Source: Acidobacteriota bacterium
Lineage (GTDB): Bacteria > Acidobacteriota > Thermoanaerobaculia > Gp7-AA8
Reading direction: 5' to 3'
DNA length: 64,000 nt
Assembly: GCA_003223645.1 (NCBI GenBank)
Contig: QHVT01000014.1
Span: 38,264-102,263, forward strand
Each line of letters starts with the position of its first letter. The stretch's first letter is position 1. The notes beneath the pieces were generated by a model. That model had not been told where the DNA came from, did not search any database, and saw nothing but the letters and a program-made list of their open reading frames with translations. Position numbers and translations under genes: made by a program. Of this stretch, positions 1 to 64,000 are shown in pieces.

Positions 1-170
1 ACGATCGTCAGGAACGGGCGGAACACGGCCCACAACACGCCGATCGCCGTTTGTTTGTAGCGCACGAGGACGTCGCGCCAGGCCAGGAAGTAGATCAGCT
101 CGCGAAACTCCCACAGCTCTTCTAGGTTCAGACGTGCCAGTCCGCTGCGCGCCCGGATGATCTTGTGCAC
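1..170 (-). CDS. ABC-2 type polysaccharide/O-antigen exporter permease (Wzm/TagG/KpsM-like), 5' fragment cut by the window edge
   Basis: My own minus-strand translation from GTG 170 gives VHKIIRARSGLARLNLEELWEFRELIYFLAWRDVLVRYKQTAIGVLWAVFRPFLTI. This matches the conserved N-terminal signature of ABC-2 permeases (LW..REL...L..RD.kVRYKQT.lG..W). An in-frame TGA at 216-218 bounds the start. Not present in the ORF track. Confidence 0.7.
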   Translation of the reverse strand, partial: MHKIIRARSGLARLNLEELWEFRELIYFLAWRDVLVRYKQTAIGVLWAVFRPFLTI

Positions 171-217
171 ATCGTCGAATGTACGCGATCTGCCGCGATA
201 ATAGGAAGCCGACGCTC

Positions 218-1129
218 ATGCCGAAGACCGTGATGATTACCGGCGCTGGCGGTTTCCTCGCGGGACACATCGCCGGCGCGTTTGCTTCGGTTGGATGGCG
301 CACCATCGGCGTTGGACGCAGTGACGTCAACGCACAGCGCGGACGATTCGATGCGTTCGATCGGTATGACATCGCGGATGGAGCGCGCAACGTCGCGCTG
401 CTGCAGCGCGAGGAACCGCAAACGATCGTTCATCTCGCCGCTCCGGCGAGCGTTCCGCAGTCGATGCGCGATCCGCTGGCCGACCTGCGTGATCACATCC
501 TGCCGACCGCCGCGTTGTTGGAGAGCATCCGCGTCGCATCGGTCGATTCGCGCGTGATCCTGATCTCGTCCGCCGCCGTCTACGGGAACCCGAAGACCCT
601 GCCGGTGCGCGAGGACGCGCCGCTCGCGCCGATTTCTCCGTACGGATTTCACAAGCTGCAACAGGAATTGCTGCTCGACGAGTACATCGGCATCCACGGC
701 TTGCGCGGATGTAAGGCGCGTATCTTTTCGACCTACGGCGAGAACCTTCGCCGGCTCGCGGTCTGGGACATCGCGCGCCGCGCGCTTTCGGGACAGCATT
801 CGGTGTACGGCAGCGGCGACGAGACGCGCGATTATCTCTATGCCGGTGAAGTGGCGTGCGCGGTTGCGCTCCTCGCCGAACGAGCGGAGTTCCGCGGCGA
901 AGCGTGGAATGTCGCATCGGGGGAGTCGGTCACGATTCGCGATCTCGCGCAGAAGATTTTTCGCGCCGCGCACATCGAGGCCTCGCCGCAATTCACAGGC
1001 GAAGCTGTTCCCGGCTCGCCGCGATGCTGGCGCGCCGACGTCTCCCGAATTCGCGCCCTCGACTTTACGCCCGTGCACTGGTCGTCGGGTCTTGCGAGGA
1101 CGATCGACTGGATCCGTGCGCAGCCCTGA
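218..1129 (+). CDS. NAD-dependent sugar epimerase/dehydratase (extended SDR)
   Basis: ORF 179..1129. Start moved to ATG 218, giving MPKTVMITGAGGFLAGH (GxxGxxG Rossmann motif). YGFHK is the catalytic YxxxK. Lies in a glycan locus. Confidence 0.85.
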   Translation: MPKTVMITGAGGFLAGHIAGAFASVGWRTIGVGRSDVNAQRGRFDAFDRYDIADGARNVALLQREEPQTIVHLAAPASVPQSMRDPLADLRDHILPTAALLESIRVASVDSRVILISSAAVYGNPKTLPVREDAPLAPISPYGFHKLQQELLLDEYIGIHGLRGCKARIFSTYGENLRRLAVWDIARRALSGQHSVYGSGDETRDYLYAGEVACAVALLAERAEFRGEAWNVASGESVTIRDLAQKIFRAAHIEASPQFTGEAVPGSPRCWRADVSRIRALDFTPVHWSSGLARTIDWIRAQP

Positions 1130-1134
1130 ACTCT

Positions 1135-1252
1135 CCGTCGACCAACAACGGCACCAACTCCCCAAACTTCGTCCCCGCCTCCCACCCGAGATCCCGCTTT
1201 GCGTTCGATGCGTCGCCGCCGCGACGTCGCTGCCGCGGCGGATGCCGTCGCG
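1135..1252 (-). pseudogene. Relic copy of the 3' end of a GDP-mannose 4,6-dehydratase gene
   Basis: About 90-115 nt align by eye with 2656..2760 (the 3' end of gmd). Minus-strand translation GDASNAKRDLGWEAGTKFGELVPLLV compares with gmd GDASKAKRDLGWEAATKFGELVPLLV. No gmd-like sequence lies upstream of it. Confidence 0.6.
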
Positions 1253-1579
1253 CGTCTCGATCGCGATCGCGCGTTACTGCGGCGACTGTCCGACGCCGCG
1301 CGCGCGTCGCAGACGAGGATCCGATCGCATGAAGGAGCGCTCGATGCGTGGGCCGAAGCGTTCGAGTTCGCGCTTGATGCGCCGCAACGACGTGGATCTG
1401 CGCTGCCGCGCGCTCCGCGCGATCGCGGACGGCTCGCCGCGCTGCCGGACGCATTAACCGAACCTGTCCGCCGCGCGCGGCGCATCGTCCATGCGGACGC
1501 CGGTGACGAGTGGCCGCACTGGAGCGGCAACGCGGACGAAGCGTTATTCGAAGAGCTGCGCCGCTTCGGCGGCCGCTAG
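1199..1579 (+). CDS. Hypothetical protein (126 aa), weakly supported
   Basis: Open frame with third-position GC similar to neighbouring genes. It ends 12 nt before the GT2 start. No recognisable motif. Overlaps the gmd relic. Confidence 0.3.
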   Translation: MRSMRRRRDVAAAADAVARLDRDRALLRRLSDAARASQTRIRSHEGALDAWAEAFEFALDAPQRRGSALPRAPRDRGRLAALPDALTEPVRRARRIVHADAGDEWPHWSGNADEALFEELRRFGGR

Positions 1580-1590
1580 AATCTGATGCG

Positions 1591-2595
1591 ATGGCCTCGC
1601 TCCGTCACCGTATCGGCGCGCTGATCTACGACGGGCTTCCGTTCGAGCGAACGCTGCGCGCCGGCGATTGGCTGCTGTTGCGCAACCGCGCTGAAACCAT
1701 CACCAGTGACGGACGCGGCGTGCAGTGCCTGTGGGCATTGAGCTCCGACATCCACATCGCAAATGTCTTTCCGTCGACGAGCACGCGCATCCTCAAAGCG
1801 GCGCTGCGCGACTGGCCGATCGCACTCGAAGACGCGCCGCCCTCGATCAGCGGCGAAGAGCCGGCAGTGTCCTTCGTCATCGGACACCGCGGCCTGACGC
1901 GGCTTCCTCATCTATTACAGACGTTGCGCAGCATCGCCGCACAACGCGACGCCGCCATCGAATGCATCGTCGTCGAGCAGTCGTCGACGCGCGAGATCGA
2001 GCCCGCGCTCCCCAATTGGGTCCGCTATCTTCACACGCCGATCCCTTCGCCCGACTTCGATTACTCGCGCTCCTGGACGTTCAATGCCGGCGCCGGGATC
2101 GCGCATGGCCGCATTCTCGTATTACATGACAACGACATGCTCGTCCCACAGCACTACGCGCGCGAAATCCTCGCGCGCGCCAACGAAGGCTGGTCCTTCA
2201 TCGACCTCAAACGCTTCGTCTTCTATCTCGACGCACGCTACACGCAACGCCTTTTCGACACCGGCTTGCTGTCGACTGACGTCCACACGAGAGTCGTCCA
2301 AAACCTCCAGGGTGGCTCCGTCATCGCCGCGCGCGATGCCTATTTCGACATCGGCGGCTTCGACGAATCCTTCATCGGCTGGGGCGGTGAAGACAACGAT
2401 TTCCGCGAACGCGCCGACGCTCACGGCGGCGTCTATCCATTTGGCTACTTACCGATGGTGCACCTCTATCACGAGCCTCAGGCGGGAAAAATCCAAGGCA
2501 ACGCCGCGCCGGCCGTGCAGCGCTATCACGAGCTGGCAAAGATTCCGGCGGAGGAGAGGATTCGGCGATTGCGGGAATTGAGAGACAAGAGATGA
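1591..2595 (+). CDS. Glycosyltransferase family 2 (galactosyltransferase-like C-terminal region)
   Basis: ORF 1510..2595, start moved to ATG 1591. VSFVIGHRG...IECIVVEQSS is a GT-A N-terminus. LHDNDM is DxD-like. GWGGEDNDFRERA is present. Confidence 0.8.
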   Translation: MASLRHRIGALIYDGLPFERTLRAGDWLLLRNRAETITSDGRGVQCLWALSSDIHIANVFPSTSTRILKAALRDWPIALEDAPPSISGEEPAVSFVIGHRGLTRLPHLLQTLRSIAAQRDAAIECIVVEQSSTREIEPALPNWVRYLHTPIPSPDFDYSRSWTFNAGAGIAHGRILVLHDNDMLVPQHYAREILARANEGWSFIDLKRFVFYLDARYTQRLFDTGLLSTDVHTRVVQNLQGGSVIAARDAYFDIGGFDESFIGWGGEDNDFRERADAHGGVYPFGYLPMVHLYHEPQAGKIQGNAAPAVQRYHELAKIPAEERIRRLRELRDKR

Positions 2596-2641
2596 GCTGG
2601 ATGTCCCGTTCCCGCGCTGGCGAAGACGGCCCGTTACTGTG

Positions 2642-3616
2642 TTAGGCGCCTGGCGCCGTCCTGACCAGCAACGGCACCAACTCCCCGAACTTCGTTGCCG
2701 CCTCCCACCCGAGATCGCGCTTCGCCTTCGACGCGTCGCCGCGGCTGCAGCGGATGTCCGTCGGCCGGAAGAGCGACTTGTCGATGTCGACGTGTTTCTT
2801 CCAATCGAGTCCTACCTCGGCGAATGCCGCGGCGACGAATTCTTCGACGGTGTGGCTCTCGCCGGTCGCGATGACGTAGTCGTCGGCGCGGTCCTGTTGG
2901 AGCATGCGCCACATCGCGTCGACGTACTCCGGTGCGTAGCCCCAGTCGCGGGCGACGCCGAGGTCGCCGAGGGTGAGGCGGTCGCGGTGGCCGGCGGCGA
3001 TGTCGATGGCGCCTTGCACGATTTTCTTGGTGACGAAGCGGTCGCTGCGCAGCGGCGACTCGTGGTTGAAGAGGATTCCGGAGCAGGCGAAGATGCCATA
3101 GGCCTCGCGGTAGTTCGCGGTCGCCCAATGTGCGGTCGCCTTCGCGGTGGCGTACGGGCTGCGCGGCATGAACGGGGTGGTCTCGCTCGACGAGGTGTCG
3201 GGCGCGGTCTCGCCGAACACTTCGCTCGACGATGCGTTGTAGATACGCACGGGGAGTTTCATGTAGCGGACGACTTCGAGGAGGATGAGCATCGACTGCG
3301 CGATGCTCTCGATCGCTTCGATCGGCTGCGAGAAGGAGAGGCCGACGGAGGTTTGTCCGGCGAGGTTGTAGATCTCGTCGGGGCGCACGTTGGTGACGAG
3401 CTGCAGGACTTCGCGGAAGTCGCGCAGCGACGTCGAATGCGTGCGCACGTGGTCGCGCACGTTGAGCTGATGCAGGCTGCGGAACGGCTGCAGTTCGGCA
3501 TCGCGCGAGGTGCCGTGCACTTCGTAGCCTTTTTCGACGAGGAGGCGCGAGAGGTAGGCGCCGTCCTGTCCTGAAACGCCGAGGATGAGCGCGCGCTTCA
3601 TGTGCGCCGACATCAT
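2642..3616 (-). CDS. gmd: GDP-mannose 4,6-dehydratase
   Basis: Last ~324 codons of ORF 2642..4375. MKRALILGVSGQDGAYLSRLLVEKGYEVHG, SPYATAK (YxxxK) and ILFNHESPLR are present. Start is ATG 3616 (ATGA overlap with the upstream GT stop) or ATG 3601. Confidence 0.92.
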   Translation of the reverse strand: MMSAHMKRALILGVSGQDGAYLSRLLVEKGYEVHGTSRDAELQPFRSLHQLNVRDHVRTHSTSLRDFREVLQLVTNVRPDEIYNLAGQTSVGLSFSQPIEAIESIAQSMLILLEVVRYMKLPVRIYNASSSEVFGETAPDTSSSETTPFMPRSPYATAKATAHWATANYREAYGIFACSGILFNHESPLRSDRFVTKKIVQGAIDIAAGHRDRLTLGDLGVARDWGYAPEYVDAMWRMLQQDRADDYVIATGESHTVEEFVAAAFAEVGLDWKKHVDIDKSLFRPTDIRCSRGDASKAKRDLGWEAATKFGELVPLLVRTAPGA

Positions 3617-4656
3617 ACGATCGCGCGCAGATACGACTGAAAGTTCTCGAATGAAAAGTACTCGAGCCGCGGCGGGATGACACGCGACGGACGGGCGAGC
3701 AATTCGCGGATCGCCGCCTCGATCTCGGCGGGGTTGGCGGGATCGACGAGGAGGCCGAGCTCTCCCTCGAGCAACGCCTCGCATCCGCCGTCGTGTTTGC
3801 TGCCGATCACCGGCACGCCCGAGGCGAGCGCTTCGAGAAACACGAAGCCGAATCCCTCGCCGCGGCTCGGCATCACGTAGACATCGGCGAGGTTGTACAG
3901 GTCCGGTTTTTCTTCTTCGGGAAAGAGGCCGGTGAAGCGGACGCGGTCGGCGATGCCGAGGCGCGCGGCTTTTTCTTCGAGGCGCGCGCGGTCGTTGCCG
4001 CCGCCGCCGATCATGTAGACGACGTCGCTCGGAAGATGCGGAAGGACTTCGAGCACTTCGTCGAATCCTTTGTAGCGTTCTTCGGACGCGAGCCGTCCGA
4101 TCGTCAGCAGCACGCGTTTTCCGTCGAGGTCGTAACGTGCAACCAGATCGTTGCGCTTCGGACGGATGCCGTAGTTCTCGGCGTGGATCGCGTTCGGGAG
4201 GAGATGCACCGGCCCGTGATATTTCGACCACGTGAGAAAACGCTCGCAGGTGATGCCGCTGATGGAGATGACGCCGGCACAGCGATGCAGCAGTCGATTT
4301 GACACTGCTTTGCGCAGGCGCTTCCACGCTTCGATGCCGTAGATCATCAGCAGCGGATGCGCCGCGATCGAGCACGCGACCGGCAGCAGGTTGACGTGGC
4401 CGCAGATTACGACGTCCGCGTTCGCGCGCCGCACCTTCGCGATCGCGCGCATGTAGTGCAGCGGCCCGCGCGCCGCGTCGGCAAGAAATGTGATTTTTGG
4501 AGGAATGTCGCGCGGCTCGCTGCGAATGACGCGCGGCACGACGATCACTTCCTCGACGTCCCCGCGCAACGCAAACGCCTCGGCGAGATCGCGGTTGTAC
4601 AGCGCGATGCCGCCGTGTCCGCCGTACGCGTCGGTGCAGAGGAGGAGGATGCGCAT
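3613..4656 (-). CDS. Glycosyltransferase family 4 (GT-B fold)
   Basis: MRILLLCTDAYGGHGGIA at the N-terminus and EGFGFVFLEALASGVPVIG (E-x7-E region). Confidence 0.88.
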   Translation of the reverse strand: MRILLLCTDAYGGHGGIALYNRDLAEAFALRGDVEEVIVVPRVIRSEPRDIPPKITFLADAARGPLHYMRAIAKVRRANADVVICGHVNLLPVACSIAAHPLLMIYGIEAWKRLRKAVSNRLLHRCAGVISISGITCERFLTWSKYHGPVHLLPNAIHAENYGIRPKRNDLVARYDLDGKRVLLTIGRLASEERYKGFDEVLEVLPHLPSDVVYMIGGGGNDRARLEEKAARLGIADRVRFTGLFPEEEKPDLYNLADVYVMPSRGEGFGFVFLEALASGVPVIGSKHDGGCEALLEGELGLLVDPANPAEIEAAIRELLARPSRVIPPRLEYFSFENFQSYLRAIV

Positions 4657-4682
4657 GCGCTCATGTTAGCTGCGCTGGTGGC

Positions 4683-4809
4683 GGCTACGCTGATGGCATG
4701 GCGGATGGCAGATGGCAGATGGCAGATGGCAAGAGCGTGGGCGGTGTGGCCATCAGCGAAGCCGCCGACCGCGAAGCCGCCGACCGCGAAGCCGCCATCC
4801 GGCGCAGCC
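4683..4809. repeat. Composite low-complexity spacer: 4 x GATGGCA, 3 x 15-nt GCGAAGCCGCCGACC-type units, and outer complementary ends
   Basis: GATGGCA repeats at 4704-4731. Three 15-mers at 4756-4800. GGCTACGCTGATGGC (4683-4697) is nearly complementary to GCCATCAGCGAAGCC (4749-4763). The motif GCCGCCATCCGGCG recurs at 44971-44984. Confidence 0.75.
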
Positions 4810-4814
4810 GTGCG

Positions 4815-6563
4815 TCAGCGCAGTGCGTCGAACACGTAGTGCGCCCAGCTTCGCATGCGCGTCGACGTGCCGTCGGGCGGCAAATCCATCCACTGCCGCA
4901 TCGGCACGAAGAAGCCGGTCTTGGGGCGCTCGCGCAGCCAGCGCGGGAGCACGGCCGCGAGAGCGTCTTTGCAGGAGCTGCCGGCTTCGATGAGGAGCGG
5001 CGCGATCTGGCGGAGCAGCGCGGCGTCGACGAGCGGCGTGCGCACTTCGACGGAGTGGGCCATGCTCGCCCAGTCGGTGTCGCGCAGTAATTGATTGCGC
5101 ATGTACAGCGAGGCCTCGAGTGCGGCGATGCGTCCGTACGGAGTTCCGGGATCGGGTGTGATCGCGTTCTCGAACACGTCGAGAATCTTCAATCGATCGA
5201 GTCCGTATTCGGCTTCGTCGCGTCCGAGAATCGCGTATAGATCGGGCGGCATGTACAAGCCGCGCTGCAGCAGGTATGCGCCGGAATACGTCGCACCGTA
5301 GTTGCGCAGGAGGCGCTTTTTCGGATGTTTCGAGAATTTCGCGGCGATGCCGGCGATCGGCGTGCGCGCGAGGCGGAGCATCTTCGGGACGTTGATGAAC
5401 GAGGGATAGCCGCCGAACAGCTCGTCGCCGCCGACGCCCGACAGCGCGACTTTCACGCCGCCTTCGTGCACGGCCTTGCTGACGAACCAAGTGTTGACGC
5501 CGTCGATCGTCGGCTGGTCCATCGCCGCGAGAATCTTCGGCAGGTCGGCGTGGAACTCGTCGCGCGTGACCATGCGCGTCGTGTGAATCGTTCCGCTGTC
5601 GCGCGCGAAGCGCTCCGCGAGCGGAGCCTCGTCGCCGCTCGATCCGCGGAACTCTTCGAACGCGAGCGTGAACGTGCGCAGCGGCTCGGTCGCGATGCGC
5701 GACGCGATCGTCGTCAGCGCGGACGAGTCGATGCCGGACGAGAGGAACACGCCGACCGGCACGTCGGACACGAGATGATGCGCGACGGTTTCTTCGATGC
5801 GCTCACGTACGGCGATGTCGGGCTCGGTGAGATGCGCGATCGGACGCAGAGTGCACGCGCGCCGCAACACGCCGGCGACGGAGACGTGATGAAGGACGTC
5901 GCCGTGTCCGTGCTCTTCGTCGACGAAAAAGGAAGTTCCGGCCTCGACCGCGCGCACTTCCTTGCGAATCGTGAACGGTTCGGGAACGGATCCGGTGAGA
6001 AAAAATCCGGCCGCGCCCGCGGGATCGATCGTGCGTGAGACCGTGCCTCCGGCGAGGAGCGACTTCACCTCCGAGGCGAAGCGGATCGTTCCGCCGTCAT
6101 CGGCGAAGTAGAGCGGCTTGATGCCGTACGGATCGCGCGCGACGAACAGTCGCCGCATTCGCGTGTCCCAAATCACGAACGCGAACATCCCGCGCAACAG
6201 CCCCAACATGCGCTCGCCGTCGCGTCGATACAGCTGCAGCAGCACCTCGGTGTCGGTATGCGAATGAAACCGCGCGTTCGATCGCTCGAGTGATGCGCGC
6301 AGCTCGCGGTAGTTGTAGATCTCGCCGTTGTACGCGATCACGAGCTCGCGCTCGACGTCGAACATCGGCTGCGTGCCTTCGTCCGACAAGTCGATGATCG
6401 CGAGTCTGCGCGATCCGAGCCCCACGCGCGCGTCGGGCGAGATCCACGTGCCGCCGGCATCGGGTCCGCGCGCGCGCATCGACTCGGTGATCGCCGCGAG
6501 CTCGTTCGAGCTCACGCCATCAGCTGTCGAGCGGTAGCTGAAGATCGCGGTGATGCCGCACAT
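4815..6563 (-). CDS. asnB: Asparagine synthetase (glutamine-hydrolysing) family amidotransferase, glycan-locus type
   Basis: MCGITAIF has the Ntn nucleophile Cys2, which fixes the start. SSGIDSS is a PP-loop. 582 aa. It sits between glycosyltransferase genes. Confidence 0.88.
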   Translation of the reverse strand: MCGITAIFSYRSTADGVSSNELAAITESMRARGPDAGGTWISPDARVGLGSRRLAIIDLSDEGTQPMFDVERELVIAYNGEIYNYRELRASLERSNARFHSHTDTEVLLQLYRRDGERMLGLLRGMFAFVIWDTRMRRLFVARDPYGIKPLYFADDGGTIRFASEVKSLLAGGTVSRTIDPAGAAGFFLTGSVPEPFTIRKEVRAVEAGTSFFVDEEHGHGDVLHHVSVAGVLRRACTLRPIAHLTEPDIAVRERIEETVAHHLVSDVPVGVFLSSGIDSSALTTIASRIATEPLRTFTLAFEEFRGSSGDEAPLAERFARDSGTIHTTRMVTRDEFHADLPKILAAMDQPTIDGVNTWFVSKAVHEGGVKVALSGVGGDELFGGYPSFINVPKMLRLARTPIAGIAAKFSKHPKKRLLRNYGATYSGAYLLQRGLYMPPDLYAILGRDEAEYGLDRLKILDVFENAITPDPGTPYGRIAALEASLYMRNQLLRDTDWASMAHSVEVRTPLVDAALLRQIAPLLIEAGSSCKDALAAVLPRWLRERPKTGFFVPMRQWMDLPPDGTSTRMRSWAHYVFDALR

Positions 6564-7623
6564 TGCCCCAGTATCGCAGCACGATCATCGCCAAAAGAGC
6601 AATACAGCCGCTCACGTAGCCGATGTTCTTCGTCGACTGCACGACGGTCAGCACCGCCGACACCGCGAAGAGCAGCGTGATGAGCCAGATGAAGATGATC
6701 GTCTTGGCGGTGCTGCCGTAGCGCGCGACGAGGATGTGATGGATGTGGCGGCGGTCGGCGCTGACGACGCGCGTGAGCCGGCTGGCGAGCGACGTGCGTT
6801 CGCCGCCGAAACGCTGCTTCATCACAATCAACGTATCGATGACCGGCAGCGCGAGCGCGATCATCGGGCCGACGACGATGAGCAGCGTCGGCGACTTGCT
6901 CGGCTTCACGATCGAGCCGGCCGCGAGGAGCAGTCCGATGAACATGCTTCCGGTGTCGCCCATGAAGATCTTCGCCGGCGGCTTGTTCCACGGATAAAAG
7001 CCGATGAGGCTTCCCATCAGCGCGACCATGATGATGAGTGAGAAGTAGTCGTAACGCAGGATCCCGATCACCGTGAACGCGGCGGCGATGGTGATCGAAA
7101 CGACGGTCGCCAGCGAGTCGATGCCGTCGATGAAGTTGATGGCGTTGATGATGAAGACGATCCAGAGAATCGACGCCAGCCACCCGAGAACGCCGAGCTT
7201 GAAGGAGAGGCCGGCGATGGAGATCTCCGTGAAGCGGAAGCCGTAGGCGACGAGGATGAGCGCGGCCACCCCCTGGATCGCGAATTTCTTCGGCGCGTTC
7301 GCACCGATCAGATCGTCGTACACGCCCAAGCCCACGATCAGCGAGCCGCTGGCGAGGAGGCCGAAAAGGTAGGTGAGATTTTTCGTGACGAGGTTCACCG
7401 CGTGCGGATTCGCGGCGAGGAGGAGCAGGGGGAAACCGAATCCGAAAATGATCGCGAGTCCGCCGAGGCGCGGCGTGGCGACTTCGTGGCGCTTGCGGTC
7501 GTCGTCGGGGAGGTCGACGAGCCCGATGTGCGACGCGGTCTTGCGCACGACCGCCGTCGCCACGAACGACGTGAGCGCGCTGGTGATGAGAAGCAGGGTG
7601 AGAGGTACGTACTGAGCCAGCAC
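6520..7623 (-). CDS. Polyprenyl-phosphate HexNAc-1-phosphate transferase (WecA/WbpL/MraY family)
   Basis: Polytopic hydrophobic protein with DDLIGANAPKKF, NAINFIDGIDSLA and FMGDTGSMFIG motifs. Its 3' end overlaps the asnB start by 44 nt. Confidence 0.88.
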   Translation of the reverse strand: MLAQYVPLTLLLITSALTSFVATAVVRKTASHIGLVDLPDDDRKRHEVATPRLGGLAIIFGFGFPLLLLAANPHAVNLVTKNLTYLFGLLASGSLIVGLGVYDDLIGANAPKKFAIQGVAALILVAYGFRFTEISIAGLSFKLGVLGWLASILWIVFIINAINFIDGIDSLATVVSITIAAAFTVIGILRYDYFSLIIMVALMGSLIGFYPWNKPPAKIFMGDTGSMFIGLLLAAGSIVKPSKSPTLLIVVGPMIALALPVIDTLIVMKQRFGGERTSLASRLTRVVSADRRHIHHILVARYGSTAKTIIFIWLITLLFAVSAVLTVVQSTKNIGYVSGCIALLAMIVLRYWGNVRHHRDLQLPLDS

Positions 7624-7636
7624 TCGGAGGAAGATT

Positions 7637-7735
7637 GTAGTGGAGCGGCGGCCGCCCTCGGCCGCCGAGTTGCGAGCGTTCAGGCGCGAAGAGCGCGCCA
7701 GTTCCGGCGGCCGAGGGCGGCCGCCGCTCCACTAC
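7637..7735. repeat. R1 palindromic element (GTGGAGCGGCGNCCGC...GCGGNCGCCGCTCCAC), copy a
   Basis: Arms GTAGTGGAGCGGCGGCCGCCCTCGGCCGCC and GGCGGCCGAGGGCGGCCGCCGCTCCACTAC. Lies in the divergent wecA-like / ETF-QO gap. Confidence 0.85.
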
Positions 7736-7759
7736 AATGCGCCACCGAAGGAGCACTGA

Positions 7760-9463
7760 ATGGCCGAATTGCCCGGAATCGAGCGCGAGACCCTCGAGGT
7801 CGACGTCTGTATCGTCGGCGCGGGACCTGCCGGACTCGCGGCGGCGTACAAGCTCGCCGAGCTGATTCGCGCGCACAACGAATCAGGCGCCGAGCAAAAG
7901 TTGGAAGGCATCTCGATCGCGGTGCTCGAGAAGGGGAAAGAGATCGGCTCTCACGGAATCAGCGGCGCGGTGATGGATCCGCGCGGCATCTCCGAGCTGA
8001 TGCCGGACTGGATCGAGCGCGGATGTCCGGTCGAGTCGCCGGTCACGTCCGACGCGTTCTGGTTCATGACTGAGAAGTACAAACTCGCGGCGCCGGTTAT
8101 GCCGCCGCCGCTGCGCAATCACGGCAACTACGTCGTGTCGTTGGGCGAGCTCGTTCGCTGGCTCGCGCCGATCGTCGGCGAGATGGGCGTCGATCTGTTC
8201 CCCGAATTCGCAGCGACGCGCGTGCTCACTGACAACGGACGCGTGATCGGCGTGCGCACCGGTGACAAAGGCATCGACAAGCTGGGACAGCCGAAGGCGA
8301 ACTTCGAGCCGGGCGTCGACATCAAGGCGAAGATGACGATCCTCGCCGAAGGTCCGCGCGGCACGTTGTCGAAACAGCTCGCGGGTCTCTTCAATCTGTA
8401 CGAGGGAAAAAATCCGCAGGTCTATTCGCTCGGCGTAAAGGAGCTGTGGCAGCTTCCCGACGATCGCTATCCCGCCGGCACCGTGATTCACACGATGGGA
8501 TATCCGCTCGACATGGACACGTTCGGCGGCGCGTTCATCTACGGGATGAAGGACCGCATCGTCGACATCGGACTCGTCGTCGGTCTCGACTATCGCAACC
8601 CGACGCTCGATCCGCACGACGAGCTGCAGCGACTGAAGCTGCATCCCGACATCAAGAAGATCCTGCAGGGCGGCACGATGATCTCGGCGGGCGCGAAGGC
8701 GATCCCCGAGGGCGGCTACTACTCGATGCCGCGACTCTTCGGCGACGGTTTCATGATCCTCGGCGACAGCGGAGGATTCCTCAACGGCGCGCGCTTGAAG
8801 GGAATCCATCTCGCGTTCAAGTCCGGCATCCTCGCGGCGGAGACGGCGTTTCACGCGCTGCTCAGCGGCGACTCTTCCTCCGCGCAGCTGCAGGAGTACG
8901 ACGCGCTGTTCGAGGCGTCGTGGGCGCGCGAGGAGTTGTGGTCCCAGCGAAACTTCCATCAGCCGTTCGAGAACGGAGTGCTCGCGGGACTGTTCAACGC
9001 CGGCGCGGGAATCGTCACCGGCGGCCGCGGCTACGGTGTCGCGAACAAACTCGAAGGACACGCGGGACACGAGCGGATGGAGCGCATCAAGCGCTACTAC
9101 GCGTCCGACGATCCGCATCCGCCGGCGAAGGTGAAGTACGACGGCGCGTACACGTTCGACAAAGTGACGAACGTCTACAACGGCGGCGTGATTCACGAAG
9201 AGAACCAGCCCGCGCATCTGCTCATCCTCGACACCGAGGTGTGCATCACGCGGTGTACGGAGGAGTACGGAAATCCGTGCTTCCACTTCTGTCCCGCAAA
9301 CGTCTACGAGCCGCAACCGACCGCGGACGGCCGCGGCCGCGTCCCGTTCCTCAACTTCACGAACTGCTTCCACTGCAAGACCTGCGACATCATGGATCCG
9401 TATCAGGTGATCACGTGGGTCCCGCCCGAGGGCGGGGGCGGGCCGGAGTACAAAAAGCTTTAG
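7760..9463 (+). CDS. Electron-transfer flavoprotein:ubiquinone oxidoreductase (ETF-QO)
   Basis: VCIVGAGPAGLAAA is an FAD motif. C-terminal Cys cluster (CITRCTEEYGNPC...CFHCKTCDI). Ends WVPPEGGGGPEYKKL. Confidence 0.92.
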   Translation: MAELPGIERETLEVDVCIVGAGPAGLAAAYKLAELIRAHNESGAEQKLEGISIAVLEKGKEIGSHGISGAVMDPRGISELMPDWIERGCPVESPVTSDAFWFMTEKYKLAAPVMPPPLRNHGNYVVSLGELVRWLAPIVGEMGVDLFPEFAATRVLTDNGRVIGVRTGDKGIDKLGQPKANFEPGVDIKAKMTILAEGPRGTLSKQLAGLFNLYEGKNPQVYSLGVKELWQLPDDRYPAGTVIHTMGYPLDMDTFGGAFIYGMKDRIVDIGLVVGLDYRNPTLDPHDELQRLKLHPDIKKILQGGTMISAGAKAIPEGGYYSMPRLFGDGFMILGDSGGFLNGARLKGIHLAFKSGILAAETAFHALLSGDSSSAQLQEYDALFEASWAREELWSQRNFHQPFENGVLAGLFNAGAGIVTGGRGYGVANKLEGHAGHERMERIKRYYASDDPHPPAKVKYDGAYTFDKVTNVYNGGVIHEENQPAHLLILDTEVCITRCTEEYGNPCFHFCPANVYEPQPTADGRGRVPFLNFTNCFHCKTCDIMDPYQVITWVPPEGGGGPEYKKL

Positions 9464-9534
9464 GGTTACGCGGTTGCGCAGTCACGCGGTTGCGCGGTAA
9501 CGCCGCGCCGAGAGACTGCGTAACCGAGCAACCG
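9464..9534. repeat. Word-built hairpin, GCGGTTGCGC/GCGGTTACGC family, copy a
   Basis: GGTTACGCGGTTGCGCAGTCACGCGGTTGCGCGGTAACG...CTGCGTAACCGAGCAACCG. Starts 1 nt after the ETF-QO stop. Confidence 0.8.
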
Positions 9535-9592
9535 AAATGGCCCGGGCACGCTTTTCGTTACCTCGACGACAGCCCGGTCGTAGAAGAAAGCA

Positions 9593-10555
9593 ATGAGCAC
9601 GGAACCGATCAGCACGCCGCGGTCGCTGGAGCGCATTTCAGAACTGCAGGCGAATGTCGAGAAAGTCATTCGCGGCAAGTCGGAGGTCGTGCAGTTTTGC
9701 ATCGCGGCGCTTCTCGCGCGCGGGCACATCCTGCTCGAGGACGTACCCGGCGTCGGCAAGACGACGCTCGCGCATGCGCTGGCGCGCTCGCTGGCGCTCT
9801 CGTTTCAGCGCATCCAGTTCACGAGCGATCTGCTTCCCGCCGACATCCTCGGCGTCTCCGTCTTCAATCAGGACGCGCAGGAGTTCGAGTTCATCTCCGG
9901 TCCGATCTTCACGAACGTGCTGCTCGCGGACGAGATCAATCGCGCGACGCCGAAGTCGCAGTCGGCGCTTCTGGAAGCGATGAGCGAGGGCATCATCACG
10001 ATCGAGAAGCGGCGGTTGCCGCTGCCCGATCCGTTCCTCGTGATCGCGACGCAGAACCCGATCGAGCACGTCGGAACGTATCCGCTGCCGGAGTCGCAGC
10101 TCGATCGATTTCTCATGAAGCTGACGATCGGCTATCCGAACGCGGGCGACGAGAAGAAACTGCTGCGCGCCGGCGGAGCGCAGGATGCGCTCGAGCATCT
10201 CCAGCCCGTCCTCGACGCGGACGAATTGCGCGAGCTGCAAGCGCGCGTGAACGACGTGCACGTGAGCGAGTCGCTGGTCGAGTACCTCATGACGATCGTG
10301 CAGACGACGCGCACGCATGCGGAGGCGGCGCTCGGCGTTTCGACGCGCGGCGCGCTGACGTACTTCAAAGCGAGTCAGGCATTGGCGATGGTCAACGGCC
10401 GCGACTTCGTCATCCCCGAAGACATCAAGCGCCTCGCCGTCCCCGTGCTGTCGCATCGCATCCTGATGAAGGATCGGCGCATGGCGAGGGGAGAGTCGGC
10501 GCCGGAGGCGCGGTTCGTTGCGCGGATCGTGAACGAGACCGCGGTTCCGAGATGA
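9593..10555 (+). CDS. MoxR-family AAA+ ATPase
   Basis: Walker A EDVPGVGKTT and Walker B LLADEINRA. 320 aa. Confidence 0.92.
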   Translation: MSTEPISTPRSLERISELQANVEKVIRGKSEVVQFCIAALLARGHILLEDVPGVGKTTLAHALARSLALSFQRIQFTSDLLPADILGVSVFNQDAQEFEFISGPIFTNVLLADEINRATPKSQSALLEAMSEGIITIEKRRLPLPDPFLVIATQNPIEHVGTYPLPESQLDRFLMKLTIGYPNAGDEKKLLRAGGAQDALEHLQPVLDADELRELQARVNDVHVSESLVEYLMTIVQTTRTHAEAALGVSTRGALTYFKASQALAMVNGRDFVIPEDIKRLAVPVLSHRILMKDRRMARGESAPEARFVARIVNETAVPR

Positions 10556-10640
10556 GGTGCTGGGTGCTGGGTGCTGAGTGCTGCGTCAGCCGAGGCTGCC
10601 GATGACCACGCAGCACGCAGCACTCAGCACGCAGCACTCC
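10556..10640. repeat. Word-built hairpin, GGTGCTGAG family, copy a
   Basis: GGTGCTGGGTGCTGGGTGCTGAGTGCTGCG...CGCAGCACGCAGCACTCAGCACGCAGCACTCC. The right arm encodes the first residues of the DUF58 ORF. Confidence 0.8.
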
Positions 10641-11669
10641 TTCGAGTTCAATGGCGTCGTCCGCCTCACCAAAGTCGGCACGACCTACATCCTGGGCACG
10701 ATCGTGCTCGCGATCGCTGCGCTGAACACCGGCAACAACGCCATCTACATCGGCGTCGCCTTCATGCTCGGATGTCTGCTGCTCTCCGGCATCGCGTCGA
10801 AGGGCGGACTCAAACATCTGCACGTCGAAGTCGGCGCGATCGAGGAGGCGTGGGCGGGGAAGCCCGCGGATGGAACGCTGCGCGTGCGCAACGCGTCGCG
10901 CATTTGGAACGTGCGCGACGTCGTCTTCGTCTCCGGCGATCTCGCGGCGCCCGTCATCGTTCCATTGCTGCCGCGGCGCAAAGAGATCGTGATCCCGGTG
11001 CAGTTTCTGTTTCAGCGCCGCGGCATCGCGGAGCTGACGCAGCTCGACTCGTACACGCGCTATCCGTTCGGCTTCTTCCTGAAAAAACGGCGGCTGCGCG
11101 TGCACAGCGAGGTCGTCGTCTATCCGCGCATCCAGCCGGAGAGCGCGGTGCGCGAGCGCTTCCGCACGATCAGCGGCGGCGAGACGAGCGAGCCGCGGCC
11201 GGGCGAGGGGACGGAGATCCATTCGTTCCGCGAGTACACGCGCGGTGACTCGCTGCGCCGTGTCCACTGGAAAAAGTCCGCATCCCTCGGACGCTGGATC
11301 ATGAAGCAGAACGAAGCCGAAGGCGCGCACGCGATCCAGGTGGCGGTCGATCCGTACAAGCCGCGCAACGTGTCGGACGACGATTTCGAAGAGATGATCA
11401 GCGACGCCGCGACGTTCATCTTCGACGCGACGGAACGCGGCTTCGACGTCACGCTGTCGCTGCCGCGCGCCGACGTCCGCTCGCGCGAAGGACAGTTCCG
11501 CGCGCTCGCGCTCGTCGACGCGATCCACGAGCCGGTCGAGCTGATCGTCGATCGCGACGCGGTTTATTTCTCCGTCTCCGGTGGAGCGGCGACCGCTTCG
11601 GCCGCCGGTTTTTCGCGCAAACCGGCGCCCGAAGCGGGCGCCGCTCCACTCGATCAGAGGGCGTCATGA
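10578..11669 (+). CDS. DUF58 domain protein (MoxR-operon partner)
   Basis: Two N-terminal TM segments and FREYTRGDSLRRVHWKKSA, the DUF58 signature. Start is ATG 10578 or 10602, and both lie inside the hairpin. The C-terminal tail is encoded by an R1 element. Confidence 0.85.
   Translation: MLRQPRLPMTTQHAALSTQHSFEFNGVVRLTKVGTTYILGTIVLAIAALNTGNNAIYIGVAFMLGCLLLSGIASKGGLKHLHVEVGAIEEAWAGKPADGTLRVRNASRIWNVRDVVFVSGDLAAPVIVPLLPRRKEIVIPVQFLFQRRGIAELTQLDSYTRYPFGFFLKKRRLRVHSEVVVYPRIQPESAVRERFRTISGGETSEPRPGEGTEIHSFREYTRGDSLRRVHWKKSASLGRWIMKQNEAEGAHAIQVAVDPYKPRNVSDDDFEEMISDAATFIFDATERGFDVTLSLPRADVRSREGQFRALALVDAIHEPVELIVDRDAVYFSVSGGAATASAAGFSRKPAPEAGAAPLDQRAS
11580..11650. repeat. R1 palindromic element, copy b (inside the DUF58 CDS tail)
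   Basis: GGTGGAGCGGCGACCGCTTCGGCCGCCGG...CCGGCGCCCGAAGCGGGCGCCGCTCCACT, translated as SGGAATASAAGFSRKPAPEAGAAPL. Confidence 0.85.
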
Positions 11670-13615
11670 CGCGAAGAGCGCGTGAGATCGAGACGCTGCT
11701 GCTGGCGATGTTCGCCGCAGTGCCGCTCTATTTCACCGCGGTGATCGGCAAGACCTCGCTGATGCTGTTTCACGGCGCGATGCTGCTCATCCTGCTGCGC
11801 GTTATCGCCGGCTGGACGCCGGAGCTCCTGCCCGCGCGCGTCATGCGCTGGCTGGCCATCGCCTACCTGCCGTTCTACTTCTACGACTGGCGCGGGATCT
11901 CGTACAGCGCGATCGCGGCGTCGACGCATCTCGTGCTCTTCATCGCCGTTTACCAGCCGATCGAGGCGATGCAGCGCAACAATCACGCGCAGCGGATTCT
12001 CACCGCGGGACTGATCTTCGTCGCCAGCATCGCGACGTCGACGCACATCACGATCGTCGCGTTCGTGATCGCGTTCGCATTCTTCGTCTTCCGCCAGCTG
12101 ATGCACGTGAGTCATCTCGAGACCGTGCAGTCGGTCGGACGCGAGTACACCGAGGCGCCGCTCGGAAGGTCGGCATTTTTCTATGTCGCCGGAACGGTGC
12201 TCATCGGCGCGCTGCTGTTCCCCTTTCTGCCGCGCGTGCGCAATCCGTTCGTGCAGGGATTCGCGGGCGAGCTCTCGAGCTCGACGACGGGTCTGTCAGA
12301 CACGATCGATTTTCGCGAGCCGCGCGTGTCGCCAGCCGACGCGACGATCGTCGCGCGCGTCTGGATGAATTACTCGACGCGGCCGTTCTTCATGCCGATG
12401 CGTTTGCGCGGCAACATCTACGACGCCTACGTCGACGGCGCGTGGCGCTCGCGTCCGCGCGGACTGCGCCCGCTGCCGCTGCGCGAAGACGGCTATCACC
12501 TCGCGCAACCCGCCGGCGTGCAGGGCGGCGCGCTACTCCAGATGCGCACCGAGCAGGGGAAGGTGTATCTGCCGAGCGGCGTGTATCGCGTGCGCGGCAT
12601 GGGCACGTTGTACGAGGGACCGGCGCGCGACATGTACTACGCGTACGCGCGCGGACTCGTGACTGCCGACGTGCGGATGGCGATGGACGCGGAGCCGCTG
12701 CGGCTCACGCATGTTTTGACGGCCAACTATCCGGTCACGCCGCCGATCGCGGCGCTGGCGCGGCAGATCGTCGGCAACGAAACGCGTCCTGAAAAACAGG
12801 CCGCGCTGATCGAGCAGTGGATGGTGCGCAATTTCCGCTACGTGCCGAATCCGCAGACGCCGCCGGCGATGCCGATCGAGCGCTTCCTGTTGCGCGATCG
12901 CATCGGACACTGCGAATACTTCGCGGCCGGAATGGTCGTGCTGCTCACCGCACTCGACGTGCCGGCGCGCATCGCCGGCGGATATTACGGCGGACGATTC
13001 AATCCGCTGATGGGCTACTTCACGATCCGCCGCGACGACGCGCACGCGTGGACGGAAGTGTGGGACGGCAAGCGCTGGCGCACGTTCGACTCCACGCCGC
13101 CGTCGCTGCGCCCGGGCGCGGACAGCGGCGGGTTGCTCGGCGACTACGCCGCCGCCCTCGGCGACTCGGTCAATTATTTCTGGGACCGCTACATCCTCAC
13201 GTTCGGCCTCGCCGACCAGATCACGTTCTTCTCCGATCTCTTCGACGCCACGCGCGTCGCGATCGCGAATTTGCGAGCCGGCGCGATTCACCGCGTGCGC
13301 GATCTCTCCGACCGCACGTTCGCGACGCTGTCCGGAATCCTCGCCGCGATCGCACTCGTCGTGTGGTTGTTCATGCGCCGGCGCCGCACGACGTTCGACC
13401 TCCTGGCCGCGCACCTGAAAGTGCACGGCATCGAAGTCGGATCGTCGATGACGGTCGAAGACGCGCTGCGCGAGTTGCACGCGCGCGATGAAGACTTTGC
13501 GATCGAGATCGAGCCGATCGTCGCGCTCTACGAAGAGATCGCGTTCTCGCCGCGCGGCGATCGCGAGCGCAAGCGACAGCTGCGGCGGATGCTGATGTCA
13601 GCGGACAGTGGGTAG
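11666..13615 (+). CDS. Transglutaminase-like membrane protein (DUF3488 + transglutaminase core)
   Basis: N-terminal polytopic region. [14 protein letters not shown] (catalytic Cys) ... DAHAWTEVW (His). ATGA overlap with the DUF58 stop. Confidence 0.88.
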
Positions 13616-14344
13616 TCGCCGCGGCGCGCGCATCAGCGCCGCCATTTCCCGCACGGCTGCATCCAATCCCACGAGCGCCGCGCGCGAGATGATCGAGTGT
13701 CCGATGTTCAGCTCCTCGATCTCCGGCACCGTCGCGATCGCGTCGATGTTGCGATAGGTGAGTCCGTGTCCCGCGAGAACGACGATGCCGAGCTTCTTCG
13801 CCGCACGCGCGGCGGTTGCGATCTTCTCCAGCTCCGCGGGCCAGTTGCCGCTCTTGCCGCTCTTCCAGGCGTCGGCGAATTTGCCGGTGTTGATCTCGAT
13901 CTTCGGCGCGCGCAGCTTGTGGCAGTGGCGGATCTGCTCGAGATCGGGATCGACGAAGATCGAGACGTCGATGCGCGCGTCGAGCAGCTGCCCGACCACC
14001 TTCTCGACGTTTCCCGAATGCAGCACGACATCGAGTCCGCCTTCGGTCGTGACCTCGTCTTTTCGCTCCGGCACGAGCGTCACCTGATCGGGCTTCACCG
14101 TCTGCGCGATGCGCACCATCTCCGTCGTGCCGGCCATCTCGATGTTGAGATGCGTCGTCACTGTTCTGCGCAACAGCTCGACGTCGCGGTCCTGGATGTG
14201 CCGCCGGTCGCCGCGCAGATGCACGGTGATTCCCTGCGCGCCTGCCAGCTCGCAAATCACGGCCGCTGCGACCGGATCCGGCTCGTCGGTCTTCCGCGCC
14301 TCGCGGATGGTGGCGATGTGATCGATATTCACTGCTAATCTCAT
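13598..14344 (-). CDS. pdxJ: Pyridoxine 5'-phosphate synthase
   Basis: [17 protein letters not shown], 248 aa, typical PdxJ. Confidence 0.93.
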
Positions 14345-14356
14345 AGTTCCTCTCGT

Positions 14357-14420
14357 GTGGAGCGGCGGCCGCCCTCGGCCGCCGAATCGTTCCGGCGCCC
14401 GAGGGCGGGCGCCGCTCCAC
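14357..14420. repeat. R1 palindromic element, copy c
   Basis: GTGGAGCGGCGGCCGCCCTCGGCCGCCGAATCGTTCCGGCGCCCGAGGGCGGGCGCCGCTCCAC. Lies between the pdxJ start and the next gene. Confidence 0.85.
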
Positions 14421-14442
14421 TGGATTGCGTTAACTTAGCAGC

Positions 14443-15216
14443 ATGGCTCCGCGTCACATTCGCAATGTCATAGTCGCCGCGGTTTTGGTGCTCGCGGCGG
14501 GCGCGTTTGTCGTCTTCGGACGCGGCCTCTGGTACCCGCTGCTCCTGCAAATCACCGGCGGCACGCCGTCCGTCGCCGGCGTTGTCGTGCGCTACGGTCC
14601 CGCGGCGCGCGCTCGACTCAAACCGCATTTCACACAAGTGGGCGTTGCGTATCCGCCGAAGAAGATCGCGCTGCTCGTGTTCAAGCGTGAGCGCCGCGTT
14701 TCACTCTGGGCCGACGGAAAATTCGTTCGTGCGTATCCGATTCTCGCCGCGAGCGGACACGCGGGACCGAAGCTGCGCCAAGGCGACTATCAAGTTCCGG
14801 AAGGTTTGTATCGCATCGAGTTTCTGAATCCGGCGAGCAGCTATCACTTGTCGATGAAGGTGAATTATCCGAATGCCTTCGATCAGCGCATGGCCGCGCG
14901 CGATCACCGCACGAACCTCGGCGGCGACATCTTCATCCACGGCAAGAACGTCTCGATCGGCTGCGTCGCCCTCGGCGATCCGGCAATCGAAGAGCTGTTC
15001 ACGCTCGCGGCGGACGCGGGCCATCAGCGCATCCGCGTCATCATCGCGCCGAACGATCTCCGCACCGGCGGCGCGATCTTCGACGAGACCGCGCCGCAGT
15101 GGGTCGGCGAGTTGTACCGCATGATCGGCGCCGCGCTGGCGGAGTTCCCGGTGTGGATGGAATCGAACAGCGCGATGGACGTGAGCGGACGATTCAAGAC
15201 GAAGGCGTTTCGTTAG
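14443..15216 (+). CDS. L,D-transpeptidase (YkuD) family protein
   Basis: N-terminal TM/signal anchor. IFIHGKNVSIGCVALGD resembles the YkuD HG...GC catalytic motif. Confidence 0.75.
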   Translation: MAPRHIRNVIVAAVLVLAAGAFVVFGRGLWYPLLLQITGGTPSVAGVVVRYGPAARARLKPHFTQVGVAYPPKKIALLVFKRERRVSLWADGKFVRAYPILAASGHAGPKLRQGDYQVPEGLYRIEFLNPASSYHLSMKVNYPNAFDQRMAARDHRTNLGGDIFIHGKNVSIGCVALGDPAIEELFTLAADAGHQRIRVIIAPNDLRTGGAIFDETAPQWVGELYRMIGAALAEFPVWMESNSAMDVSGRFKTKAFR

Positions 15217-15333
15217 TTCGAGAATGGCCAGCCGGTGCCAGATCTCGGCGGACGGGTGCACGGAAGCCGCCTACACCTCCACGAGCGTTTCGTCGCAGCT
15301 GTTCGTCGTGCGCGGCATTCGTTAGCGGGCGCT

Positions 15334-15421
15334 GTCATCCCGAGCGTAGCGAGGGACCTGGGTGGGTGGCGCGCGATCGATGCCCCTCCCGCCCAGGTTC
15401 CTCGCTCACGCTCGGAATGGC
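15334..15421. repeat. R2 palindromic element (GTCATCCCGAGCG..GCGAGGGACCTGG...CCAGGTCCCTCGCTCACGCTCGGGATGAC), copy a
   Basis: GTCATCCCGAGCGTAGCGAGGGACCTGGGTGGG...CCCGCCCAGGTTCCTCGCTCACGCTCGGAATGGC. Confidence 0.85.
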
Positions 15422-15454
15422 ATGCCTCGCCTGTATCGTTGACTGCGACCGGCA

Positions 15455-17422
15455 ATGCTCTATCGTTTCGACAACATCGAGAAAAGTTACGGCCCGCACG
15501 ACGTCCTCAAGGGCGTGACGTGGCAGCAGAATCCCGGCGAGCACGTCGGCCTCGTCGGCCGCAACGGCGCGGGGAAGACGACACTCTTTCGTTTGCTGCT
15601 CAAGCAGGAAGAGCCCGATCACGGCACGATCCTTCGCGCGAATGGATTGACGATCGGTCACGTCGGACAGCACCTCAACGCCGAGCCGGGGATGTCGCTC
15701 TTCGATTTCGTCGAGACCGCATTCGATGAGGTGTTGCGGATTGAACGGAAGATGCGCGCGATCGAGCACGATCTCGCCGATGCATCGCGTCCCGATCACG
15801 AGCGAATGCTCGAGAAGTATGCGGAGCTCCAGCACGACTACGAGCACGCCGACGGATACACGCTGCATGCGGAAGTGGAGCGCGTGCTGACCGGCGTCGG
15901 GTTCGCCGACAAAACGGAGTGGGATCGCGACATTCAGCAGTTTTCCGGCGGACAGCAGAACCGCGCGATGCTCGCGCGCGTGCTGCTGACGCGCGTCGAT
16001 CTCCTGCTCCTCGACGAGCCGACGAATCATCTCGATCTCAAAGGGATCGAGTTTCTCGAAGAGTTTCTGCAGGAGTTCAAGGGCAGCTACCTCCTGATCT
16101 CGCACGACCGCACGTTTCTCAATCGCACGGTCGCGAAGATCGTCGAGCTCGCGCACGGAAAGCTCGTCGAGTATCACGGCAACTACGAGAAGTTTCTCCA
16201 GCTCCGCGCCGAGCGGATGGAGAAGATGGCCAAGGACTACGAGCGGCAGCAGGAGTACATCGCCGAGACGCAGGACTTCATCCGCCGCAACCTGGCCGGA
16301 CAGAAAACGAAGCAGGCGAAGTCGCGCCGCAAGATGCTCGACAAGCTCGATGAGCTGGAGCGTCCGGAAGCGGACGAGACGCTCGCGAAGTTCAACCTCG
16401 ACGGCGGCGCGCGCTCGGGTGCGGTCGCGCTCACGATCGATCGAGTGACCGCCGGTTGGGTAAGCGATCGCCCTGTCGTGAACAACTTCACGTTGCAGGT
16501 CCGCCGCGGCGAGCGCTACGCGATCATGGGGCCGAACGGCTCCGGCAAGTCGACGCTGCTCAAGACACTCGCACAGCGCATCCCGCCGCTCGCCGGCACG
16601 ATCGCGCCCGGCCACAACGTGCGCGTCGGCTACTACGACCAGACCCTCGGCGACCTGAAACCGGCCGGCCGCGTGATCGACGAAGTCTGGGACCTCGATC
16701 ATTCGCAAACCGAGGAAGAAGTGCGGTCGTATCTGGCGCGGTTCTCGTTCTTCGACGACGACGTGTTCAAGAAAACGCGCGACCTGTCGGGTGGCGAGAA
16801 GGGACGGCTCGCCCTTGCGAAGATCATGTACGTCGGCGGCAACGTGATGCTGCTCGACGAGCCGACGAACCACCTCGACGTTTACACGCGCGAAGCGCTC
16901 GAAGAAGCGCTCGAGAATTTCACCGGCGCGCTGATCGTCGTCTCCCACGACCGCTACTTCATCGACCGCGTCGCCGAGAACATCATCCTCGTCGAGGATG
17001 GACACGCCGAGGTGTACACCGGCAACTACTCCGAGCTCGTGGAGAAATTCAAAGAGGGGACGGCTGCGCCGCAGAAAGTCGACGTGGTGGAGGACAGGCG
17101 ATCTCGCGCGTCCGGACAGGCAGGATTGCCTGTCCTCCACGCTGAATCGAGATCCGATCGCACCGAACAAAAGAAGCGCGACAAGCGCATCAAGAAGATC
17201 GACGAAGAGATCGCGCTCCTCGAGTCGCGCATCTCCTCGGCGGAAGGTGAGCGCGAGCGCAACGACCTCCTGCTGTGCGCGGAAGAAGTCTTCCGCGACG
17301 GCGAGCGCGTGAAGAAAATTCACCAGCAGAACAGCGATCTCAAGGCGATGATCGAGCTGCTGTACGGGAAGTGGGAAGCGCTGGCGAAGGAGAAAGAAGA
17401 ATTGGAAAGCGCGGTGGTATGA
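15455..17422 (+). CDS. ABC-F family ATPase (two ABC cassettes, no TM domain)
   Basis: GRNGAGKTT and GPNGSGKST Walker A motifs. LSGGQQNR and LSGGEKGR signatures. C-terminal coiled coil. Carries an in-frame R3 element. Confidence 0.92.
   Translation: MLYRFDNIEKSYGPHDVLKGVTWQQNPGEHVGLVGRNGAGKTTLFRLLLKQEEPDHGTILRANGLTIGHVGQHLNAEPGMSLFDFVETAFDEVLRIERKMRAIEHDLADASRPDHERMLEKYAELQHDYEHADGYTLHAEVERVLTGVGFADKTEWDRDIQQFSGGQQNRAMLARVLLTRVDLLLLDEPTNHLDLKGIEFLEEFLQEFKGSYLLISHDRTFLNRTVAKIVELAHGKLVEYHGNYEKFLQLRAERMEKMAKDYERQQEYIAETQDFIRRNLAGQKTKQAKSRRKMLDKLDELERPEADETLAKFNLDGGARSGAVALTIDRVTAGWVSDRPVVNNFTLQVRRGERYAIMGPNGSGKSTLLKTLAQRIPPLAGTIAPGHNVRVGYYDQTLGDLKPAGRVIDEVWDLDHSQTEEEVRSYLARFSFFDDDVFKKTRDLSGGEKGRLALAKIMYVGGNVMLLDEPTNHLDVYTREALEEALENFTGALIVVSHDRYFIDRVAENIILVEDGHAEVYTGNYSELVEKFKEGTAAPQKVDVVEDRRSRASGQAGLPVLHAESRSDRTEQKKRDKRIKKIDEEIALLESRISSAEGERERNDLLLCAEEVFRDGERVKKIHQQNSDLKAMIELLYGKWEALAKEKEELESAVV
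17087..17140. repeat. R3 palindromic element (GGAGGACAGGCAATCCTGCCTGTCC|GGACAGGCAGGATTGCCTGTCCTCC), copy a, in frame in the ABC-F CDS
   Basis: GTGGAGGACAGGCGATCTCGCGCGTCCGGACAGGCAGGATTGCCTGTCCTCCAC, translated as VEDRRSRASGQAGLPVLH. The left arm is degenerate. Confidence 0.8.
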
Positions 17423-18657
17423 ACGCCTCCATCATCGCCGTCGGCTCGGAGATGCTCGGGCCGACGCGCACTGACACGAACTCTCTCAAAATCACCGCGG
17501 CGCTCGAAGACTTCGGCGTCGGCCTCGTGCGCAAGTCGATCGTCGGCGACACGCTTGCCGATCTGCGCGACGAGATCCTCTACGACGTCGAGCGCGCCGA
17601 CATCCTCGTCATCACCGGCGGCCTCGGTCCGACCGAAGACGATCTCACGCGCGAAGCGCTCGCCGCGGCGTTCGGCCTGGAGATGGAAGTCGACCAGTCG
17701 ATCATCGACCGCATCGCCGCGCGCTTCGCGGCGCGCGGCTGGGTCATGCCCGAGGTCAACAAGCGGCAGGCGAATGTCTTCAAGGGGCAGACGACGCTCA
17801 CCAACGAGCGCGGCACAGCGCCGGGATTTCACATCGAGACACGCGGGAAGCACGTTTGGATTTTTCCCGGAGTCCCGCACGAGCTGGAGTGGATGATTGC
17901 GACGTACTTTCGTCGGTGGCTCGAAGAGCTCAGCGGGGGACGCGCGCGCCATCGCCGCGTTTTGAAAATCGCGGGACTCACCGAGTCCGGCGTCGAAGAG
18001 AAACTGAAGCCGTACTATGACGCGCACGCGCCCGAAGTGCCGACGATCCTCGCGTCGCAGGGACACATCGAGATTCATCTGCAGTCCGACGGCGCCGAAA
18101 ACGAAGCACGCGCGTTGCTCGCGGCGCGCGAGCGCGAGCTCGCCGACATCTTCGGCAACAACGTCTTCGGTTACGACGACGACACGATCGAAAGCGTGAT
18201 CGGCGCGCTGCTCAAATCGCGCAACGAAACGCTCGCCACCGCCGAGTCCTGCACCGGCGGCCTCCTCGGCTCCCGCATCACCGACGTCTCCGGCAGCTCG
18301 TCGTACTACCTCGGCGGCGCCGTCTGCTACACCGCCGCCGCAAAAATCGCGATGGCGGGCGTCGACGAAGCGCTGATCCGCGAACACGGCGAAGTCTCCG
18401 AGCCGGTCGCGATCGCACTGGCCAACGGAGTCCGCGAAAAATTCGGCGCCACCTGGGGCGTCGGCATCACCGGCATCGCCGGCCCGACCGGCGGAACGCC
18501 GGAGAAGCCGGTCGGCACCGTCCACATCGCCGTCGCCTGGCCGGAGGACGTCAAGCACCGCAAGTTTTTCTGGCAGGGCCCGCGCACGATCATCAAGTGG
18601 TTTTCGACGCAGTTCGCGTTGGACATGTTGCGGCGGTCTGTTTTAAAGCGTAGTTGA
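17419..18657 (+). CDS. cinA: CinA family protein (competence/damage-inducible; NMN amidohydrolase domain)
   Basis: MNASIIAVGSEMLGPTRTDTNS (MoCF-biosynthesis-like N-terminus) and ESCTGG in the C-terminal PncC domain. ATGA overlap with the ABC-F stop. Confidence 0.9.
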   Translation: MNASIIAVGSEMLGPTRTDTNSLKITAALEDFGVGLVRKSIVGDTLADLRDEILYDVERADILVITGGLGPTEDDLTREALAAAFGLEMEVDQSIIDRIAARFAARGWVMPEVNKRQANVFKGQTTLTNERGTAPGFHIETRGKHVWIFPGVPHELEWMIATYFRRWLEELSGGRARHRRVLKIAGLTESGVEEKLKPYYDAHAPEVPTILASQGHIEIHLQSDGAENEARALLAARERELADIFGNNVFGYDDDTIESVIGALLKSRNETLATAESCTGGLLGSRITDVSGSSSYYLGGAVCYTAAAKIAMAGVDEALIREHGEVSEPVAIALANGVREKFGATWGVGITGIAGPTGGTPEKPVGTVHIAVAWPEDVKHRKFFWQGPRTIIKWFSTQFALDMLRRSVLKRS

Positions 18658-18683
18658 CGCGACGCAGACGTTGAGCACATGTT

Positions 18684-18977
18684 GTGTGTATGAAGCGCTT
18701 GAATATCGCGGTAGACGGAGACTTGCTCGAAAGGACCATGCAGGTCAGCGGCGAACGGACGTATGCAGCAGCAATCACCAAGGCCATGAAGGAATTGGTA
18801 CGCGTGTCCGATCTCAAGTCGGCAATCGAGGCCATGCGCGCCAAGAAAGACTTCTTCTATCCCGGCTATTTCGAACAGATTCGGCCGAATTCCTGGTATG
18901 CACTGGAAAAGAAGGCGAAGGCGGAACGATCGTCGAAGCCGTCAAATAAGGCGACTCGTGGCCGTCGTGCTCGTTGA
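18684..18977 (+). CDS. vapB: VapB-type (ribbon-helix-helix-like) type II antitoxin
   Basis: MKRLNIAVDGDLLERTMQVSGERTYAAAITKAMKELV resembles VapB-family antitoxin N-termini. Followed by an overlapping PIN-like start. Confidence 0.7.
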   Translation: MCMKRLNIAVDGDLLERTMQVSGERTYAAAITKAMKELVRVSDLKSAIEAMRAKKDFFYPGYFEQIRPNSWYALEKKAKAERSSKPSNKATRGRRAR

Positions 18978-19080
18978 TGCGAGCATCTGGCTGGACGTTG
19001 TGCGCGGCCGAAGCGACGATCTCAGGCGCGTTGCGCCGCTCGAAACCGCAGGTCGTGAGGTGGCGATAAGCATGCCGTGA
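18958..19080 (+). pseudogene. vapC: Truncated PIN-domain toxin (vapC) remnant; only ~16 N-terminal codons are toxin-like
   Basis: GTG 18958 overlaps the vapB end by 20 nt. VAVVLVDASIWLDVVRG matches PIN VapC N-termini (xLxDTSVWIDxLRG). From 19003 onward the sequence is the R4 repeat. The frame stops at 19080. Confidence 0.6.
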
Positions 19081-19116
19081 GGCGGAGCAATCCACGCAGC
19101 CGGCCGTGCCGGCTAG
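19003..19116 (+). repeat. R4 ~112-bp 3'-end element, copy a
   Basis: About 90% identical by eye to 37773..37885 and to the reverse complement of 43171..43282. Contains hairpins GGCGC-GTT-GCGCC and AGCCGG-CCGTG-CCGGCT. Its terminal CTAG supplies the rseP stop. Confidence 0.85.
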
Positions 19117-20423
19117 CCGCTCCGCATCCGCACCCAATTCGTGATCACGTCGTTGTAGAGCACGACGATCATCAGCGTCGCCAGCACGGCGAAGCCGAGT
19201 TGTTGGATGCGCTCTTTCACCTGGAGCGAGAGGTCGCGGCGGGCGGCTCCTTCGATCAGGAGGATCATGATGTGGCCGCCGTCGAGGACGGGGATGGGGA
19301 GGAGGTTCATGACTCCGAGTTGGAGGGAGATCAGGGCGACGAGGTTGAGGAATTCGGCGACGCCGCGCCTGAGCATGTCGCCGGAGATTTTGGCGATGGA
19401 GAAGGGGCCGCTGAGCTCTTTCACGCTGCCGTGGCCGCGGACCATGCGCCCGAGGGCGGTGCCGGCGAGCTTCAGCATCTTGATGTTTTCCTGGACGCTG
19501 TAGCGCAGCGCGGGGAAGAACGAGAGCTTGAAGGGAATCGTCGGCGGGATGATGCCGCGCGTGGTGTCGCCCGCGTCCTTCGGCGGCGCGAGCCGCACGC
19601 TGCGGCGTTCGGCGCCGCGCATGATGTCGAGCACGATCGGCTTCTGAATGTTCTTGCCCGAGATCTCGGCGAGCTGCTCCATGATCTGCACGGGATTGCC
19701 GTTCACGGCGACGATCTGGTCGCCGCTGCGCAGGTCCGCAGCGGCCGCGGAAGAACCGGGCTGCGTGCGGTTGACGATCGCGTCGATTCCGTAGCCGATG
19801 CCGACGCGGCCAACGGGTCCGTAATCGCTCTCTTCCTGCACCGGCGTCATCGTGGTCGTGTGCCGCACGTTGTTGCGTAGGTACGTGACCTTCAGCGGTG
19901 TGCCCGCGTTCATCGAGAAGACGAGCCGTACGTCGTCGTAGTCCTTCACCGGCTCGTTGTTGACGGCAACGATCTGGTCGCCGGGAAGCAGTCCTGCTTT
20001 CGCCGCCGGATAGCTCGCGGTCACGCTGCGCACGATCGGACGGATGACGTATTCCTCGCGTCCGATCATCGCCAGCACGGCGATGAGACCGAGGGCGACG
20101 AGGATGTTCATCGTCGGGCCGGCGATGAGGATCAGGAAGCGCTGCCACTTCGGCTTCGACAGAAAGTCGCCGGGATTGGCGGGGACGTTTTCTTCAGGCG
20201 TATCGCCGGACATTCGGACGTAGCCGCCGAGCGGAAAGATGGAGACGCGGTAGTCCGTCTCGCCGATGCGGAAGCCGAAGAGCCGCTTGCCGAACCCGAG
20301 CGAGAAGACGAGCACGCGGACGCGGAAGAGCTTGGCGACGAGAAAGTGACCGGCCTCGTGGATGAAGACCAGGAAGCCGAGGCCGATGATGATGCCGACG
20401 ACGTTATAGGCGTAATCGCTCAT
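19113..20423 (-). CDS. rseP: RIP metalloprotease RseP (site-2 protease, M50)
   Basis: HEAGHFLVAK (HExxH) in TM1. PDZ regions. NLLPIPVLDGGH. Confidence 0.92.
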   Translation of the reverse strand: MSDYAYNVVGIIIGLGFLVFIHEAGHFLVAKLFRVRVLVFSLGFGKRLFGFRIGETDYRVSIFPLGGYVRMSGDTPEENVPANPGDFLSKPKWQRFLILIAGPTMNILVALGLIAVLAMIGREEYVIRPIVRSVTASYPAAKAGLLPGDQIVAVNNEPVKDYDDVRLVFSMNAGTPLKVTYLRNNVRHTTTMTPVQEESDYGPVGRVGIGYGIDAIVNRTQPGSSAAAADLRSGDQIVAVNGNPVQIMEQLAEISGKNIQKPIVLDIMRGAERRSVRLAPPKDAGDTTRGIIPPTIPFKLSFFPALRYSVQENIKMLKLAGTALGRMVRGHGSVKELSGPFSIAKISGDMLRRGVAEFLNLVALISLQLGVMNLLPIPVLDGGHIMILLIEGAARRDLSLQVKERIQQLGFAVLATLMIVVLYNDVITNWVRMRSG

Positions 20424-20432
20424 GAGAATGGT

Positions 20433-21593
20433 TCAGTGCCGGACTGCAACATCGAGACCGCGCGCTTCGTTCCGCGCCCAGCCGTCCCAATGCAATGCAT
20501 CGTCGACGGATGCGATCTCGCTGATGTTTCCGGCATGGCGTTCCAGGGTACGCTCGACTATGTCTACGATTCCGGTGAACGGAAGTTCTCCGGCCAGGAA
20601 ACGCTCGACGGCGATCTCGTTCGCGGCGTTGAGCACGGCCGGCATCGAGCCGCCGGCGCGGACCGCGGAATAGGCAAGTGCGACGGCGGGAAAGCGGCGC
20701 GCGTCGACGTCGAGAAATTCGAGGGTGCGCATTTTCGCGAGGTCGAGTCGCGCGAACGGCGCGGCGACGCGCTCCGGATAGAGCAGCGCGTACTGGATCG
20801 GGAACTTCATGTCCGTCGTCGAGAGCTGCGCGATGATCGAGCCGTCGACGTATTCGACCATCGAGTGCACGATCGACTGCGGATGAATGAGGATGTCGAT
20901 GCGCTCGGCCGGCATGTCGAAGAGGTGATGCGCCTCGATCACTTCGAGGCCCTTGTTCATCATCGTCGCCGAGTCGATCGAGATTTTGTTGCCCATCCGC
21001 CAGGTCGGATGCGCGAGCGCGGCTTCGATGCTGATGTCGCCGAACGTCGAGAGCTCGCGACGGAGAAACGGTCCGCCCGACGCGGTGAGGATGATGCGCT
21101 GCACTTCTTCGTGACGTCCCGCGCTCAGCGCCTGGTGCACGGCGTTGTGCTCGGAGTCGACGGGGAGAATCTCGCCGCCGAATTCGCGCGCGGTGCGCGT
21201 CATGACGTCGCCGGCGGCGACGAGCACTTCCTTGTTGGCGATGCCGACGCGCTTACCCGCGCGCAGCGCGGCGTGCACCGGCGCGATGCCGGCGGCGCCA
21301 ACGATCGCGGCGATCACGGCATCCGCTGAAGGCAGCGCAGCGACAGCGCACGCGCCTTCGAGACCGGGAACGACTTCGATGTTCGGAAACCGCGCGCGCA
21401 GATGCGCGGCGTCGTGCTCGTTGCGGACGGAGACGAGCTCCGGTTGATAGCGCTCGATCTGTTCGGCGAGCAGCTCGACGTTGGAGCCGGCGGCGAGGCC
21501 GACGACGCGCAATCGATCGGCGAATGCGTCGACGACGGCGAGGGTGCTGCGGCCGACACTGCCGGTGCATCCGAGGATGGAGATCGTTCGCAT
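20433..21593 (-). CDS. dxr: 1-deoxy-D-xylulose 5-phosphate reductoisomerase
   Basis: MRTISILGCTGSVGRSTL and PVDSEHNA. 386 aa. Confidence 0.94.
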   Translation of the reverse strand: MRTISILGCTGSVGRSTLAVVDAFADRLRVVGLAAGSNVELLAEQIERYQPELVSVRNEHDAAHLRARFPNIEVVPGLEGACAVAALPSADAVIAAIVGAAGIAPVHAALRAGKRVGIANKEVLVAAGDVMTRTAREFGGEILPVDSEHNAVHQALSAGRHEEVQRIILTASGGPFLRRELSTFGDISIEAALAHPTWRMGNKISIDSATMMNKGLEVIEAHHLFDMPAERIDILIHPQSIVHSMVEYVDGSIIAQLSTTDMKFPIQYALLYPERVAAPFARLDLAKMRTLEFLDVDARRFPAVALAYSAVRAGGSMPAVLNAANEIAVERFLAGELPFTGIVDIVERTLERHAGNISEIASVDDALHWDGWARNEARGLDVAVRH

Positions 21594-21594
21594 A

Positions 21595-22425
21595 TCAGGC
21601 GGACATGATGTTCAGCGAGCGGAAGCCGTGCACGATCAGCGTCCAGTAGCAGTACAGAATCGGCGCGGTGAAGAAAATCGAGTCGAAGCGGTCGAGGAAA
21701 CCGCCGTGGCCGGGGATCAGCGTGCCGCTGTCTTTCACGTCGGCGGAGCGCTTCCACATCGACTCCGCGAGATCGCCGATCACGCCGGCGAACGAGAGAA
21801 TCACGCCGGCGATGATCGCGTGCAGGAGAGGGATCTCTTTGAAGAACGTGAAGTGGATGACGACCGCGGCGATGATCGACGTCGCGATGCCGCCGGCGAG
21901 TCCTTCCACCGTTTTCTTCGGGCTGATCCGCGGCGACAGTTTGTGCTTGCCGAGCGATCTCCCGACGTAATACGCGCCGCTGTCGCCGAGCCAGACGACC
22001 AGCAGCAGAAAGAAAATCAGTTTCGCGCCGACGGGGAAATCTCCGCGCAATCGAATCAGCGATCCGCCGAGCATGCCGACGTACGTCGTCGCGAGGACGG
22101 CGATCGCGCTCGACGGCAGCGAGTCCTCGAGCGGCTTGCGGCCGAGAACGTACGACGCCGGAATCACGAGCAACGCGGTGAACATCCCGAACTCCACGGA
22201 CAGCTCCTGCAGGATGAACGCCGCCATGATGACGAGCATGATCGCGATGCAGAGATAGATCGGGAGGTCGTAGCCTTTCGCGCGGCCGAGCGAGAGAAAC
22301 TCGTGCAGCGCGAGAATCGCGATCAGCGCGATCGTCGCGTCGAAGACGTAGGGCGTATTTGTCAGGACGACCCAGATCGCGATCGGGGCGGCGACGAGCG
22401 CCGTGAGCTCACGGGCGAAGCGCAT
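21595..22425 (-). CDS. cdsA: Phosphatidate cytidylyltransferase
   Basis: ORF 21595..22491, start moved to ATG 22425. C-terminal signature SDVKDSGTLIPGHGGFLDRFDS. Confidence 0.9.
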   Translation of the reverse strand: MRFARELTALVAAPIAIWVVLTNTPYVFDATIALIAILALHEFLSLGRAKGYDLPIYLCIAIMLVIMAAFILQELSVEFGMFTALLVIPASYVLGRKPLEDSLPSSAIAVLATTYVGMLGGSLIRLRGDFPVGAKLIFFLLLVVWLGDSGAYYVGRSLGKHKLSPRISPKKTVEGLAGGIATSIIAAVVIHFTFFKEIPLLHAIIAGVILSFAGVIGDLAESMWKRSADVKDSGTLIPGHGGFLDRFDSIFFTAPILYCYWTLIVHGFRSLNIMSA

Positions 22426-22500
22426 CGGTTGCGGTTGCGCGGTTACGCGGTCTCGCGGTTGCGCGGCACCATTCACCGCGCAACTGTGCAACCGCGCACC
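22426..22500. repeat. Word-built hairpin, GCGGTTGCGC family, copy b
   Basis: CGGTTGCGGTTGCGCGGTTACGCGGTCTCGCGGTTGCGCGG-CACCATTCA-CCGCGCAACTGTGCAACCGCGCACC. Fills the entire uppS-cdsA spacer. Confidence 0.85.
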
Positions 22501-22503
22501 CGT

Positions 22504-23319
22504 CTATGACCCGTCCTCCGCTTCGACGAACATCTCCCTCTCCTCGGCCGGCTCGACCGCTCCATAGCGGCGCTCGCGCGCCTGGAAGTCGATGATCGCT
22601 TCGAAGAGATGGCGGCGGCGGAAGTCGGGCCAGAGCGTTTTCGTGACGTGGATCTCGGCGTACGCGATCTGCCACAGCAGAAAGTTCGACACGCGCAACT
22701 CGCCGCTCGTGCGGATGAGGAGGTCGGGATCCTCGACGTTCGCGGTGTAGAGATGATCGGAGAAGAACGCCTCATCGATCACTGCGTCGCTCATCTCCTT
22801 CTCGCGAAGGAGATTCATGATGCGATTGCAGGTGTCGACGATCTCCGCGCGTCCGCCGTAGTTGAGCGCGATCTGAAACAGGAGTCCGCTGTTGCCGGCG
22901 GTCTTTTCTTCCGCGTAGCGCAACTCGCGCTGCACCGTCGGATCGAGTCCGTCGATGCGGCCGATCGGAGTGAAGCGGATGTTGTTCTCCATCAGCGTCG
23001 CCAGCTCTTTGCGGAGGTACTCCTTGAGCAGCATCATCAGCGTCATCACTTCGATGCGCGGGCGCTTCCAGTTCTCGACTGAGAACGCGTAGAGCGTCAT
23101 GACGCCGAGCTCGAGGCGCGCGGCGGTTTCGACGGTTTCACGCACCGAGGTGATGCCGGCGCGGTGGCCTTCGACGCGCGGCAGGCTGCGCGCGCGCGCC
23201 CAGCGGCCGTTGCCGTCCATGATGACGGCGACGTGTCGCGGGAGGCGCTTGAGATCGATTTTGTCGAGGAGCGTCTCCTCGATCGAGCCGGGCACGGCCA
23301 GCTTGCTGACGTCGATCAC
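22504..23319 (-). CDS. uppS: Isoprenyl transferase (undecaprenyl diphosphate synthase)
   Basis: HVAVIMDGNGRWA, ELRVSNFLLWQIAYAE. Confidence 0.94.
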   Translation of the reverse strand: MIDVSKLAVPGSIEETLLDKIDLKRLPRHVAVIMDGNGRWARARSLPRVEGHRAGITSVRETVETAARLELGVMTLYAFSVENWKRPRIEVMTLMMLLKEYLRKELATLMENNIRFTPIGRIDGLDPTVQRELRYAEEKTAGNSGLLFQIALNYGGRAEIVDTCNRIMNLLREKEMSDAVIDEAFFSDHLYTANVEDPDLLIRTSGELRVSNFLLWQIAYAEIHVTKTLWPDFRRRHLFEAIIDFQARERRYGAVEPAEEREMFVEAEDGS

Positions 23320-23336
23320 AGAGCGGGGATGTTAGC

Positions 23337-23409
23337 ACCGGTTACTCCGTTGCGCGGTTACGCGGTTACGCGGCGCTGCGCAACCGCGCGACTGCGCGAC
23401 CGAGCAACC
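23337..23409. repeat. Word-built hairpin, GCGGTTGCGC family, copy c
   Basis: CCGGTTACTCCGTTGCGCGGTTACGCGGTTACGCGG...CTGCGCAACCGCGCGACTGCGCGACCGAGCAACC. Lies in the truA-uppS spacer. Confidence 0.85.
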
Positions 23410-24117
23410 TCAGTATCGAATCTCCTTCAATACCAATCCCTTCGCCGGAGCCGTCCAGCGTGCTTCGTCGAACAGCGCCTCCGGCTCGATCCGCCCTCGT
23501 CCGATCTCGATGAGCGATCCGGCGATGCGGCGGACCATGTAGCGGAGGAATCCGTCGGCGGTGACGGTGATGCGGACGGCGTTGCCCTCCCGTGCAACCT
23601 CGATCGACTCGATCGTGCGCGTCGTCGACTCCACTTCCGGCTCGGCAACAGTGAATGCGCGGAAGTCGTGCGTGCCTTTGAGCGCTTGCGCGGCGTCGTG
23701 CATGCGCGCGACGTCGAGCGCATGCGCGACGTGCGCATGCGTCTCGCTCGCGAACACGTCCGCCACCTCGGCGTTCCAGATGCGGTACTCGTACGTCTTC
23801 GCTTTCGCGGAGAAGCGCGCGTGGAAGTCGTCTGCGACTGCTTCGACGCGCGTGACGCGCACGTCGGACGGCAGGAGTTGATTGATGCCGAGGATCAGTC
23901 CGCGCGGCGGGATGTCGAACGGGGGATCGATGTGCGCGCGTTGCGCGAGCGCGTGCACGCCGGAATCGGTGCGTCCGGCGCCGTGCACGCGCAGCGGCTC
24001 GCGGAAGAGTTTCTCGAGCGCCTCTTCGACGACCTGCTGCACGCTCAACGCGTTGGCCTGGCTTTGCCAGCCGGCGTAGCGCGTGCCGAGGTACTGGATC
24101 GTGAAGAGGACGCGCAT
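23410..24117 (-). CDS. truA: tRNA pseudouridine(38-40) synthase
   Basis: MRVLFTIQYLGTRYAGWQSQ and GAGRTDSGVHA (catalytic Asp). Confidence 0.93.
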   Translation of the reverse strand: MRVLFTIQYLGTRYAGWQSQANALSVQQVVEEALEKLFREPLRVHGAGRTDSGVHALAQRAHIDPPFDIPPRGLILGINQLLPSDVRVTRVEAVADDFHARFSAKAKTYEYRIWNAEVADVFASETHAHVAHALDVARMHDAAQALKGTHDFRAFTVAEPEVESTTRTIESIEVAREGNAVRITVTADGFLRYMVRRIAGSLIEIGRGRIEPEALFDEARWTAPAKGLVLKEIRY

Positions 24118-24119
24118 TT

Positions 24120-24184
24120 AGGGTGCAGAGTGCAGGGTGCTGGGTGCCGGGTTGCGCGACTCAGCACCCGGCACTCAGCACCCG
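24120..24184. repeat. Word-built hairpin, GGTGCTGAG family, copy b
   Basis: AGGGTGCAGAGTGCAGGGTGCTGGGTGCCGGGTTGCGCGACTCAGCACCCGGCACTCAGCACCCG. Fills the VWA-truA spacer. Confidence 0.85.
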
Positions 24185-24187
24185 TTT

Positions 24188-25891
24188 CTATCGCGTGTCG
24201 CGCGCGATGATCTGTTCGCGCGAAAAGCCCGACTCGTTCGAGATCTGATCGACGACGCCGATCGAGATCTTGTTCAGACCCGGCTCGGTCAGCAGCTCCA
24301 GCGTGTACGTGTAGAACTTCCCGCTGATCGTCTTCATCTGATCGTTCGGGACGTGGATCTGATGTCCCTTGCGCGCCACGTCGGACATATCGTTGTCCTT
24401 GTTCGCGACGACGACGTAGATGTCGAATCCACCGGCGTACTCGCTCTCCCCCTGCGGCAGGAGCGCGAGCTTGGCCATCGGGATCTGCACGTCGACCGGC
24501 ACTTTGAAGTAGCCGTCGCCGGTCGGGATCGCCTGTCCGAGCCGCGTAAGAATGCCGAGGTCATTCTCCTTGACGCGATAAAGCAGATTGGCGACCACGC
24601 GGTCGCTCATCTCCGCGTACACCGACTTCTCGACGAACGTCTGGCGGCTGCGGACGATGAGGTCCTTGCGATTCTTCAGCTTGACGGAGAGATAGCGCTG
24701 GCGGTCGACGCGCTCCGTACCGGCGCGATAGCCGAGGGAGTAGTACGAGTCGAGATCGCGCTGGATGCGCTGGAAGGCGGCGGCGAAATTGTTCGACTGC
24801 ACCGACGCGAGTCCGCCGGTCATGTCGGCCATCAGCTGCATCGACTCCATCGAGTTCGTGCTCGCGGCCTGCGTCACCGTCGTCGACGTCGGGTTCGAGT
24901 ATTCGGCCGACATGTCGGTGCCGCCGACGAGACCGGCCGCGTGGATCGTGTACATCGTGATGTCGTTCGCGTTCGCGGTCTTGGCGACCGACTGAATGAG
25001 ATTCGAGGCGTCGTACGACACGGTCTCGAGCATCGTCGAGCCGACGCCCCATCCCTTCGTGCGCTGCATCTCGTCGATCATGTAGAACGCTTCGCGGCCC
25101 GGCTGCATCGGGAAACCCTCACTGGTCAACACGAGGATTTTCTTTCCCTCGACGCCGGCCAGCGTCGTGAGCAGGCCGTTGAGCGACGCGACGCTCTGCC
25201 GCAGGTCGTGCTCGTTCGACGACGCGTACGAGCGCGCAATCGACATCGCGTCGTCGTAGCTTTGCGCGTCGCGGATCTGGTCCTGCACCTGCTTCCATTC
25301 ACTCTTCGCCGCGACGCCGAGGCCGGATTCCTTTGAGATCGTGTCGATCATCGAGATGATCTGATTGATGTCGCGCGTGAACGGCACGCGGATCTTCATG
25401 CTGCGGTTGTACGTCGCCATCATCGCCTCGTCGCCGGGGCGCATCACCTTCTGCACGAATTCCTTCATCTGCTGGAAGACGCGGTTGCGGTTGAACGGCG
25501 CGAGCGAGAGGTTGTCGACGTAAAAGATGATGCGGCGCTTCAGATTTTCGTTGAGCTGGTCGTTCGACGGCTCGGCGGCCGGCTGGCCCGGCACTTCGAC
25601 GGCGACGTTCTTCGCCTTCGTCCCTTCGACCTCGTAGAAGTTCGTGACGACTTTCTTCGTGCCGTTCTCGTAAACCTCGAAGTCGTCCTTGGTGAGGCCG
25701 GTGACCGGATTTCCCTTGCGGTCAGTGACGATGACGTCGACGTCGATGACGCGGATGTCGATCGACTCGACGAGCTTCGGCTGCGCCGGCTCAGGCGGAT
25801 TCTTCTGCGCGGCGAGAGGAAGGGCGACGATCGCGACGATCAGAGCGAGAGTACGTTTCACTGGTTTTTGGCCTCCGGAGCTCGGGCTCAT
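24188..25891 (-). CDS. VWA domain protein with an acidobacterial-type N-terminal module (TIGR03436-like)
   Basis: Signal peptide. IDIRVIDVDVIVTDRKGNPVTGLTKDDFEVYENG, then the VWA region RRIIFYVDNLS... Confidence 0.85.
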   Translation of the reverse strand: MSPSSGGQKPVKRTLALIVAIVALPLAAQKNPPEPAQPKLVESIDIRVIDVDVIVTDRKGNPVTGLTKDDFEVYENGTKKVVTNFYEVEGTKAKNVAVEVPGQPAAEPSNDQLNENLKRRIIFYVDNLSLAPFNRNRVFQQMKEFVQKVMRPGDEAMMATYNRSMKIRVPFTRDINQIISMIDTISKESGLGVAAKSEWKQVQDQIRDAQSYDDAMSIARSYASSNEHDLRQSVASLNGLLTTLAGVEGKKILVLTSEGFPMQPGREAFYMIDEMQRTKGWGVGSTMLETVSYDASNLIQSVAKTANANDITMYTIHAAGLVGGTDMSAEYSNPTSTTVTQAASTNSMESMQLMADMTGGLASVQSNNFAAAFQRIQRDLDSYYSLGYRAGTERVDRQRYLSVKLKNRKDLIVRSRQTFVEKSVYAEMSDRVVANLLYRVKENDLGILTRLGQAIPTGDGYFKVPVDVQIPMAKLALLPQGESEYAGGFDIYVVVANKDNDMSDVARKGHQIHVPNDQMKTISGKFYTYTLELLTEPGLNKISIGVVDQISNESGFSREQIIARDTR

Positions 25892-25962
25892 GGGCTGATA
25901 GGCTCACAGGCTCATAGTGTTCTGTTCTATGAGCCGATGAGCCTTTGAGCCTCTGCGCCTAG
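25884..25962. repeat. Word-built hairpin, GGCTCANAGG family, copy a
   Basis: GGGCTCATGGGCTGATAGGCTCACAGGCTCATAG-TGTTCTGTTC-TATGAGCCGATGAGCCTTTGAGCCTCTGCGCC. Includes the VWA start codon. Confidence 0.8.
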
Positions 25963-26042
25963 GTTTGACGATCACTGCCGCGCGCACGTTACAGCGCTGG
26001 CGTGCTCCGTGCGAGAATACGGGCGCGAATACGAAAATTCCG

Positions 26043-26954
26043 ATGCGCGGAATCAGTCAAGTGCAAGGCGGTAAACAAGATCCGCTCACGTTCTCGAAGA
26101 TGGCAGGAGGCGGAAACGACTTCGTCGTCATCGACAATCGCGGCGGGAGGGTGACGGATCCGGGCGAGCTGACGCGGCGCATCTGCACGCGCGCGCTGTC
26201 GGTCGGCGCGGACGGGCTCATCCTCATCGAGGGCGCCTCGCGCGCGACGTTGCGCATGCGCTACTACAACGCCGACGGTGGACTGGCGGCGTTCTGCGCG
26301 AACGGGACGCGTTGCGCGGCGCGGTTCGCGTTCCTCAACGTGATCGCCGGACGGCGGATGACGATCGAGACCGATGCCGGGATCGTGGCGGCGGAGATCG
26401 GCGAAGGCGGATGGGTGACGCTGACGCTCCCCGCGCCGTACGCGTTCCGCGCGCAGCGGCCGCTGATGGTGGGGGATCGGTTGATTCACGGCAGCTCGCT
26501 GATGGTCGGCGTGCCGCATTACGTGATTTTCCTGCGCGACGATCTCTGGTCGCAGAACATCGCGCCGCTGGGATCGGCGATCCGCAATCATCCCGACTTG
26601 CAGCCGGACGGCGGCGCGAACGTCAACTTCGTCGTGATTCGCGACCCGCACGCGATCGAAGTGCGAACGTACGAGCGTGGAGTCGAGAACGAGACGCTCT
26701 CCTGCGGCTCGGGCGTCGTCGCGTCGTCGGTGACGAGCGCTTTGTTCGGCAAAGTGAAGTCGCCGGTTTCGGTGCTCACGCGCAGCGGCATCACGCTGGA
26801 GGTGTCGTTCGCGCTCGCGGGCGGCGCGGTCGACAGCGTGCAGCTCAAAGGTGACGCGCGGCACATCTATCGCGCTACCATCACGCCCGAGACTCTCGAA
26901 GGGTTCGATCCGGAATTCGTCCGCGACCCGGCGTCGAGAGTCGCGGTCTCCTAA
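26043..26954 (+). CDS. dapF: Diaminopimelate epimerase
   Basis: FSKMAGGGNDFVVID, the first catalytic-Cys region AFCANGTRCAA, and a second Cys in LSCGSGV. Start is ATG 26043 or GTG 26061. Confidence 0.9.
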   Translation: MRGISQVQGGKQDPLTFSKMAGGGNDFVVIDNRGGRVTDPGELTRRICTRALSVGADGLILIEGASRATLRMRYYNADGGLAAFCANGTRCAARFAFLNVIAGRRMTIETDAGIVAAEIGEGGWVTLTLPAPYAFRAQRPLMVGDRLIHGSSLMVGVPHYVIFLRDDLWSQNIAPLGSAIRNHPDLQPDGGANVNFVVIRDPHAIEVRTYERGVENETLSCGSGVVASSVTSALFGKVKSPVSVLTRSGITLEVSFALAGGAVDSVQLKGDARHIYRATITPETLEGFDPEFVRDPASRVAVS

Positions 26955-26957
26955 AGA

Positions 26958-27998
26958 GTGAAGCACGTTCAGTGGATCATCGCCGTCGCCGTCTCGGCGT
27001 TCGCGTCGCATTTCGCCTTGCAAAACGCGACGCCGATCGATCGCGCGCTGCCGTTCATCGCGCTCGTGATTGCGGTCGTGGCGTGGACGTTCGACGACGT
27101 CGCGACGCTCATCGCCGTACCGCTGTTGATGGTGGCGGAGATTGCGATCGCGGATGAGACGATGCGCCTGGTCGCATTCGGCGTGATCGTCGCCGCAGCC
27201 CTCATCCCTCGAATTTCGAGCCTCGAGCTTCGAACCTCCTCGATTCTCACGATTGCCTCGATTCTCGTGCTGCGCTGGATCCCGCGCCCCGATCACATCG
27301 TGCGCGAAATCGTCATCATCCTCATCGCCCTCGCCACGACCTGGGTCCTCGGCCGCACTCCTTTCGCCGTCACGGTTGCCGTCCTCGCGGCGCTCTTCAC
27401 TCCCGCGGTTCCGCTGCGCACGCTCGTGCTTCCGCTGCTCGTGCTCGTCGTCGCGACGCTCGCGCGTCTCTTCGGCATGCCGCGCCTCCGCCTCGCGCTT
27501 CCCTCGGCGATCGCGCTCGCGTTCGCGCTGATCTTCTTTGCCTGGAGCGGCATCGTCGCGCGCGCGTTTCCGTATTTTCTGAAGCCGCCGCGTCCGATTG
27601 CCGAGCGTTACACGATCAACGCCGCGCTTCCCGCTTCGCGGTCGGAGACGTTCGTTGTGCCCGGCGATGCGCACGCGCTCATCGTCTCCGGCGCCAACGT
27701 TTCGCGCTTGCGCCGCGGCGCGCCCCTCGGCGTGATCGAGCCCGGCAACATCGCCGTGCGCATCGGCGACGCCGCCGATTGGGGCTACCTCCGACGCGAC
27801 CAGTTTTTCGGCACGCACAATCCGCTGCCGCGCGATCCCGCGGGACAGCTGCGCGAGTACGGCTACGACGCCTGGATCGACGGCGCGGGCCGCATCGCAT
27901 TGCCGCGCGGCGCGCGCACGATTCGCATCACCGCGGACGCGAGCCTGCCGCCCGGCGCGTCGCTGCAGGTCGAGGGATTCGAGATCGTCCGCCGATGA
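26958..27998 (+). CDS. Hypothetical polytopic membrane protein with a soluble C-terminal domain
   Basis: GTG start. About 8 hydrophobic segments followed by a ~120-aa hydrophilic C-terminus. ATGA-coupled to the next gene. Confidence 0.65.
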   Translation: MKHVQWIIAVAVSAFASHFALQNATPIDRALPFIALVIAVVAWTFDDVATLIAVPLLMVAEIAIADETMRLVAFGVIVAAALIPRISSLELRTSSILTIASILVLRWIPRPDHIVREIVIILIALATTWVLGRTPFAVTVAVLAALFTPAVPLRTLVLPLLVLVVATLARLFGMPRLRLALPSAIALAFALIFFAWSGIVARAFPYFLKPPRPIAERYTINAALPASRSETFVVPGDAHALIVSGANVSRLRRGAPLGVIEPGNIAVRIGDAADWGYLRRDQFFGTHNPLPRDPAGQLREYGYDAWIDGAGRIALPRGARTIRITADASLPPGASLQVEGFEIVRR

Positions 27999-29923
27999 TG
28001 ATCTGGACGATCTTCGCGCTGGTCGCCTTGCCGCTCGTCGTCCTGCGGCGACGTACGCTCGTCGCGTACTACGCGACCGACATCGCGACGTGGCTCCTCG
28101 CGTTGCTGCTCCATCTGCGCTTCCCCGAAGTCGACGCGTACCTCGGCTTCGTCGCGGTTGCCGTCCTCAAGCTCGCAACGTTCTCGCTGTTTCTCGCACG
28201 CGGCACGGACGTCCGCTGGTCCGCGAATCGCGCCGCGCTCGTCGCGGCGATCGTCTACACGTTGACCATCCCGGCGATGCTGCGCACGCCGATCGACGGC
28301 GACGAGCCGTACTATCTCCTCGTCACCGAGTCGATCGTGCACGACGGCGATCTCGATCTTGCCAATCAGTACCGCACGATCGAGCACACCGCCAGCGGCC
28401 GCCGCGACCTCGGGCCGCAGTTCGGCGATCCGGTCGGCAAACACGGCGAGCAGTACTCGCGTCACGAGCCGTTCCTGCCGCTGCTGATGGCGCCCGGCTA
28501 CGCGATCGCGGGACTTCCCGGCGCGATTGCCGTCATCGCGCTGTTCGGCGTACTCCTCGTCCGCTCGACCGTGCGCTGGATGGAAGACGAAGGCGTGAGC
28601 GACGCCGCCGCGCGCGCCGTCTTTCCGTTCTTCGCCTTCGGCCCGCCCGTGCTGTTCTACGCGACGCGCATCTGGCCCGAAGTGCCGGCCGCGTTTTTCT
28701 ACGTCGAGAGTCTGCGCGGATTGCGCAATCAGCGGGTGCAACGCTGGCTGCCGGCGATGGTCGCGCTGGTCTTGTTGAAATTGCGATTCGTGCTGCTCGC
28801 GATCGGCCTCGTCGCGATGCATGTCATCCCGAGCGTAGCGAGGAACCTGGGCGGGCGGGGCGCGAAGACCAGACCTCGCAGCCCCTCCCGCCCAGGTCCC
28901 TCGCTCACGCTCGGGATGACAATCGTGGCGATCCTCGCGATTCCGCTCCTCATCGCGTACCTCGTCACCGGCAACGCGTTCCTCGCGCACAACTGGCGCG
29001 AGCTGGTCCCTGCCGGCAATTACGCGCGCGGCATCGCCGGCCTTCTCGCCGACGGCATGAGCGGCATCGCGTTCCAGGCGCCCTTCTATCTCCTCGGTCT
29101 CTTCGCGCTCACGCGCTGGCGCTCGTCGCCGCGCGGATTTCGCACCGGCATGCTCGCGTCGCTGCTGTACATCCTCTATCTCGCGCCGCGTCCGGAATGG
29201 TTCGGCGGCTGGGCGCCGCCGCTGCGCTACATCGTCTTCCTCACGCCCGTTCTCGCGTTAGGCGCAGCCGCGGTGTGGGACCGCGTCTCACCCGGCTTCG
29301 TCGCGATCATCGCCGCGTGGACGATCGGCCTCACGATTTACGGCGTCGCGCGCCCGTTCCGTCTCTTCCACATTTCCAATGGCGAGAACGCGATCGGCGA
29401 GTGGCTGTCGAGACACTATCTCGCCGACTTCTCGCGCCTCTTCCCGAGCTTCATCCGCATGAACGCCGCCGCGTGGATCGGCGTCGCTGTCGTGATCGCG
29501 CTGATTCTTCTCGTGATCCCGAAGCGCAAGATCGATCTCGCAATCCCGCTCTTTGCGCTTGCCCTCGGCATCGGCTTTCGCACGGGCTTGAATCCCGCGA
29601 ACCATGTCGAGTTCGAAGACGCGCACGTGATGCACGACAGCAGCAAGCTCTATCCGAAGTTCTACACGTTGATGCGCGTGGCGTATCGCGGCGGATGGGT
29701 GCTCGAGGCGCCCGACTCGATCTCCTTTCTGGCGAACGAGGGAACGTGGAGGCTCGACTACATCAGCGGTCCCGGCGCGACGATCGAGCTCGCCGGCCGC
29801 ACGTACCACGCGCCTGCGACCGATCGCTACGCGTCGATCCAGGTCGTCGTCCCGAAGTCGGGACGCGTGCAGCTGCGCTGCGTTGACGGATCGATCAATG
29901 TTGATCGGATGGTCCATGACTGA
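27995..29923 (+). CDS. GT-C-like (ArnT/PMT-type) integral membrane glycosyltransferase candidate
   Basis: ORF 27779..29923, start moved to ATG 27995. More than 10 TM segments. Acidic first-loop motif PIDGDEPYY. C-terminal soluble domain. Contains an in-frame R2 element. Confidence 0.6.
   Translation: MMIWTIFALVALPLVVLRRRTLVAYYATDIATWLLALLLHLRFPEVDAYLGFVAVAVLKLATFSLFLARGTDVRWSANRAALVAAIVYTLTIPAMLRTPIDGDEPYYLLVTESIVHDGDLDLANQYRTIEHTASGRRDLGPQFGDPVGKHGEQYSRHEPFLPLLMAPGYAIAGLPGAIAVIALFGVLLVRSTVRWMEDEGVSDAAARAVFPFFAFGPPVLFYATRIWPEVPAAFFYVESLRGLRNQRVQRWLPAMVALVLLKLRFVLLAIGLVAMHVIPSVARNLGGRGAKTRPRSPSRPGPSLTLGMTIVAILAIPLLIAYLVTGNAFLAHNWRELVPAGNYARGIAGLLADGMSGIAFQAPFYLLGLFALTRWRSSPRGFRTGMLASLLYILYLAPRPEWFGGWAPPLRYIVFLTPVLALGAAAVWDRVSPGFVAIIAAWTIGLTIYGVARPFRLFHISNGENAIGEWLSRHYLADFSRLFPSFIRMNAAAWIGVAVVIALILLVIPKRKIDLAIPLFALALGIGFRTGLNPANHVEFEDAHVMHDSSKLYPKFYTLMRVAYRGGWVLEAPDSISFLANEGTWRLDYISGPGATIELAGRTYHAPATDRYASIQVVVPKSGRVQLRCVDGSINVDRMVHD
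28823..28920. repeat. R2 palindromic element, copy b, in frame within the GT-C-like CDS
   Basis: GTCATCCCGAGCGTAGCGAGGAACCTGGGCGGG...CCCGCCCAGGTCCCTCGCTCACGCTCGGGATGAC, translated as VIPSVARNLGGRGAKTRPRSPSRPGPSLTLGMT. Confidence 0.85.
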
Positions 29924-30713
29924 CGTCGATTTGGAGATTGATCTGATCGTCCTCGACATCGACGGCGGTCCAATGCTCGACGAATGTCTCTCCTCAATCC
30001 GCGCGCAGACGGCCCCGCCGCGATCGGTCGTCGTATTCGACAACGGCTCGCGCATTCCGACGCGCGCACAGAACGTCATCCGCAGCGAAACGAACCTCGG
30101 CTTTGCACGCGGAGTGAACGAAGCGTTCGCGCACACGACGGCGCCGTACGTCGGCGTCATCAACAACGACGTCGTGCTCGATCCTGACTGGCTCGAACAC
30201 GTGCGCGGCGCGCTCGATCGCGACGAACAGCTCGCCGCCGTGCAGACGATCATCCGCCGCCCCGACGGCGCGATCGACGGCGCCGGCGTTGACATCAGCG
30301 ACGGTACGTTTCGCCAGATCGGTTACGGCCAGGAGATCGGCGCGCCGCTTGCCGTCGCCTGGGGCGTCTCCGCCACGGCCACGCTCTACCGCCGCTCCGC
30401 TCTCGGCGGCCGCGTGTTCGAAGAACGCCTCTTCGCGTACTACGAAGACGTCGAATTGTCCGCGCGCCTCCGCGCTTCCGGCTGGCGCGTTGCCGTGCTC
30501 CCCGTCGTCAAGGCCACGCATCGCGGCTCGATGAGCGCGCGCGTGCTCGGCCGCCGCGCGCTGCGTCTCCGCACGCGCAACCGCTACCTCGTCGCGCGCA
30601 TGCATCGCGGCGCGGGACGCATCGGCGCGCTGTTGTGGGAAGATGCGCGGCTCGCGCTGCGCGGCCGCACCTCGCTCGCCGGCGTGATCGAAGGTCTATG
30701 GTCCAGGTTGTAG
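29916..30713 (+). CDS. Glycosyltransferase family 2
   Basis: DLIVLDIDGGPMLDECLSSIRAQT, FDNGS, and GAGVDISDG...YYEDVELSARL (rhamnosyltransferase-like GT2). Confidence 0.8.
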   Translation: MTDVDLEIDLIVLDIDGGPMLDECLSSIRAQTAPPRSVVVFDNGSRIPTRAQNVIRSETNLGFARGVNEAFAHTTAPYVGVINNDVVLDPDWLEHVRGALDRDEQLAAVQTIIRRPDGAIDGAGVDISDGTFRQIGYGQEIGAPLAVAWGVSATATLYRRSALGGRVFEERLFAYYEDVELSARLRASGWRVAVLPVVKATHRGSMSARVLGRRALRLRTRNRYLVARMHRGAGRIGALLWEDARLALRGRTSLAGVIEGLWSRL

Positions 30714-31804
30714 TCCACACCCCAGACGTCGTCGGCGAGCGCATGGCCGGCCCCGGCATCCGCGCCTCGCACCTCGCAGCGGAGCTGGCCAAACATTTCG
30801 ACGTGACGTTGATCGCGCGAATGGAGGATAGGCAATCTTGCCTGTCCGGACAGGCAGGATTGCCTGTCCTCCACCACGGCAGCGCAGCCGCCCGCTCCGC
30901 CATCCGCAACGCCGACGTCCTCATCGGCCAGCCCGCGCGCGGATTCCGCGTGCGCCGCCCGCATCAGAAAATCATCTACGATCTCTTCGATCCCACCGTC
31001 CTCGAGCTGCGCGAGCTTTACGGCAACAAGCCCTCTTTGCGGCAGCGCGTGCATCTCGCGGCGGAGTGGTGGCGATTGTCGGAAGCGCTGATGCGCGCGG
31101 ACCTCCTCATCTGCGCCTCGGCGAAGCAGCGCGAGTTCTACGCGCAGCTGCAGAGCAGCGACCCGTCGTGGATCGAAGTGCCGTTCGGTGTCGACCTGAA
31201 CGAAGTGCGCGCATGCGAGAAGCCGCGCGACAACATCGTCGTGTGGGGCGGCGGGTTGTGGGAGTGGCTCGATCCGGCGAGTGCGGTCGATGCGATCGTG
31301 CGGCTGAATCGCGAAGGCGTGCGCGCGAAGCTCTTGTTTCTCGGACGCGCACGTCCGAACGTCAATCTGATTGATCGCCGCCGCGAGGATCGTTTCGATG
31401 ACCTGCTCGTGCGCGGCGAAGGACACGTGGCCGCGAACGCCGAGTGGGTTCCGTATCGCGAGCGCCTCGCATGGCTGCGCTCCGGCAAAATCGCTATCAT
31501 GCTCCATCGTCGTACGGCGGAAGCCGACTACTCGATTCGAACGCGGCTCTTCGACGCGATCGCCGCCGCCACACCGGTCGTGGCGACGGCCGGCGGGTTC
31601 GCCGCCGATCTCGTCGCACGCGAACGCCTCGGCATCGTCGTTCCGCCGGAAGACGCCGGAGCGGTAGCGGAGGCGATTCGAGTGCTGCTCACGAACGACG
31701 AATTCTTCGCGGCATGCGTAGAACGGTTGGAAGCGATCCGGCCCGGGTTCGCGTGGGAGGTCGTGACGCGTCCGCTGGTGGATGCGATTTTGAAATGGCA
31801 GTGA
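30698..31804 (+). CDS. Glycosyltransferase (GT-B fold, GT4-like)
   Basis: ORF 30635..31804, start moved to ATG 30698. GT-B C-terminal pattern (WGGGLWEWLD..., RTRLFDAIAAATPVV). Contains an in-frame R3 element. Confidence 0.7.
   Translation: MVQVVVHTPDVVGERMAGPGIRASHLAAELAKHFDVTLIARMEDRQSCLSGQAGLPVLHHGSAAARSAIRNADVLIGQPARGFRVRRPHQKIIYDLFDPTVLELRELYGNKPSLRQRVHLAAEWWRLSEALMRADLLICASAKQREFYAQLQSSDPSWIEVPFGVDLNEVRACEKPRDNIVVWGGGLWEWLDPASAVDAIVRLNREGVRAKLLFLGRARPNVNLIDRRREDRFDDLLVRGEGHVAANAEWVPYRERLAWLRSGKIAIMLHRRTAEADYSIRTRLFDAIAAATPVVATAGGFAADLVARERLGIVVPPEDAGAVAEAIRVLLTNDEFFAACVERLEAIRPGFAWEVVTRPLVDAILKWQ
30822..30874. repeat. R3 palindromic element, copy b, in frame within the GT4-like CDS
   Basis: TGGAGGATAGGCAATCTTGCCTGTCCGGACAGGCAGGATTGCCTGTCCTCCAC, translated as MEDRQSCLSGQAGLPVLH. 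Confidence 0.85.
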
Positions 31805-31815
31805 TAGAAACCGAT

Positions 31816-31892
31816 GTCATCCTGAGCGAAGCGAAGGATCCTCCGCGTCCTTGCGCCGGGGCTCCTTCGCCGTCTTCGCGGCTCAGGATGAC
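31816..31892. repeat. R2-related palindromic element, variant (GTCATCCTGAGCGAAGCGAAGGATCC...GCGGCTCAGGATGAC)
   Basis: Lies in the 84-nt gap between the GT4-like stop and the GT2 start. The right arm contains the GT2 ATG (31888). Confidence 0.8.
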
Positions 31893-32769
31893 GGATTTGT
31901 CCATCCTGATCGTGACGTGGAACAGCGAGCGCTGGATCGATCGCTGTCTTCGCTCAATCCCGGCCGCGTGCGAAGGGCTCGAATACGAAGTCGTCGTGCA
32001 CGACAACTCGCACGAGAACATCGGCTTCGCCGCGGGAACGAATCGCGCGTTCGCAAAGTCGCGCGGCCGCTATGCGCTGCTCCTGAATCCCGACTGCGAG
32101 CTCGAGCCACGCGCGCTCACGCAGCTGTACGACTTCCTCGAGTCGCGTCCGCACATCGCCGCCGCGGTGCCGCTGCTCGTCGACGACCAGGGACGAGCGC
32201 AGCGCGAGTTCCAGCTGCGGCGCTTTCCGACGCTCGGCTCGTTCGCGACGGAAGTGTTGTTGCTCGACAAGCTCTTTCCGCGAAATCCGACGACGGCGCA
32301 CTATCGCTATCGCGACCTCGATCTCACGGAGCCGCGCCGCATCGAACAGCCGGCGGCGGCGGCGATGCTGATCCGGCGCGATGCATTCGACGACGTCGGA
32401 CCGCTCGACGAACAGTTCGCGCCGGCATGGTTCGAAGACGTCGACTTCTGCCGGCGCCTTGCCGAACGGAAGCGCGAAGTGTGGGTCGTGCCGGATGCGC
32501 GCGCGCGCCACTTCGGCGGCGCGAGCCTCGAGCACATGCCGGTCTCGCGCTTCATCGAAGTGTGGTACGCGAACATGTGGCGCTACGCGAAAAAGTGGCT
32601 GCGGCCGGCGGAGGCGGAAGGACTGCGCTGGATCATCATCGGCGGCATGATGATGCGCTGCGCGGCGGCGCTCGTCGGCGTGAAGCACCGCGGCGCGACG
32701 CGCGGCGAGGCGGTGCGCGCATACTTGAGCGTGATGAGGAATGCGTTCGGACGTTGGAAGCCGAACTGA
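31888..32769 (+). CDS. Glycosyltransferase family 2
   Basis: ORF 31444..32769, start moved to ATG 31888. MTDLSILIVTWNSERWIDRCLRS, LLNPDCEL, WFEDVDFCRR. Confidence 0.85.
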   Translation: MTDLSILIVTWNSERWIDRCLRSIPAACEGLEYEVVVHDNSHENIGFAAGTNRAFAKSRGRYALLLNPDCELEPRALTQLYDFLESRPHIAAAVPLLVDDQGRAQREFQLRRFPTLGSFATEVLLLDKLFPRNPTTAHYRYRDLDLTEPRRIEQPAAAAMLIRRDAFDDVGPLDEQFAPAWFEDVDFCRRLAERKREVWVVPDARARHFGGASLEHMPVSRFIEVWYANMWRYAKKWLRPAEAEGLRWIIIGGMMMRCAAALVGVKHRGATRGEAVRAYLSVMRNAFGRWKPN

Positions 32770-33674
32770 GGGTCGTCTCGATCGTCGTCGTCACTTGGAA
32801 CAGCGCGCGATATCTGCCGCGCTGTCTCGAAGGCATCCGCGCGCAAACGCATCGCGACCTCGAAGTGATCGCCGTCGACAACGCGTCGAGCGACGATTCC
32901 GCGTCATACTTTGATCGCGTCATCCGCAACGCCTCCAACCGCGGCTTCAGCGCGGCCGTGAATCAGGCACTCGCCGTCGCGCGCGGCGAATTCGTGCTGC
33001 TGCTCAATCCCGATTGTTTTCTCGCGCCCGACTACATCTCGCAACTGTTGCCGGTTTTTGATGATGAGCACGTCGGCTCCGCGACAGGCTTGCTGTATCG
33101 CGAGAGCGGAGACGGAGTCGACTCCGCGGGCATGCGGATGACGCGGAGCGGACGCCATCTCGACATCGCGGTCGCGCCGAAAGAACGGACGGAAGTGTTC
33201 GGAGTCAGCGGCGCGGCGGCGATGCATCGCATGTCCTTCCTGCGCGATGCCGCGATCGACGGCGAGATTTTGGACGAAGATTTCTTCGCCTATCGCGAAG
33301 ACGCCGATCTCGCCTGGCGGGGGCGTCTCTTCGGCTGGCGCGCCGTCTGCGAGCCGCGCGCGATCGCGCATCACGTGCGCCGCGTGACGCCGGAGACGCG
33401 GCGCACGTTGCCGCCTGAAGTGAACATGCATTCGGTGAAGAACCGCTTTCTGCTGCGCTTCAAAAACGAAGGCGCATACCTCGCGCTGCGCAACGCGCCG
33501 TTCGAGCTGTTTCGCGACTTCGTCGTCCTCGTTGCCGCGCTGACGATCGAGCGGACATCGCTTCCCGCATTCGCCTGGCTATGGCGCAATCATGCGCGCG
33601 TGCACGCGAAGCGCCGCGCGATTCAGCAACGCCGCAAGGTGAGCGACCGCGAGCTCGCGAGGTGGTTTCGTTGA
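32754..33674 (+). CDS. Glycosyltransferase family 2
   Basis: Part of ORF 31851..33674. VSIVVVTWNSARYLPRCLEGI, VDNASSDDS, LLNPDCFL, YREDADLAWR. The TTG 32754 start is tentative. Confidence 0.8.
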   Translation: MEAELRVVSIVVVTWNSARYLPRCLEGIRAQTHRDLEVIAVDNASSDDSASYFDRVIRNASNRGFSAAVNQALAVARGEFVLLLNPDCFLAPDYISQLLPVFDDEHVGSATGLLYRESGDGVDSAGMRMTRSGRHLDIAVAPKERTEVFGVSGAAAMHRMSFLRDAAIDGEILDEDFFAYREDADLAWRGRLFGWRAVCEPRAIAHHVRRVTPETRRTLPPEVNMHSVKNRFLLRFKNEGAYLALRNAPFELFRDFVVLVAALTIERTSLPAFAWLWRNHARVHAKRRAIQQRRKVSDRELARWFR

Positions 33675-34804
33675 AGATCGCCATCCTCGGCACGCGCGGC
33701 GTTCCTCCCGCGTACGGCGGCTTCGAGACCTTCGCCGGGGAGTTGTCGACGCGGCTCGCGCATCGCGGTCACGACGTGTACGTCTACTGCCGTAGTGGAG
33801 CGGCGCCCGCTTCGGGCGCCGGTTTGTGCGAAAAGCCGGCGGCCGAAGCGGCCGCCGCTCCACTTTGGAACGGCGTCCATCGCATCGAGCTCCCCGCCAT
33901 CCGCCACAAATACTTCGAGACCGTCAGTCACACGCTCCTCTCCGCACTCGACGCGCTGTTCCGCGACTTCGACGCCGTCCTCGTCTGCAACGCCGCGAAT
34001 GCGTTCGTGCTCCCGCTGCTGCGCGCGAAGCGCATGCGTGTCGCCATCAACGTTGACGGCATCGAGCGCCGCCGCCGCAAGTGGAACGCGTTCGGCCGCG
34101 CGGTGTACGCGATCGGCGAGGCGTTCTCGGCAAGCTTCGCGACGGTCATCGCCGACGCGGAAGTGATCGCGCGCTACTACCGCGAGCAATATCAAATCGA
34201 CCCGGTCGTGATTCCGTACGGCGCGGAGTTTCCCGACGAAGAAGACTCCGACGTGCTGCAGCGACTCGGCGTGAAGGACTACATCCTCTACGTCAGCCGC
34301 TTCGAGCCGGAGAACAACCCGCTCGAAGTCGTCCGCGAGTACGAGCGGCTCCGAAACGCGCCGCCATTGGTGATGGTCGGCACCGGCCTATACGCCCTCG
34401 ACCTCGTCGCCGAACTGCATCGTCACGCCAGCGACAAGATCCTCCTCCCCGGAGCGATTTACGGACGCGATTACCGCACGCTCCAGCGCAACGCACTCCT
34501 CTACATCCAAGCCACGGAAGTCGGCGGTACGCATCCCGCGCTCATCGAGGCGATGGCCTCGGGTGGCCGCGTCCTCGCCCACGACACCCCCGAGAACCGG
34601 GAAGCGGGAGGCGATGCCGTCGGTTACTTCGATGTCCATGCGTCCGGCGAGCTGTCAGGCATGATTTCCGAATTCCTCCGCAATCCGTTGCAACGGGACG
34701 AGTTACGCGCGCGCGCCCGGCTCCGCGCGTCCCGGCTATACTCCTGGGAACGGGTCACGGATGCGTATGAGCGACTGTTCGGCTCGCACGGGCTAGACGC
34801 TTGA
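33671..34804 (+). CDS. Glycosyltransferase family 4 with a DUF1972-type N-terminus
   Basis: (L/M)KIAILGTRGVPPAYGGFETFAGELSTRL, NVDGIERRRRKWN, EVGGTHPALIEAMASG. Start is TTG 33671 or GTG 33662. Contains an in-frame R1 element. Confidence 0.85.
   Translation: MKIAILGTRGVPPAYGGFETFAGELSTRLAHRGHDVYVYCRSGAAPASGAGLCEKPAAEAAAAPLWNGVHRIELPAIRHKYFETVSHTLLSALDALFRDFDAVLVCNAANAFVLPLLRAKRMRVAINVDGIERRRRKWNAFGRAVYAIGEAFSASFATVIADAEVIARYYREQYQIDPVVIPYGAEFPDEEDSDVLQRLGVKDYILYVSRFEPENNPLEVVREYERLRNAPPLVMVGTGLYALDLVAELHRHASDKILLPGAIYGRDYRTLQRNALLYIQATEVGGTHPALIEAMASGGRVLAHDTPENREAGGDAVGYFDVHASGELSGMISEFLRNPLQRDELRARARLRASRLYSWERVTDAYERLFGSHGLDA
33795..33863. repeat. R1 palindromic element, copy d, in frame within the GT4/DUF1972 CDS
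   Basis: GTGGAGCGGCGCCCGCTTCGGGCGCCGG...CCGGCGGCCGAAGCGGCCGCCGCTCCAC, translated as SGAAPASGAGLCEKPAAEAAAAPL. Confidence 0.85.
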
Positions 34805-34846
34805 TCTGCACGCGCCGTAGTAGAAGAAGCGAAGACTGACTGGACA

Positions 34847-36289
34847 ATGCTGAAACAGAAGGCACTGGTGATCGCGAGAATCGTCTACGGAGTCGATCTC
34901 GCCATCACTACGGTCGCATTCTTCACGGCGTTCTACGTCCGCGACGTGCTTCTGCCGTTCGTCGATCCCGGGCACTTCCCGACCGGCCTCTATCCGCTGC
35001 AGGAGTATCTGAAGATCTACCCGATCGTCCTCGTGATCTGGTCGGTGCTGCTCTTCACGTACGACAGCTACCACTCGCACCGCACGATTCCGCTCACGCG
35101 CGAGGGAGTCAACACGTTCCGCGTCGTCGGCGTCGGAACCGTGCTCCTCGCGACGCTCGCGTATCTCATTCCGCTGCGCCAGCTCTCGCGATCGTGGTTC
35201 GTCCTCTTCGCGATCCTCTCCGCGACACTCCTGGTGGCCGAGAAAATCCTGGTACGCTCGATCGCGCGCTGGGTCCGATCGAAGGGCCTCAACTACCGGA
35301 CGCTCCTCATCGTCGGCACCGGTCGCCGCGCCACCGACATCGCCCACATGATCCTCGGCCACAAATATTGGGGCTACAAGATTCTGGGCTTCGTCTCCGA
35401 TGGCCACCATCTTTCCAACGGCTGGGCGCGCTATCGCGTGTACGGCAGCGTGCCCGATCTCAAACGCATCCTCGAGGCGCATGAGATCAACGAGCCGATC
35501 GACGAGGTCGTCTTCGCCGTCACGCGCAAGAAGCTCGACGAGATGAAGCAGATTTTCCTGATGTGCGAAGAGCTCGGCATCCGCACGCGCGTGGCGATGA
35601 ACTTCTTCCAGAACCGCGTCGCGCGCCTGGAGATCGAAGAGCTGGAAGGCGTGCCGTTCCTCACGTTCACCACCACGCCGTCGAACGAAACGCATCTCGC
35701 GTTCAAGCGCCTCATCGACGTCGGCGTCTCCCTGGTGATGCTTGCGCTCGCGGTACCGGCGATTCTCATCGCCGCGCTGCTCATCAAGCTGACCTCGCCG
35801 GGATCGATTCTCTTCAAGCAGCCGCGCGTCGGCCTCAACGGCCGCAAGTTCACGCTCTACAAGTTTCGCACGATGATCGCGGACGCGCACGCGCGCCGCG
35901 AAGAGGTCGCGCATCTCAACGAGATGAACGGCCCGGTGTTCAAGGCCAAAGACGATCCGCGCGTCACGCCGGTCGGCCGCTTCCTGCGCCGCTTCTCACT
36001 CGACGAGCTGCCGCAGTTCTGGAACGTGCTGAAAGGCGACATGAGCCTCGTCGGCCCGCGCCCGCCCATCCCCGAGGAAGTGGCGTCGTATCACCGCTGG
36101 CACCGCCGCCGTTTGTCGATGAAGCCCGGCATGACCTGCCTCTGGCAGATCAGCGGCCGCAACGACATCGACTTCGACCGCTGGATGCAGCTCGACCTCC
36201 AGTACATCGACAACTGGTCGCCGACGCTGGACTTCAAGATCCTGCTGCGCACGATCCCCGCCGTCCTCTCCGGCAAGGGCGCGTCGTAG
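34847..36289 (+). CDS. Polyprenyl glycosylphosphotransferase (WbaP / EPS sugar transferase family)
   Basis: N-terminal TM block. KRLIDVGVSLVMLALAVP...FKQPRVGLNGRKFTLYKFRTM...DELPQFWNVLKGDMSLVGPRP. Confidence 0.92.
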   Translation: MLKQKALVIARIVYGVDLAITTVAFFTAFYVRDVLLPFVDPGHFPTGLYPLQEYLKIYPIVLVIWSVLLFTYDSYHSHRTIPLTREGVNTFRVVGVGTVLLATLAYLIPLRQLSRSWFVLFAILSATLLVAEKILVRSIARWVRSKGLNYRTLLIVGTGRRATDIAHMILGHKYWGYKILGFVSDGHHLSNGWARYRVYGSVPDLKRILEAHEINEPIDEVVFAVTRKKLDEMKQIFLMCEELGIRTRVAMNFFQNRVARLEIEELEGVPFLTFTTTPSNETHLAFKRLIDVGVSLVMLALAVPAILIAALLIKLTSPGSILFKQPRVGLNGRKFTLYKFRTMIADAHARREEVAHLNEMNGPVFKAKDDPRVTPVGRFLRRFSLDELPQFWNVLKGDMSLVGPRPPIPEEVASYHRWHRRRLSMKPGMTCLWQISGRNDIDFDRWMQLDLQYIDNWSPTLDFKILLRTIPAVLSGKGAS

Positions 36290-36369
36290 TGGTTGCGCAG
36301 TCGCGCGGTCTCGCGGTTGCGCGGCGGTTCTTCACCGCGTAACTGCGCGACCGCGTAACTGAGCAACCA
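36290..36369. repeat. Word-built hairpin, GCGGTTGCGC family, copy d
   Basis: TGGTTGCGCAGTCGCGCGGTCTCGCGGTTGCGCGG...CCGCGTAACTGCGCGACCGCGTAACTGAGCAACCA. Starts 1 nt after the stop codon. Confidence 0.85.
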
Positions 36370-36383
36370 TATACTTCGGGCCC

Positions 36384-37766
36384 ATGCCGAAGTTGGATCC
36401 CACCACCGCCGAATTCCGCAAGGCCGCGCACGCGATCGTCGACTGGATCGGCGATTACTTCGATCACATCGACGACTATCCCGTGCTCTCGCGCGTGCAG
36501 CCGGGCGACGTCGAGAAACAATTCGCGAGTGCGGCCTCGGAGACCGGCAAGCCGTACGACGCGCTGCTGACGGAGTTCGCGCAGAAGATCATCCCCGGGA
36601 TCACGCACTGGAACCATCCGTCGTTCTTCGCCTACTTCTCCGTCACCGGCTCGCAGGCCGGACTTCTCGGCGAGATGTTGAGCGCCGCGCTGAACATCAA
36701 CGGCATGCTCTGGCGCACGTCACCCGCCGTCACCGAGCTGGAGACGGTCGCGCTGCGCTGGCTGCGCGATGCGCTCGGGCTGCCGTCGCATCACTTCGGC
36801 ATCATCAACGACACGGCGTCGATCAACGTCTTCCTCGCCCTCGCCGCCGCGCGCGAGTTTCTCGGACTGAACATCCGCGGCGAAGGAATGACCGGCCGCG
36901 ATATGCCGCCGCTGAAGGTCTACATCTCCGAGCTGACGCATTCGTCCGCCGAAAAAGGTGCGCTGGCCTTGGGCTTCGGCCAGAAAAACGTGGTGAAGAT
37001 TCCGGTCGACGACAACCTGCAGATGCGTCCCGACGCGCTCGAAGCTGCGATCGCGCGCGATCGGGCCGCGGGCTCGATTCCGTGCGTGATCGTGGCGACT
37101 GTTGGAACGACGTCCTATGCGTCCGTCGATCCGATCCGCGCGATCGGTGAGATCGCCGCGCGCGAGAAGATCTGGTATCACGTCGACACCGCGTACGCCG
37201 GCTCGGCAATGATTTGCCCTGAGCTGCGCGTGCATTGGGACGGCATCGAGTACGCCGACTCGATCGTCGTCAATCCGCACAAGTGGCTCTTCACGCAGGT
37301 CGACTGCAGCGTGCTCTACACGCGCCATCCGGAAACGCTGCGCGAGACGTTCTCGCTCGTCCCCGAATATCTGAAGACCGCCGACACCGCCGAGATCAAC
37401 TACATGGACTACGGCCTTGCCCTCGGACGCCGTTTCCGCGCCCTGAAATTGTGGATGGTGATGGAGCACTACGGACTCGAGCACATGCGCGCAGTGATCC
37501 GCGAGCAGATCGGTTACGCGCAGCGGCTCGCCGCCGAATTGCAGAAGCGGCCCAATGTCGAGCTCCTCGCGCCGCAGTCCTTCAGCGTCGTCGTCTTCCG
37601 CAAGAAGGACGAGGACACGATGGCGCTCCTCGATCGCATCAACGCCAGCGGCGAGCTCTTCGTCTCGCACACGAAACGCGGCGAGCACTACGGCATCCGC
37701 GTCGCCCTCGGCAACGGCGCAACGGAGTGGCGTCACGTGGAGAAGATTCTCAGTTTCCTCGAATAG
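36384..37766 (+). CDS. PLP-dependent group II decarboxylase (aromatic-L-amino-acid decarboxylase-like)
   Basis: HWNHPSFFAYF and SIVVNPHKWLFTQVDCS (PLP lysine). 460 aa. Confidence 0.9.
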   Translation: MPKLDPTTAEFRKAAHAIVDWIGDYFDHIDDYPVLSRVQPGDVEKQFASAASETGKPYDALLTEFAQKIIPGITHWNHPSFFAYFSVTGSQAGLLGEMLSAALNINGMLWRTSPAVTELETVALRWLRDALGLPSHHFGIINDTASINVFLALAAAREFLGLNIRGEGMTGRDMPPLKVYISELTHSSAEKGALALGFGQKNVVKIPVDDNLQMRPDALEAAIARDRAAGSIPCVIVATVGTTSYASVDPIRAIGEIAAREKIWYHVDTAYAGSAMICPELRVHWDGIEYADSIVVNPHKWLFTQVDCSVLYTRHPETLRETFSLVPEYLKTADTAEINYMDYGLALGRRFRALKLWMVMEHYGLEHMRAVIREQIGYAQRLAAELQKRPNVELLAPQSFSVVVFRKKDEDTMALLDRINASGELFVSHTKRGEHYGIRVALGNGATEWRHVEKILSFLE

Positions 37767-37772
37767 GTTTGC

Positions 37773-37885
37773 GCGGCAGAAACGACGACCTCAGGCGCGT
37801 TGCGCCGCTCGAAACCGCAGCACGTGAGGTGGCGATCAGCATGCCGCGAGGCGGAGCAATCCACGCAGCCGGCCGTGCCGGCTAG
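37773..37885 (+). repeat. R4 ~112-bp 3'-end element, copy b
   Basis: GCGGCAGAAACGACGACCTCAGGCGCGTTGCGCCGCTCGAAACCGCAGCACGTGAGGTGGCGATCAGCATGCCGCGAGGCGGAGCAATCCACGCAGCCGGCCGTGCCGGCTAG. Begins 7 nt after the decarboxylase stop. Confidence 0.85.
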
Positions 37886-37917
37886 ACGCGGCGCGACGCG
37901 GTCGCGTATGAATTTTC

Positions 37918-38340
37918 ATGCGATCGATTGCGATCTGCTGTCTGCTCTTTTTTGCGTGCAACGGCGAGCTGCCGACGGAGCCGCGGATGGAAGCGCGGGA
38001 GGCGAACGTCATCGCCGCCGGATGCCCGGCACAAGCCGCGGCGCTCGATGCCGATGCGATCGTGATGAAACCGAACAGCGTCTACACCACGACGGTGCGC
38101 GTCTGCTTTCCGCCGGCGGCGTTGCCGTGGGATTTTCTCGTCGGTCCGCCGGAGATCGCCGAGGGACGGGCATCGATCGCCGCGGGCCAGAGCAGTACGA
38201 CGCTGACGATCTTCGCGAAGTCGCCGGGAATCGCGGCCGTGACGTACAGCGTGCCGAGGTTCGGACACGCGAATTCGACGGGTCTGATCGGGCGCATCCT
38301 TGTCGCCAATTCATTCAAGCGACGCAGCGCCTCGCACTAA
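37918..38340 (+). CDS. Hypothetical lipoprotein (140 aa)
   Basis: MRSIAICCLLFFAC has a lipobox-like LFFAC. High third-position GC. Its 3' end overlaps the recQ 3' end by 30 nt. Confidence 0.55.
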   Translation: MRSIAICCLLFFACNGELPTEPRMEAREANVIAAGCPAQAAALDADAIVMKPNSVYTTTVRVCFPPAALPWDFLVGPPEIAEGRASIAAGQSSTTLTIFAKSPGIAAVTYSVPRFGHANSTGLIGRILVANSFKRRSASH

Positions 38341-40137
38341 GTGCACGATCGCGTCGCCGAACGCTTCCAGCTTCGTGTCGCCGATGCCGTAGATGCCGCG
38401 CAACTCGTACGGTGTCGTCGGCCGCACGCGCGCGAGCTCGCGCAGCGTGCGATCGCTGAAGATCACGTACGGCGGGACGCCGCGCTCTTCCGCTTCGCGC
38501 CGCCGCCACATGCGCAGCGTCTCGAAGAGATCGCGATCGTACGCGGCGAGATCATCGAGCGGAGTGCGCGTCGCGCGTTTGTTCGTCGCATCCGCTTTCT
38601 TCACGGCCGGCTGTCGCAACCGCACGTCCGCGAATCCGCGCAGCACTTCCCGTGAGCGTGTGCCGAGGCGGAGGATGGGATACTCGCCGTCGGACTGCGC
38701 GAGAAACTCCTGTGCGATCAGCTGATAAATCCACTCGCGCACGTCCTGGCGCGTGTATCCCTTCAGCAGTCCATACGTCGACAATTCGTTGTGATGGCGC
38801 TCGCGAATCTTCTCCGTGTCTTCGCCGCGCAGCACGCCGACGACGTGCGAGACGCCCCACGACTCGCGCAGGCGATAGACGCACGACACGATTTTCTGCG
38901 CGATCGTCAGCGCGTCGGAGACTTCTTCCGTTTCGCCGAGGCAGATGTCGCAGGCATTGCAGTCTCCGGTGAACTTCTGGCCGAAGTACTCGACGAGCGC
39001 GCGATGGCGGCACGCCGCGCCGGAGCAGTAGCGGTCCATGTCATTGAGATGGCGCAGCAGCGAATCGGCATGCGCGGAATCGCTCGTCTCGGTCTTCAAC
39101 ATCGAGCGCCACAGCATCGGATCGGCGCCGGAGTAGAGCAGCACGCACTCCGCCTCGAGTCCGTCGCGTCCCGCGCGTCCCGATTCCTGTTGATAGTGCT
39201 CGACCGACTTCGGCATCGCCGTGTGCAGCACGAAGCGGACGTTCGAACGGTCGATGCCCATCCCGAATGCGACCGTCGCGACGACGAGATCGCACTGTTC
39301 CTTCGCGAATGCATCCTGCGCGACGCGCCGCTCTTCTTGTGTCAGGCCGGCGTGATAGGCGACGGCGTGATGTCCGCGTTTCTGCAGCTTTTCGGCGAGC
39401 GAGTCGACGTCGCGGCGGCGCGTGCAGTAGATGATGCCGGCCTCGCCGCGATGACGCTCGATCACGTCGAGCACCTGCTTCGCCTCGTCGTGGCGCGGCA
39501 GCACGCGGTAGGTGAGGTTCGGCCGATCGAAGTCTCCGACGAGCACGAGCGGATCGCGCAGCCCGAGCTGCGTGACGATGTCGCGCCGAACCTCGGGAGT
39601 CGCGGTCGCCGTGTACGCGTGCATCGACGCGTCGGGAAACTCGTCGCGCAGTGTGCGCAGCTGACGATACTCCGGACGGAAATCGTGTCCCCAATGACTG
39701 ATGCAATGCGCCTCGTCGATCGCGAACGTCTTCACGTCCGCGCGCCGCAGCATCTCGCGAAAGTACGGCACCGACATCCGCTCCGGCGAAACGAACAGCA
39801 GCTTCACGTCGCCGCGCAGCACGTCGCGCTCCACCGCGCGTACTTCTGTCAACGGAAGCGAGCTGTTCATCTGCGCCGCCGGAACGCCGCAGGCGATGAG
39901 ACCGTCGACCTGGTCTTTCATCAGCGAGATGAGCGGCGAGACGACGACCGTCACGCGATCCTGCAGCACCGCGGGCGCCTGATAGCAGAGCGATTTGCCG
40001 CCGCCCGTCGGCATGACCACGAGCGAGTCGCGCGAATCAAGCGCGGCCAGCATCGCCTCCTCCTGCAGCGGGCGGAGCGTGTCATATCCCCAATGTTTGT
40101 CGATGAGCTCGAGGAGGCGGGCCTTCACTGCTTGCAA
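38311..40137 (-). CDS. recQ: ATP-dependent DNA helicase RecQ
   Basis: Part of ORF 38311..40677. VVMPTGGGKSLCYQ, DEAHCISHWGHDFRPEY, a zinc-binding Cys cluster, and a C-terminal HRDC domain. The TTG 40137 start gives 608 aa. Confidence 0.92.
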   Translation of the reverse strand: MQAVKARLLELIDKHWGYDTLRPLQEEAMLAALDSRDSLVVMPTGGGKSLCYQAPAVLQDRVTVVVSPLISLMKDQVDGLIACGVPAAQMNSSLPLTEVRAVERDVLRGDVKLLFVSPERMSVPYFREMLRRADVKTFAIDEAHCISHWGHDFRPEYRQLRTLRDEFPDASMHAYTATATPEVRRDIVTQLGLRDPLVLVGDFDRPNLTYRVLPRHDEAKQVLDVIERHRGEAGIIYCTRRRDVDSLAEKLQKRGHHAVAYHAGLTQEERRVAQDAFAKEQCDLVVATVAFGMGIDRSNVRFVLHTAMPKSVEHYQQESGRAGRDGLEAECVLLYSGADPMLWRSMLKTETSDSAHADSLLRHLNDMDRYCSGAACRHRALVEYFGQKFTGDCNACDICLGETEEVSDALTIAQKIVSCVYRLRESWGVSHVVGVLRGEDTEKIRERHHNELSTYGLLKGYTRQDVREWIYQLIAQEFLAQSDGEYPILRLGTRSREVLRGFADVRLRQPAVKKADATNKRATRTPLDDLAAYDRDLFETLRMWRRREAEERGVPPYVIFSDRTLRELARVRPTTPYELRGIYGIGDTKLEAFGDAIVHLVRGAASLE

Positions 40138-40197
40138 TGGTACCTCGGGTGGTGGACCGCCCACCCGGGTTGGAAAGGGATCGTGACGTCTTGATTC

Positions 40198-40322
40198 GCG
40201 CGCACTGCACCGGAAGGCAGAAGGCAGAAGGCAGAATGAAGAAACCCGCCCTCGAATTCGACGCGGTGGGACGGGCTTCTCAATTCTGCATTCTGCCTTC
40301 TGCATTCCGGTCCCGTGCGCGT
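40198..40322. repeat. Long nested inverted repeat with GAAGGCAGAA words
   Basis: CGCGCGCACTGCACCGGAAGGCAGAAGGCAGAAGGCAGAATG...CATTCTGCCTTCTGCATTCCGGTCCCGTGCGCG, with an inner pair AGAAACCCGCCC/GGGACGGGCTTCT. Lies in the divergent recQ gap. Confidence 0.8.
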
Positions 40323-40380
40323 AGATTTCGCGCAATATCGCAACACACGATGAGCCACTACGCGTGACGGTCCCCCCGCA

Positions 40381-40935
40381 ATGTGCTATCTCTCCCCTCC
40401 CATGCACTCCGTCCGCGCCGGCGCGTCTCACGCGCAAGCGATCCACGCGATCGCCGAGCTGCTCGAGAAACTGCGCATCGAGTCGATGTTCGTCGGCAAC
40501 GTCGCGCGGTCGGCGTGGCTCGGCAGCGAAGTCGAGAGCGGCGCGATTGATGTGCTCGCGTTGATGAATGCGCCGCAGAAGAATCAGATTGCGATGATGG
40601 CGTCGAACCGCGGATTTCGCGTGGAGCAGAGCGAGATCGAGCAGAGTGAGGAGTTGGATCTGGTGCCGCTCAACCATATTTCAGCAGGGGGCGACGTTCG
40701 CGTGCACGTGCTGCTCGCGAGCAACGCGCTGTACGGACGAATGATGAATAACGCGAAGCCGGCGCAGATCGACGAGCGCACGATTCGCGTCGCCGCCGCG
40801 GAAGACCTCGCGCTGATGCTGCTCGTCGGCGAAGATGAAGCGGCCGTGCGCAAACTAACCATGCTGCCGGAGTTCGATCGCTCCGCGTTCCACGATCGCC
40901 TCACATCCATCGGCCTGGGAGTCGCGGCCGAATGA
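40381..40935 (+). CDS. Hypothetical protein, possibly a degenerate minimal nucleotidyltransferase fold
   Basis: 184 aa. FVGNVARSAWLG...GAIDVLAL and IRVAAAEDLALMLL loosely resemble small NTase-fold proteins, but no clean GS...DxD motif is present. ATGA-coupled to rnd. Confidence 0.55.
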   Translation: MCYLSPPMHSVRAGASHAQAIHAIAELLEKLRIESMFVGNVARSAWLGSEVESGAIDVLALMNAPQKNQIAMMASNRGFRVEQSEIEQSEELDLVPLNHISAGGDVRVHVLLASNALYGRMMNNAKPAQIDERTIRVAAAEDLALMLLVGEDEAAVRKLTMLPEFDRSAFHDRLTSIGLGVAAE

Positions 40936-42050
40936 ACTGGATCGACCGACAGGATGCGCTCGACGCCGCGCTGCAGCGCGTCGGAACGCAGGCGGAAATT
41001 GCCGTCGACACCGAGGCGGACTCGCTGCATTCGTACTTTGACAAAGTCTGCTTGATTCAAATCTCCGTGCCGGATGAAGACCTGATTGTCGATCCGCTAG
41101 CGAACGTCGATCTGCATCGCTTCGGTGAATTGCTCGCCGATCCGTCGATCACGAAAGTCTTTCACGGCGGCGACTACGACCTCCGCATCATGCATCGCGA
41201 CTTCGGCTTCGTCGTCCGCAATCTCATCGACACGTCGATCTGTGCGCAGCTCCTCGGATACGAGGCGTTCGGACTGGCCGCGCTGCTGGAGCGCCACTTC
41301 GGCATGAAGCTGAACAAGACCCATCAACGCGCCGACTGGTCGATGCGTCCGCTGCCGCCGGACATGCTCGAGTACGCGGCCACCGACACGCACTATCTCG
41401 CCGCGCTCGCCGCGAAGCTGCGCGAGGAGTTGCAGGCCCTCGGGCGGTGGGAATGGGCGGTCGAAGAATTTGCGCGGCTGGAGAACGTGCGCTATCGCGA
41501 AAACGATGACGACAACGAGCCGTGGCGGAAGGTGAAGAATATCGGCGGACTCGATCCCCGTTCGCTCGCCGTCGTGCGCGATTTGTACGAATGGCGCGAC
41601 AAGCTCGCGCGCAAAGCGGACCGCCCGCCGTTCAAGATCATGGGCAACGACGCGATCGTCGAGCTGGCGAAAACGAAGCCGGCTTCGCCTCGCGATCTCA
41701 CGGCCGTGAAGGCCGTGTCTCGCTATCACTCCGAGCGTTACGGCCGCGACCTCGTGCAGATCATTCGCGCGGTGCTGGAGATTCCGGAGGACGAGCTGCC
41801 GGAGAAAAACGCGCCGAAGCCGTGGATCCGCGACAAGGCGCTCGAAGCGCGCATCGATCGACTGAAGAGAGTGCGCGACCGTGTGGCGAAGGAGTTGAAG
41901 ATCGATCCATCCATCGTCGCGCCGCGTCACGTGCTGACCGGCATCGCCACGACGAACACGCTCGACGTGCCGGCGATGCGCGAGTGGCAGAAGAAGCTGG
42001 TCGGCGGGGCGCTGCTCGCGGCGCTGGAGCCGGAGCGGAAACTGTTTTGA
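40932..42050 (+). CDS. rnd: Ribonuclease D (DEDDy 3'-5' exonuclease + HRDC)
   Basis: IAVDTEADSLHSYFDKVCLIQIS, YAATDTHYL, C-terminal HRDC. Confidence 0.9.
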   Translation: MNWIDRQDALDAALQRVGTQAEIAVDTEADSLHSYFDKVCLIQISVPDEDLIVDPLANVDLHRFGELLADPSITKVFHGGDYDLRIMHRDFGFVVRNLIDTSICAQLLGYEAFGLAALLERHFGMKLNKTHQRADWSMRPLPPDMLEYAATDTHYLAALAAKLREELQALGRWEWAVEEFARLENVRYRENDDDNEPWRKVKNIGGLDPRSLAVVRDLYEWRDKLARKADRPPFKIMGNDAIVELAKTKPASPRDLTAVKAVSRYHSERYGRDLVQIIRAVLEIPEDELPEKNAPKPWIRDKALEARIDRLKRVRDRVAKELKIDPSIVAPRHVLTGIATTNTLDVPAMREWQKKLVGGALLAALEPERKLF

Positions 42051-42062
42051 CCGTTCCTTCTT

Positions 42063-42173
42063 CAGTTTATCCCGCGCGCAGACGCGGGATCTCGGGTTAT
42101 CCCGCGTTGATCGAGATGATGGACGAGTCCCGCGGTATCACCCGAGATCCCGCGTCTGCGCGCGGGATAAACT
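42063..42173. repeat. 111-bp near-perfect palindrome with self-complementary arms
   Basis: AGTTTATCCCGCGCGCAGACGCGGGATCTCGGGTTATCCCGCG (left) and CGCGGTATCACCCGAGATCCCGCGTCTGCGCGCGGGATAAACT (right). Each arm contains ATCCCGCG-N6-CGCGGGAT. Confidence 0.85.
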
Positions 42174-42180
42174 AAGGGCC

Positions 42181-43173
42181 ATGGAACGCGTCACCGAATA
42201 TCAAGTCATCATCATCGGATCGGGCCCTGCCGGATGCACGGCCGCGCTCTATCTCTCCCGCGCGAACATCCAGTGCATCGTCCTCGAGGGCATGCAGCCC
42301 GGCGGACAGCTCACCATCACGACTGACGTCGAGAATTACCCCGGCTTCCCCGAAGGCATCCTCGGACCGAAGCTGATGGAGCTGATGCGCCTGCAGGCGG
42401 AGCGCTTCGGCGCGAAGTTCTCCGCGCTGGAGCCGGTCGAGCGCGTGAATTTTCTCGAGCATCCGTTCGAGGTGCAGACCGATCAGCGCATGTACGTCGC
42501 GCCGGCGGTGATCGTCGCGTCGGGCGCGTCGGCGAAGCAGCTCGGGCTGCCGAGCGAGCAGGCGCTGCAGGGCTTCGGCGTCTCGTACTGCGCGACGTGC
42601 GACGGATTCTTTTTCAAGCAGAAGAACATCGTCGTCGTCGGCGGCGGCGACTCGGCGATGGAGGAGGCGACGTTCCTCACCAAGTTCGCGAGTAAAGTCA
42701 CGATCATCCATCGCCGCGAAGAGATGCGCGCCTCGAAGATCATGCAGGAGCGCGCGCTCAACAATTCGAAGATCGAGTTCATCTTCAACACGACCGTCGA
42801 CGAAGTGATCGGTACGAAAGAAAACGGCGTGAAGCAACTGAAGCTGCGCAATCTGAAGACGAACGAAGTGACGGACTTCGATGCTCAGGGACTCTTCGTC
42901 GCCATCGGACACACGCCGAATACGCAGCCGTTCGCCGGACAGCTGATACTCGATCAGGCCGGCTACATCACATTGCCGCACGCGCATTCGACGGTGACGA
43001 ACATCCAGGGCGTTTTCGCCTGCGGCGACGCCGTCGATCACATCTATCGGCAGGCCGTGACTGCGGCGGGCTCCGGATGCCAGGCCGCGCTCGACTGCGA
43101 GCGCTGGCTCACGCATGAGCGTATCACCGAACGCTGGGACCTGCCGAAGGGTGAGGAAGAGCGCGTGGATTAG
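42181..43173 (+). CDS. trxB: Thioredoxin-disulfide reductase
   Basis: IIIGSGPAGCTAALY, redox-active CATCDG, VVGGGDSAMEEA. Confidence 0.94.
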   Translation: MERVTEYQVIIIGSGPAGCTAALYLSRANIQCIVLEGMQPGGQLTITTDVENYPGFPEGILGPKLMELMRLQAERFGAKFSALEPVERVNFLEHPFEVQTDQRMYVAPAVIVASGASAKQLGLPSEQALQGFGVSYCATCDGFFFKQKNIVVVGGGDSAMEEATFLTKFASKVTIIHRREEMRASKIMQERALNNSKIEFIFNTTVDEVIGTKENGVKQLKLRNLKTNEVTDFDAQGLFVAIGHTPNTQPFAGQLILDQAGYITLPHAHSTVTNIQGVFACGDAVDHIYRQAVTAAGSGCQAALDCERWLTHERITERWDLPKGEEERVD

Positions 43174-43282
43174 CCGGCACGTCCGGCTGCGTGGATTGCT
43201 CCGCCTTGCGGCATGCTTGTCGCCACGTCACGACCTGCGGCTTCGAGCGGCGCGACGCGCCTGAGATCGTCGTTTCTGCCGC
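43171..43282 (-). repeat. R4 ~112-bp 3'-end element, copy c (inverted orientation)
   Basis: The reverse complement matches copies a and b at about 90% by eye. Its first three nt (TAG) are the trxB stop codon. It fills the convergent gap up to 16 nt from the next gene. Confidence 0.85.
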
Positions 43283-43298
43283 AACTCGTAGCCGCGCG

Positions 43299-43535
43299 CT
43301 ACGCGACCCGGTCGCGTGCGCCTTTCTCACCCACCTCGCGCGCGCAATTCGCGCAGCAGTAGAACGTCCCATTCGCCTCGATGCCGTGTCCGATGACCAT
43401 GCACCCACAGTGCGCGCAGCGCGGCGCGAGCTTGTGAATCGCGCACTCGAAACTATCGAACGTCCCGCTCCCGCGCGGCCCCGTTACTTCGAACGCCTTG
43501 TCGTATTCGTTCCCGCAAACATCGCATTTCGCCAT
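43299..43535 (-). CDS. Small cysteine-rich (probable metal-binding) protein, 78 aa
   Basis: Part of ORF 43299..43661, start ATG 43535. MAKCDVCGNEYDKAFEV...FDSFECAIHKLAPRCAHCGCMVIGHG...FYCCANCA contains four CxxC-like pairs. Confidence 0.7.
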   Translation of the reverse strand: MAKCDVCGNEYDKAFEVTGPRGSGTFDSFECAIHKLAPRCAHCGCMVIGHGIEANGTFYCCANCAREVGEKGARDRVA

Positions 43536-43581
43536 GGTGCTCGCGACTGCACGTCCCGAGCCCGCGCTCTCGCGATGCCTT

Positions 43582-43661
43582 GTGGAGCGGCGCCCGCCCT
43601 CGGGCGCCGAGATGGAAACACGCGAAAACGAAAACGGCGGCCGAGGCGGCCGCCGCTCCAC
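43582..43661. repeat. R1 palindromic element, copy e
   Basis: GTGGAGCGGCGCCCGCCCTCGGGCGCCG...CGGCGGCCGAGGCGGCCGCCGCTCCAC, between the M23 stop and the Cys-rich gene start. Confidence 0.85.
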
Positions 43662-43679
43662 TGTGCGTCGCGAATGGGG

Positions 43680-44552
43680 TTAGAACGCGTTCAGGATGTA
43701 CGCGAGCGGATTCACCGGCTGGTTGTTGATGCGCACTTCGTAGTGGAGGTGGGGGCCGGTGGAGCGGCCGGTCGAGCCGACGTAACCGATGACCTCGCCG
43801 CGCTTCACGCGCGAGCCGGGGCGCACGGCGTAGCTCGAGAGGTGGCCGTAGCGCGTCGAGTAGCCGTAGCCGTGCGAGATGTAGATGACGTTGCCGTAGC
43901 CGTTGGCCCACTCCGCTTTCACGACGATTCCATCCGCGGGCGCGCGGACGGCCTGTCCGACGGCGGAGGAGATGTCGACGGCGTTGTGCTGCCCCGGCTC
44001 ACCGGTGAAGGGATCGGAGCGGCCGCCGAAGCCGTCGGTGAGGATGCCGCGCACGGGCGCGATCGACGGAGTGGAGGAGAGGAGCTGCGATTGCGCGACG
44101 AACTTCTCTTCGACGACGTTGAGATCGTTCTGCAGGCGATGCGAGCGGAACGTCATCTTATCGACGTCGTCGCGATACGGATTGTTGTTGTCGTCGTTGC
44201 GCACACCGCCCGTACCGCCCTGGCTCGACTCGTCGAGTGTCGTGATGCCGGCGATGATCGCCAGCTTGCGCGTGCGGTCTTCCACCGTGTGGAGCTGCGT
44301 CCGCAGCGATTCGACCGACTTGCTGAACTGCTCGTTGGCGGTTTGGAGCTCGCGGTTTTCGTTGCGCAGCTTCGACAGCTCGTGGGTCTGCGTGAGGGAG
44401 GTGAAGTACTGGACGGAGAAGAAGGTCGAGAGACAGAGCGAAGAGGTCACGAGAGACAAGATCGAGAACAGAAACCGGTGAGACACCTTCAACTTTCGGA
44501 ATTTGGCCCGCGCATGCGGGACAAAGATGATCGTTGAATAGCGTTTATCCAT
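43680..44552 (-). CDS. M23 family metallopeptidase (LytM-type) with an N-terminal TM/coiled coil
   Basis: HNAVDIS and GYGNVIYISHGYGYSTRYGHLS...GSTGRSTGPHLHYEV. ATG 44552 is preceded by AGGGAG, so it is preferred over GTG 44558. Confidence 0.9.
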   Translation of the reverse strand: MDKRYSTIIFVPHARAKFRKLKVSHRFLFSILSLVTSSLCLSTFFSVQYFTSLTQTHELSKLRNENRELQTANEQFSKSVESLRTQLHTVEDRTRKLAIIAGITTLDESSQGGTGGVRNDDNNNPYRDDVDKMTFRSHRLQNDLNVVEEKFVAQSQLLSSTPSIAPVRGILTDGFGGRSDPFTGEPGQHNAVDISSAVGQAVRAPADGIVVKAEWANGYGNVIYISHGYGYSTRYGHLSSYAVRPGSRVKRGEVIGYVGSTGRSTGPHLHYEVRINNQPVNPLAYILNAF

Positions 44553-44800
44553 GTGCACTCCCTGTGACCGATTCGTGAACTACGGCCCCGATGAACGAAG
44601 GGCGTATTCTGTTGAATGCGGTAGGTCGAGTCAACCCAAAAAGCACCCAATCTCGGAAGATCTTCGATAAATGTAAACCCTCGTAAATAAAGCACTTCCA
44701 GGCCAGAATTATGATGAAACCGCATAAAGCATCCGCGAAGTGGGATGTTCTCGTTCGTAATGTCAAATAAGTGTGGCGACTACGCGGGGTAGGGTTGTGA
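44553..44800 (-). promoter_or_regulatory. AT-rich upstream/leader region of the M23 peptidase gene with sigma70-like hexamers
   Basis: About 250 bp that is conspicuously AT-rich against the GC-rich background. On the minus strand, TTGACT (44634-44629), a 17-nt spacer, then CAGAAT (44611-44606). SD AGGGAG lies 5 nt before the ATG. Confidence 0.3.
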
Positions 44801-44835
44801 TGAGCGTCACGCGGGCGAAATGTTGCACATCACTT

Positions 44836-44993
44836 GGCTGCGCCCGATGGCTGCGCTGATGGCAGACCGCGGGCTGCGCCCGATGGCGAGAACCAGATGG
44901 CGAGGAGCGCGGGCGTCTCGCCCGCCTCCCGGGGGCGGGCGCGGGACGCCCGCTCTCCTCGGATCCGCGCAGCCGCCATCCGGCGAAGCCGCA
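44836..44993. repeat. Composite GATGGC-type hairpin enclosing an R5 element
   Basis: Direct repeat GGCTGCGCCCGATGGC at 44836 and 44872. The right flank GCCGCCATCCGGCGAAGCCGCAG is roughly complementary to it. Confidence 0.7.
44901..44961. repeat. R5 palindromic element (CGAGGAGAGCGGGCGTCCCGCCCGCC...GGCGGGC..GCCCGCTCTCCTCG), copy a
   Basis: CGAGGAGCGCGGGCGTCTCGCCCGCCTCCCGGGGGCGGGCGCGGGACGCCCGCTCTCCTCG. Confidence 0.85.
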
Positions 44994-45010
44994 GTACAAT
45001 CCGCGCCCGC

Positions 45011-45442
45011 ATGCGAACCGGTTGGGACCAGTACTTCATGGGCATTGCGCACCAGGCCGCGACGCGCGCGACGTGTTTGCGCAAGCATGTCGGCGCGGTG
45101 ATCGTCCGCGACCGCACGGTGCTCTCGACCGGCTACAACGGCTCGGTGCGCGGGCTGCCGCACTGTGAAGACGTCGGCTGTGTGATGGAAGAGGGGCATT
45201 GCGTCACGACCGTGCACGCCGAGGCGAATGCGATTCTGCAGGCGGCGAAGAATGGCGTGTCGGTCGACGGCGCGGAGCTGTACACGACCGCCTCGCCGTG
45301 CTGGAACTGCTTCAAGCTGATCGCGAACGCGGGCATCCGCAAGATTTACTACGGCGAGTTTTATCGCGACGAGCGCTCGCGCGAGACGGCCGAGAAGATC
45401 GGGATCGAGTTGATCGACTTGCAGATGCCGAGCTTGAAGTAG
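45011..45442 (+). CDS. dCMP deaminase (ComEB family)
   Basis: ORF 44834..45442, start moved to ATG 45011. MRTGWDQYFMGIA, VHAEANAI, PCWNCFKLI. Confidence 0.9.
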   Translation: MRTGWDQYFMGIAHQAATRATCLRKHVGAVIVRDRTVLSTGYNGSVRGLPHCEDVGCVMEEGHCVTTVHAEANAILQAAKNGVSVDGAELYTTASPCWNCFKLIANAGIRKIYYGEFYRDERSRETAEKIGIELIDLQMPSLK

Positions 45443-45519
45443 GCTCATGGGCTCAAAGGCGCATAGGCTCACAGTTGAGAAGCCTATGCGGCTGTGCGCC
45501 CGGGAGCCTGTGAGCCTGC
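45441..45519. repeat. Word-built hairpin, GGCTCANAGG family, copy b
   Basis: AGGCTCATGGGCTCAAAGGCGCATAGGCTCACAG...CCTATGCGGCTGTGCGCCCGGGAGCCTGTGAGCCTGC. Overlaps the deaminase stop. Confidence 0.8.
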
Positions 45520-45523
45520 TTTC

Positions 45524-46123
45524 ATGATCGTCCTCGCCGCCGACACGTCTCTCCCCATCCTCTCCGTCGCATTGATCAACGACCAGACGCTCATCGGCGC
45601 GCTGGCGATGGAAGGGAAGGGATCGCGCAACGAGAAGCTGTTGCCGTCGATCGACTTTCTGCTGACGGAGAACGCGATCGACCGCGGTCAGATCGATCTC
45701 TTCGCCGTCACGCGCGGCCCCGGCTCGTTCACCGGCGTGCGCATCGGACTCGCGACGCTGCAGGGACTCGCGCTTGCGTTACGGCGGCCGGTGTGTGCGA
45801 TGTCGACGCACGAGGCGATCGCGCACGGCACGCGCGGACGCGTTGCGGTTCGCGACGACGCGGGACGCGGTGAGTTTTACGTGTCCGTCTTCGAAGACGC
45901 GCGCGAAGTCGTCGCGCCGCATCTCGCGCGCGACGTGAGCGAAGCGAACGTGATCGACGTCGCCGAGTTTCTGCAACGCGACAACGTCGCGCTGCGCTGC
46001 GCGCGGCGCGCGATGGAGATCGGCGAGAGCGATCGCGACAGCGATCGCTACAGGGACGTGACGCCGATCTATGTCCGGCTGGCCGAGGCCGAGGTCAAGC
46101 TGCGGCAGAAACAGAATGCGTAG
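45524..46123 (+). CDS. tsaB: tRNA t6A biosynthesis protein TsaB
   Basis: MIVLAADTSLPILSVAL and FAVTRGPGSFTGVRIGLA. Confidence 0.9.
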   Translation: MIVLAADTSLPILSVALINDQTLIGALAMEGKGSRNEKLLPSIDFLLTENAIDRGQIDLFAVTRGPGSFTGVRIGLATLQGLALALRRPVCAMSTHEAIAHGTRGRVAVRDDAGRGEFYVSVFEDAREVVAPHLARDVSEANVIDVAEFLQRDNVALRCARRAMEIGESDRDSDRYRDVTPIYVRLAEAEVKLRQKQNA

Positions 46124-46559
46124 CGACCTCGCGATTGCGCCGGCGGCGGGGCGCGATCTCGACGCTATCCATCGCATCGAGCGCGACTCCTTTTCCGTCC
46201 CGTGGCGGCGGCTCTTCTTCGAAAACGAGCTGGCCGCGGAGCGGCGCTTCAACCTCGTCGCGAAGCGCAGCGGAGTCATCGTCGGCTATCTGTTCGCGAT
46301 GTGGATCTTCGACGAGATGCACGTCAACAAGATCGCGGTGGCCGAGTGCGAGCGGCGGCAGGGAATCGCCGACGAGCTGATGGCGGAGTGTTTCGCCTTC
46401 GCGCGCGCGAATGAAATCCGCACGATTTCGCTCGAAGTCCGCAAGTCGAACCTCGGCGCGCAGGCGTTCTATCGCCATCTCGACTTCGAGTCCTCATACA
46501 TCCGCCCGCGCTACTACCCCGACGGCGAGGCTGCGGTCGTGATGACGAGGGTGGTCTAG
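46116..46559 (+). CDS. rimI: Ribosomal-protein-alanine N-acetyltransferase (GNAT)
   Basis: ORF 46071..46559, start moved to ATG 46116. IAVAECERRQGIADELM (GNAT motif A). Canonical tsaB-rimI pairing. Confidence 0.88.
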   Translation: MRSDLAIAPAAGRDLDAIHRIERDSFSVPWRRLFFENELAAERRFNLVAKRSGVIVGYLFAMWIFDEMHVNKIAVAECERRQGIADELMAECFAFARANEIRTISLEVRKSNLGAQAFYRHLDFESSYIRPRYYPDGEAAVVMTRVV

Positions 46560-46628
46560 TGCCGCAAGCTAGACGTGCGCTCGTACTAGATCACGCCCAC
46601 GGCTTCAGCCCATATGCCGGAAACTGGC

Positions 46629-47048
46629 GATGCGCACGTGTGAACTGCCGATCCACACATGGAAACTGACGATCCGCACGCGAGGACTGCCGATCCGCAC
46701 GCGCGGACTGCCGATCCGCACGCGCGGACTGCCGATCCGCACGCGCGAACTGCCGGTCCGCACGCGCAAACTGCCGATCCGCACGCGCGAAATGACGATC
46801 CGCACGCGCGAAATGGCGATCCGCACGCACGGAGTGGCGATCCGCACGCGTGAAATGGCAATCCGCACGCGCGGACTGGCGATCCGCACGCGTGAAATGG
46901 CAATCCGCACGCGCGGAATGGCGATCCGCACGCGTGAAATGGCAAAACGCACGCGTGAAATGGCAAAACGCAGTCGTGAAATGGCAATCCGCACGCGTGA
47001 AATGGCGATCCGCACGCGCAAACTGCCGATTCGGAACGTGCGACTTAC
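46629..47048. repeat. Tandem array of 19 good plus 1 degenerate 21-bp units (consensus GATCCGCACGCGCGGACTGCC / GATCCGCACGCGTGAAATGGC)
   Basis: Units counted directly in the sequence. The core ATCCGCACGCG is near-invariant. Units 3-7 end CGGACTGCC-like and units 11-18 end GTGAAATGGC. There are no spacers. Confidence 0.95.
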
Positions 47049-47125
47049 TCGGTATTACTGCTTTACTGCCGCGCAGGCTCCTGGCGAGTCGTGCGGTTTC
47101 AGCTCGAGAGTCCGCCTTTGCCACA

Positions 47126-47144
47126 GCGGCAGCGTCGCTGCCGC
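47126..47144 (-). terminator. Candidate stem-loop just 3' of the lipoprotein gene
   Basis: GCGGCAGCGTCGCTGCCGC is a near-perfect palindrome 11 nt downstream of the stop at 47155. No U-tract. Confidence 0.3.
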
Positions 47145-47154
47145 AGTCCAAAGG

Positions 47155-48174
47155 TTAATCGCGCCAGCGGACGACGTACGCCCGCGGACGCGCGAGCTGT
47201 TCGCGCAGCGCCGACGCAATCTCGCTCGAGCTCGATACCGGCTCCGCCTTCCGCGGCATGTTCGCGAGCTGTTCGGGCGTGGGGATGTTTTCCTGGATCA
47301 GCTGGGCCATCGGATCGGGCGAGATCCATTTTCCTTCGAGGCTCGCAACGCCCTTCAGCAGATCGACCGGCTCGATCGTCAGCCCCTTCGTGAATCCTTC
47401 CGACGAGATCGCATCGTGCGGCACGCGGACGGTGATGCGTGCGGGAAACGGATTGAAGATCAGGTCCGCCGACTCCGCGAACGTCTGCGCGCGCGCGTTC
47501 TGCTCATCCATCTTCTCCGCGATCTTCACCATCGAGTCGACGACCGCGTCGACGAGCGGCTGCTCGTCTTCGAGCACCGGCGGTTTGTCCTCGTCATTGC
47601 CGGCGATGACCGCGGCGAACACGTACTTCGCGCGGCCGGGATTGTCGTCGAGATAGCTGTAGAGATGGCGCACGGCGGTGAAGTAGCGCGCGACGTCGCG
47701 GCTCCACGCGTTCAGCTCTTCGTCGAAGCGCCGCTGCTCCTCGCGCGTCGCGCGTCCGCTCGTGCCGGGATAGATCGACAGCTCGCGCCAGCCGTCGCCG
47801 CGCACGAGGTTCATCGTAATCGACACGTCGGAGAAGACGCGCGGCAGATCGTCGGACGCGATCGTCACCGATCGCGTGACACTCTCCAGCGCGCGGTACT
47901 TGCGCTGCAGCGTCACGCGTTCGGACACCGGCGCGAGCCGTCCGAAGCGCACCGACCACTCGTCGTTGTTCGTCTGCGCTGCTTCGCGCGCCGCATCGAC
48001 GCGCTTGCGTATCTGATCGTTGGCCGGCTTCATCTCGAACGTCGTCTGCGCGGTGACGGTCACGAGATCGCTGTCGTCCGCAAACTCGATCGTGACTTCG
48101 TCCTGCACCGGAGGGCGCGTGCAGGCGACGAAGAGAAGCAGAGCGCAGAGGACGGAGGGGAGAGCGCGGCGCAT
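47155..48174 (-). CDS. Hypothetical lipoprotein (339 aa)
   Basis: Part of ORF 47155..49299, start ATG 48174. MRRALPSVLCALLLFVAC has a lipobox. TGATG overlap with the upstream permease stop. Confidence 0.75.
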   Translation of the reverse strand: MRRALPSVLCALLLFVACTRPPVQDEVTIEFADDSDLVTVTAQTTFEMKPANDQIRKRVDAAREAAQTNNDEWSVRFGRLAPVSERVTLQRKYRALESVTRSVTIASDDLPRVFSDVSITMNLVRGDGWRELSIYPGTSGRATREEQRRFDEELNAWSRDVARYFTAVRHLYSYLDDNPGRAKYVFAAVIAGNDEDKPPVLEDEQPLVDAVVDSMVKIAEKMDEQNARAQTFAESADLIFNPFPARITVRVPHDAISSEGFTKGLTIEPVDLLKGVASLEGKWISPDPMAQLIQENIPTPEQLANMPRKAEPVSSSSEIASALREQLARPRAYVVRWRD

Positions 48175-49334
48175 CAATCCTCTTTGATGGCGACGATCGG
48201 ATCGAGGTGCGAGGCGATGCGCGCGGGGTACCACGTCGCCACGACGGACAGCACGATCGCGACGATGTTCACGCCCGCGATGTCGCCCGCGTCGAGCGTG
48301 AAGGGGAGGAAGCTGATGAAGTAGACGTCGGTCGGCAGCGGGACGAGGTGATAGCGGTTCGCGGCCCAGGCCATGCCGAGTCCGGCGATGTTGCCGAGGA
48401 GCGTGCCGCCGATTCCGATGAGCAGTCCGACCTGCATGAAGAGCGAGAGGATGTTGCCCTCGGTCGCGCCGAGGGTGCGCAGGATTCCGATCGACGGTCG
48501 CTTCTCGAGGATCAGCATCGACAGCGACGAGATGAGATTCAGCGCGGCTACGAAAATGATGAGCGAAATCGACGCGAACATCACGACCTTCTCGAGGCGT
48601 AGCGCGAGGAAGAGCGGGCGGTTGATCTCCTTCCAGGTCTTGAACTGCGCCCGCGGAAACTGTTTCGCCAGCGCCGCCTGCGCTTCTTCCGATTTCAGGG
48701 CGTCGCCGTACATCTCGATCGCCGTCGGCTCCCCGTTCGTGCCGAAGAGCGACGCCGCTTCCGATTGCTCGATCCACGCATCGGTGTTGCTCTCGTCGCC
48801 GGTCGGCTGCACGAAGCGCACGATGCGGTACTTCTTCCACACCGGCACGGGCCCGAACGGCGTGAGTCGGGTGCGCGGCGCGATGATGGTGAGGCGATCG
48901 CCGAGGTCGAGGCCGAGCGAAACCGCGAATCCGCGCGTGACGCGGATCGTCGGGATGCCTGGCGCGGCGCGTTCGCCCGCGTACGAGCGAAGGCGCACGG
49001 GCTGATGCCGCCGCTGATCGTCGGTCGTGCCGTAGCCGATGCCGCTGATGAACGGACGGACGTCGCGCAACCCGAGCTTCTTCGCGGCGGCGACGATCGC
49101 GTCGGCATTCGCGATCGTGTTCTTGCCGACCGGCTCGACGAGGAGTTGCGGGCTCGATTGCATCAGCCGGATTTTGATCTGTCCCTGCAATCCGGACAGG
49201 AGCGCGATCGAGATCAGCAATGCCCAGACTCCGATCGCGAGTCCGAGCATGCTGATGATCGAGAGAAACGCCGTGTGGGCCTGCTTGCGCGCGGCCCACA
49301 AGTAACGGCGTGCGATGCGGGACTCGAGAGGCAT
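48174..49334 (-). CDS. FtsX/LolC/LolE-family ABC transporter permease
   Basis: MPLESRIARRYLWAARKQAHTAFLSIISMLGLAIGV is a typical LolC/E N-terminus. Large periplasmic loop and C-terminal FtsX domain. Confidence 0.88.
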   Translation of the reverse strand: MPLESRIARRYLWAARKQAHTAFLSIISMLGLAIGVWALLISIALLSGLQGQIKIRLMQSSPQLLVEPVGKNTIANADAIVAAAKKLGLRDVRPFISGIGYGTTDDQRRHQPVRLRSYAGERAAPGIPTIRVTRGFAVSLGLDLGDRLTIIAPRTRLTPFGPVPVWKKYRIVRFVQPTGDESNTDAWIEQSEAASLFGTNGEPTAIEMYGDALKSEEAQAALAKQFPRAQFKTWKEINRPLFLALRLEKVVMFASISLIIFVAALNLISSLSMLILEKRPSIGILRTLGATEGNILSLFMQVGLLIGIGGTLLGNIAGLGMAWAANRYHLVPLPTDVYFISFLPFTLDAGDIAGVNIVAIVLSVVATWYPARIASHLDPIVAIKED

Positions 49335-49426
49335 GGGCGCAGAGGCTCAGAGGCGCAAAGGCTCAGAGGCGCAAAGGCTCATAGGAGATCTTTGAGCCTG
49401 TGAGCCTGTGAGCCTGTGAGCCTATA
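49335..49426. repeat. Word-built hairpin, GGCTCANAGG family, copy c
   Basis: GGGCGCAGAGGCTCAGAGGCGCAAAGGCTCAGAGGCGCAAAGGCTCATAGG-AGATCTTT-GAGCCTGTGAGCCTGTGAGCCTGTGAGCCTATA. Directly abuts the permease ATG. Confidence 0.85.
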
Positions 49427-49431
49427 ACGTT

Positions 49432-50178
49432 CTATGTCGAAGTCACTGGCGGTGTGGGCGGCACGGGCTGCTGCGACGGATCCGTCACCGGCGGCGCGGG
49501 AGGCACGATTTTCTGCGCCGGGGGTTGCGGCGACACCGCCGGTGCCTCGGTCGCTTCGCGATACGCGGCCGGCGTCGGCTGGAACTGCATGCTCTCTTTC
49601 CAGTGCTTCTTCGGATAGAGCTCGAGCAGCGCGAGGTGCGTGAGTCTGGAGTCGACCACGCGCGGGTTCACCGTCACGTCGAGGAGCGCGGGGTTGATGC
49701 CGTACGCCTTCGCGTAGAGCTTCACCGCCTTGTCGGTGTTCTGATTTTTCTCTTCGATCAGTCCGAGTTGGAAGAGCGCGGCGGCGTGTCCCGGCTTGTA
49801 CGCGATCGTGCGGTAGAACGCGTGGCGCGCGCCGAAGTCGTTGCCGCGGCCGGAGCGCACGAGGCCGAGGTTGTACCAGGCCGCGTAGAAGTGCGAGTCG
49901 GCGTCGACGGCGCGCTCGAACTCGCGCTCGGCATCCTTCGGAAATCCCTTCTGGATCAGCAGCACGCCGAGGTCGTTGTGCGCGCGCGCGGACGTTGGAT
50001 CCTGGCGCACGCGCTCGAGCGCCTTCTGGGTCGCCGTGTCGAGGCTCGATCCGGTGTTGAGGTACTTCGCGTAGAACGGGTTTTCGTACGGATTCTTGTC
50101 GTGATGGATGAGATCCGCGCAGCCGGATAAGGACAGTACTGTCAGTGCTGCGACGCCAAGGAGGAGGAGACGTTTCAT
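49432..50178 (-). CDS. TPR-repeat lipoprotein with a Pro-rich C-terminus
   Basis: Part of ORF 49432..50562, start ATG 50178. MKRLLLLGVAALTVLSLSGC has a lipobox. TPR-like AHNDLGVLL..., AWYNLGLV... Confidence 0.8.
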   Translation of the reverse strand: MKRLLLLGVAALTVLSLSGCADLIHHDKNPYENPFYAKYLNTGSSLDTATQKALERVRQDPTSARAHNDLGVLLIQKGFPKDAEREFERAVDADSHFYAAWYNLGLVRSGRGNDFGARHAFYRTIAYKPGHAAALFQLGLIEEKNQNTDKAVKLYAKAYGINPALLDVTVNPRVVDSRLTHLALLELYPKKHWKESMQFQPTPAAYREATEAPAVSPQPPAQKIVPPAPPVTDPSQQPVPPTPPVTST

Positions 50179-50183
50179 TCGAT

Positions 50184-50786
50184 TTAGTCCTGATGAAGTG
50201 GTTTGGCTTTCAACTTCACCCGCCCGTCGATCGTCTCGACGCGGAAGGCGACGCTGCTCACGTGATATTTCTCGCGTACCGTTTCGCTCTGCTTCTGCAC
50301 CATCGTCGCCAGCTGTTCGAGCGTCAGGTTCGACGCGCGTCCGAGCTTCTGGTGCTCCTGCTCGATCAGATCGTACAACTTGCGAACCTGTTCTCCGTTG
50401 CTTCCCGGCGCCATCTTTACATACGGATCGAGCGGGTCCGACGTTACGCGCGGGGGCGGGGGAGGCGGCGCCTCGTGTTTTTCGGGCGGGGCATTCAGCG
50501 CACGCTGGCGCATGCGGAAGTCGAGCGGCCCTTCCTCGCGCTCGCGCATCTTGCGCGCCCACATCTCGCGATATTGGTTGTAGCGCGAGAGGATGGTGTT
50601 GAAGCGGAAGCGGCGCGTGCTGTCGCGCATCTTCTGCTTATTGATCTCGTGGATGTAAGCCTCGATCTGATGGCGGTCGAAGCTGGGCGGGACCTTGATG
50701 ATGTGCGTGAAGAACTGATCGTACTTGTTCTTCAGTCGCCGGATGTCTTCCTCCAGCTTGTCGAGCTCTTCGTCCTGTTTGATCAC
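50184..50786 (-). CDS. Conserved hypothetical protein (coiled-coil N-terminus, Pro-rich linker)
   Basis: 200 aa ORF, clean and hydrophilic: MIKQDEELDKLEEDIRRLKNKYDQFF...PPPPPPRV... No catalytic motif recognised. Confidence 0.65.
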   Translation of the reverse strand: MIKQDEELDKLEEDIRRLKNKYDQFFTHIIKVPPSFDRHQIEAYIHEINKQKMRDSTRRFRFNTILSRYNQYREMWARKMREREEGPLDFRMRQRALNAPPEKHEAPPPPPPRVTSDPLDPYVKMAPGSNGEQVRKLYDLIEQEHQKLGRASNLTLEQLATMVQKQSETVREKYHVSSVAFRVETIDGRVKLKAKPLHQD

Positions 50787-50807
50787 GGCTTACACTGTTC
50801 TAACGAT

Positions 50808-52169
50808 ATGGCAAAAGCTGCTGTGCGTGCCGGAGATTCCGTCCTGCGCGCGATCCCGTCCGTCGAGCGGATTCTGTCTGCGCCGGCGTTCGCGCCTCTC
50901 GTCGACGCGTTCGGACGCGAGCGCGTGAAGGAGCATCTCGCCGATCACCTCGCTTCCTTGCGCGCGTCGCGTGCGGCATACGACGAAATGGATGCGCGTG
51001 ACGCGGTCGGCGCGTCGCTGGCGAGCGCGACCTCGTCGACGCTGCGCCGCGTGATCAACGCTTCCGGCGTCATCATCCACACGAACCTCGGACGCGCTCC
51101 GATTGACGACGTGATCTGGTCCGAAGCCGCGGAGATTGTGACCGGCTACTCGAACCTCGAGCTCGATCTCGACCGCGGCGAGCGCAGCGCGCGCGACGAA
51201 CATCTGACCTCGCTCTGCCGCGCGCTCTTCGGATGCGAGGCCGCGGTGCTGACGAACAACAACGCCGCGGGGACGATGCTCACGCTGGCTGCGGTCGCGG
51301 CGGGACGCGAGGTGCTCGTGTCGCGCGGCGAGCTGGTCGAGATCGGCGGCGCGTTTCGCGTGCCGGACGTGATCCAGCAGGGCGGCGCGAAGCTGCGCGA
51401 AGTCGGAACGACGAACCGGACGCGCACACGCGACTACGCGGGCGCGATCGCAAAGAAAACGGCGGCGATCCTGCGCGTCCATCGCTCGAACTTCGACATC
51501 GTCGGCTTCACCGAGACGCCGCCGATCGCGGAGCTGGTCGCGCTCGCGCGATCGAAGAAGATCCCGCTGCTGTACGACGAGGGGAGCGGGCGCGTCGTCG
51601 ACCTGGCGAAGTACGGTTTTGCGTCCGGTGCAACGATCCGCGAACTGATCGCCAGCGGCGTCGACGTCGTTACCTGCTCCACCGACAAGCTGATCGGTGC
51701 GACGCAGGGCGGATTGATCGCCGGCAGCGAGACGATCATCGCGAAGATCCGCAAGCATCCGCTGATGCGCGCGTTGCGCGTCGGCAAAGAAACGTACGCG
51801 GTCGTCGCGGCGACGCTACGGGCGTTCGCGACGGAAAAGCACGAAGAGCGCGTCCCGATCTACCGCATGCTCGCGACCTCGCTCGACGCGCTGCGCGCGC
51901 GCGCCGAATCGCTGACGCGCGGGACGTCGGCGAACGTGATCGAGTCGCGCTGCGCGCTCGGCGGAGGAACGACGCCGACGGAGACGATTCCGTCGATCGC
52001 GATCGAAGTGCCGGGAAACGCGAGCGCGCTTTATGCGCGGTTCCTGCGCGAGCAGATCGTCGGCCGCATCGTCGACGACTGCTTCACTCTGGAAGTGCGG
52101 ACGCTGCTGGGGCAGGATCTTCCGCTCTGCCAAAAAGCATTGTCTGAATTTGCGCCCGCGACTCGGTGA
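50808..52169 (+). CDS. selA: L-seryl-tRNA(Sec) selenium transferase
   Basis: Part of ORF 50145..52169, start ATG 50808. LRAIPSVERIL, VINASGVIIHTNLGRAP, CSTDKLIGATQGG (PLP lysine). Confidence 0.9.
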   Translation: MAKAAVRAGDSVLRAIPSVERILSAPAFAPLVDAFGRERVKEHLADHLASLRASRAAYDEMDARDAVGASLASATSSTLRRVINASGVIIHTNLGRAPIDDVIWSEAAEIVTGYSNLELDLDRGERSARDEHLTSLCRALFGCEAAVLTNNNAAGTMLTLAAVAAGREVLVSRGELVEIGGAFRVPDVIQQGGAKLREVGTTNRTRTRDYAGAIAKKTAAILRVHRSNFDIVGFTETPPIAELVALARSKKIPLLYDEGSGRVVDLAKYGFASGATIRELIASGVDVVTCSTDKLIGATQGGLIAGSETIIAKIRKHPLMRALRVGKETYAVVAATLRAFATEKHEERVPIYRMLATSLDALRARAESLTRGTSANVIESRCALGGGTTPTETIPSIAIEVPGNASALYARFLREQIVGRIVDDCFTLEVRTLLGQDLPLCQKALSEFAPATR

Positions 52170-52827
52170 GCAGCCGCTCCTTGTCGCGCACGCGCAGCCC
52201 TTCGGTCGGCAGCGGCGTTCCGACTTTCACGGTCACGCGTCCCGCGCGGATGAAGCGCGACTTCGCGTTGTACACGTCGTACGTGCCGTCGATTGCGATC
52301 GGCACGATCGTCCGGTCCGATTTCAGCGCGAGCAGGAACGCGCCGCTCTTGAACTCGCGCATCGTCCGCTCGCGCGAGCGTCCTTCCTCCGGAAAGATCA
52401 CGATCGTGTTGCCTTTGCGGACGCGCTCCGCCGCGAGATCGAACGACTTTTTCGCCTTCGACCTATCCTTGCGATCGATCGGGATGAATCCCGCGCGCGC
52501 GATCGACCAGCCGAAGATCGGAACCTTGAACAGGCTCTGCTTCGCCATGAAGCGGATCGGCTGCGGGATCGCGGCGAAAACGCAGGGGATGTCGAAGTAG
52601 CTGTAGTGATTGGCGACGAGGATGTAGCGCTGGTCGGGTTCGAGGGCATCGAGGTTCTCCGTGCGCAGGTCGATGCCCGCCGCGCGGACGAGCGAGCGCG
52701 CCCAGAGACGCACGATTTTGTCGATCAGCGGCGACGTGTTGCGGAACAAAGCAACGATGATCACGGCACTCGACAGCGGGATCGTGACGAAGACGGCGGC
52801 GATCGCAACCCAGAACGTGCGCAGCAT
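52084..52827 (-). CDS. plsC: 1-acyl-sn-glycerol-3-phosphate acyltransferase
   Basis: LVANHYSYFDIP (HX4D) and VIFPEEGRS (PEGT-like). Confidence 0.9.
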   Translation of the reverse strand: MLRTFWVAIAAVFVTIPLSSAVIIVALFRNTSPLIDKIVRLWARSLVRAAGIDLRTENLDALEPDQRYILVANHYSYFDIPCVFAAIPQPIRFMAKQSLFKVPIFGWSIARAGFIPIDRKDRSKAKKSFDLAAERVRKGNTIVIFPEEGRSRERTMREFKSGAFLLALKSDRTIVPIAIDGTYDVYNAKSRFIRAGRVTVKVGTPLPTEGLRVRDKERLLTESRAQIQTMLFGRAEDPAPAASALPE

Positions 52828-52849
52828 GTGCGGTGTTTTATAGATTGAG

Positions 52850-53563
52850 ATGGTGTTGATCCGCTACTCGCCTCCCTACGACTGGCCGCTGATCTTCGGC
52901 TGGCTGCGCGCGCGTGCGATCGAAGGCGTGGAGGTGGTGAGCGAGAGCGACTACCGCCGCGACGGCGTGATCGTGCGACATGACGCTGCGCAGAATGCGT
53001 TGAACGTGCCGAGGAAATTTGCGGCGCGCGCCCGGAGACTGTTCGACGTCGACGCCGATCCTCGGCTGATCCGCGCGGCGTTCGCGAAGGACAAGCTGCT
53101 CGCACCGCGTCTGCGCAAGCGTCCCGGCGTGCGCGTGCCCGGCGCGTGGGATCCGTTCGAGCTCGCGATTCGCGCAATCGTCGGCCAGCAAATCAGCGTC
53201 GCCGGCGCCCGCACGATCCTCGGCCGCATCGCGTCTGCAACCGGCTTCATCCCCGAGCGTCTCGCCGACGTCACGCTCGACGGCATGCCGCGCCGCCGCG
53301 CCGAAACGATTCGCCTCCTTGCACGCGCGGTCGTTGCGCACGACGGACTTCCATCCGATCTCACATCGATTCCCGGAATCGGTCCCTGGACCGCTCAATA
53401 CATCGCCATGCGCCTCGGCGACGCCGACGCGTTTCCCGCCGGCGATCTCATTCTTCGCCGCAACGCCGGAAATCTCACAGAGCGCGAGCTCCTTCGGCGT
53501 GCGGAAGCGTGGCGCCCGTTTCGCGCTTATGGAGCAATGCTCTTATGGACTACACCCGCATAG
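52850..53563 (+). CDS. alkA: DNA-3-methyladenine glycosylase II (AlkA; HhH-GPD)
   Basis: AlkA_N-like start YSPPYDW. AIVGQQISVAGA. IPGIGPWTAQYIAMR...DAFPAGD. Confidence 0.88.
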   Translation: MVLIRYSPPYDWPLIFGWLRARAIEGVEVVSESDYRRDGVIVRHDAAQNALNVPRKFAARARRLFDVDADPRLIRAAFAKDKLLAPRLRKRPGVRVPGAWDPFELAIRAIVGQQISVAGARTILGRIASATGFIPERLADVTLDGMPRRRAETIRLLARAVVAHDGLPSDLTSIPGIGPWTAQYIAMRLGDADAFPAGDLILRRNAGNLTERELLRRAEAWRPFRAYGAMLLWTTPA

Positions 53564-54000
53564 AAACGCCGATCGCCAATCTTCTCGTCGCGCGCAACGA
53601 GCGCGGCATCACCTCGATCTCCTTTCGTGGAACGGAGGAGGACGATTGGGTCCGCAATGACGATGCGTTCGCCGACATCCGCGAGCAGATGAACGCGTAT
53701 TTCGCGAAAGAGCTGCGCGTGTTCAAGCTCCCGCTCGCGCCGCGTGGAACGCCGTTCCAGCTCGACGTCTGGCGCGCGCTCCGCGACATCCCGTACGGCG
53801 AGACGCGCTCGTACGCGCAAATCGCGCGCGTCATCGGCAAGCCCGAAGCGATCCGCGCGGTCGGCGCAGCCAACGGCGCGAACCCGCTCCCGATCGTCGT
53901 GCCGTGTCACCGCGTGATCGGCTCGAACGGCTCCCTCACCGGCTTCGGCGGCGGCCTGGAAGCGAAGCGCTTTCTGCTCGATCTCGAGCTGTACGTTTGA
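53545..54000 (+). CDS. ogt: Methylated-DNA--protein-cysteine methyltransferase
   Basis: Part of ORF 53146..54000, start ATG 53545. IPYGETRSYAQIA and VVPCHRVIGSNGSLTGF (PCHR active site). Confidence 0.92.
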   Translation: MDYTRIETPIANLLVARNERGITSISFRGTEEDDWVRNDDAFADIREQMNAYFAKELRVFKLPLAPRGTPFQLDVWRALRDIPYGETRSYAQIARVIGKPEAIRAVGAANGANPLPIVVPCHRVIGSNGSLTGFGGGLEAKRFLLDLELYV

Positions 54001-54002
54001 TC

Positions 54003-54105
54003 GTCATCCCGAGCGTGAGCGAGGGACCTGGGGCTCGGGTGGCGGCACGAAGCTCGTGCAACGCAGCCCCGCCCGCCCAGGTCCCTCGCTCACGCTCGGG
54101 ATGAC
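54003..54105. repeat. R2 palindromic element, copy c
   Basis: GTCATCCCGAGCGTGAGCGAGGGACCTGGGGC...GCCCGCCCAGGTCCCTCGCTCACGCTCGGGATGAC. Fills the convergent ogt / DinB-cupin gap. Confidence 0.85.
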
Positions 54106-54112
54106 ATGCATG

Positions 54113-54880
54113 TCACCCCTCCGGATAGAACACGAACAACCGGCAGCCATCGACCGATCGCGGCGAATGCGAACTGCCTGCGGGATGGTGGAGAAACGTG
54201 CCGGCGCGATAGACGTTCGCGCCGTCGTCGAAGTCGCCGGACAACACGTACACCTCTTCCGGTCCCGGCACGTGATAGTCGACGCCCGGCCACTGCGCGC
54301 CCGCCGGGATCTCGACTTCGAGCGCGCTTCGCGCACCCTCGCGCCAGATCTCGCGCACGCGCACGCCGTTGCCGGGGAAGCGCTCTTCGATCAGCGAGCC
54401 GGCGACGACGTTCGACACGTCCGGCGTTTCCGTCGCTTTCAATCCGAGCGTTTGTTTGATGCGCTCGATCTGTCGCAGATGCTTCTCATCGTGATTCTCG
54501 ATGCGCTCGTACATCTGCGCGATCGTGATCGGTCCGTAGTCAGGATGTTTTCCTTTGCGCGCGAGCTCCTCTTCGGTCAGTCGCGCCTTCAAATCGAGAT
54601 TCATCCGCCGGTGAAACCAGAACTGTTCGAGCAGTTCCGACAGCGGCTCGCGGCGATGAACGTTCGCGACCCACTGCTCCTGCTTCAGTGCCGGCACATC
54701 CGGCTCGTCGACCGCGAGCGCCGTGCGGATGCGCACGGCGTACACGAGCTCGAGATCGCCGAGATGCGCGATCACGTCGGCGATGGACCACTTTTCCTCC
54801 GCCTCCGGCCGTTGCAGATCCGCTTCAGGGATTCCGTGAATGGCGAGCAGGAGTCGCGAATGAAAGTTCATGACCTTCAT
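54113..54880 (-). CDS. DinB-family domain fused to a cupin (ChrR-like) domain
   Basis: N-terminus WSIADVIAHLGDLELVY...ENHDEKHLRQIE (DinB-like His triad). C-terminus GPEEVYVLSGDFDDG...FLHHPAGSSHSP (cupin). Confidence 0.7.
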   Translation of the reverse strand: MKVMNFHSRLLLAIHGIPEADLQRPEAEEKWSIADVIAHLGDLELVYAVRIRTALAVDEPDVPALKQEQWVANVHRREPLSELLEQFWFHRRMNLDLKARLTEEELARKGKHPDYGPITIAQMYERIENHDEKHLRQIERIKQTLGLKATETPDVSNVVAGSLIEERFPGNGVRVREIWREGARSALEVEIPAGAQWPGVDYHVPGPEEVYVLSGDFDDGANVYRAGTFLHHPAGSSHSPRSVDGCRLFVFYPEG

Positions 54881-54987
54881 TTTGTTCGATTTTCGTGAGC
54901 CGAGGCCAGCTCATAGTTGCGATAAGATGCATGAGGATTGTTCATGAGCTGCTGGCGCCGCCCCTCCGCCATTCGGGCACGTCGCAC

Positions 54988-55045
54988 CGAGGAGAGCGGG
55001 CGTCCCGCCCGCCCCCGGAGGCGGGCAGGATGCCCGCTCTCCTCG
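54988..55045. repeat. R5 palindromic element, copy b
   Basis: CGAGGAGAGCGGGCGTCCCGCCCGCCCCCGGAGGCGGGCAGGATGCCCGCTCTCCTCG, in a divergent gap upstream of the LysR gene. Confidence 0.85.
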
Positions 55046-55113
55046 GTGCGCGGGGGAGAAGGGCGACAAACAACAAGTGTCCCGAGTGGCCGAAGGGCGG
55101 GTAAGGGGCGCTC

Positions 55114-55983
55114 ATGAACGTCGAGCTTCGCCATCTCCAGCTCGTCGACGCCATCACCTCCGAGGGAAGCCTCACGCGCGCGGCGGATCGTCTGAATGTC
55201 ACCCAGTCCGCGCTCAGCCATCAGCTGCGCGAGATCGAAGACCGTCTCGGCACGCCGCTCTTCCTGCGCGTCAACCGGCGCCTCGCGCTCGCGCCGGCCG
55301 GCGAGCGTCTCCTCGCGTCCGCGCGACGCGTGCTCGCCGACATCAAGTCCGCCGAGGAAGACATCGCGCGGCTGGCGAACCACCAGGATGGCGTCGTCCG
55401 CGTCAGCACCGCCTGCTACACCTGCTACTCCTGGCTCCCGCCGCTGCTCGCTCCGTTCCACAAACGCTTCCCCCGCGTCGACGTCGAGATCGTCCCCGAA
55501 GTGAAGAGCAACGCCGTCGACGCGCTCCTCGACCGCCGCATCGATCTCGCGCTCGTGCACGAAACGCGTCGCGATGCGCGCGTACGGCTCACGCCTGTCT
55601 TCGAAGACGAGATCGTCATCATCACCGCGCGCAACCACCCGCTCGCGAAAAAGCCGTTCATCGAGCCCGAAGACCTCGCCGCCGAAAACGTCATCCTCCA
55701 CACCCCGCCCGACGAGAGCTTCTTCGCCCGCCAGCTCCGCGCCGCGGGCGTCCGCCCGCGCCGCCTGTCGAGCGTCATGCTCACCGAGGCGATCGTCGAG
55801 CTCGTCCGCGCGGGCCTCGGCGTCTCGGCAGTGCCGCGCTGGACCGTCGAGCGCGCCGGCGTCGCGACCGTGCGCTACACGCGCAAAGGGTTGTGGCGGA
55901 GGTGGAACGCGGCGACGTTGAAGGGGGAGATTGCCGAGCCGATCGGGATGTTGATCGAGTTGATTCGGGAGGCTCGGGATTAA
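55114..55983 (+). CDS. LysR-family transcriptional regulator
   Basis: MNVELRHLQLVDAITSEGSLTRAADRLNVTQSALSHQLREIE is an HTH. 289 aa. Confidence 0.9.
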   Translation: MNVELRHLQLVDAITSEGSLTRAADRLNVTQSALSHQLREIEDRLGTPLFLRVNRRLALAPAGERLLASARRVLADIKSAEEDIARLANHQDGVVRVSTACYTCYSWLPPLLAPFHKRFPRVDVEIVPEVKSNAVDALLDRRIDLALVHETRRDARVRLTPVFEDEIVIITARNHPLAKKPFIEPEDLAAENVILHTPPDESFFARQLRAAGVRPRRLSSVMLTEAIVELVRAGLGVSAVPRWTVERAGVATVRYTRKGLWRRWNAATLKGEIAEPIGMLIELIREARD

Positions 55984-56315
55984 GCGATGACAATCGCAAT
56001 CGGCCTGAGCTGATTACTTTTCGGATCAACTTCGACACCGAAGTTCGCGAGGGCTGTTGCTCCAAGGACATAGGGCGAGCCCGGCGGAGCGAGCACCACG
56101 GGACAGGTCAGCGATTCTTCGTAGCCCGGAATCGTGAAAACTGCTTCGATCAGTAAACGATCGTCCCTGCCGCCGCGCGAAGCCGTGATGTCGATGTCGC
56201 GAAGCCTGTCTTCGGGCACCGAGGTGTAGAGGTCGCGCGGATTCACCCAGAACTTTTCCTCGAAGGTTTTCGACGGAACATGGGGATTCGCGACCTTGAC
56301 GGAAACCTGAAACAT
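55980..56315 (-). CDS. Small retropepsin-like (clan AA-like) protein lacking the D-[TS]-G motif
   Basis: MFQVSVKVANPH...FWVNPRDLYTSVP...PYVLGATALANFGVEVDP follows the layout of small bacterial aspartyl-protease-like proteins. The expected VDSGA is replaced by VNPRD. GC is lower than its neighbours. Confidence 0.5.
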   Translation of the reverse strand: MFQVSVKVANPHVPSKTFEEKFWVNPRDLYTSVPEDRLRDIDITASRGGRDDRLLIEAVFTIPGYEESLTCPVVLAPPGSPYVLGATALANFGVEVDPKSNQLRPIAIVIA

Positions 56316-56401
56316 GTCCGCGTTACAATATCGCGCTCGCAAATAATGGAATTCCTCGCCCCCGTCCTCTGTCCAATCGGATGCAAATTAAGGAGAACAA
56401 C

Positions 56402-58363
56402 GTGTCCGAGACCTTGATGGCGGACGTCGCCGAAGAAGTGGACGCGCGGACCGAGCCGATCGTCAATGACTTAACGATTCACGTCGCAACCGTGAACGGC
56501 TCCGGTTCGCAATCGTCGAACAATGTCCTGATGCGCTCGATCTTTCAGATGGGCGTGCCGGTCAGCGGGAAAAACATGTTCCCCTCGAACATCGCCGGCC
56601 TCCCGACGTGGTTCACCATCCGCGCGAACAAGCACGGCTGGATCGGCCGCAAGAAAGAAGTCGACCTGATGGTCTGCATGAACGCGCAGACCGCGCGGGA
56701 AGACGTCGAAGCACTGCAGCCCGGCGCCTTGTGCATCTACGACGCGCCGCTGAACTGCAAGACGATGCGCAACGACGTTCACTTCTTCGAGGTGCCGTTC
56801 GCGAAGCTCGCCGCCGACCTCTCCGAGGACTCGAAGCTGCGCAAGCTGCTGACGAACATGGTCTACGTCGGCATCGTTGCGGAGCTGATCGGGATCGAGC
56901 GCGACGAGATCCTGGCCGCCATCACCAAGCAGTTCAAAGGAAAGCAGAAGGCGGTCGCCGCGAATGTCGCCGCGATCGACAAAGGCCTCGAGTGGGCGAA
57001 GGCGAATCTGCCGAGGCAAAACAAGTGGCGCGTCGAGCGGATGAACGCGACGCAGGGAAAGATCATCGTCGACGGCAATGCCGCCGCGGCGATCGGTGCG
57101 ATGTTCGGCGGCGTCACGGTCGTGACGTGGTATCCGATCACGCCGTCGTCGTCGCTCTGCGAGTCGCTGATCGAGTACATGAAGCAGCACCGCATCGACG
57201 AGAACGGCAAAGCGACGTTCGCGATCGTGCAGGCGGAAGACGAGCTTGCGGCGGTCGGAATGGTGTTGGGCGCGGGATGGGCGGGCGCGCGCTCGATGAC
57301 CTCGACCGCGGGTCCCGGCATTTCGCTCATGGCCGAATTCGTCGGCCTCGGATATTTCGCCGAGCTGCCCGGCGTGATCTGGGACATCCAGCGCGTAGGT
57401 CCGTCGACCGGACTTCCGACGCGCACCGCGCAGGGCGACATCAACCAGGTCGCGTTTCTCTCGCACGGCGATACCCAGCACATCACGCTGATTCCGAACA
57501 GTGTCGGCGAGTGCTACGAGTTCGCGCAGCAGGCGCTCGATCTCGCCGAAGAATTCCAGACGCCGATCTTCGTTCTGTCCGATCTCGACCTCGGCATGAA
57601 CAACTGGATGTCCGATCCGTTCGAATATCCGACCAAGCCGATCCGCCGCGGCAAAGTGCTCACCGCCGAACAGCTCACCGAGCTCGAAGGAAAGTGGGGA
57701 CGCTATGCCGATGTCGACGGCGACGGCATTCCCTGGCGCACGCTGCCCGGCACCGATCATCCGTTCGCGTCGTACTTCACGCGCGGCTCGGGACACGACG
57801 CGATGGCGCGTTACTCCGAGCGCCCCGCGGACTACAAAGCGACGGTCGATCGTCTCCAGAAAAAATACGAGACCGCAAAACTGTTCGTACCGCGTCCGGT
57901 CGTCGACACGCGCGACGGCGCGAAGATCGGCTTCATCGCCTTCGGCACCACGCACTGGTCGCTCGAAGAGGCGCGCGATCAACTGCGCCGCGAGAAGGGA
58001 GTCGAGACCAGCTACTTCCGCCTTCGCGCGCTGCCGTTTACGGACGAGTTGAAAGAGTTCGTTGCGACGCATGACCGCGTGTACGTCGTCGAGCAGAATC
58101 GCGACGGACAGATGGCGGACCTGATTCGCCTCGAAGTCGGCGAGGACCAGCGCAAACTTCGCAAGATCCTGCACTACACGGGACTGCCGCCCGACGCGCG
58201 GACGATCACCGATGCGGTGCTGCAAATGGAGTCGACGATCGGGCTCGCGGAGCCGCTGTTGCTGGTGCGCGCACTGCCGACCCTCGGCGGCACGGCGCCG
58301 GCGGTGATTCCAACCATCGTTCCGCAGACAGGATCGCGCGAAGTTCGGGCGGCGGAGGACTAG
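56402..58363 (+). CDS. korA: 2-oxoacid:ferredoxin oxidoreductase, alpha (alpha/gamma fused) subunit
   Basis: ORF 56381..58363. The GTG 56402 start is preferred because AAGGAG lies 6 nt upstream. VATVNGSGSQSSNN (gamma-like) and YPITPSS (alpha). Confidence 0.9.
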   Translation: MSETLMADVAEEVDARTEPIVNDLTIHVATVNGSGSQSSNNVLMRSIFQMGVPVSGKNMFPSNIAGLPTWFTIRANKHGWIGRKKEVDLMVCMNAQTAREDVEALQPGALCIYDAPLNCKTMRNDVHFFEVPFAKLAADLSEDSKLRKLLTNMVYVGIVAELIGIERDEILAAITKQFKGKQKAVAANVAAIDKGLEWAKANLPRQNKWRVERMNATQGKIIVDGNAAAAIGAMFGGVTVVTWYPITPSSSLCESLIEYMKQHRIDENGKATFAIVQAEDELAAVGMVLGAGWAGARSMTSTAGPGISLMAEFVGLGYFAELPGVIWDIQRVGPSTGLPTRTAQGDINQVAFLSHGDTQHITLIPNSVGECYEFAQQALDLAEEFQTPIFVLSDLDLGMNNWMSDPFEYPTKPIRRGKVLTAEQLTELEGKWGRYADVDGDGIPWRTLPGTDHPFASYFTRGSGHDAMARYSERPADYKATVDRLQKKYETAKLFVPRPVVDTRDGAKIGFIAFGTTHWSLEEARDQLRREKGVETSYFRLRALPFTDELKEFVATHDRVYVVEQNRDGQMADLIRLEVGEDQRKLRKILHYTGLPPDARTITDAVLQMESTIGLAEPLLLVRALPTLGGTAPAVIPTIVPQTGSREVRAAED

Positions 58364-58365
58364 TC

Positions 58366-59421
58366 ATGGCTGAAAGCACACTGAAGATCGGCAGCGGCGA
58401 AGCGATCAAAGAGAACAAGCTCGGACTGAAGGCGACGGATTACGGCGGCGGCAAGTCGACGCTCTGCGCCGCCTGCGGCCACGACGCGGTCTCGAACCAG
58501 ATCATCCGCGCGTTTTTCGAGATGAGCGTGAAGGCCGAGAAGGTCGCGAAGTTCTCCGGCATCGGCTGCTCGTCGAAGACGCCCGCGTACTTTCTCTCGC
58601 GCTCGCACGGCTTCAACGCCGTGCACGGACGCATGCCCGCGGTCGCCACCGGCGCGATCCTCGCGAACCATACGCTGATCGGCATCGGCGTCTCCGGCGA
58701 CGGCGACACCGCATCGATCGGACTCGGACAGTTCATGCATCTCGTCCGCCGCAATCTGCCGATGATCTACATCATCGAGAACAACGGCGTGTACGGGTTG
58801 ACGAAAGGGCAGTTCTCCGCGACCGCGGACGAAGGCTCGAAGCTGAAGACCGGCGTGATCAATGATCTGCCGCCGATGGATCTCTGCGCGCTGGCCGTCG
58901 AGCTGGGATGCGGATTCGTCGCGCGCGGATTCGCCGGCGATCCGAAGCAGATGGTGAACATTCTGAAAGCCGCAATCGCACACAACGGCTTGTCGGTGAT
59001 CGACGTGATCTCGCCCTGCGTCACCTTCAACAATCACGAAGGGTCGACGAAGGGCTACACGTACTCGAAAGAGCACGACGAGCTCTTGCACCAGATCGGC
59101 TTCGTGCCGGAGTACGAGCCGATCGAGATCGACTACGAGCCCGGGACGGCGCGCGTGGTCGAGATGCATGACGGCTCGAAGATCGTGCTGAAGAAACTCG
59201 AAGAAGACTACGACCCCGCCGATCAGGTGATGGCGCTGCAGCGACTGCACCGCGCGACCGCAAACGGACAGATGCTCACCGGCATCGTGCACCTCCGCCC
59301 CGAGAAGAAAAACTTCATGGAGATGTTGAACGTGGTCGACGAGCCGCTCAATACGCTGCCGCTCGAGAAAACGCGGCCGCCGAAAGAAGCGCTCGAGAAG
59401 ATCATGCGCGACCTCATGTGA
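58366..59421 (+). CDS. korB: 2-oxoacid:ferredoxin oxidoreductase, beta (TPP-binding) subunit
   Basis: CAACGHD and GVSGDGDTASIG...IIENNGVYGLTKGQ (TPP motif). Confidence 0.92.
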   Translation: MAESTLKIGSGEAIKENKLGLKATDYGGGKSTLCAACGHDAVSNQIIRAFFEMSVKAEKVAKFSGIGCSSKTPAYFLSRSHGFNAVHGRMPAVATGAILANHTLIGIGVSGDGDTASIGLGQFMHLVRRNLPMIYIIENNGVYGLTKGQFSATADEGSKLKTGVINDLPPMDLCALAVELGCGFVARGFAGDPKQMVNILKAAIAHNGLSVIDVISPCVTFNNHEGSTKGYTYSKEHDELLHQIGFVPEYEPIEIDYEPGTARVVEMHDGSKIVLKKLEEDYDPADQVMALQRLHRATANGQMLTGIVHLRPEKKNFMEMLNVVDEPLNTLPLEKTRPPKEALEKIMRDLM

Positions 59422-59475
59422 GGCGCACAGGCTCATGGGCTCATGGTTTGTTTGTGAGCCCGTGAGCGCTTGCGG
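59421..59475. repeat. Word-built hairpin, GGCTCANAGG family, copy d
   Basis: AGGCGCACAGGCTCATGGGCTCATGG-TTTGTTT-GTGAGCCCGTGAGCGCTTGCGG. Starts at the korB stop. Confidence 0.8.
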
Positions 59476-59520
59476 CTGGCATCCTTGCTCCGGCGAAATG
59501 ATTTTTGATATCATGCCGGA

Positions 59521-60399
59521 ATGAATTCAAAACAGATCAACGACTTTCTCGATCACTTCACGCATCTCCTCACCCGCGGCGATGTCACGAGCATCGACGT
59601 CCGCGCGAAAAGCACCGGAGGGAAACGCACCGATCAACTCGCGCTGGTCGTCGGCGTGGTGCGGAAACGGCCGCCGACCGAGCTCGCCGCGGACGTGTTG
59701 ATTCCGCCGCGCGTGGAAGCGAACGGCGTCGAGTTGCCGACGGACGTGTTCGAGGAAGGCGAGCTGCGATTTGCGGTGGCGGAAGGCGGCGGTAAGGTCG
59801 CGACGGTCGGACTGAAGCGGGCAGGCTCTCTCGGAGTCAACATCAATTATCAGGGCGCGTACAACCTTCTCAGCTGCGCCCACGTGCTGACCGCGTTCGA
59901 TCCGGGCTTCATCGGCAAGATGATCCAGTACGCCGACGAGCCGGGGATGAAGTTCACGGATCTCGTGCCGGTCAGCGGGCAGCAGCCGGTCACGTTCTAC
60001 GAGAGCTCCACTCAGAAGAATCCGGTGCTGAACACGTCTGACGTCGCTTGGGGAAACATCACTCCGGCCCTCGGTTCGCCCAGCATCAAAGCCATTGGAG
60101 TACCGGCCGGCATCCGGGCAGCGGTGGTCAATGAAGCCGTGCAAATCTACGGTGGAGAGAGCCAGTCGTTGGAAAAGACGAAGGTGCTGAGCACGACTGG
60201 GCGAGTGACGGTGCGGTCCGTCTACTCGGACGACAGCACGATCTATTCGTTCTGGCAGAACGCGATCTCGCTGGATGCGACGACGGCGGTGTTCATGGCC
60301 GGCGATTCCGGATCGGCGGTCGTGGCGACATCGGACCAAAAAGTGATCGGTCTGCTGTTCAACATCGGATTGTTCACGATCTACGCGTGTCCGCTGTAG
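59521..60399 (+). CDS. Cytoplasmic trypsin/chymotrypsin-fold serine protease-like protein with a ~100-aa N-terminal domain
   Basis: 292 aa with no signal peptide. Candidate triad LLSCAHV (His), NTSDVAW (Asp), MAGDSGSAV (Ser). Confidence 0.6.
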   Translation: MNSKQINDFLDHFTHLLTRGDVTSIDVRAKSTGGKRTDQLALVVGVVRKRPPTELAADVLIPPRVEANGVELPTDVFEEGELRFAVAEGGGKVATVGLKRAGSLGVNINYQGAYNLLSCAHVLTAFDPGFIGKMIQYADEPGMKFTDLVPVSGQQPVTFYESSTQKNPVLNTSDVAWGNITPALGSPSIKAIGVPAGIRAAVVNEAVQIYGGESQSLEKTKVLSTTGRVTVRSVYSDDSTIYSFWQNAISLDATTAVFMAGDSGSAVVATSDQKVIGLLFNIGLFTIYACPL

Positions 60400-61833
60400 T
60401 CAGCGTTTCTTCAGCGCCGCCAACCGCGACTTCGCCTGCTCGTTGTCGGACGCGATCTTCAGCACGTCCTCGTAGCACGTCTGCGCGCGCGTGATCAGGC
60501 CTTCGGCGCGATAGAGGTCGCCGAGCGAGATCAGCGCGTCGGTGTTGTTCGGATCGGCGGCGAGCGCTTTTTGAAAACTCTCCGCGGCCTCGCGGCGCCA
60601 CTTCGGATTGCGCTCCTGGCACGATCCGAGGAGCACCCACGCCTCGGCGTGATCGGGGAGGAAGTTCACGGTCTGCTTGAGCAGGACGATCGCGCCGTAG
60701 TAGTCGCCCGCCGTCGCGAGCTCTTTCGCTTTCGTGAAGTTCTGCGTCGCGATCATCTGCTGCGTCAGCCGCTGGTGGATCGCCGCCTCGCTACCGCGGC
60801 CCTGCGCGTGCAGCAGTTTGTCATACACGGCGCGGCGGTTCGGATCGCGAAGCAGGTCGCTCGCTTCCTCGATGCGGCGGTTGATCGCGCGTATGGTGTC
60901 CTGCAGCGCCGCCGGGTACGTCGTCGCATCGAAGCGCTTCCGCATCAAGTCGCTCTGGCTGATCACCTGCGCGCGCGTCGCGGCACGCGGGATGTCGAGC
61001 ACCTGGTAGTGATCGAGTAACGGCAGCTGCTTCGAATACGCGACCGTGCGCAATGAGCGTTGGTCGTCCGGACCGATCGCCGCGAGGAGCATGAGATCGC
61101 GCTGCATCTCGTCGTAGTCCGAGGGCTGCGGCGCGCGCCGTTCGAAGACGTGATACACGCCGAGGGACAGCATCGCGATGACGACTTTCGCGACGATCGC
61201 CGACTCCGATGGAAAATGTTTGAGAAATGTCTCGATCATCATCGGCTCGTGCAGCGCCGCCGCGACCTCGCGCTCGTGATCGCTCATCGGCAGCGCGTCG
61301 ATGCGGAAGCGGGCGTCGCGATCGATCTCGATCTCGCGCTTGAGATCGCCGAGCGAGCGACGGAGCACGAGCCCGTTCGTGATCGCGCGGATGCCGTCGA
61401 GGAACAGCGACGCGGTCGACGACACGAACACGCGCTTCTCCGGCGGCAGCGGCTCGTCGTCTTCGAACGCGGCCGTCCCTTCGTCGAGTGAAAACAGCGG
61501 TGTGAACTGCGCCCCCAGCCACTCGCGCATCAGCGTCTGCCGCGTCGAGAGGTCGAGCAGACTCGACTCGTGCATCTTCGCGACGGCTTCGTTCGCGTCC
61601 GCGCCGAACAAATCACGCGCGCGCTCGGCGGAGACGACTCCGCGCTGCACGAGAAAGTATGCGAGCGAGTCTTCCGGCTCGGGCGATGCAGCGAGGACCA
61701 GCTCGCCCTGCGCCCAATACAGCACGCGCTTGAGCGGAGGCTTGACCACGGTGAGCGAGCCGCTTCGCCGCTGCTGCAACACATCGCCCGCAATGACCGC
61801 GAACGGTGTGATCTCGATCCGCTCCAAACTCAC
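60400..61833 (-). CDS. DUF4388-like N-terminus + degenerate J-like segment + C-terminal TPR repeats
   Basis: GSLTVVKPPLKRVLYWAQGELVLAAS (DUF4388/PATAN-like). HYQVLDIPRAATRAQV without HPD. TPRs (AWVLLGSC..., ALISLGDLY...). GTG start. Confidence 0.7.
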   Translation of the reverse strand: MSLERIEITPFAVIAGDVLQQRRSGSLTVVKPPLKRVLYWAQGELVLAASPEPEDSLAYFLVQRGVVSAERARDLFGADANEAVAKMHESSLLDLSTRQTLMREWLGAQFTPLFSLDEGTAAFEDDEPLPPEKRVFVSSTASLFLDGIRAITNGLVLRRSLGDLKREIEIDRDARFRIDALPMSDHEREVAAALHEPMMIETFLKHFPSESAIVAKVVIAMLSLGVYHVFERRAPQPSDYDEMQRDLMLLAAIGPDDQRSLRTVAYSKQLPLLDHYQVLDIPRAATRAQVISQSDLMRKRFDATTYPAALQDTIRAINRRIEEASDLLRDPNRRAVYDKLLHAQGRGSEAAIHQRLTQQMIATQNFTKAKELATAGDYYGAIVLLKQTVNFLPDHAEAWVLLGSCQERNPKWRREAAESFQKALAADPNNTDALISLGDLYRAEGLITRAQTCYEDVLKIASDNEQAKSRLAALKKR

Positions 61834-61950
61834 GCGCGATCCACTTCCCGGGAACGGGGACCTGCCTTCACCGTCTTGACGGTGCTTTTAGCACAGTTCA
61901 AGCCGAAGGCGCGCTCTACCGGATGTCCGATGGCGGATGGGCGGCGCAAC

Positions 61951-61966
61951 TGGCACGTTTCGGGCT
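61951..61966 (+). promoter_or_regulatory. Candidate sigma54 (-24/-12) promoter upstream of the TPR gene
   Basis: TGGCACGTTTCGGGCT has a perfect -24 TGGCACG and a GG-N10-GC frame. The -12 reads GGGCT rather than TTGCW. It lies about 55 nt upstream of ATG 62021. Confidence 0.25.
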
Positions 61967-62020
61967 CTAACCGACAGAGAATTTCGGCGGAGGCTGCCGT
62001 AGTTGAGGCTGTTTGCAGGT

Positions 62021-63937
62021 ATGAAGACGATGATGAGGTACGGTTGGGTGCTCGCGGCGCTTCTCTCGTTCGGCGCTGCAGCGTTGGCCCAGGACTTTCC
62101 GAGCGAGCCTTACGATTTTCTGTCCGCCAAGTTGGCCGCCGAGGAAGGGCGATACGACGAGGCGCTGGACAAGATCAACGCTGTCATTGCGAAGAATCCC
62201 AAAGATCCGGTGCTGCTCTACGAGCGCGCGATGATGCTGATCGATGCGGGACGCATCGATCGCGCGGAGCAGGAGCTGCGCACGATCGCGACGAACACTC
62301 CCGACTTCTACGACGCGCAGCGGATCCTCGGACGTCTCCTCCTCGATCGCGCCGGCGGCGACCGCGCGCGCGTTGACGAGGCGCTCAAGCATCTGCAGGC
62401 CGCGTACAAACTGAATCCCGACGATCTGATGGCAGGACTCGCGGTCGCGCAGATTTTCATGTCGACCGACCGGCTTGCCGAGGCCGAGCGCGTGCTCGCG
62501 GCGATGGTCGAGCGGATGCCCGATCAGCGGTCGCTCAACTACAGCTACGCGCAGGTCCTGACGAAACTCGGGCGCGGCGCCGAGGCGAAGCCGTACCTCG
62601 AGCGCACCATCACCGCCGATCCGAATTACGGGCCGGCGATCATGCAGTTGATCGAGATCTATCAGCAGGAAAACGAATGGCACAAAGCGGCGGAGCTGCT
62701 GCAGCCGCTGATCGACGAAGATCCGCTGAATGCCGACCTGCAACGCCAGCAGGGATTCTTCTACCTGCGCGCCGGCGACGCGCGCAAAGCAGCCGATCGT
62801 TTCAAAGTGCTGGTCGGCGCCGATCCGAAAGACTCGCGCGCGCGATATTTCCTTGCGGAAGCGCTCAACGATCTCGAAGAGTATGCGGACGCGGAGAAGC
62901 TCTACCGCCAGCAGCTTGTCGAGAATCCCGATGATCCGGAGCTGCTCTCGAGCTTCGGCCTGAGTCTCGTCGGACAGAAAAAGTGGGACGAGGCGTCCGC
63001 GACGTTCAACCAGCTCCTCACGCACAGCGATCTCTCCGAGCCGCTGACCGCGCTGGCGCGCACGCAGCTCGCGAACATCGACCTGCAGAAGGGCAACTAC
63101 GACAAGGCGATCGAGAACGCCAGGTCGATCTTCATCTTCCGCGACAAACCGAACACGCAGGCGATCAACATCGCGCTCGAAGCGATGAAGAAACAGAACC
63201 GCAAACCCGAGGACGCGCTCGCGCTGCTGCAGCCGCTCGTCGCGAAATTCGGGACCGATCCGTTCGTGAATGCGCGCTACATCGAAGCGCTCATCCGCGC
63301 GGGGAAGAAAGACGAAGCCGCGAAGAACGCCGCGCAGCAGTCGAAGCTCGGCACGCGCAACGTGATCACGACGGCCGAGGCGTACGTTGCGGCAGGGGAT
63401 TCGGCGTCGGCGGTTGCGCTGATGAAGAGCGCGGCCGCGGCGAAGCCAGATGAAATCGACCTGCAGTTCGAGCTCGGCTCGGTGCAGGACCGCTCCGGCG
63501 ATCGCGCGGGCGCGGAGAAGACGTTCCTGTCCGTGCTCGCGAAGAACGAGAACCACGCGCCGACGCTCAATTACCTCGGATACATGTGGGCGGAGAACGG
63601 CGTGCACCTCGAAGAAGCGCACGAGATGCTGACGCGCGCGGTCGGACAGGAGCCGGACAATGGCGCGTACATCGACTCGCTGGGCTGGGTCTACTTCCGC
63701 CTCGGCAAGCTCGATCTCGCGGAGAAGTATCTGACCGACGCGACGCGTCTCCTGCCGAACGATCCGACGGTGCACGAGCACCTCGGCGACGTGCTGGCGA
63801 AGCGCGGCAACACCGCGAAGGCGCTCGAGTCGTACAAGACGGCGCTCAATCTCGAGCCGGAGGCGAAGGAAGTCGATTCGCTGCGCTCGAAGATCGCCGA
63901 GATCGAGCGGAAGTCGTCGCACGCGACCGAGCGATGA
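62021..63937 (+). CDS. Secreted multi-TPR repeat protein
   Basis: ORF 62003..63937, start ATG 62021. MKTMMRYGWVLAALLSFGAAALAQ is a signal peptide. More than 10 TPR-like units. Confidence 0.85.
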   Translation: MKTMMRYGWVLAALLSFGAAALAQDFPSEPYDFLSAKLAAEEGRYDEALDKINAVIAKNPKDPVLLYERAMMLIDAGRIDRAEQELRTIATNTPDFYDAQRILGRLLLDRAGGDRARVDEALKHLQAAYKLNPDDLMAGLAVAQIFMSTDRLAEAERVLAAMVERMPDQRSLNYSYAQVLTKLGRGAEAKPYLERTITADPNYGPAIMQLIEIYQQENEWHKAAELLQPLIDEDPLNADLQRQQGFFYLRAGDARKAADRFKVLVGADPKDSRARYFLAEALNDLEEYADAEKLYRQQLVENPDDPELLSSFGLSLVGQKKWDEASATFNQLLTHSDLSEPLTALARTQLANIDLQKGNYDKAIENARSIFIFRDKPNTQAINIALEAMKKQNRKPEDALALLQPLVAKFGTDPFVNARYIEALIRAGKKDEAAKNAAQQSKLGTRNVITTAEAYVAAGDSASAVALMKSAAAAKPDEIDLQFELGSVQDRSGDRAGAEKTFLSVLAKNENHAPTLNYLGYMWAENGVHLEEAHEMLTRAVGQEPDNGAYIDSLGWVYFRLGKLDLAEKYLTDATRLLPNDPTVHEHLGDVLAKRGNTAKALESYKTALNLEPEAKEVDSLRSKIAEIERKSSHATER

Positions 63938-64000
63938 GACGCAGCATCGCGCTGATCGCGCTCCTGGCGGTCGTCGCCTGCCGCACCGGACGTCCGGCGG
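63934..64000 (+). CDS. Lipoprotein, 5' fragment cut by the window edge
   Basis: My own translation gives MRRSIALIALLAVVACRTGRPA (lipobox LAVVAC). ATGA overlap with the TPR gene stop. Confidence 0.5.
   Translation, partial: MRRSIALIALLAVVACRTGRPA

Follow-up and report, generated by a model that had tools for sequence, protein, structure and literature searches.

A 21-bp tandem array in a Thermoanaerobaculia chromosome is probably the expandable middle of a small dispersed repeat

The DNA considered here, a window of 64 kb, is part of a Thermoanaerobaculia (Acidobacteriota) chromosome. Its 53 candidate genes, when all are compared with Pfam, have functions usual for a chromosome—dxr, uppS, rseP, recQ, rnd, selA, ogt and glycosyltransferases, for example—and include no gene for Rep, ParA/ParB, an integrase, a transposase or a RAYT protein. 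The array with which we are concerned sits in a 595-bp gap between two converging genes (Table 1). One of these, GNAT (RimI-like), is preceded by tsaB; the other encodes a lipoprotein-like protein whose homologs are Thermoanaerobaculia (Acidobacteriota) proteins, the best of them 86% identical, and is coupled through an ATGA overlap to the gene for a LolE/FtsX-type permease (48174–49334). This convergence of a rimI-like gene with lipoprotein and LolE genes is the setting that a preliminary description of the locus had given. The GC-rich hairpin that follows the lipoprotein-like gene has a terminator-like stem without a U tract, and it forms in both the minimum-free-energy fold and the centroid, on both strands.

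Table 1. Features of the convergent gap and its borders, in coordinates of the 64-kb window
Feature	Position	Strand	Basis and remarks
GNAT (RimI-like) acetyltransferase gene (context)	46071..46559	+	Pfam PF00583, E = 9e-18; stop 30 bp before leader
CTAG just outside leader	46586..46589		Counterpart CTAG in L146, CTAA in L192
Leader, conserved left end, 39 bp	46590..46628	+	BLAST; inner ~21 bp resemble a decayed unit
Minisatellite body	46629..47027	+	19 head-to-tail 21-bp units, consensus GATCCGCACGCGCGAACTGGC; TRF, register listing, uniqueness, per-column variation
Tail, conserved right end, 55 bp	47028..47082	+	Decayed unit 20 (47028-47048), then ATTACTGCTTTACTGCCGCGCAGGCTCC
CTGG at tail boundary	47081..47084		Counterpart CTAG in L146 and L192
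GC-rich hairpin (context, outside element)	47114..47153	-	Directly after stop of lipoprotein gene; inverted repeat I4
Lipoprotein-like gene, 340 aa (context)	47155..48177	-	No Pfam match; stop 73 bp from tail

TRF finds one array in the window, at 46622–47030, with a period of 21, 19.5 copies, 85% matches, 0% indels and a score of 433. Read in register from 46629, this resolves into 19 recognisable units followed by a decayed 20th (47028–47048), which bears out the earlier count of about 19–20 head-to-tail 21-bp units. No spacers lie between the units; the unique spacers of a CRISPR are thus lacking, and the earlier judgement that this is not one holds. Matches to the consensus 21-mer with three mismatches or fewer number 16 in the 64-kb window, all of them within the array, where shuffled sequences lead one to expect 0.10. 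Variation concentrates at unit positions 1, 13, 15, 17 and 20, by per-column count. An 11-mer core is intact in 13 units, and two more differ from it by one mismatch, a small correction to its reputed near-invariance; in the two sister copies described below the core is not kept. Units start with GATC 12 times, rather than 14 as first reported, and the remainder with GATG, GGTC, AATC (three times), AAAA (twice) or GATT. The left half of the array consists of units of the C/G..ACTGCC type; in the right half, ..GTGAAATGGC-type units alternate with ..GCGGAMTGGC, and this alternation imposes a local 42-bp order. Local expansion in blocks is apparent, as had been suggested, with the correction that the block of so-called 'B' units is broken by units 12 and 14.

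When metagenomes were scanned for three phased cores, 80 loci came back. Copies with both ends are three only—the window's and two others, which we call L146 and L192—among collections that lack the window's own genome. L146 (from Ga0209468_1000009) and L192 (from Ga0209468_1000011) are two of those 80 loci and derive from large contigs of one soil metagenome. By BLAST, the leader is 100% identical over 39 bp in L192 (8132–8170) and 95% identical over 40 bp in L146 (4090–4129), and the tail is 94.5% identical over 55 bp in both (L146, 4340–4394; L192, 8583–8637). Beyond the leader and the tail identity stops abruptly, and the outer DNA is unrelated among the three. The L192 copy sits between genes for a sigma-54 activator and a glyoxalase-domain protein, and the L146 copy between a 323-aa gene and a yvcK/cofD-like gene. 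Conserved ends, together with recurrence at unrelated loci, place the array within a dispersed element, and in the window the whole of this element—leader, array and tail—comes to about 495 bp. A phage origin was discarded when units, tail and leader, used as queries, gave zero matches in viral contigs. Our search of the literature turned up no description of small repeat elements in Thermoanaerobaculia.

The order of genes around the window copy is kept in relatives: dCMP deaminase gene, tsaB, rimI, lipoprotein gene, lolE, TPR gene. The array is absent from the orthologous rimI/lipoprotein gap in all three of the relatives compared, L110–L112, whose lipoproteins are 67–86% identical to that of the window. 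L111 (79%) has rimI directly against the lipoprotein gene; L112 (67%) has 83 bp between the two, with one GC-rich palindrome in it; and in the closest relative, L110 (86%), the contig breaks off 33 bp beyond the stop, within a terminator-like palindrome of the same kind. Because the gap differs while gene order does not, the array must be a lineage-specific addition. The preliminary description had named a lack of conservation, in advance, as telling against its own proposal of a functional site, and a lack of conservation is what this gap displays. The L146 site gives a similar picture. In L195–L197 (89–90% protein identity) it is empty, the genes lying 10–12 bp apart, and in L193 and L194 (95–96% identity) it is occupied by other GC-rich palindromes, instead. 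With their orthologous sites empty, two of the three copies, those of the window and L146, are demonstrably insertions.

CTAG or CTAA abuts five of the six element ends; the sixth, at the window tail, is CTGG. In L146 and L192, the upstream minus-strand gene stops at the TAG of the CTAG that lies at the tail boundary. The window contains 11 CTAGs where ~211 are expected, a deficit of about 19-fold, and the occurrence of CTAG with CTAA at the ends of the element is for this reason not chance. The CTAG outside the leader may be a target site or a terminal tetranucleotide; for the ends in general, CTAG could be either a target-site duplication (YTAR/TA) or the element's own terminus. No clean target-site duplication was found at the three copies. 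The termini read GAGCCTGC... and ...GCGTGATC, and as inverted repeats they are weak: the ends match at ~6 of 12–15 positions, and CTAGGA...TCCTAG is intact in L146 only. In L146, too, a 16/19 direct repeat that we cannot explain flanks the element on both sides. Neither a partner transposase nor a partner IS was found; the terminal pattern is so GC-generic that looking for it in 1.35 Mb of sequence could not single out such an IS. At the tail end, GAGCCTGC is similar to the GAGMCC with which IS5-type inverted repeats in PMC4596501 begin.

Inside these ends the copies differ. The window has 19–20 units, L146 about 10, and L192 about 20 of mixed kind. In L146 the 'core' decays (AATTCACAGTCG...) and the GTGAAATGGC half stays constant. 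L192 comprises two standard units, about 15 units of TGTTTTCRTTTGCRACNGGCC, and then three more standard units; the foreign unit has only AACNGGC in common with the standard one, an unrelated 14-nt segment having replaced the core with the 21-bp register kept. L135 and L124, an orthologous pair with a related array, have flanks that are 97% identical and yet differ in unit content, and this is VNTR-like turnover. A hypervariable minisatellite, which the preliminary description had listed as an alternative, comes close to what the evidence shows. Units of the window type also occur with other flanks, in L119/L176, L174 and L025, a Thermoanaerobaculia MAG. Since these loci share units but not flanks, the leader and tail may be nothing more than edges of an array that decayed long ago and travelled with the copies.

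How far the family extends is a matter of some care. A scan of 596 Gb of genome sequence yielded 21-bp arrays sharing the 10-mer TCCGCACGCG in Anaerolineae, Verrucomicrobia, Bacteroidota, Myxococcota and others. We rejected these as a cross-phylum family; outside the core their units have nothing in common, and in 30 of 35 arrays palindromy that extends past the searched core is at chance level. Matches of this sort are expected in 596 Gb and, the variable halves being unrelated, the cross-phylum arrays are mostly a product of the search method. Thirteen Pyrinomonadaceae/gp4 matches, and those in the Acidobacteriota MAGs L061 and L068, all lie within one conserved coding gene (...IRTRxGKFRTRG...) and are not arrays. 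Credible relatives are limited to those arrays from Thermoanaerobaculia and soil metagenomes whose units resemble the window's: L025, L119/L176, L146, L174 and L192.

Conserved ends, differing loci, absence from orthologous sites and independent unit content are direct observations. The interpretation we favor, and believe to be probably correct, is that a small dispersed repeat, non-autonomous and resembling BOX and BrickBuilt, has the array as its expandable middle. The traits by which repeats of that type are recognised are present: spacer-less tandem units, a conserved leader and tail, several unrelated loci with differing numbers of units, and presence/absence polymorphism. The element is a previously undescribed modular intergenic repeat that carries a minisatellite, and as a class such repeats are already known. 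Its plan would be a 39-bp leader, n tandem 21-mers and a 55-bp tail. It would have entered the convergent gap between rimI and the lipoprotein-LolE genes in this Thermoanaerobaculia lineage, probably mobilised in trans by a transposase and inserted at a CTAG/TA-type site; in this GC-rich genome such sites would be found mostly at stop codons. After each insertion the inner minisatellite would have turned over independently through replication slippage or unequal recombination, blocks of units being duplicated, lost or replaced. The element would have no locus-specific function, and any effect it had would be incidental, such as lending structure to a 3' UTR upon read-through from the upstream minus-strand gene.

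BrickBuilt, from Porphyromonas gingivalis, is a minisatellite-bearing MITE with a leader, spacer-less 23-nt repeats and a tail; it occurs in 19 intergenic copies of 1–23 units, some without leader and/or tail (PMC4596501, Klein et al. 2015). The element described here shares this organization, with spacer-less units of about two helical turns (23 nt there, 21 nt here) between a leader and a tail. It shares, too, the clustering of variable sites mostly in one half-unit, the intergenic position, the varying number of units, the occurrence of some copies without leader or tail, and the capacity to elicit spurious ORFs from annotation pipelines. The differences are that the BrickBuilt leader and tail reach 285 and 318 bp, compared with 39 and 55 bp; that BrickBuilt has 12-bp IS5-type terminal inverted repeats, which are weak or absent here, where no partner IS was seen; and that the one is from Bacteroidota and the other from Acidobacteriota, such that a relationship in sequence is not expected. 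BOX elements of Streptococcus pneumoniae, boxA-(boxB)n-boxC, are enriched in gaps where genes converge; their long copies have open frames on both strands, and they are co-transcribed with neighbouring operons as UTRs (PMC3049150, Croucher et al. 2011). They resemble our element in being modular, with fixed ends and a repeatable middle, in occupying a convergent gap, in containing open frames, and in their use as VNTR loci. In contrast, boxB is 45 bp and usually present in 0–8 copies, where our unit is 21 bp and present in up to 20; BOX folds through pairing of boxA with boxC, and no pairing of leader with tail was seen here; and BOX belongs to a different phylum and lacks sequence similarity.

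REP/BIME and the GTAG/CGTC-tagged palindromic repeats, like the units discussed here, are short, GC-rich near-palindromes found mostly downstream of genes; they can cluster, and RNA-hairpin and DNA-topology roles have been proposed for them (Di Nocera et al. 2013, PMC3733652). They are single or paired inverted units, however, rather than long head-to-tail arrays. The window units start GATC or AATC and have no GTAG or CGTC tag, their best stem is 5 bp and not the at least 8 bp of such repeats, and RAYT genes of the IS200/IS605 type are missing from the 64-kb window. Two of the related arrays, L161 and L133, do begin with CGTC. Mycobacterial interspersed repetitive units (MIRU), said to have been described by Supply and colleagues in 1997, are reportedly 46–101 bp long, with small ORFs coupled to both neighbours. 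Like our element, they are tandem intergenic units at many loci, behave as VNTRs, share the orientation of the flanking genes, and have ends that overlap the upstream gene's stop codon, as in L146 and L192; in contrast to MIRU, our element has 21-bp units, and it was not seen to be coupled to the gene downstream.

Several other explanations can be offered for the array, and most of them have something in their favor. It might be a DNA-level binding array for a protein—an iteron, a centromere-like site, a titration device or a nucleoid-organising site—with one site for every two turns of the helix. The 19 units keep a period of exactly 21 bp, with zero indels; the units hold the near-palindrome TCCGCAC-GCGCGGA; the related L123, L133 and L156 have perfect 12–16-bp palindromes centred on CACGTG; the swap of a foreign 14-nt core into L192 left the 21-bp period unchanged; and other 21-bp arrays, not selected for in the search, occur at Acidobacteriota loci (L024). 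Plasmid iterons and centromere arrays (sopC, parC, P1/F/pSC101) likewise consist of direct repeats of ~20 bp in helical phase; they stand beside rep or par genes, however, and their binding sequence is conserved with the replicon, and here we find neither adjoining rep/par genes nor a conserved unit sequence. The locus is not conserved, the 64 kb contain no Rep or Par genes, and the core is not kept in L146 and L192. PLSDB plasmids gave no blastn match, and similarity to plasmid iterons was rejected on this ground. Palindromy past the searched core was, as noted, no better than chance in most arrays, and indels of ±1 are tolerated in L119, L156 and L172, where they break the phasing. The iteron- or centromere-like reading of the preliminary description is consequently unsupported, and a binding array of any kind strikes us as very unlikely. 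One can argue, alternatively, that what is conserved is not sequence but the 21-bp period itself (two turns, or seven codons), and that the elements are domesticated phased modules, which a CTAG-targeting element would have spread to stop codons. This notion derives from the ~15 units of L192 that keep the period and the AACNGGC linker, and from the unrelated 21-bp arrays of Acidobacteriota, and we regard it as quite unlikely. Such modules could serve as landing pads, either structural ones in the DNA or ones for nucleoid proteins, or they could be 3'-UTR hairpin arrays, in which case they would set the stability of mRNA 3' ends or insulate convergent operons.

That the array functions as RNA we think unlikely. 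Read-through on the minus strand would generate a 3' UTR with ~20 GC-rich repeats of GGCAGUUYGCGCGUGCGGAUC, and these might form stable helices and act as a 3'-end stabiliser, terminator, insulator or protein sponge. Compared with shuffled sequences, RNA from the minus strand of the gap has a much more stable fold (-333 kcal/mol, z = -10.5), which is not the case for the plus strand (-254 kcal/mol, z = -1.4). The copies in the window, L146 and L192 are all just 3' of a gene and in the same relative orientation, although three of three has a chance probability of 0.25, and the L146 element must be transcribed, for it is inside an operon that is tightly coupled in relatives. A 5-bp hairpin per unit is formed in 90% of minus-strand cells (75.6% plus), but the slid control reaches 77–78%, and there is no covariation, only one double-sided change in 250 cells. 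Three variable stem positions are split, two favoring the minus strand (U.G) and one the plus (G.U), a wobble pattern that suggests transitions in one half-unit rather than selection for structure; with no covariation and wobble inconsistent between the strands, a per-unit hairpin selected on one strand was rejected. About 15 units of the L192 copy are of unrelated sequence, the window-like arrays of L025 and L119 lie upstream of genes, outside 3' UTRs, and the hairpin at 47114–47153 may end read-through before it arrives at the array. Known RNA families were eliminated, too: Rfam 15 has no match to the window at gathering score, and a permissive search gave only sub-threshold miRNA-hairpin families. 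A gene for a small basic protein of heptad repeats, (R-Q-F-A-R-A-D)n, on the minus strand (46591–47151, 186 aa) and translated either alone or by read-through of the in-frame lipoprotein stop, is extremely unlikely. In each of the three copies one minus-strand frame does run uninterrupted from the tail into the leader, ending in the window and L146 at the same leader TGA (...YGLKPWA*); the window ORF begins 4 nt past the upstream gene's stop and in frame with it, and in this frame the third positions of codons include the variable unit positions 14, 17 and 20. Against this, a search of 5.8 billion predicted proteins found no homolog (E <= 1e-3), and Pfam gave no match. Differences between units are mostly non-synonymous (Q/H, F/S, A/T, R/C, D/F), a 1-nt frameshift in L192 alters the C-terminus, and the heptad there becomes RPVANEN. 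The upstream stop is not in frame with the ORF in L146 or L192, and neither a start codon nor a ribosome-binding site is conserved. Either strand, moreover, has further frames that are just as open, several in all, as is to be expected at 65% GC and as was reported for BOX (PMC3049150). The heptad ORFs of the preliminary description are present, then, and its verdict that the array is non-genic is sound; for want of homologs, and in view of the L192 frameshift, we rejected the coding reading. It is scarcely credible, finally, that the array is unrelated to other loci, whether as a minisatellite that arose purely locally, in situ, or as an artefact of assembly. The blocks and 42-bp higher-order repeats do show local duplication, and short-read assemblies can mis-size such arrays; the contig of L110 ends 33 bp past the gene. 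An independent local origin is ruled out, however, by a leader and tail that are 94–100% identical in two independent assemblies elsewhere, and against an artefact stand units diverse enough to anchor an assembly and the recurrence of the same architecture in three independent assemblies.

Thermoanaerobaculia are abundant soil Acidobacteriota, almost all of them uncultured. Reading the array as part of a dispersed element removes the tempting but unsupported notion of a chromosomal iteron or centromere. Recognition of the leader-array-tail plan explains the spurious ORFs of 130–560 aa that gene callers can put there, as well as the contig breaks that occur at such sites, and the arrays offer markers of the VNTR type for tracking strains in metagenomes. 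The conserved ends, and insertion next to CTAG by stop codons, provide a handle on the mobilising enzyme. And if it is true that these elements act on mRNA 3' ends, or on the topology of convergent gaps, they would constitute a compact natural system in which the number of modules can be tuned.

The spacer that directly follows the stop codon of the gene upstream of yvcK appears to be an insertion hotspot beside a TAG stop. It measures 10–12 bp in some Thermoanaerobaculia, holds differing GC-rich palindromes (GTGGAGCGGCGGCCGC...) at the orthologous sites of two relatives (L193 and L194), and is occupied by the 21-bp element in L146, one of the two Ga0209468 contigs with sister copies of leader, array and tail. 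An imperfect 19-bp direct repeat, CAGCCTCCCGGCCTCCTAG on one side and TAGCCTCCCGGCTTCCTGG on the other (16/19 matching), flanks the L146 copy (reverse strand). At this length it can hardly be a normal target-site duplication. Across the window CTAG is strongly avoided: base composition predicts ~211 occurrences, and 11 are found. Three of these 11 fall inside 34 bp, between the stop codon of rimI and the leader of the element.

The window and L146 also have in common a GC-rich palindrome of 85 bp (GAGGAGAGCGGGCGTCCCGCCCGCC...GGCGGGCAGGATGCCCGCTCTCCTC), 89.5% identical between two unrelated loci. It resembles a dispersed hairpin of the REP kind, and it ties the organism of the window to the population from which the Ga0209468 contigs derive.

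A set of intergenic hairpins in the window has arms that each consist of a few 7- or 8-mers in tandem, as in (GGCTCANN)n ... (NNTGAGCC)n. These tandem-arm hairpins may act as terminators particular to this lineage, or they may form a further repeat family. The TGAGCC hairpin family has four sites in the window, its motif matching 21 times versus 0.38 expected, and does not occur in any of the 197 loci compared. In the window ARAGORN also calls a tRNA-Gln (anticodon TTG) that, at 94 nt, is unusually long for a bacterial tRNA of this kind.

Positions of repeats, hairpins and related features
Feature	Locus	Position
CTAG near rimI stop and leader	window	46556, 46569, 46586
Tandem-arm hairpins, first group	window	25885-25959, 45442-45516, 49336-49422, 59422-59468
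Tandem-arm hairpins, further sites	window	10556-10637, 23339-23409, 24120-24181, 40213-40307
85-bp palindrome	window	54983-55067
85-bp palindrome	L146	1497-1580
yvcK upstream spacer	L193	533-632
yvcK upstream spacer	L194	34-132
tRNA-Gln	window	33403-33496
Foreign 21-mer units	L192	8213-8519
Window-like array	L025	4122-4142, 4185-4415
Unselected 21-bp array	L024	5548-5779
Coding false positive	L005, L014, L019, L024, L039, L040, L051, L052, L066, L099, L100, L108, L109	

An array of units very similar to the window's (AGTCCGCACGCGTGAATCGCG) is found in a Thermoanaerobaculia MAG (L025), where it directly abuts a tRNA gene at that gene's 5' end and lies upstream of a region containing TTGACA; its context is promoter-side, not 3'. 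In L192, the other Ga0209468 contig, an unrelated 21-mer (TGTTTTCRTTTGCRACNGGCC), repeated ~15 times, sits in phase within the window-type array; AACNGGC is all that it has in common with the normal unit, and it occurs nowhere else in the window or the fetched loci.

Pattern matches in Pyrinomonadaceae were rejected as arrays: they belong to a conserved coding gene (...YQIIRTRxGKFRTRG...) whose DNA imitates a pair of phased array cores, so that pattern searches readily pick it up as a false positive. Some 3 kb from this gene in one Pyrinomonadaceae MAG (L024) lies an unselected 21-bp array (TTCGTCGCGACAAATGCCCCG) of 11 copies with 67% matches. The 21-bp period, it seems, recurs in Acidobacteriota arrays of unrelated sequence.
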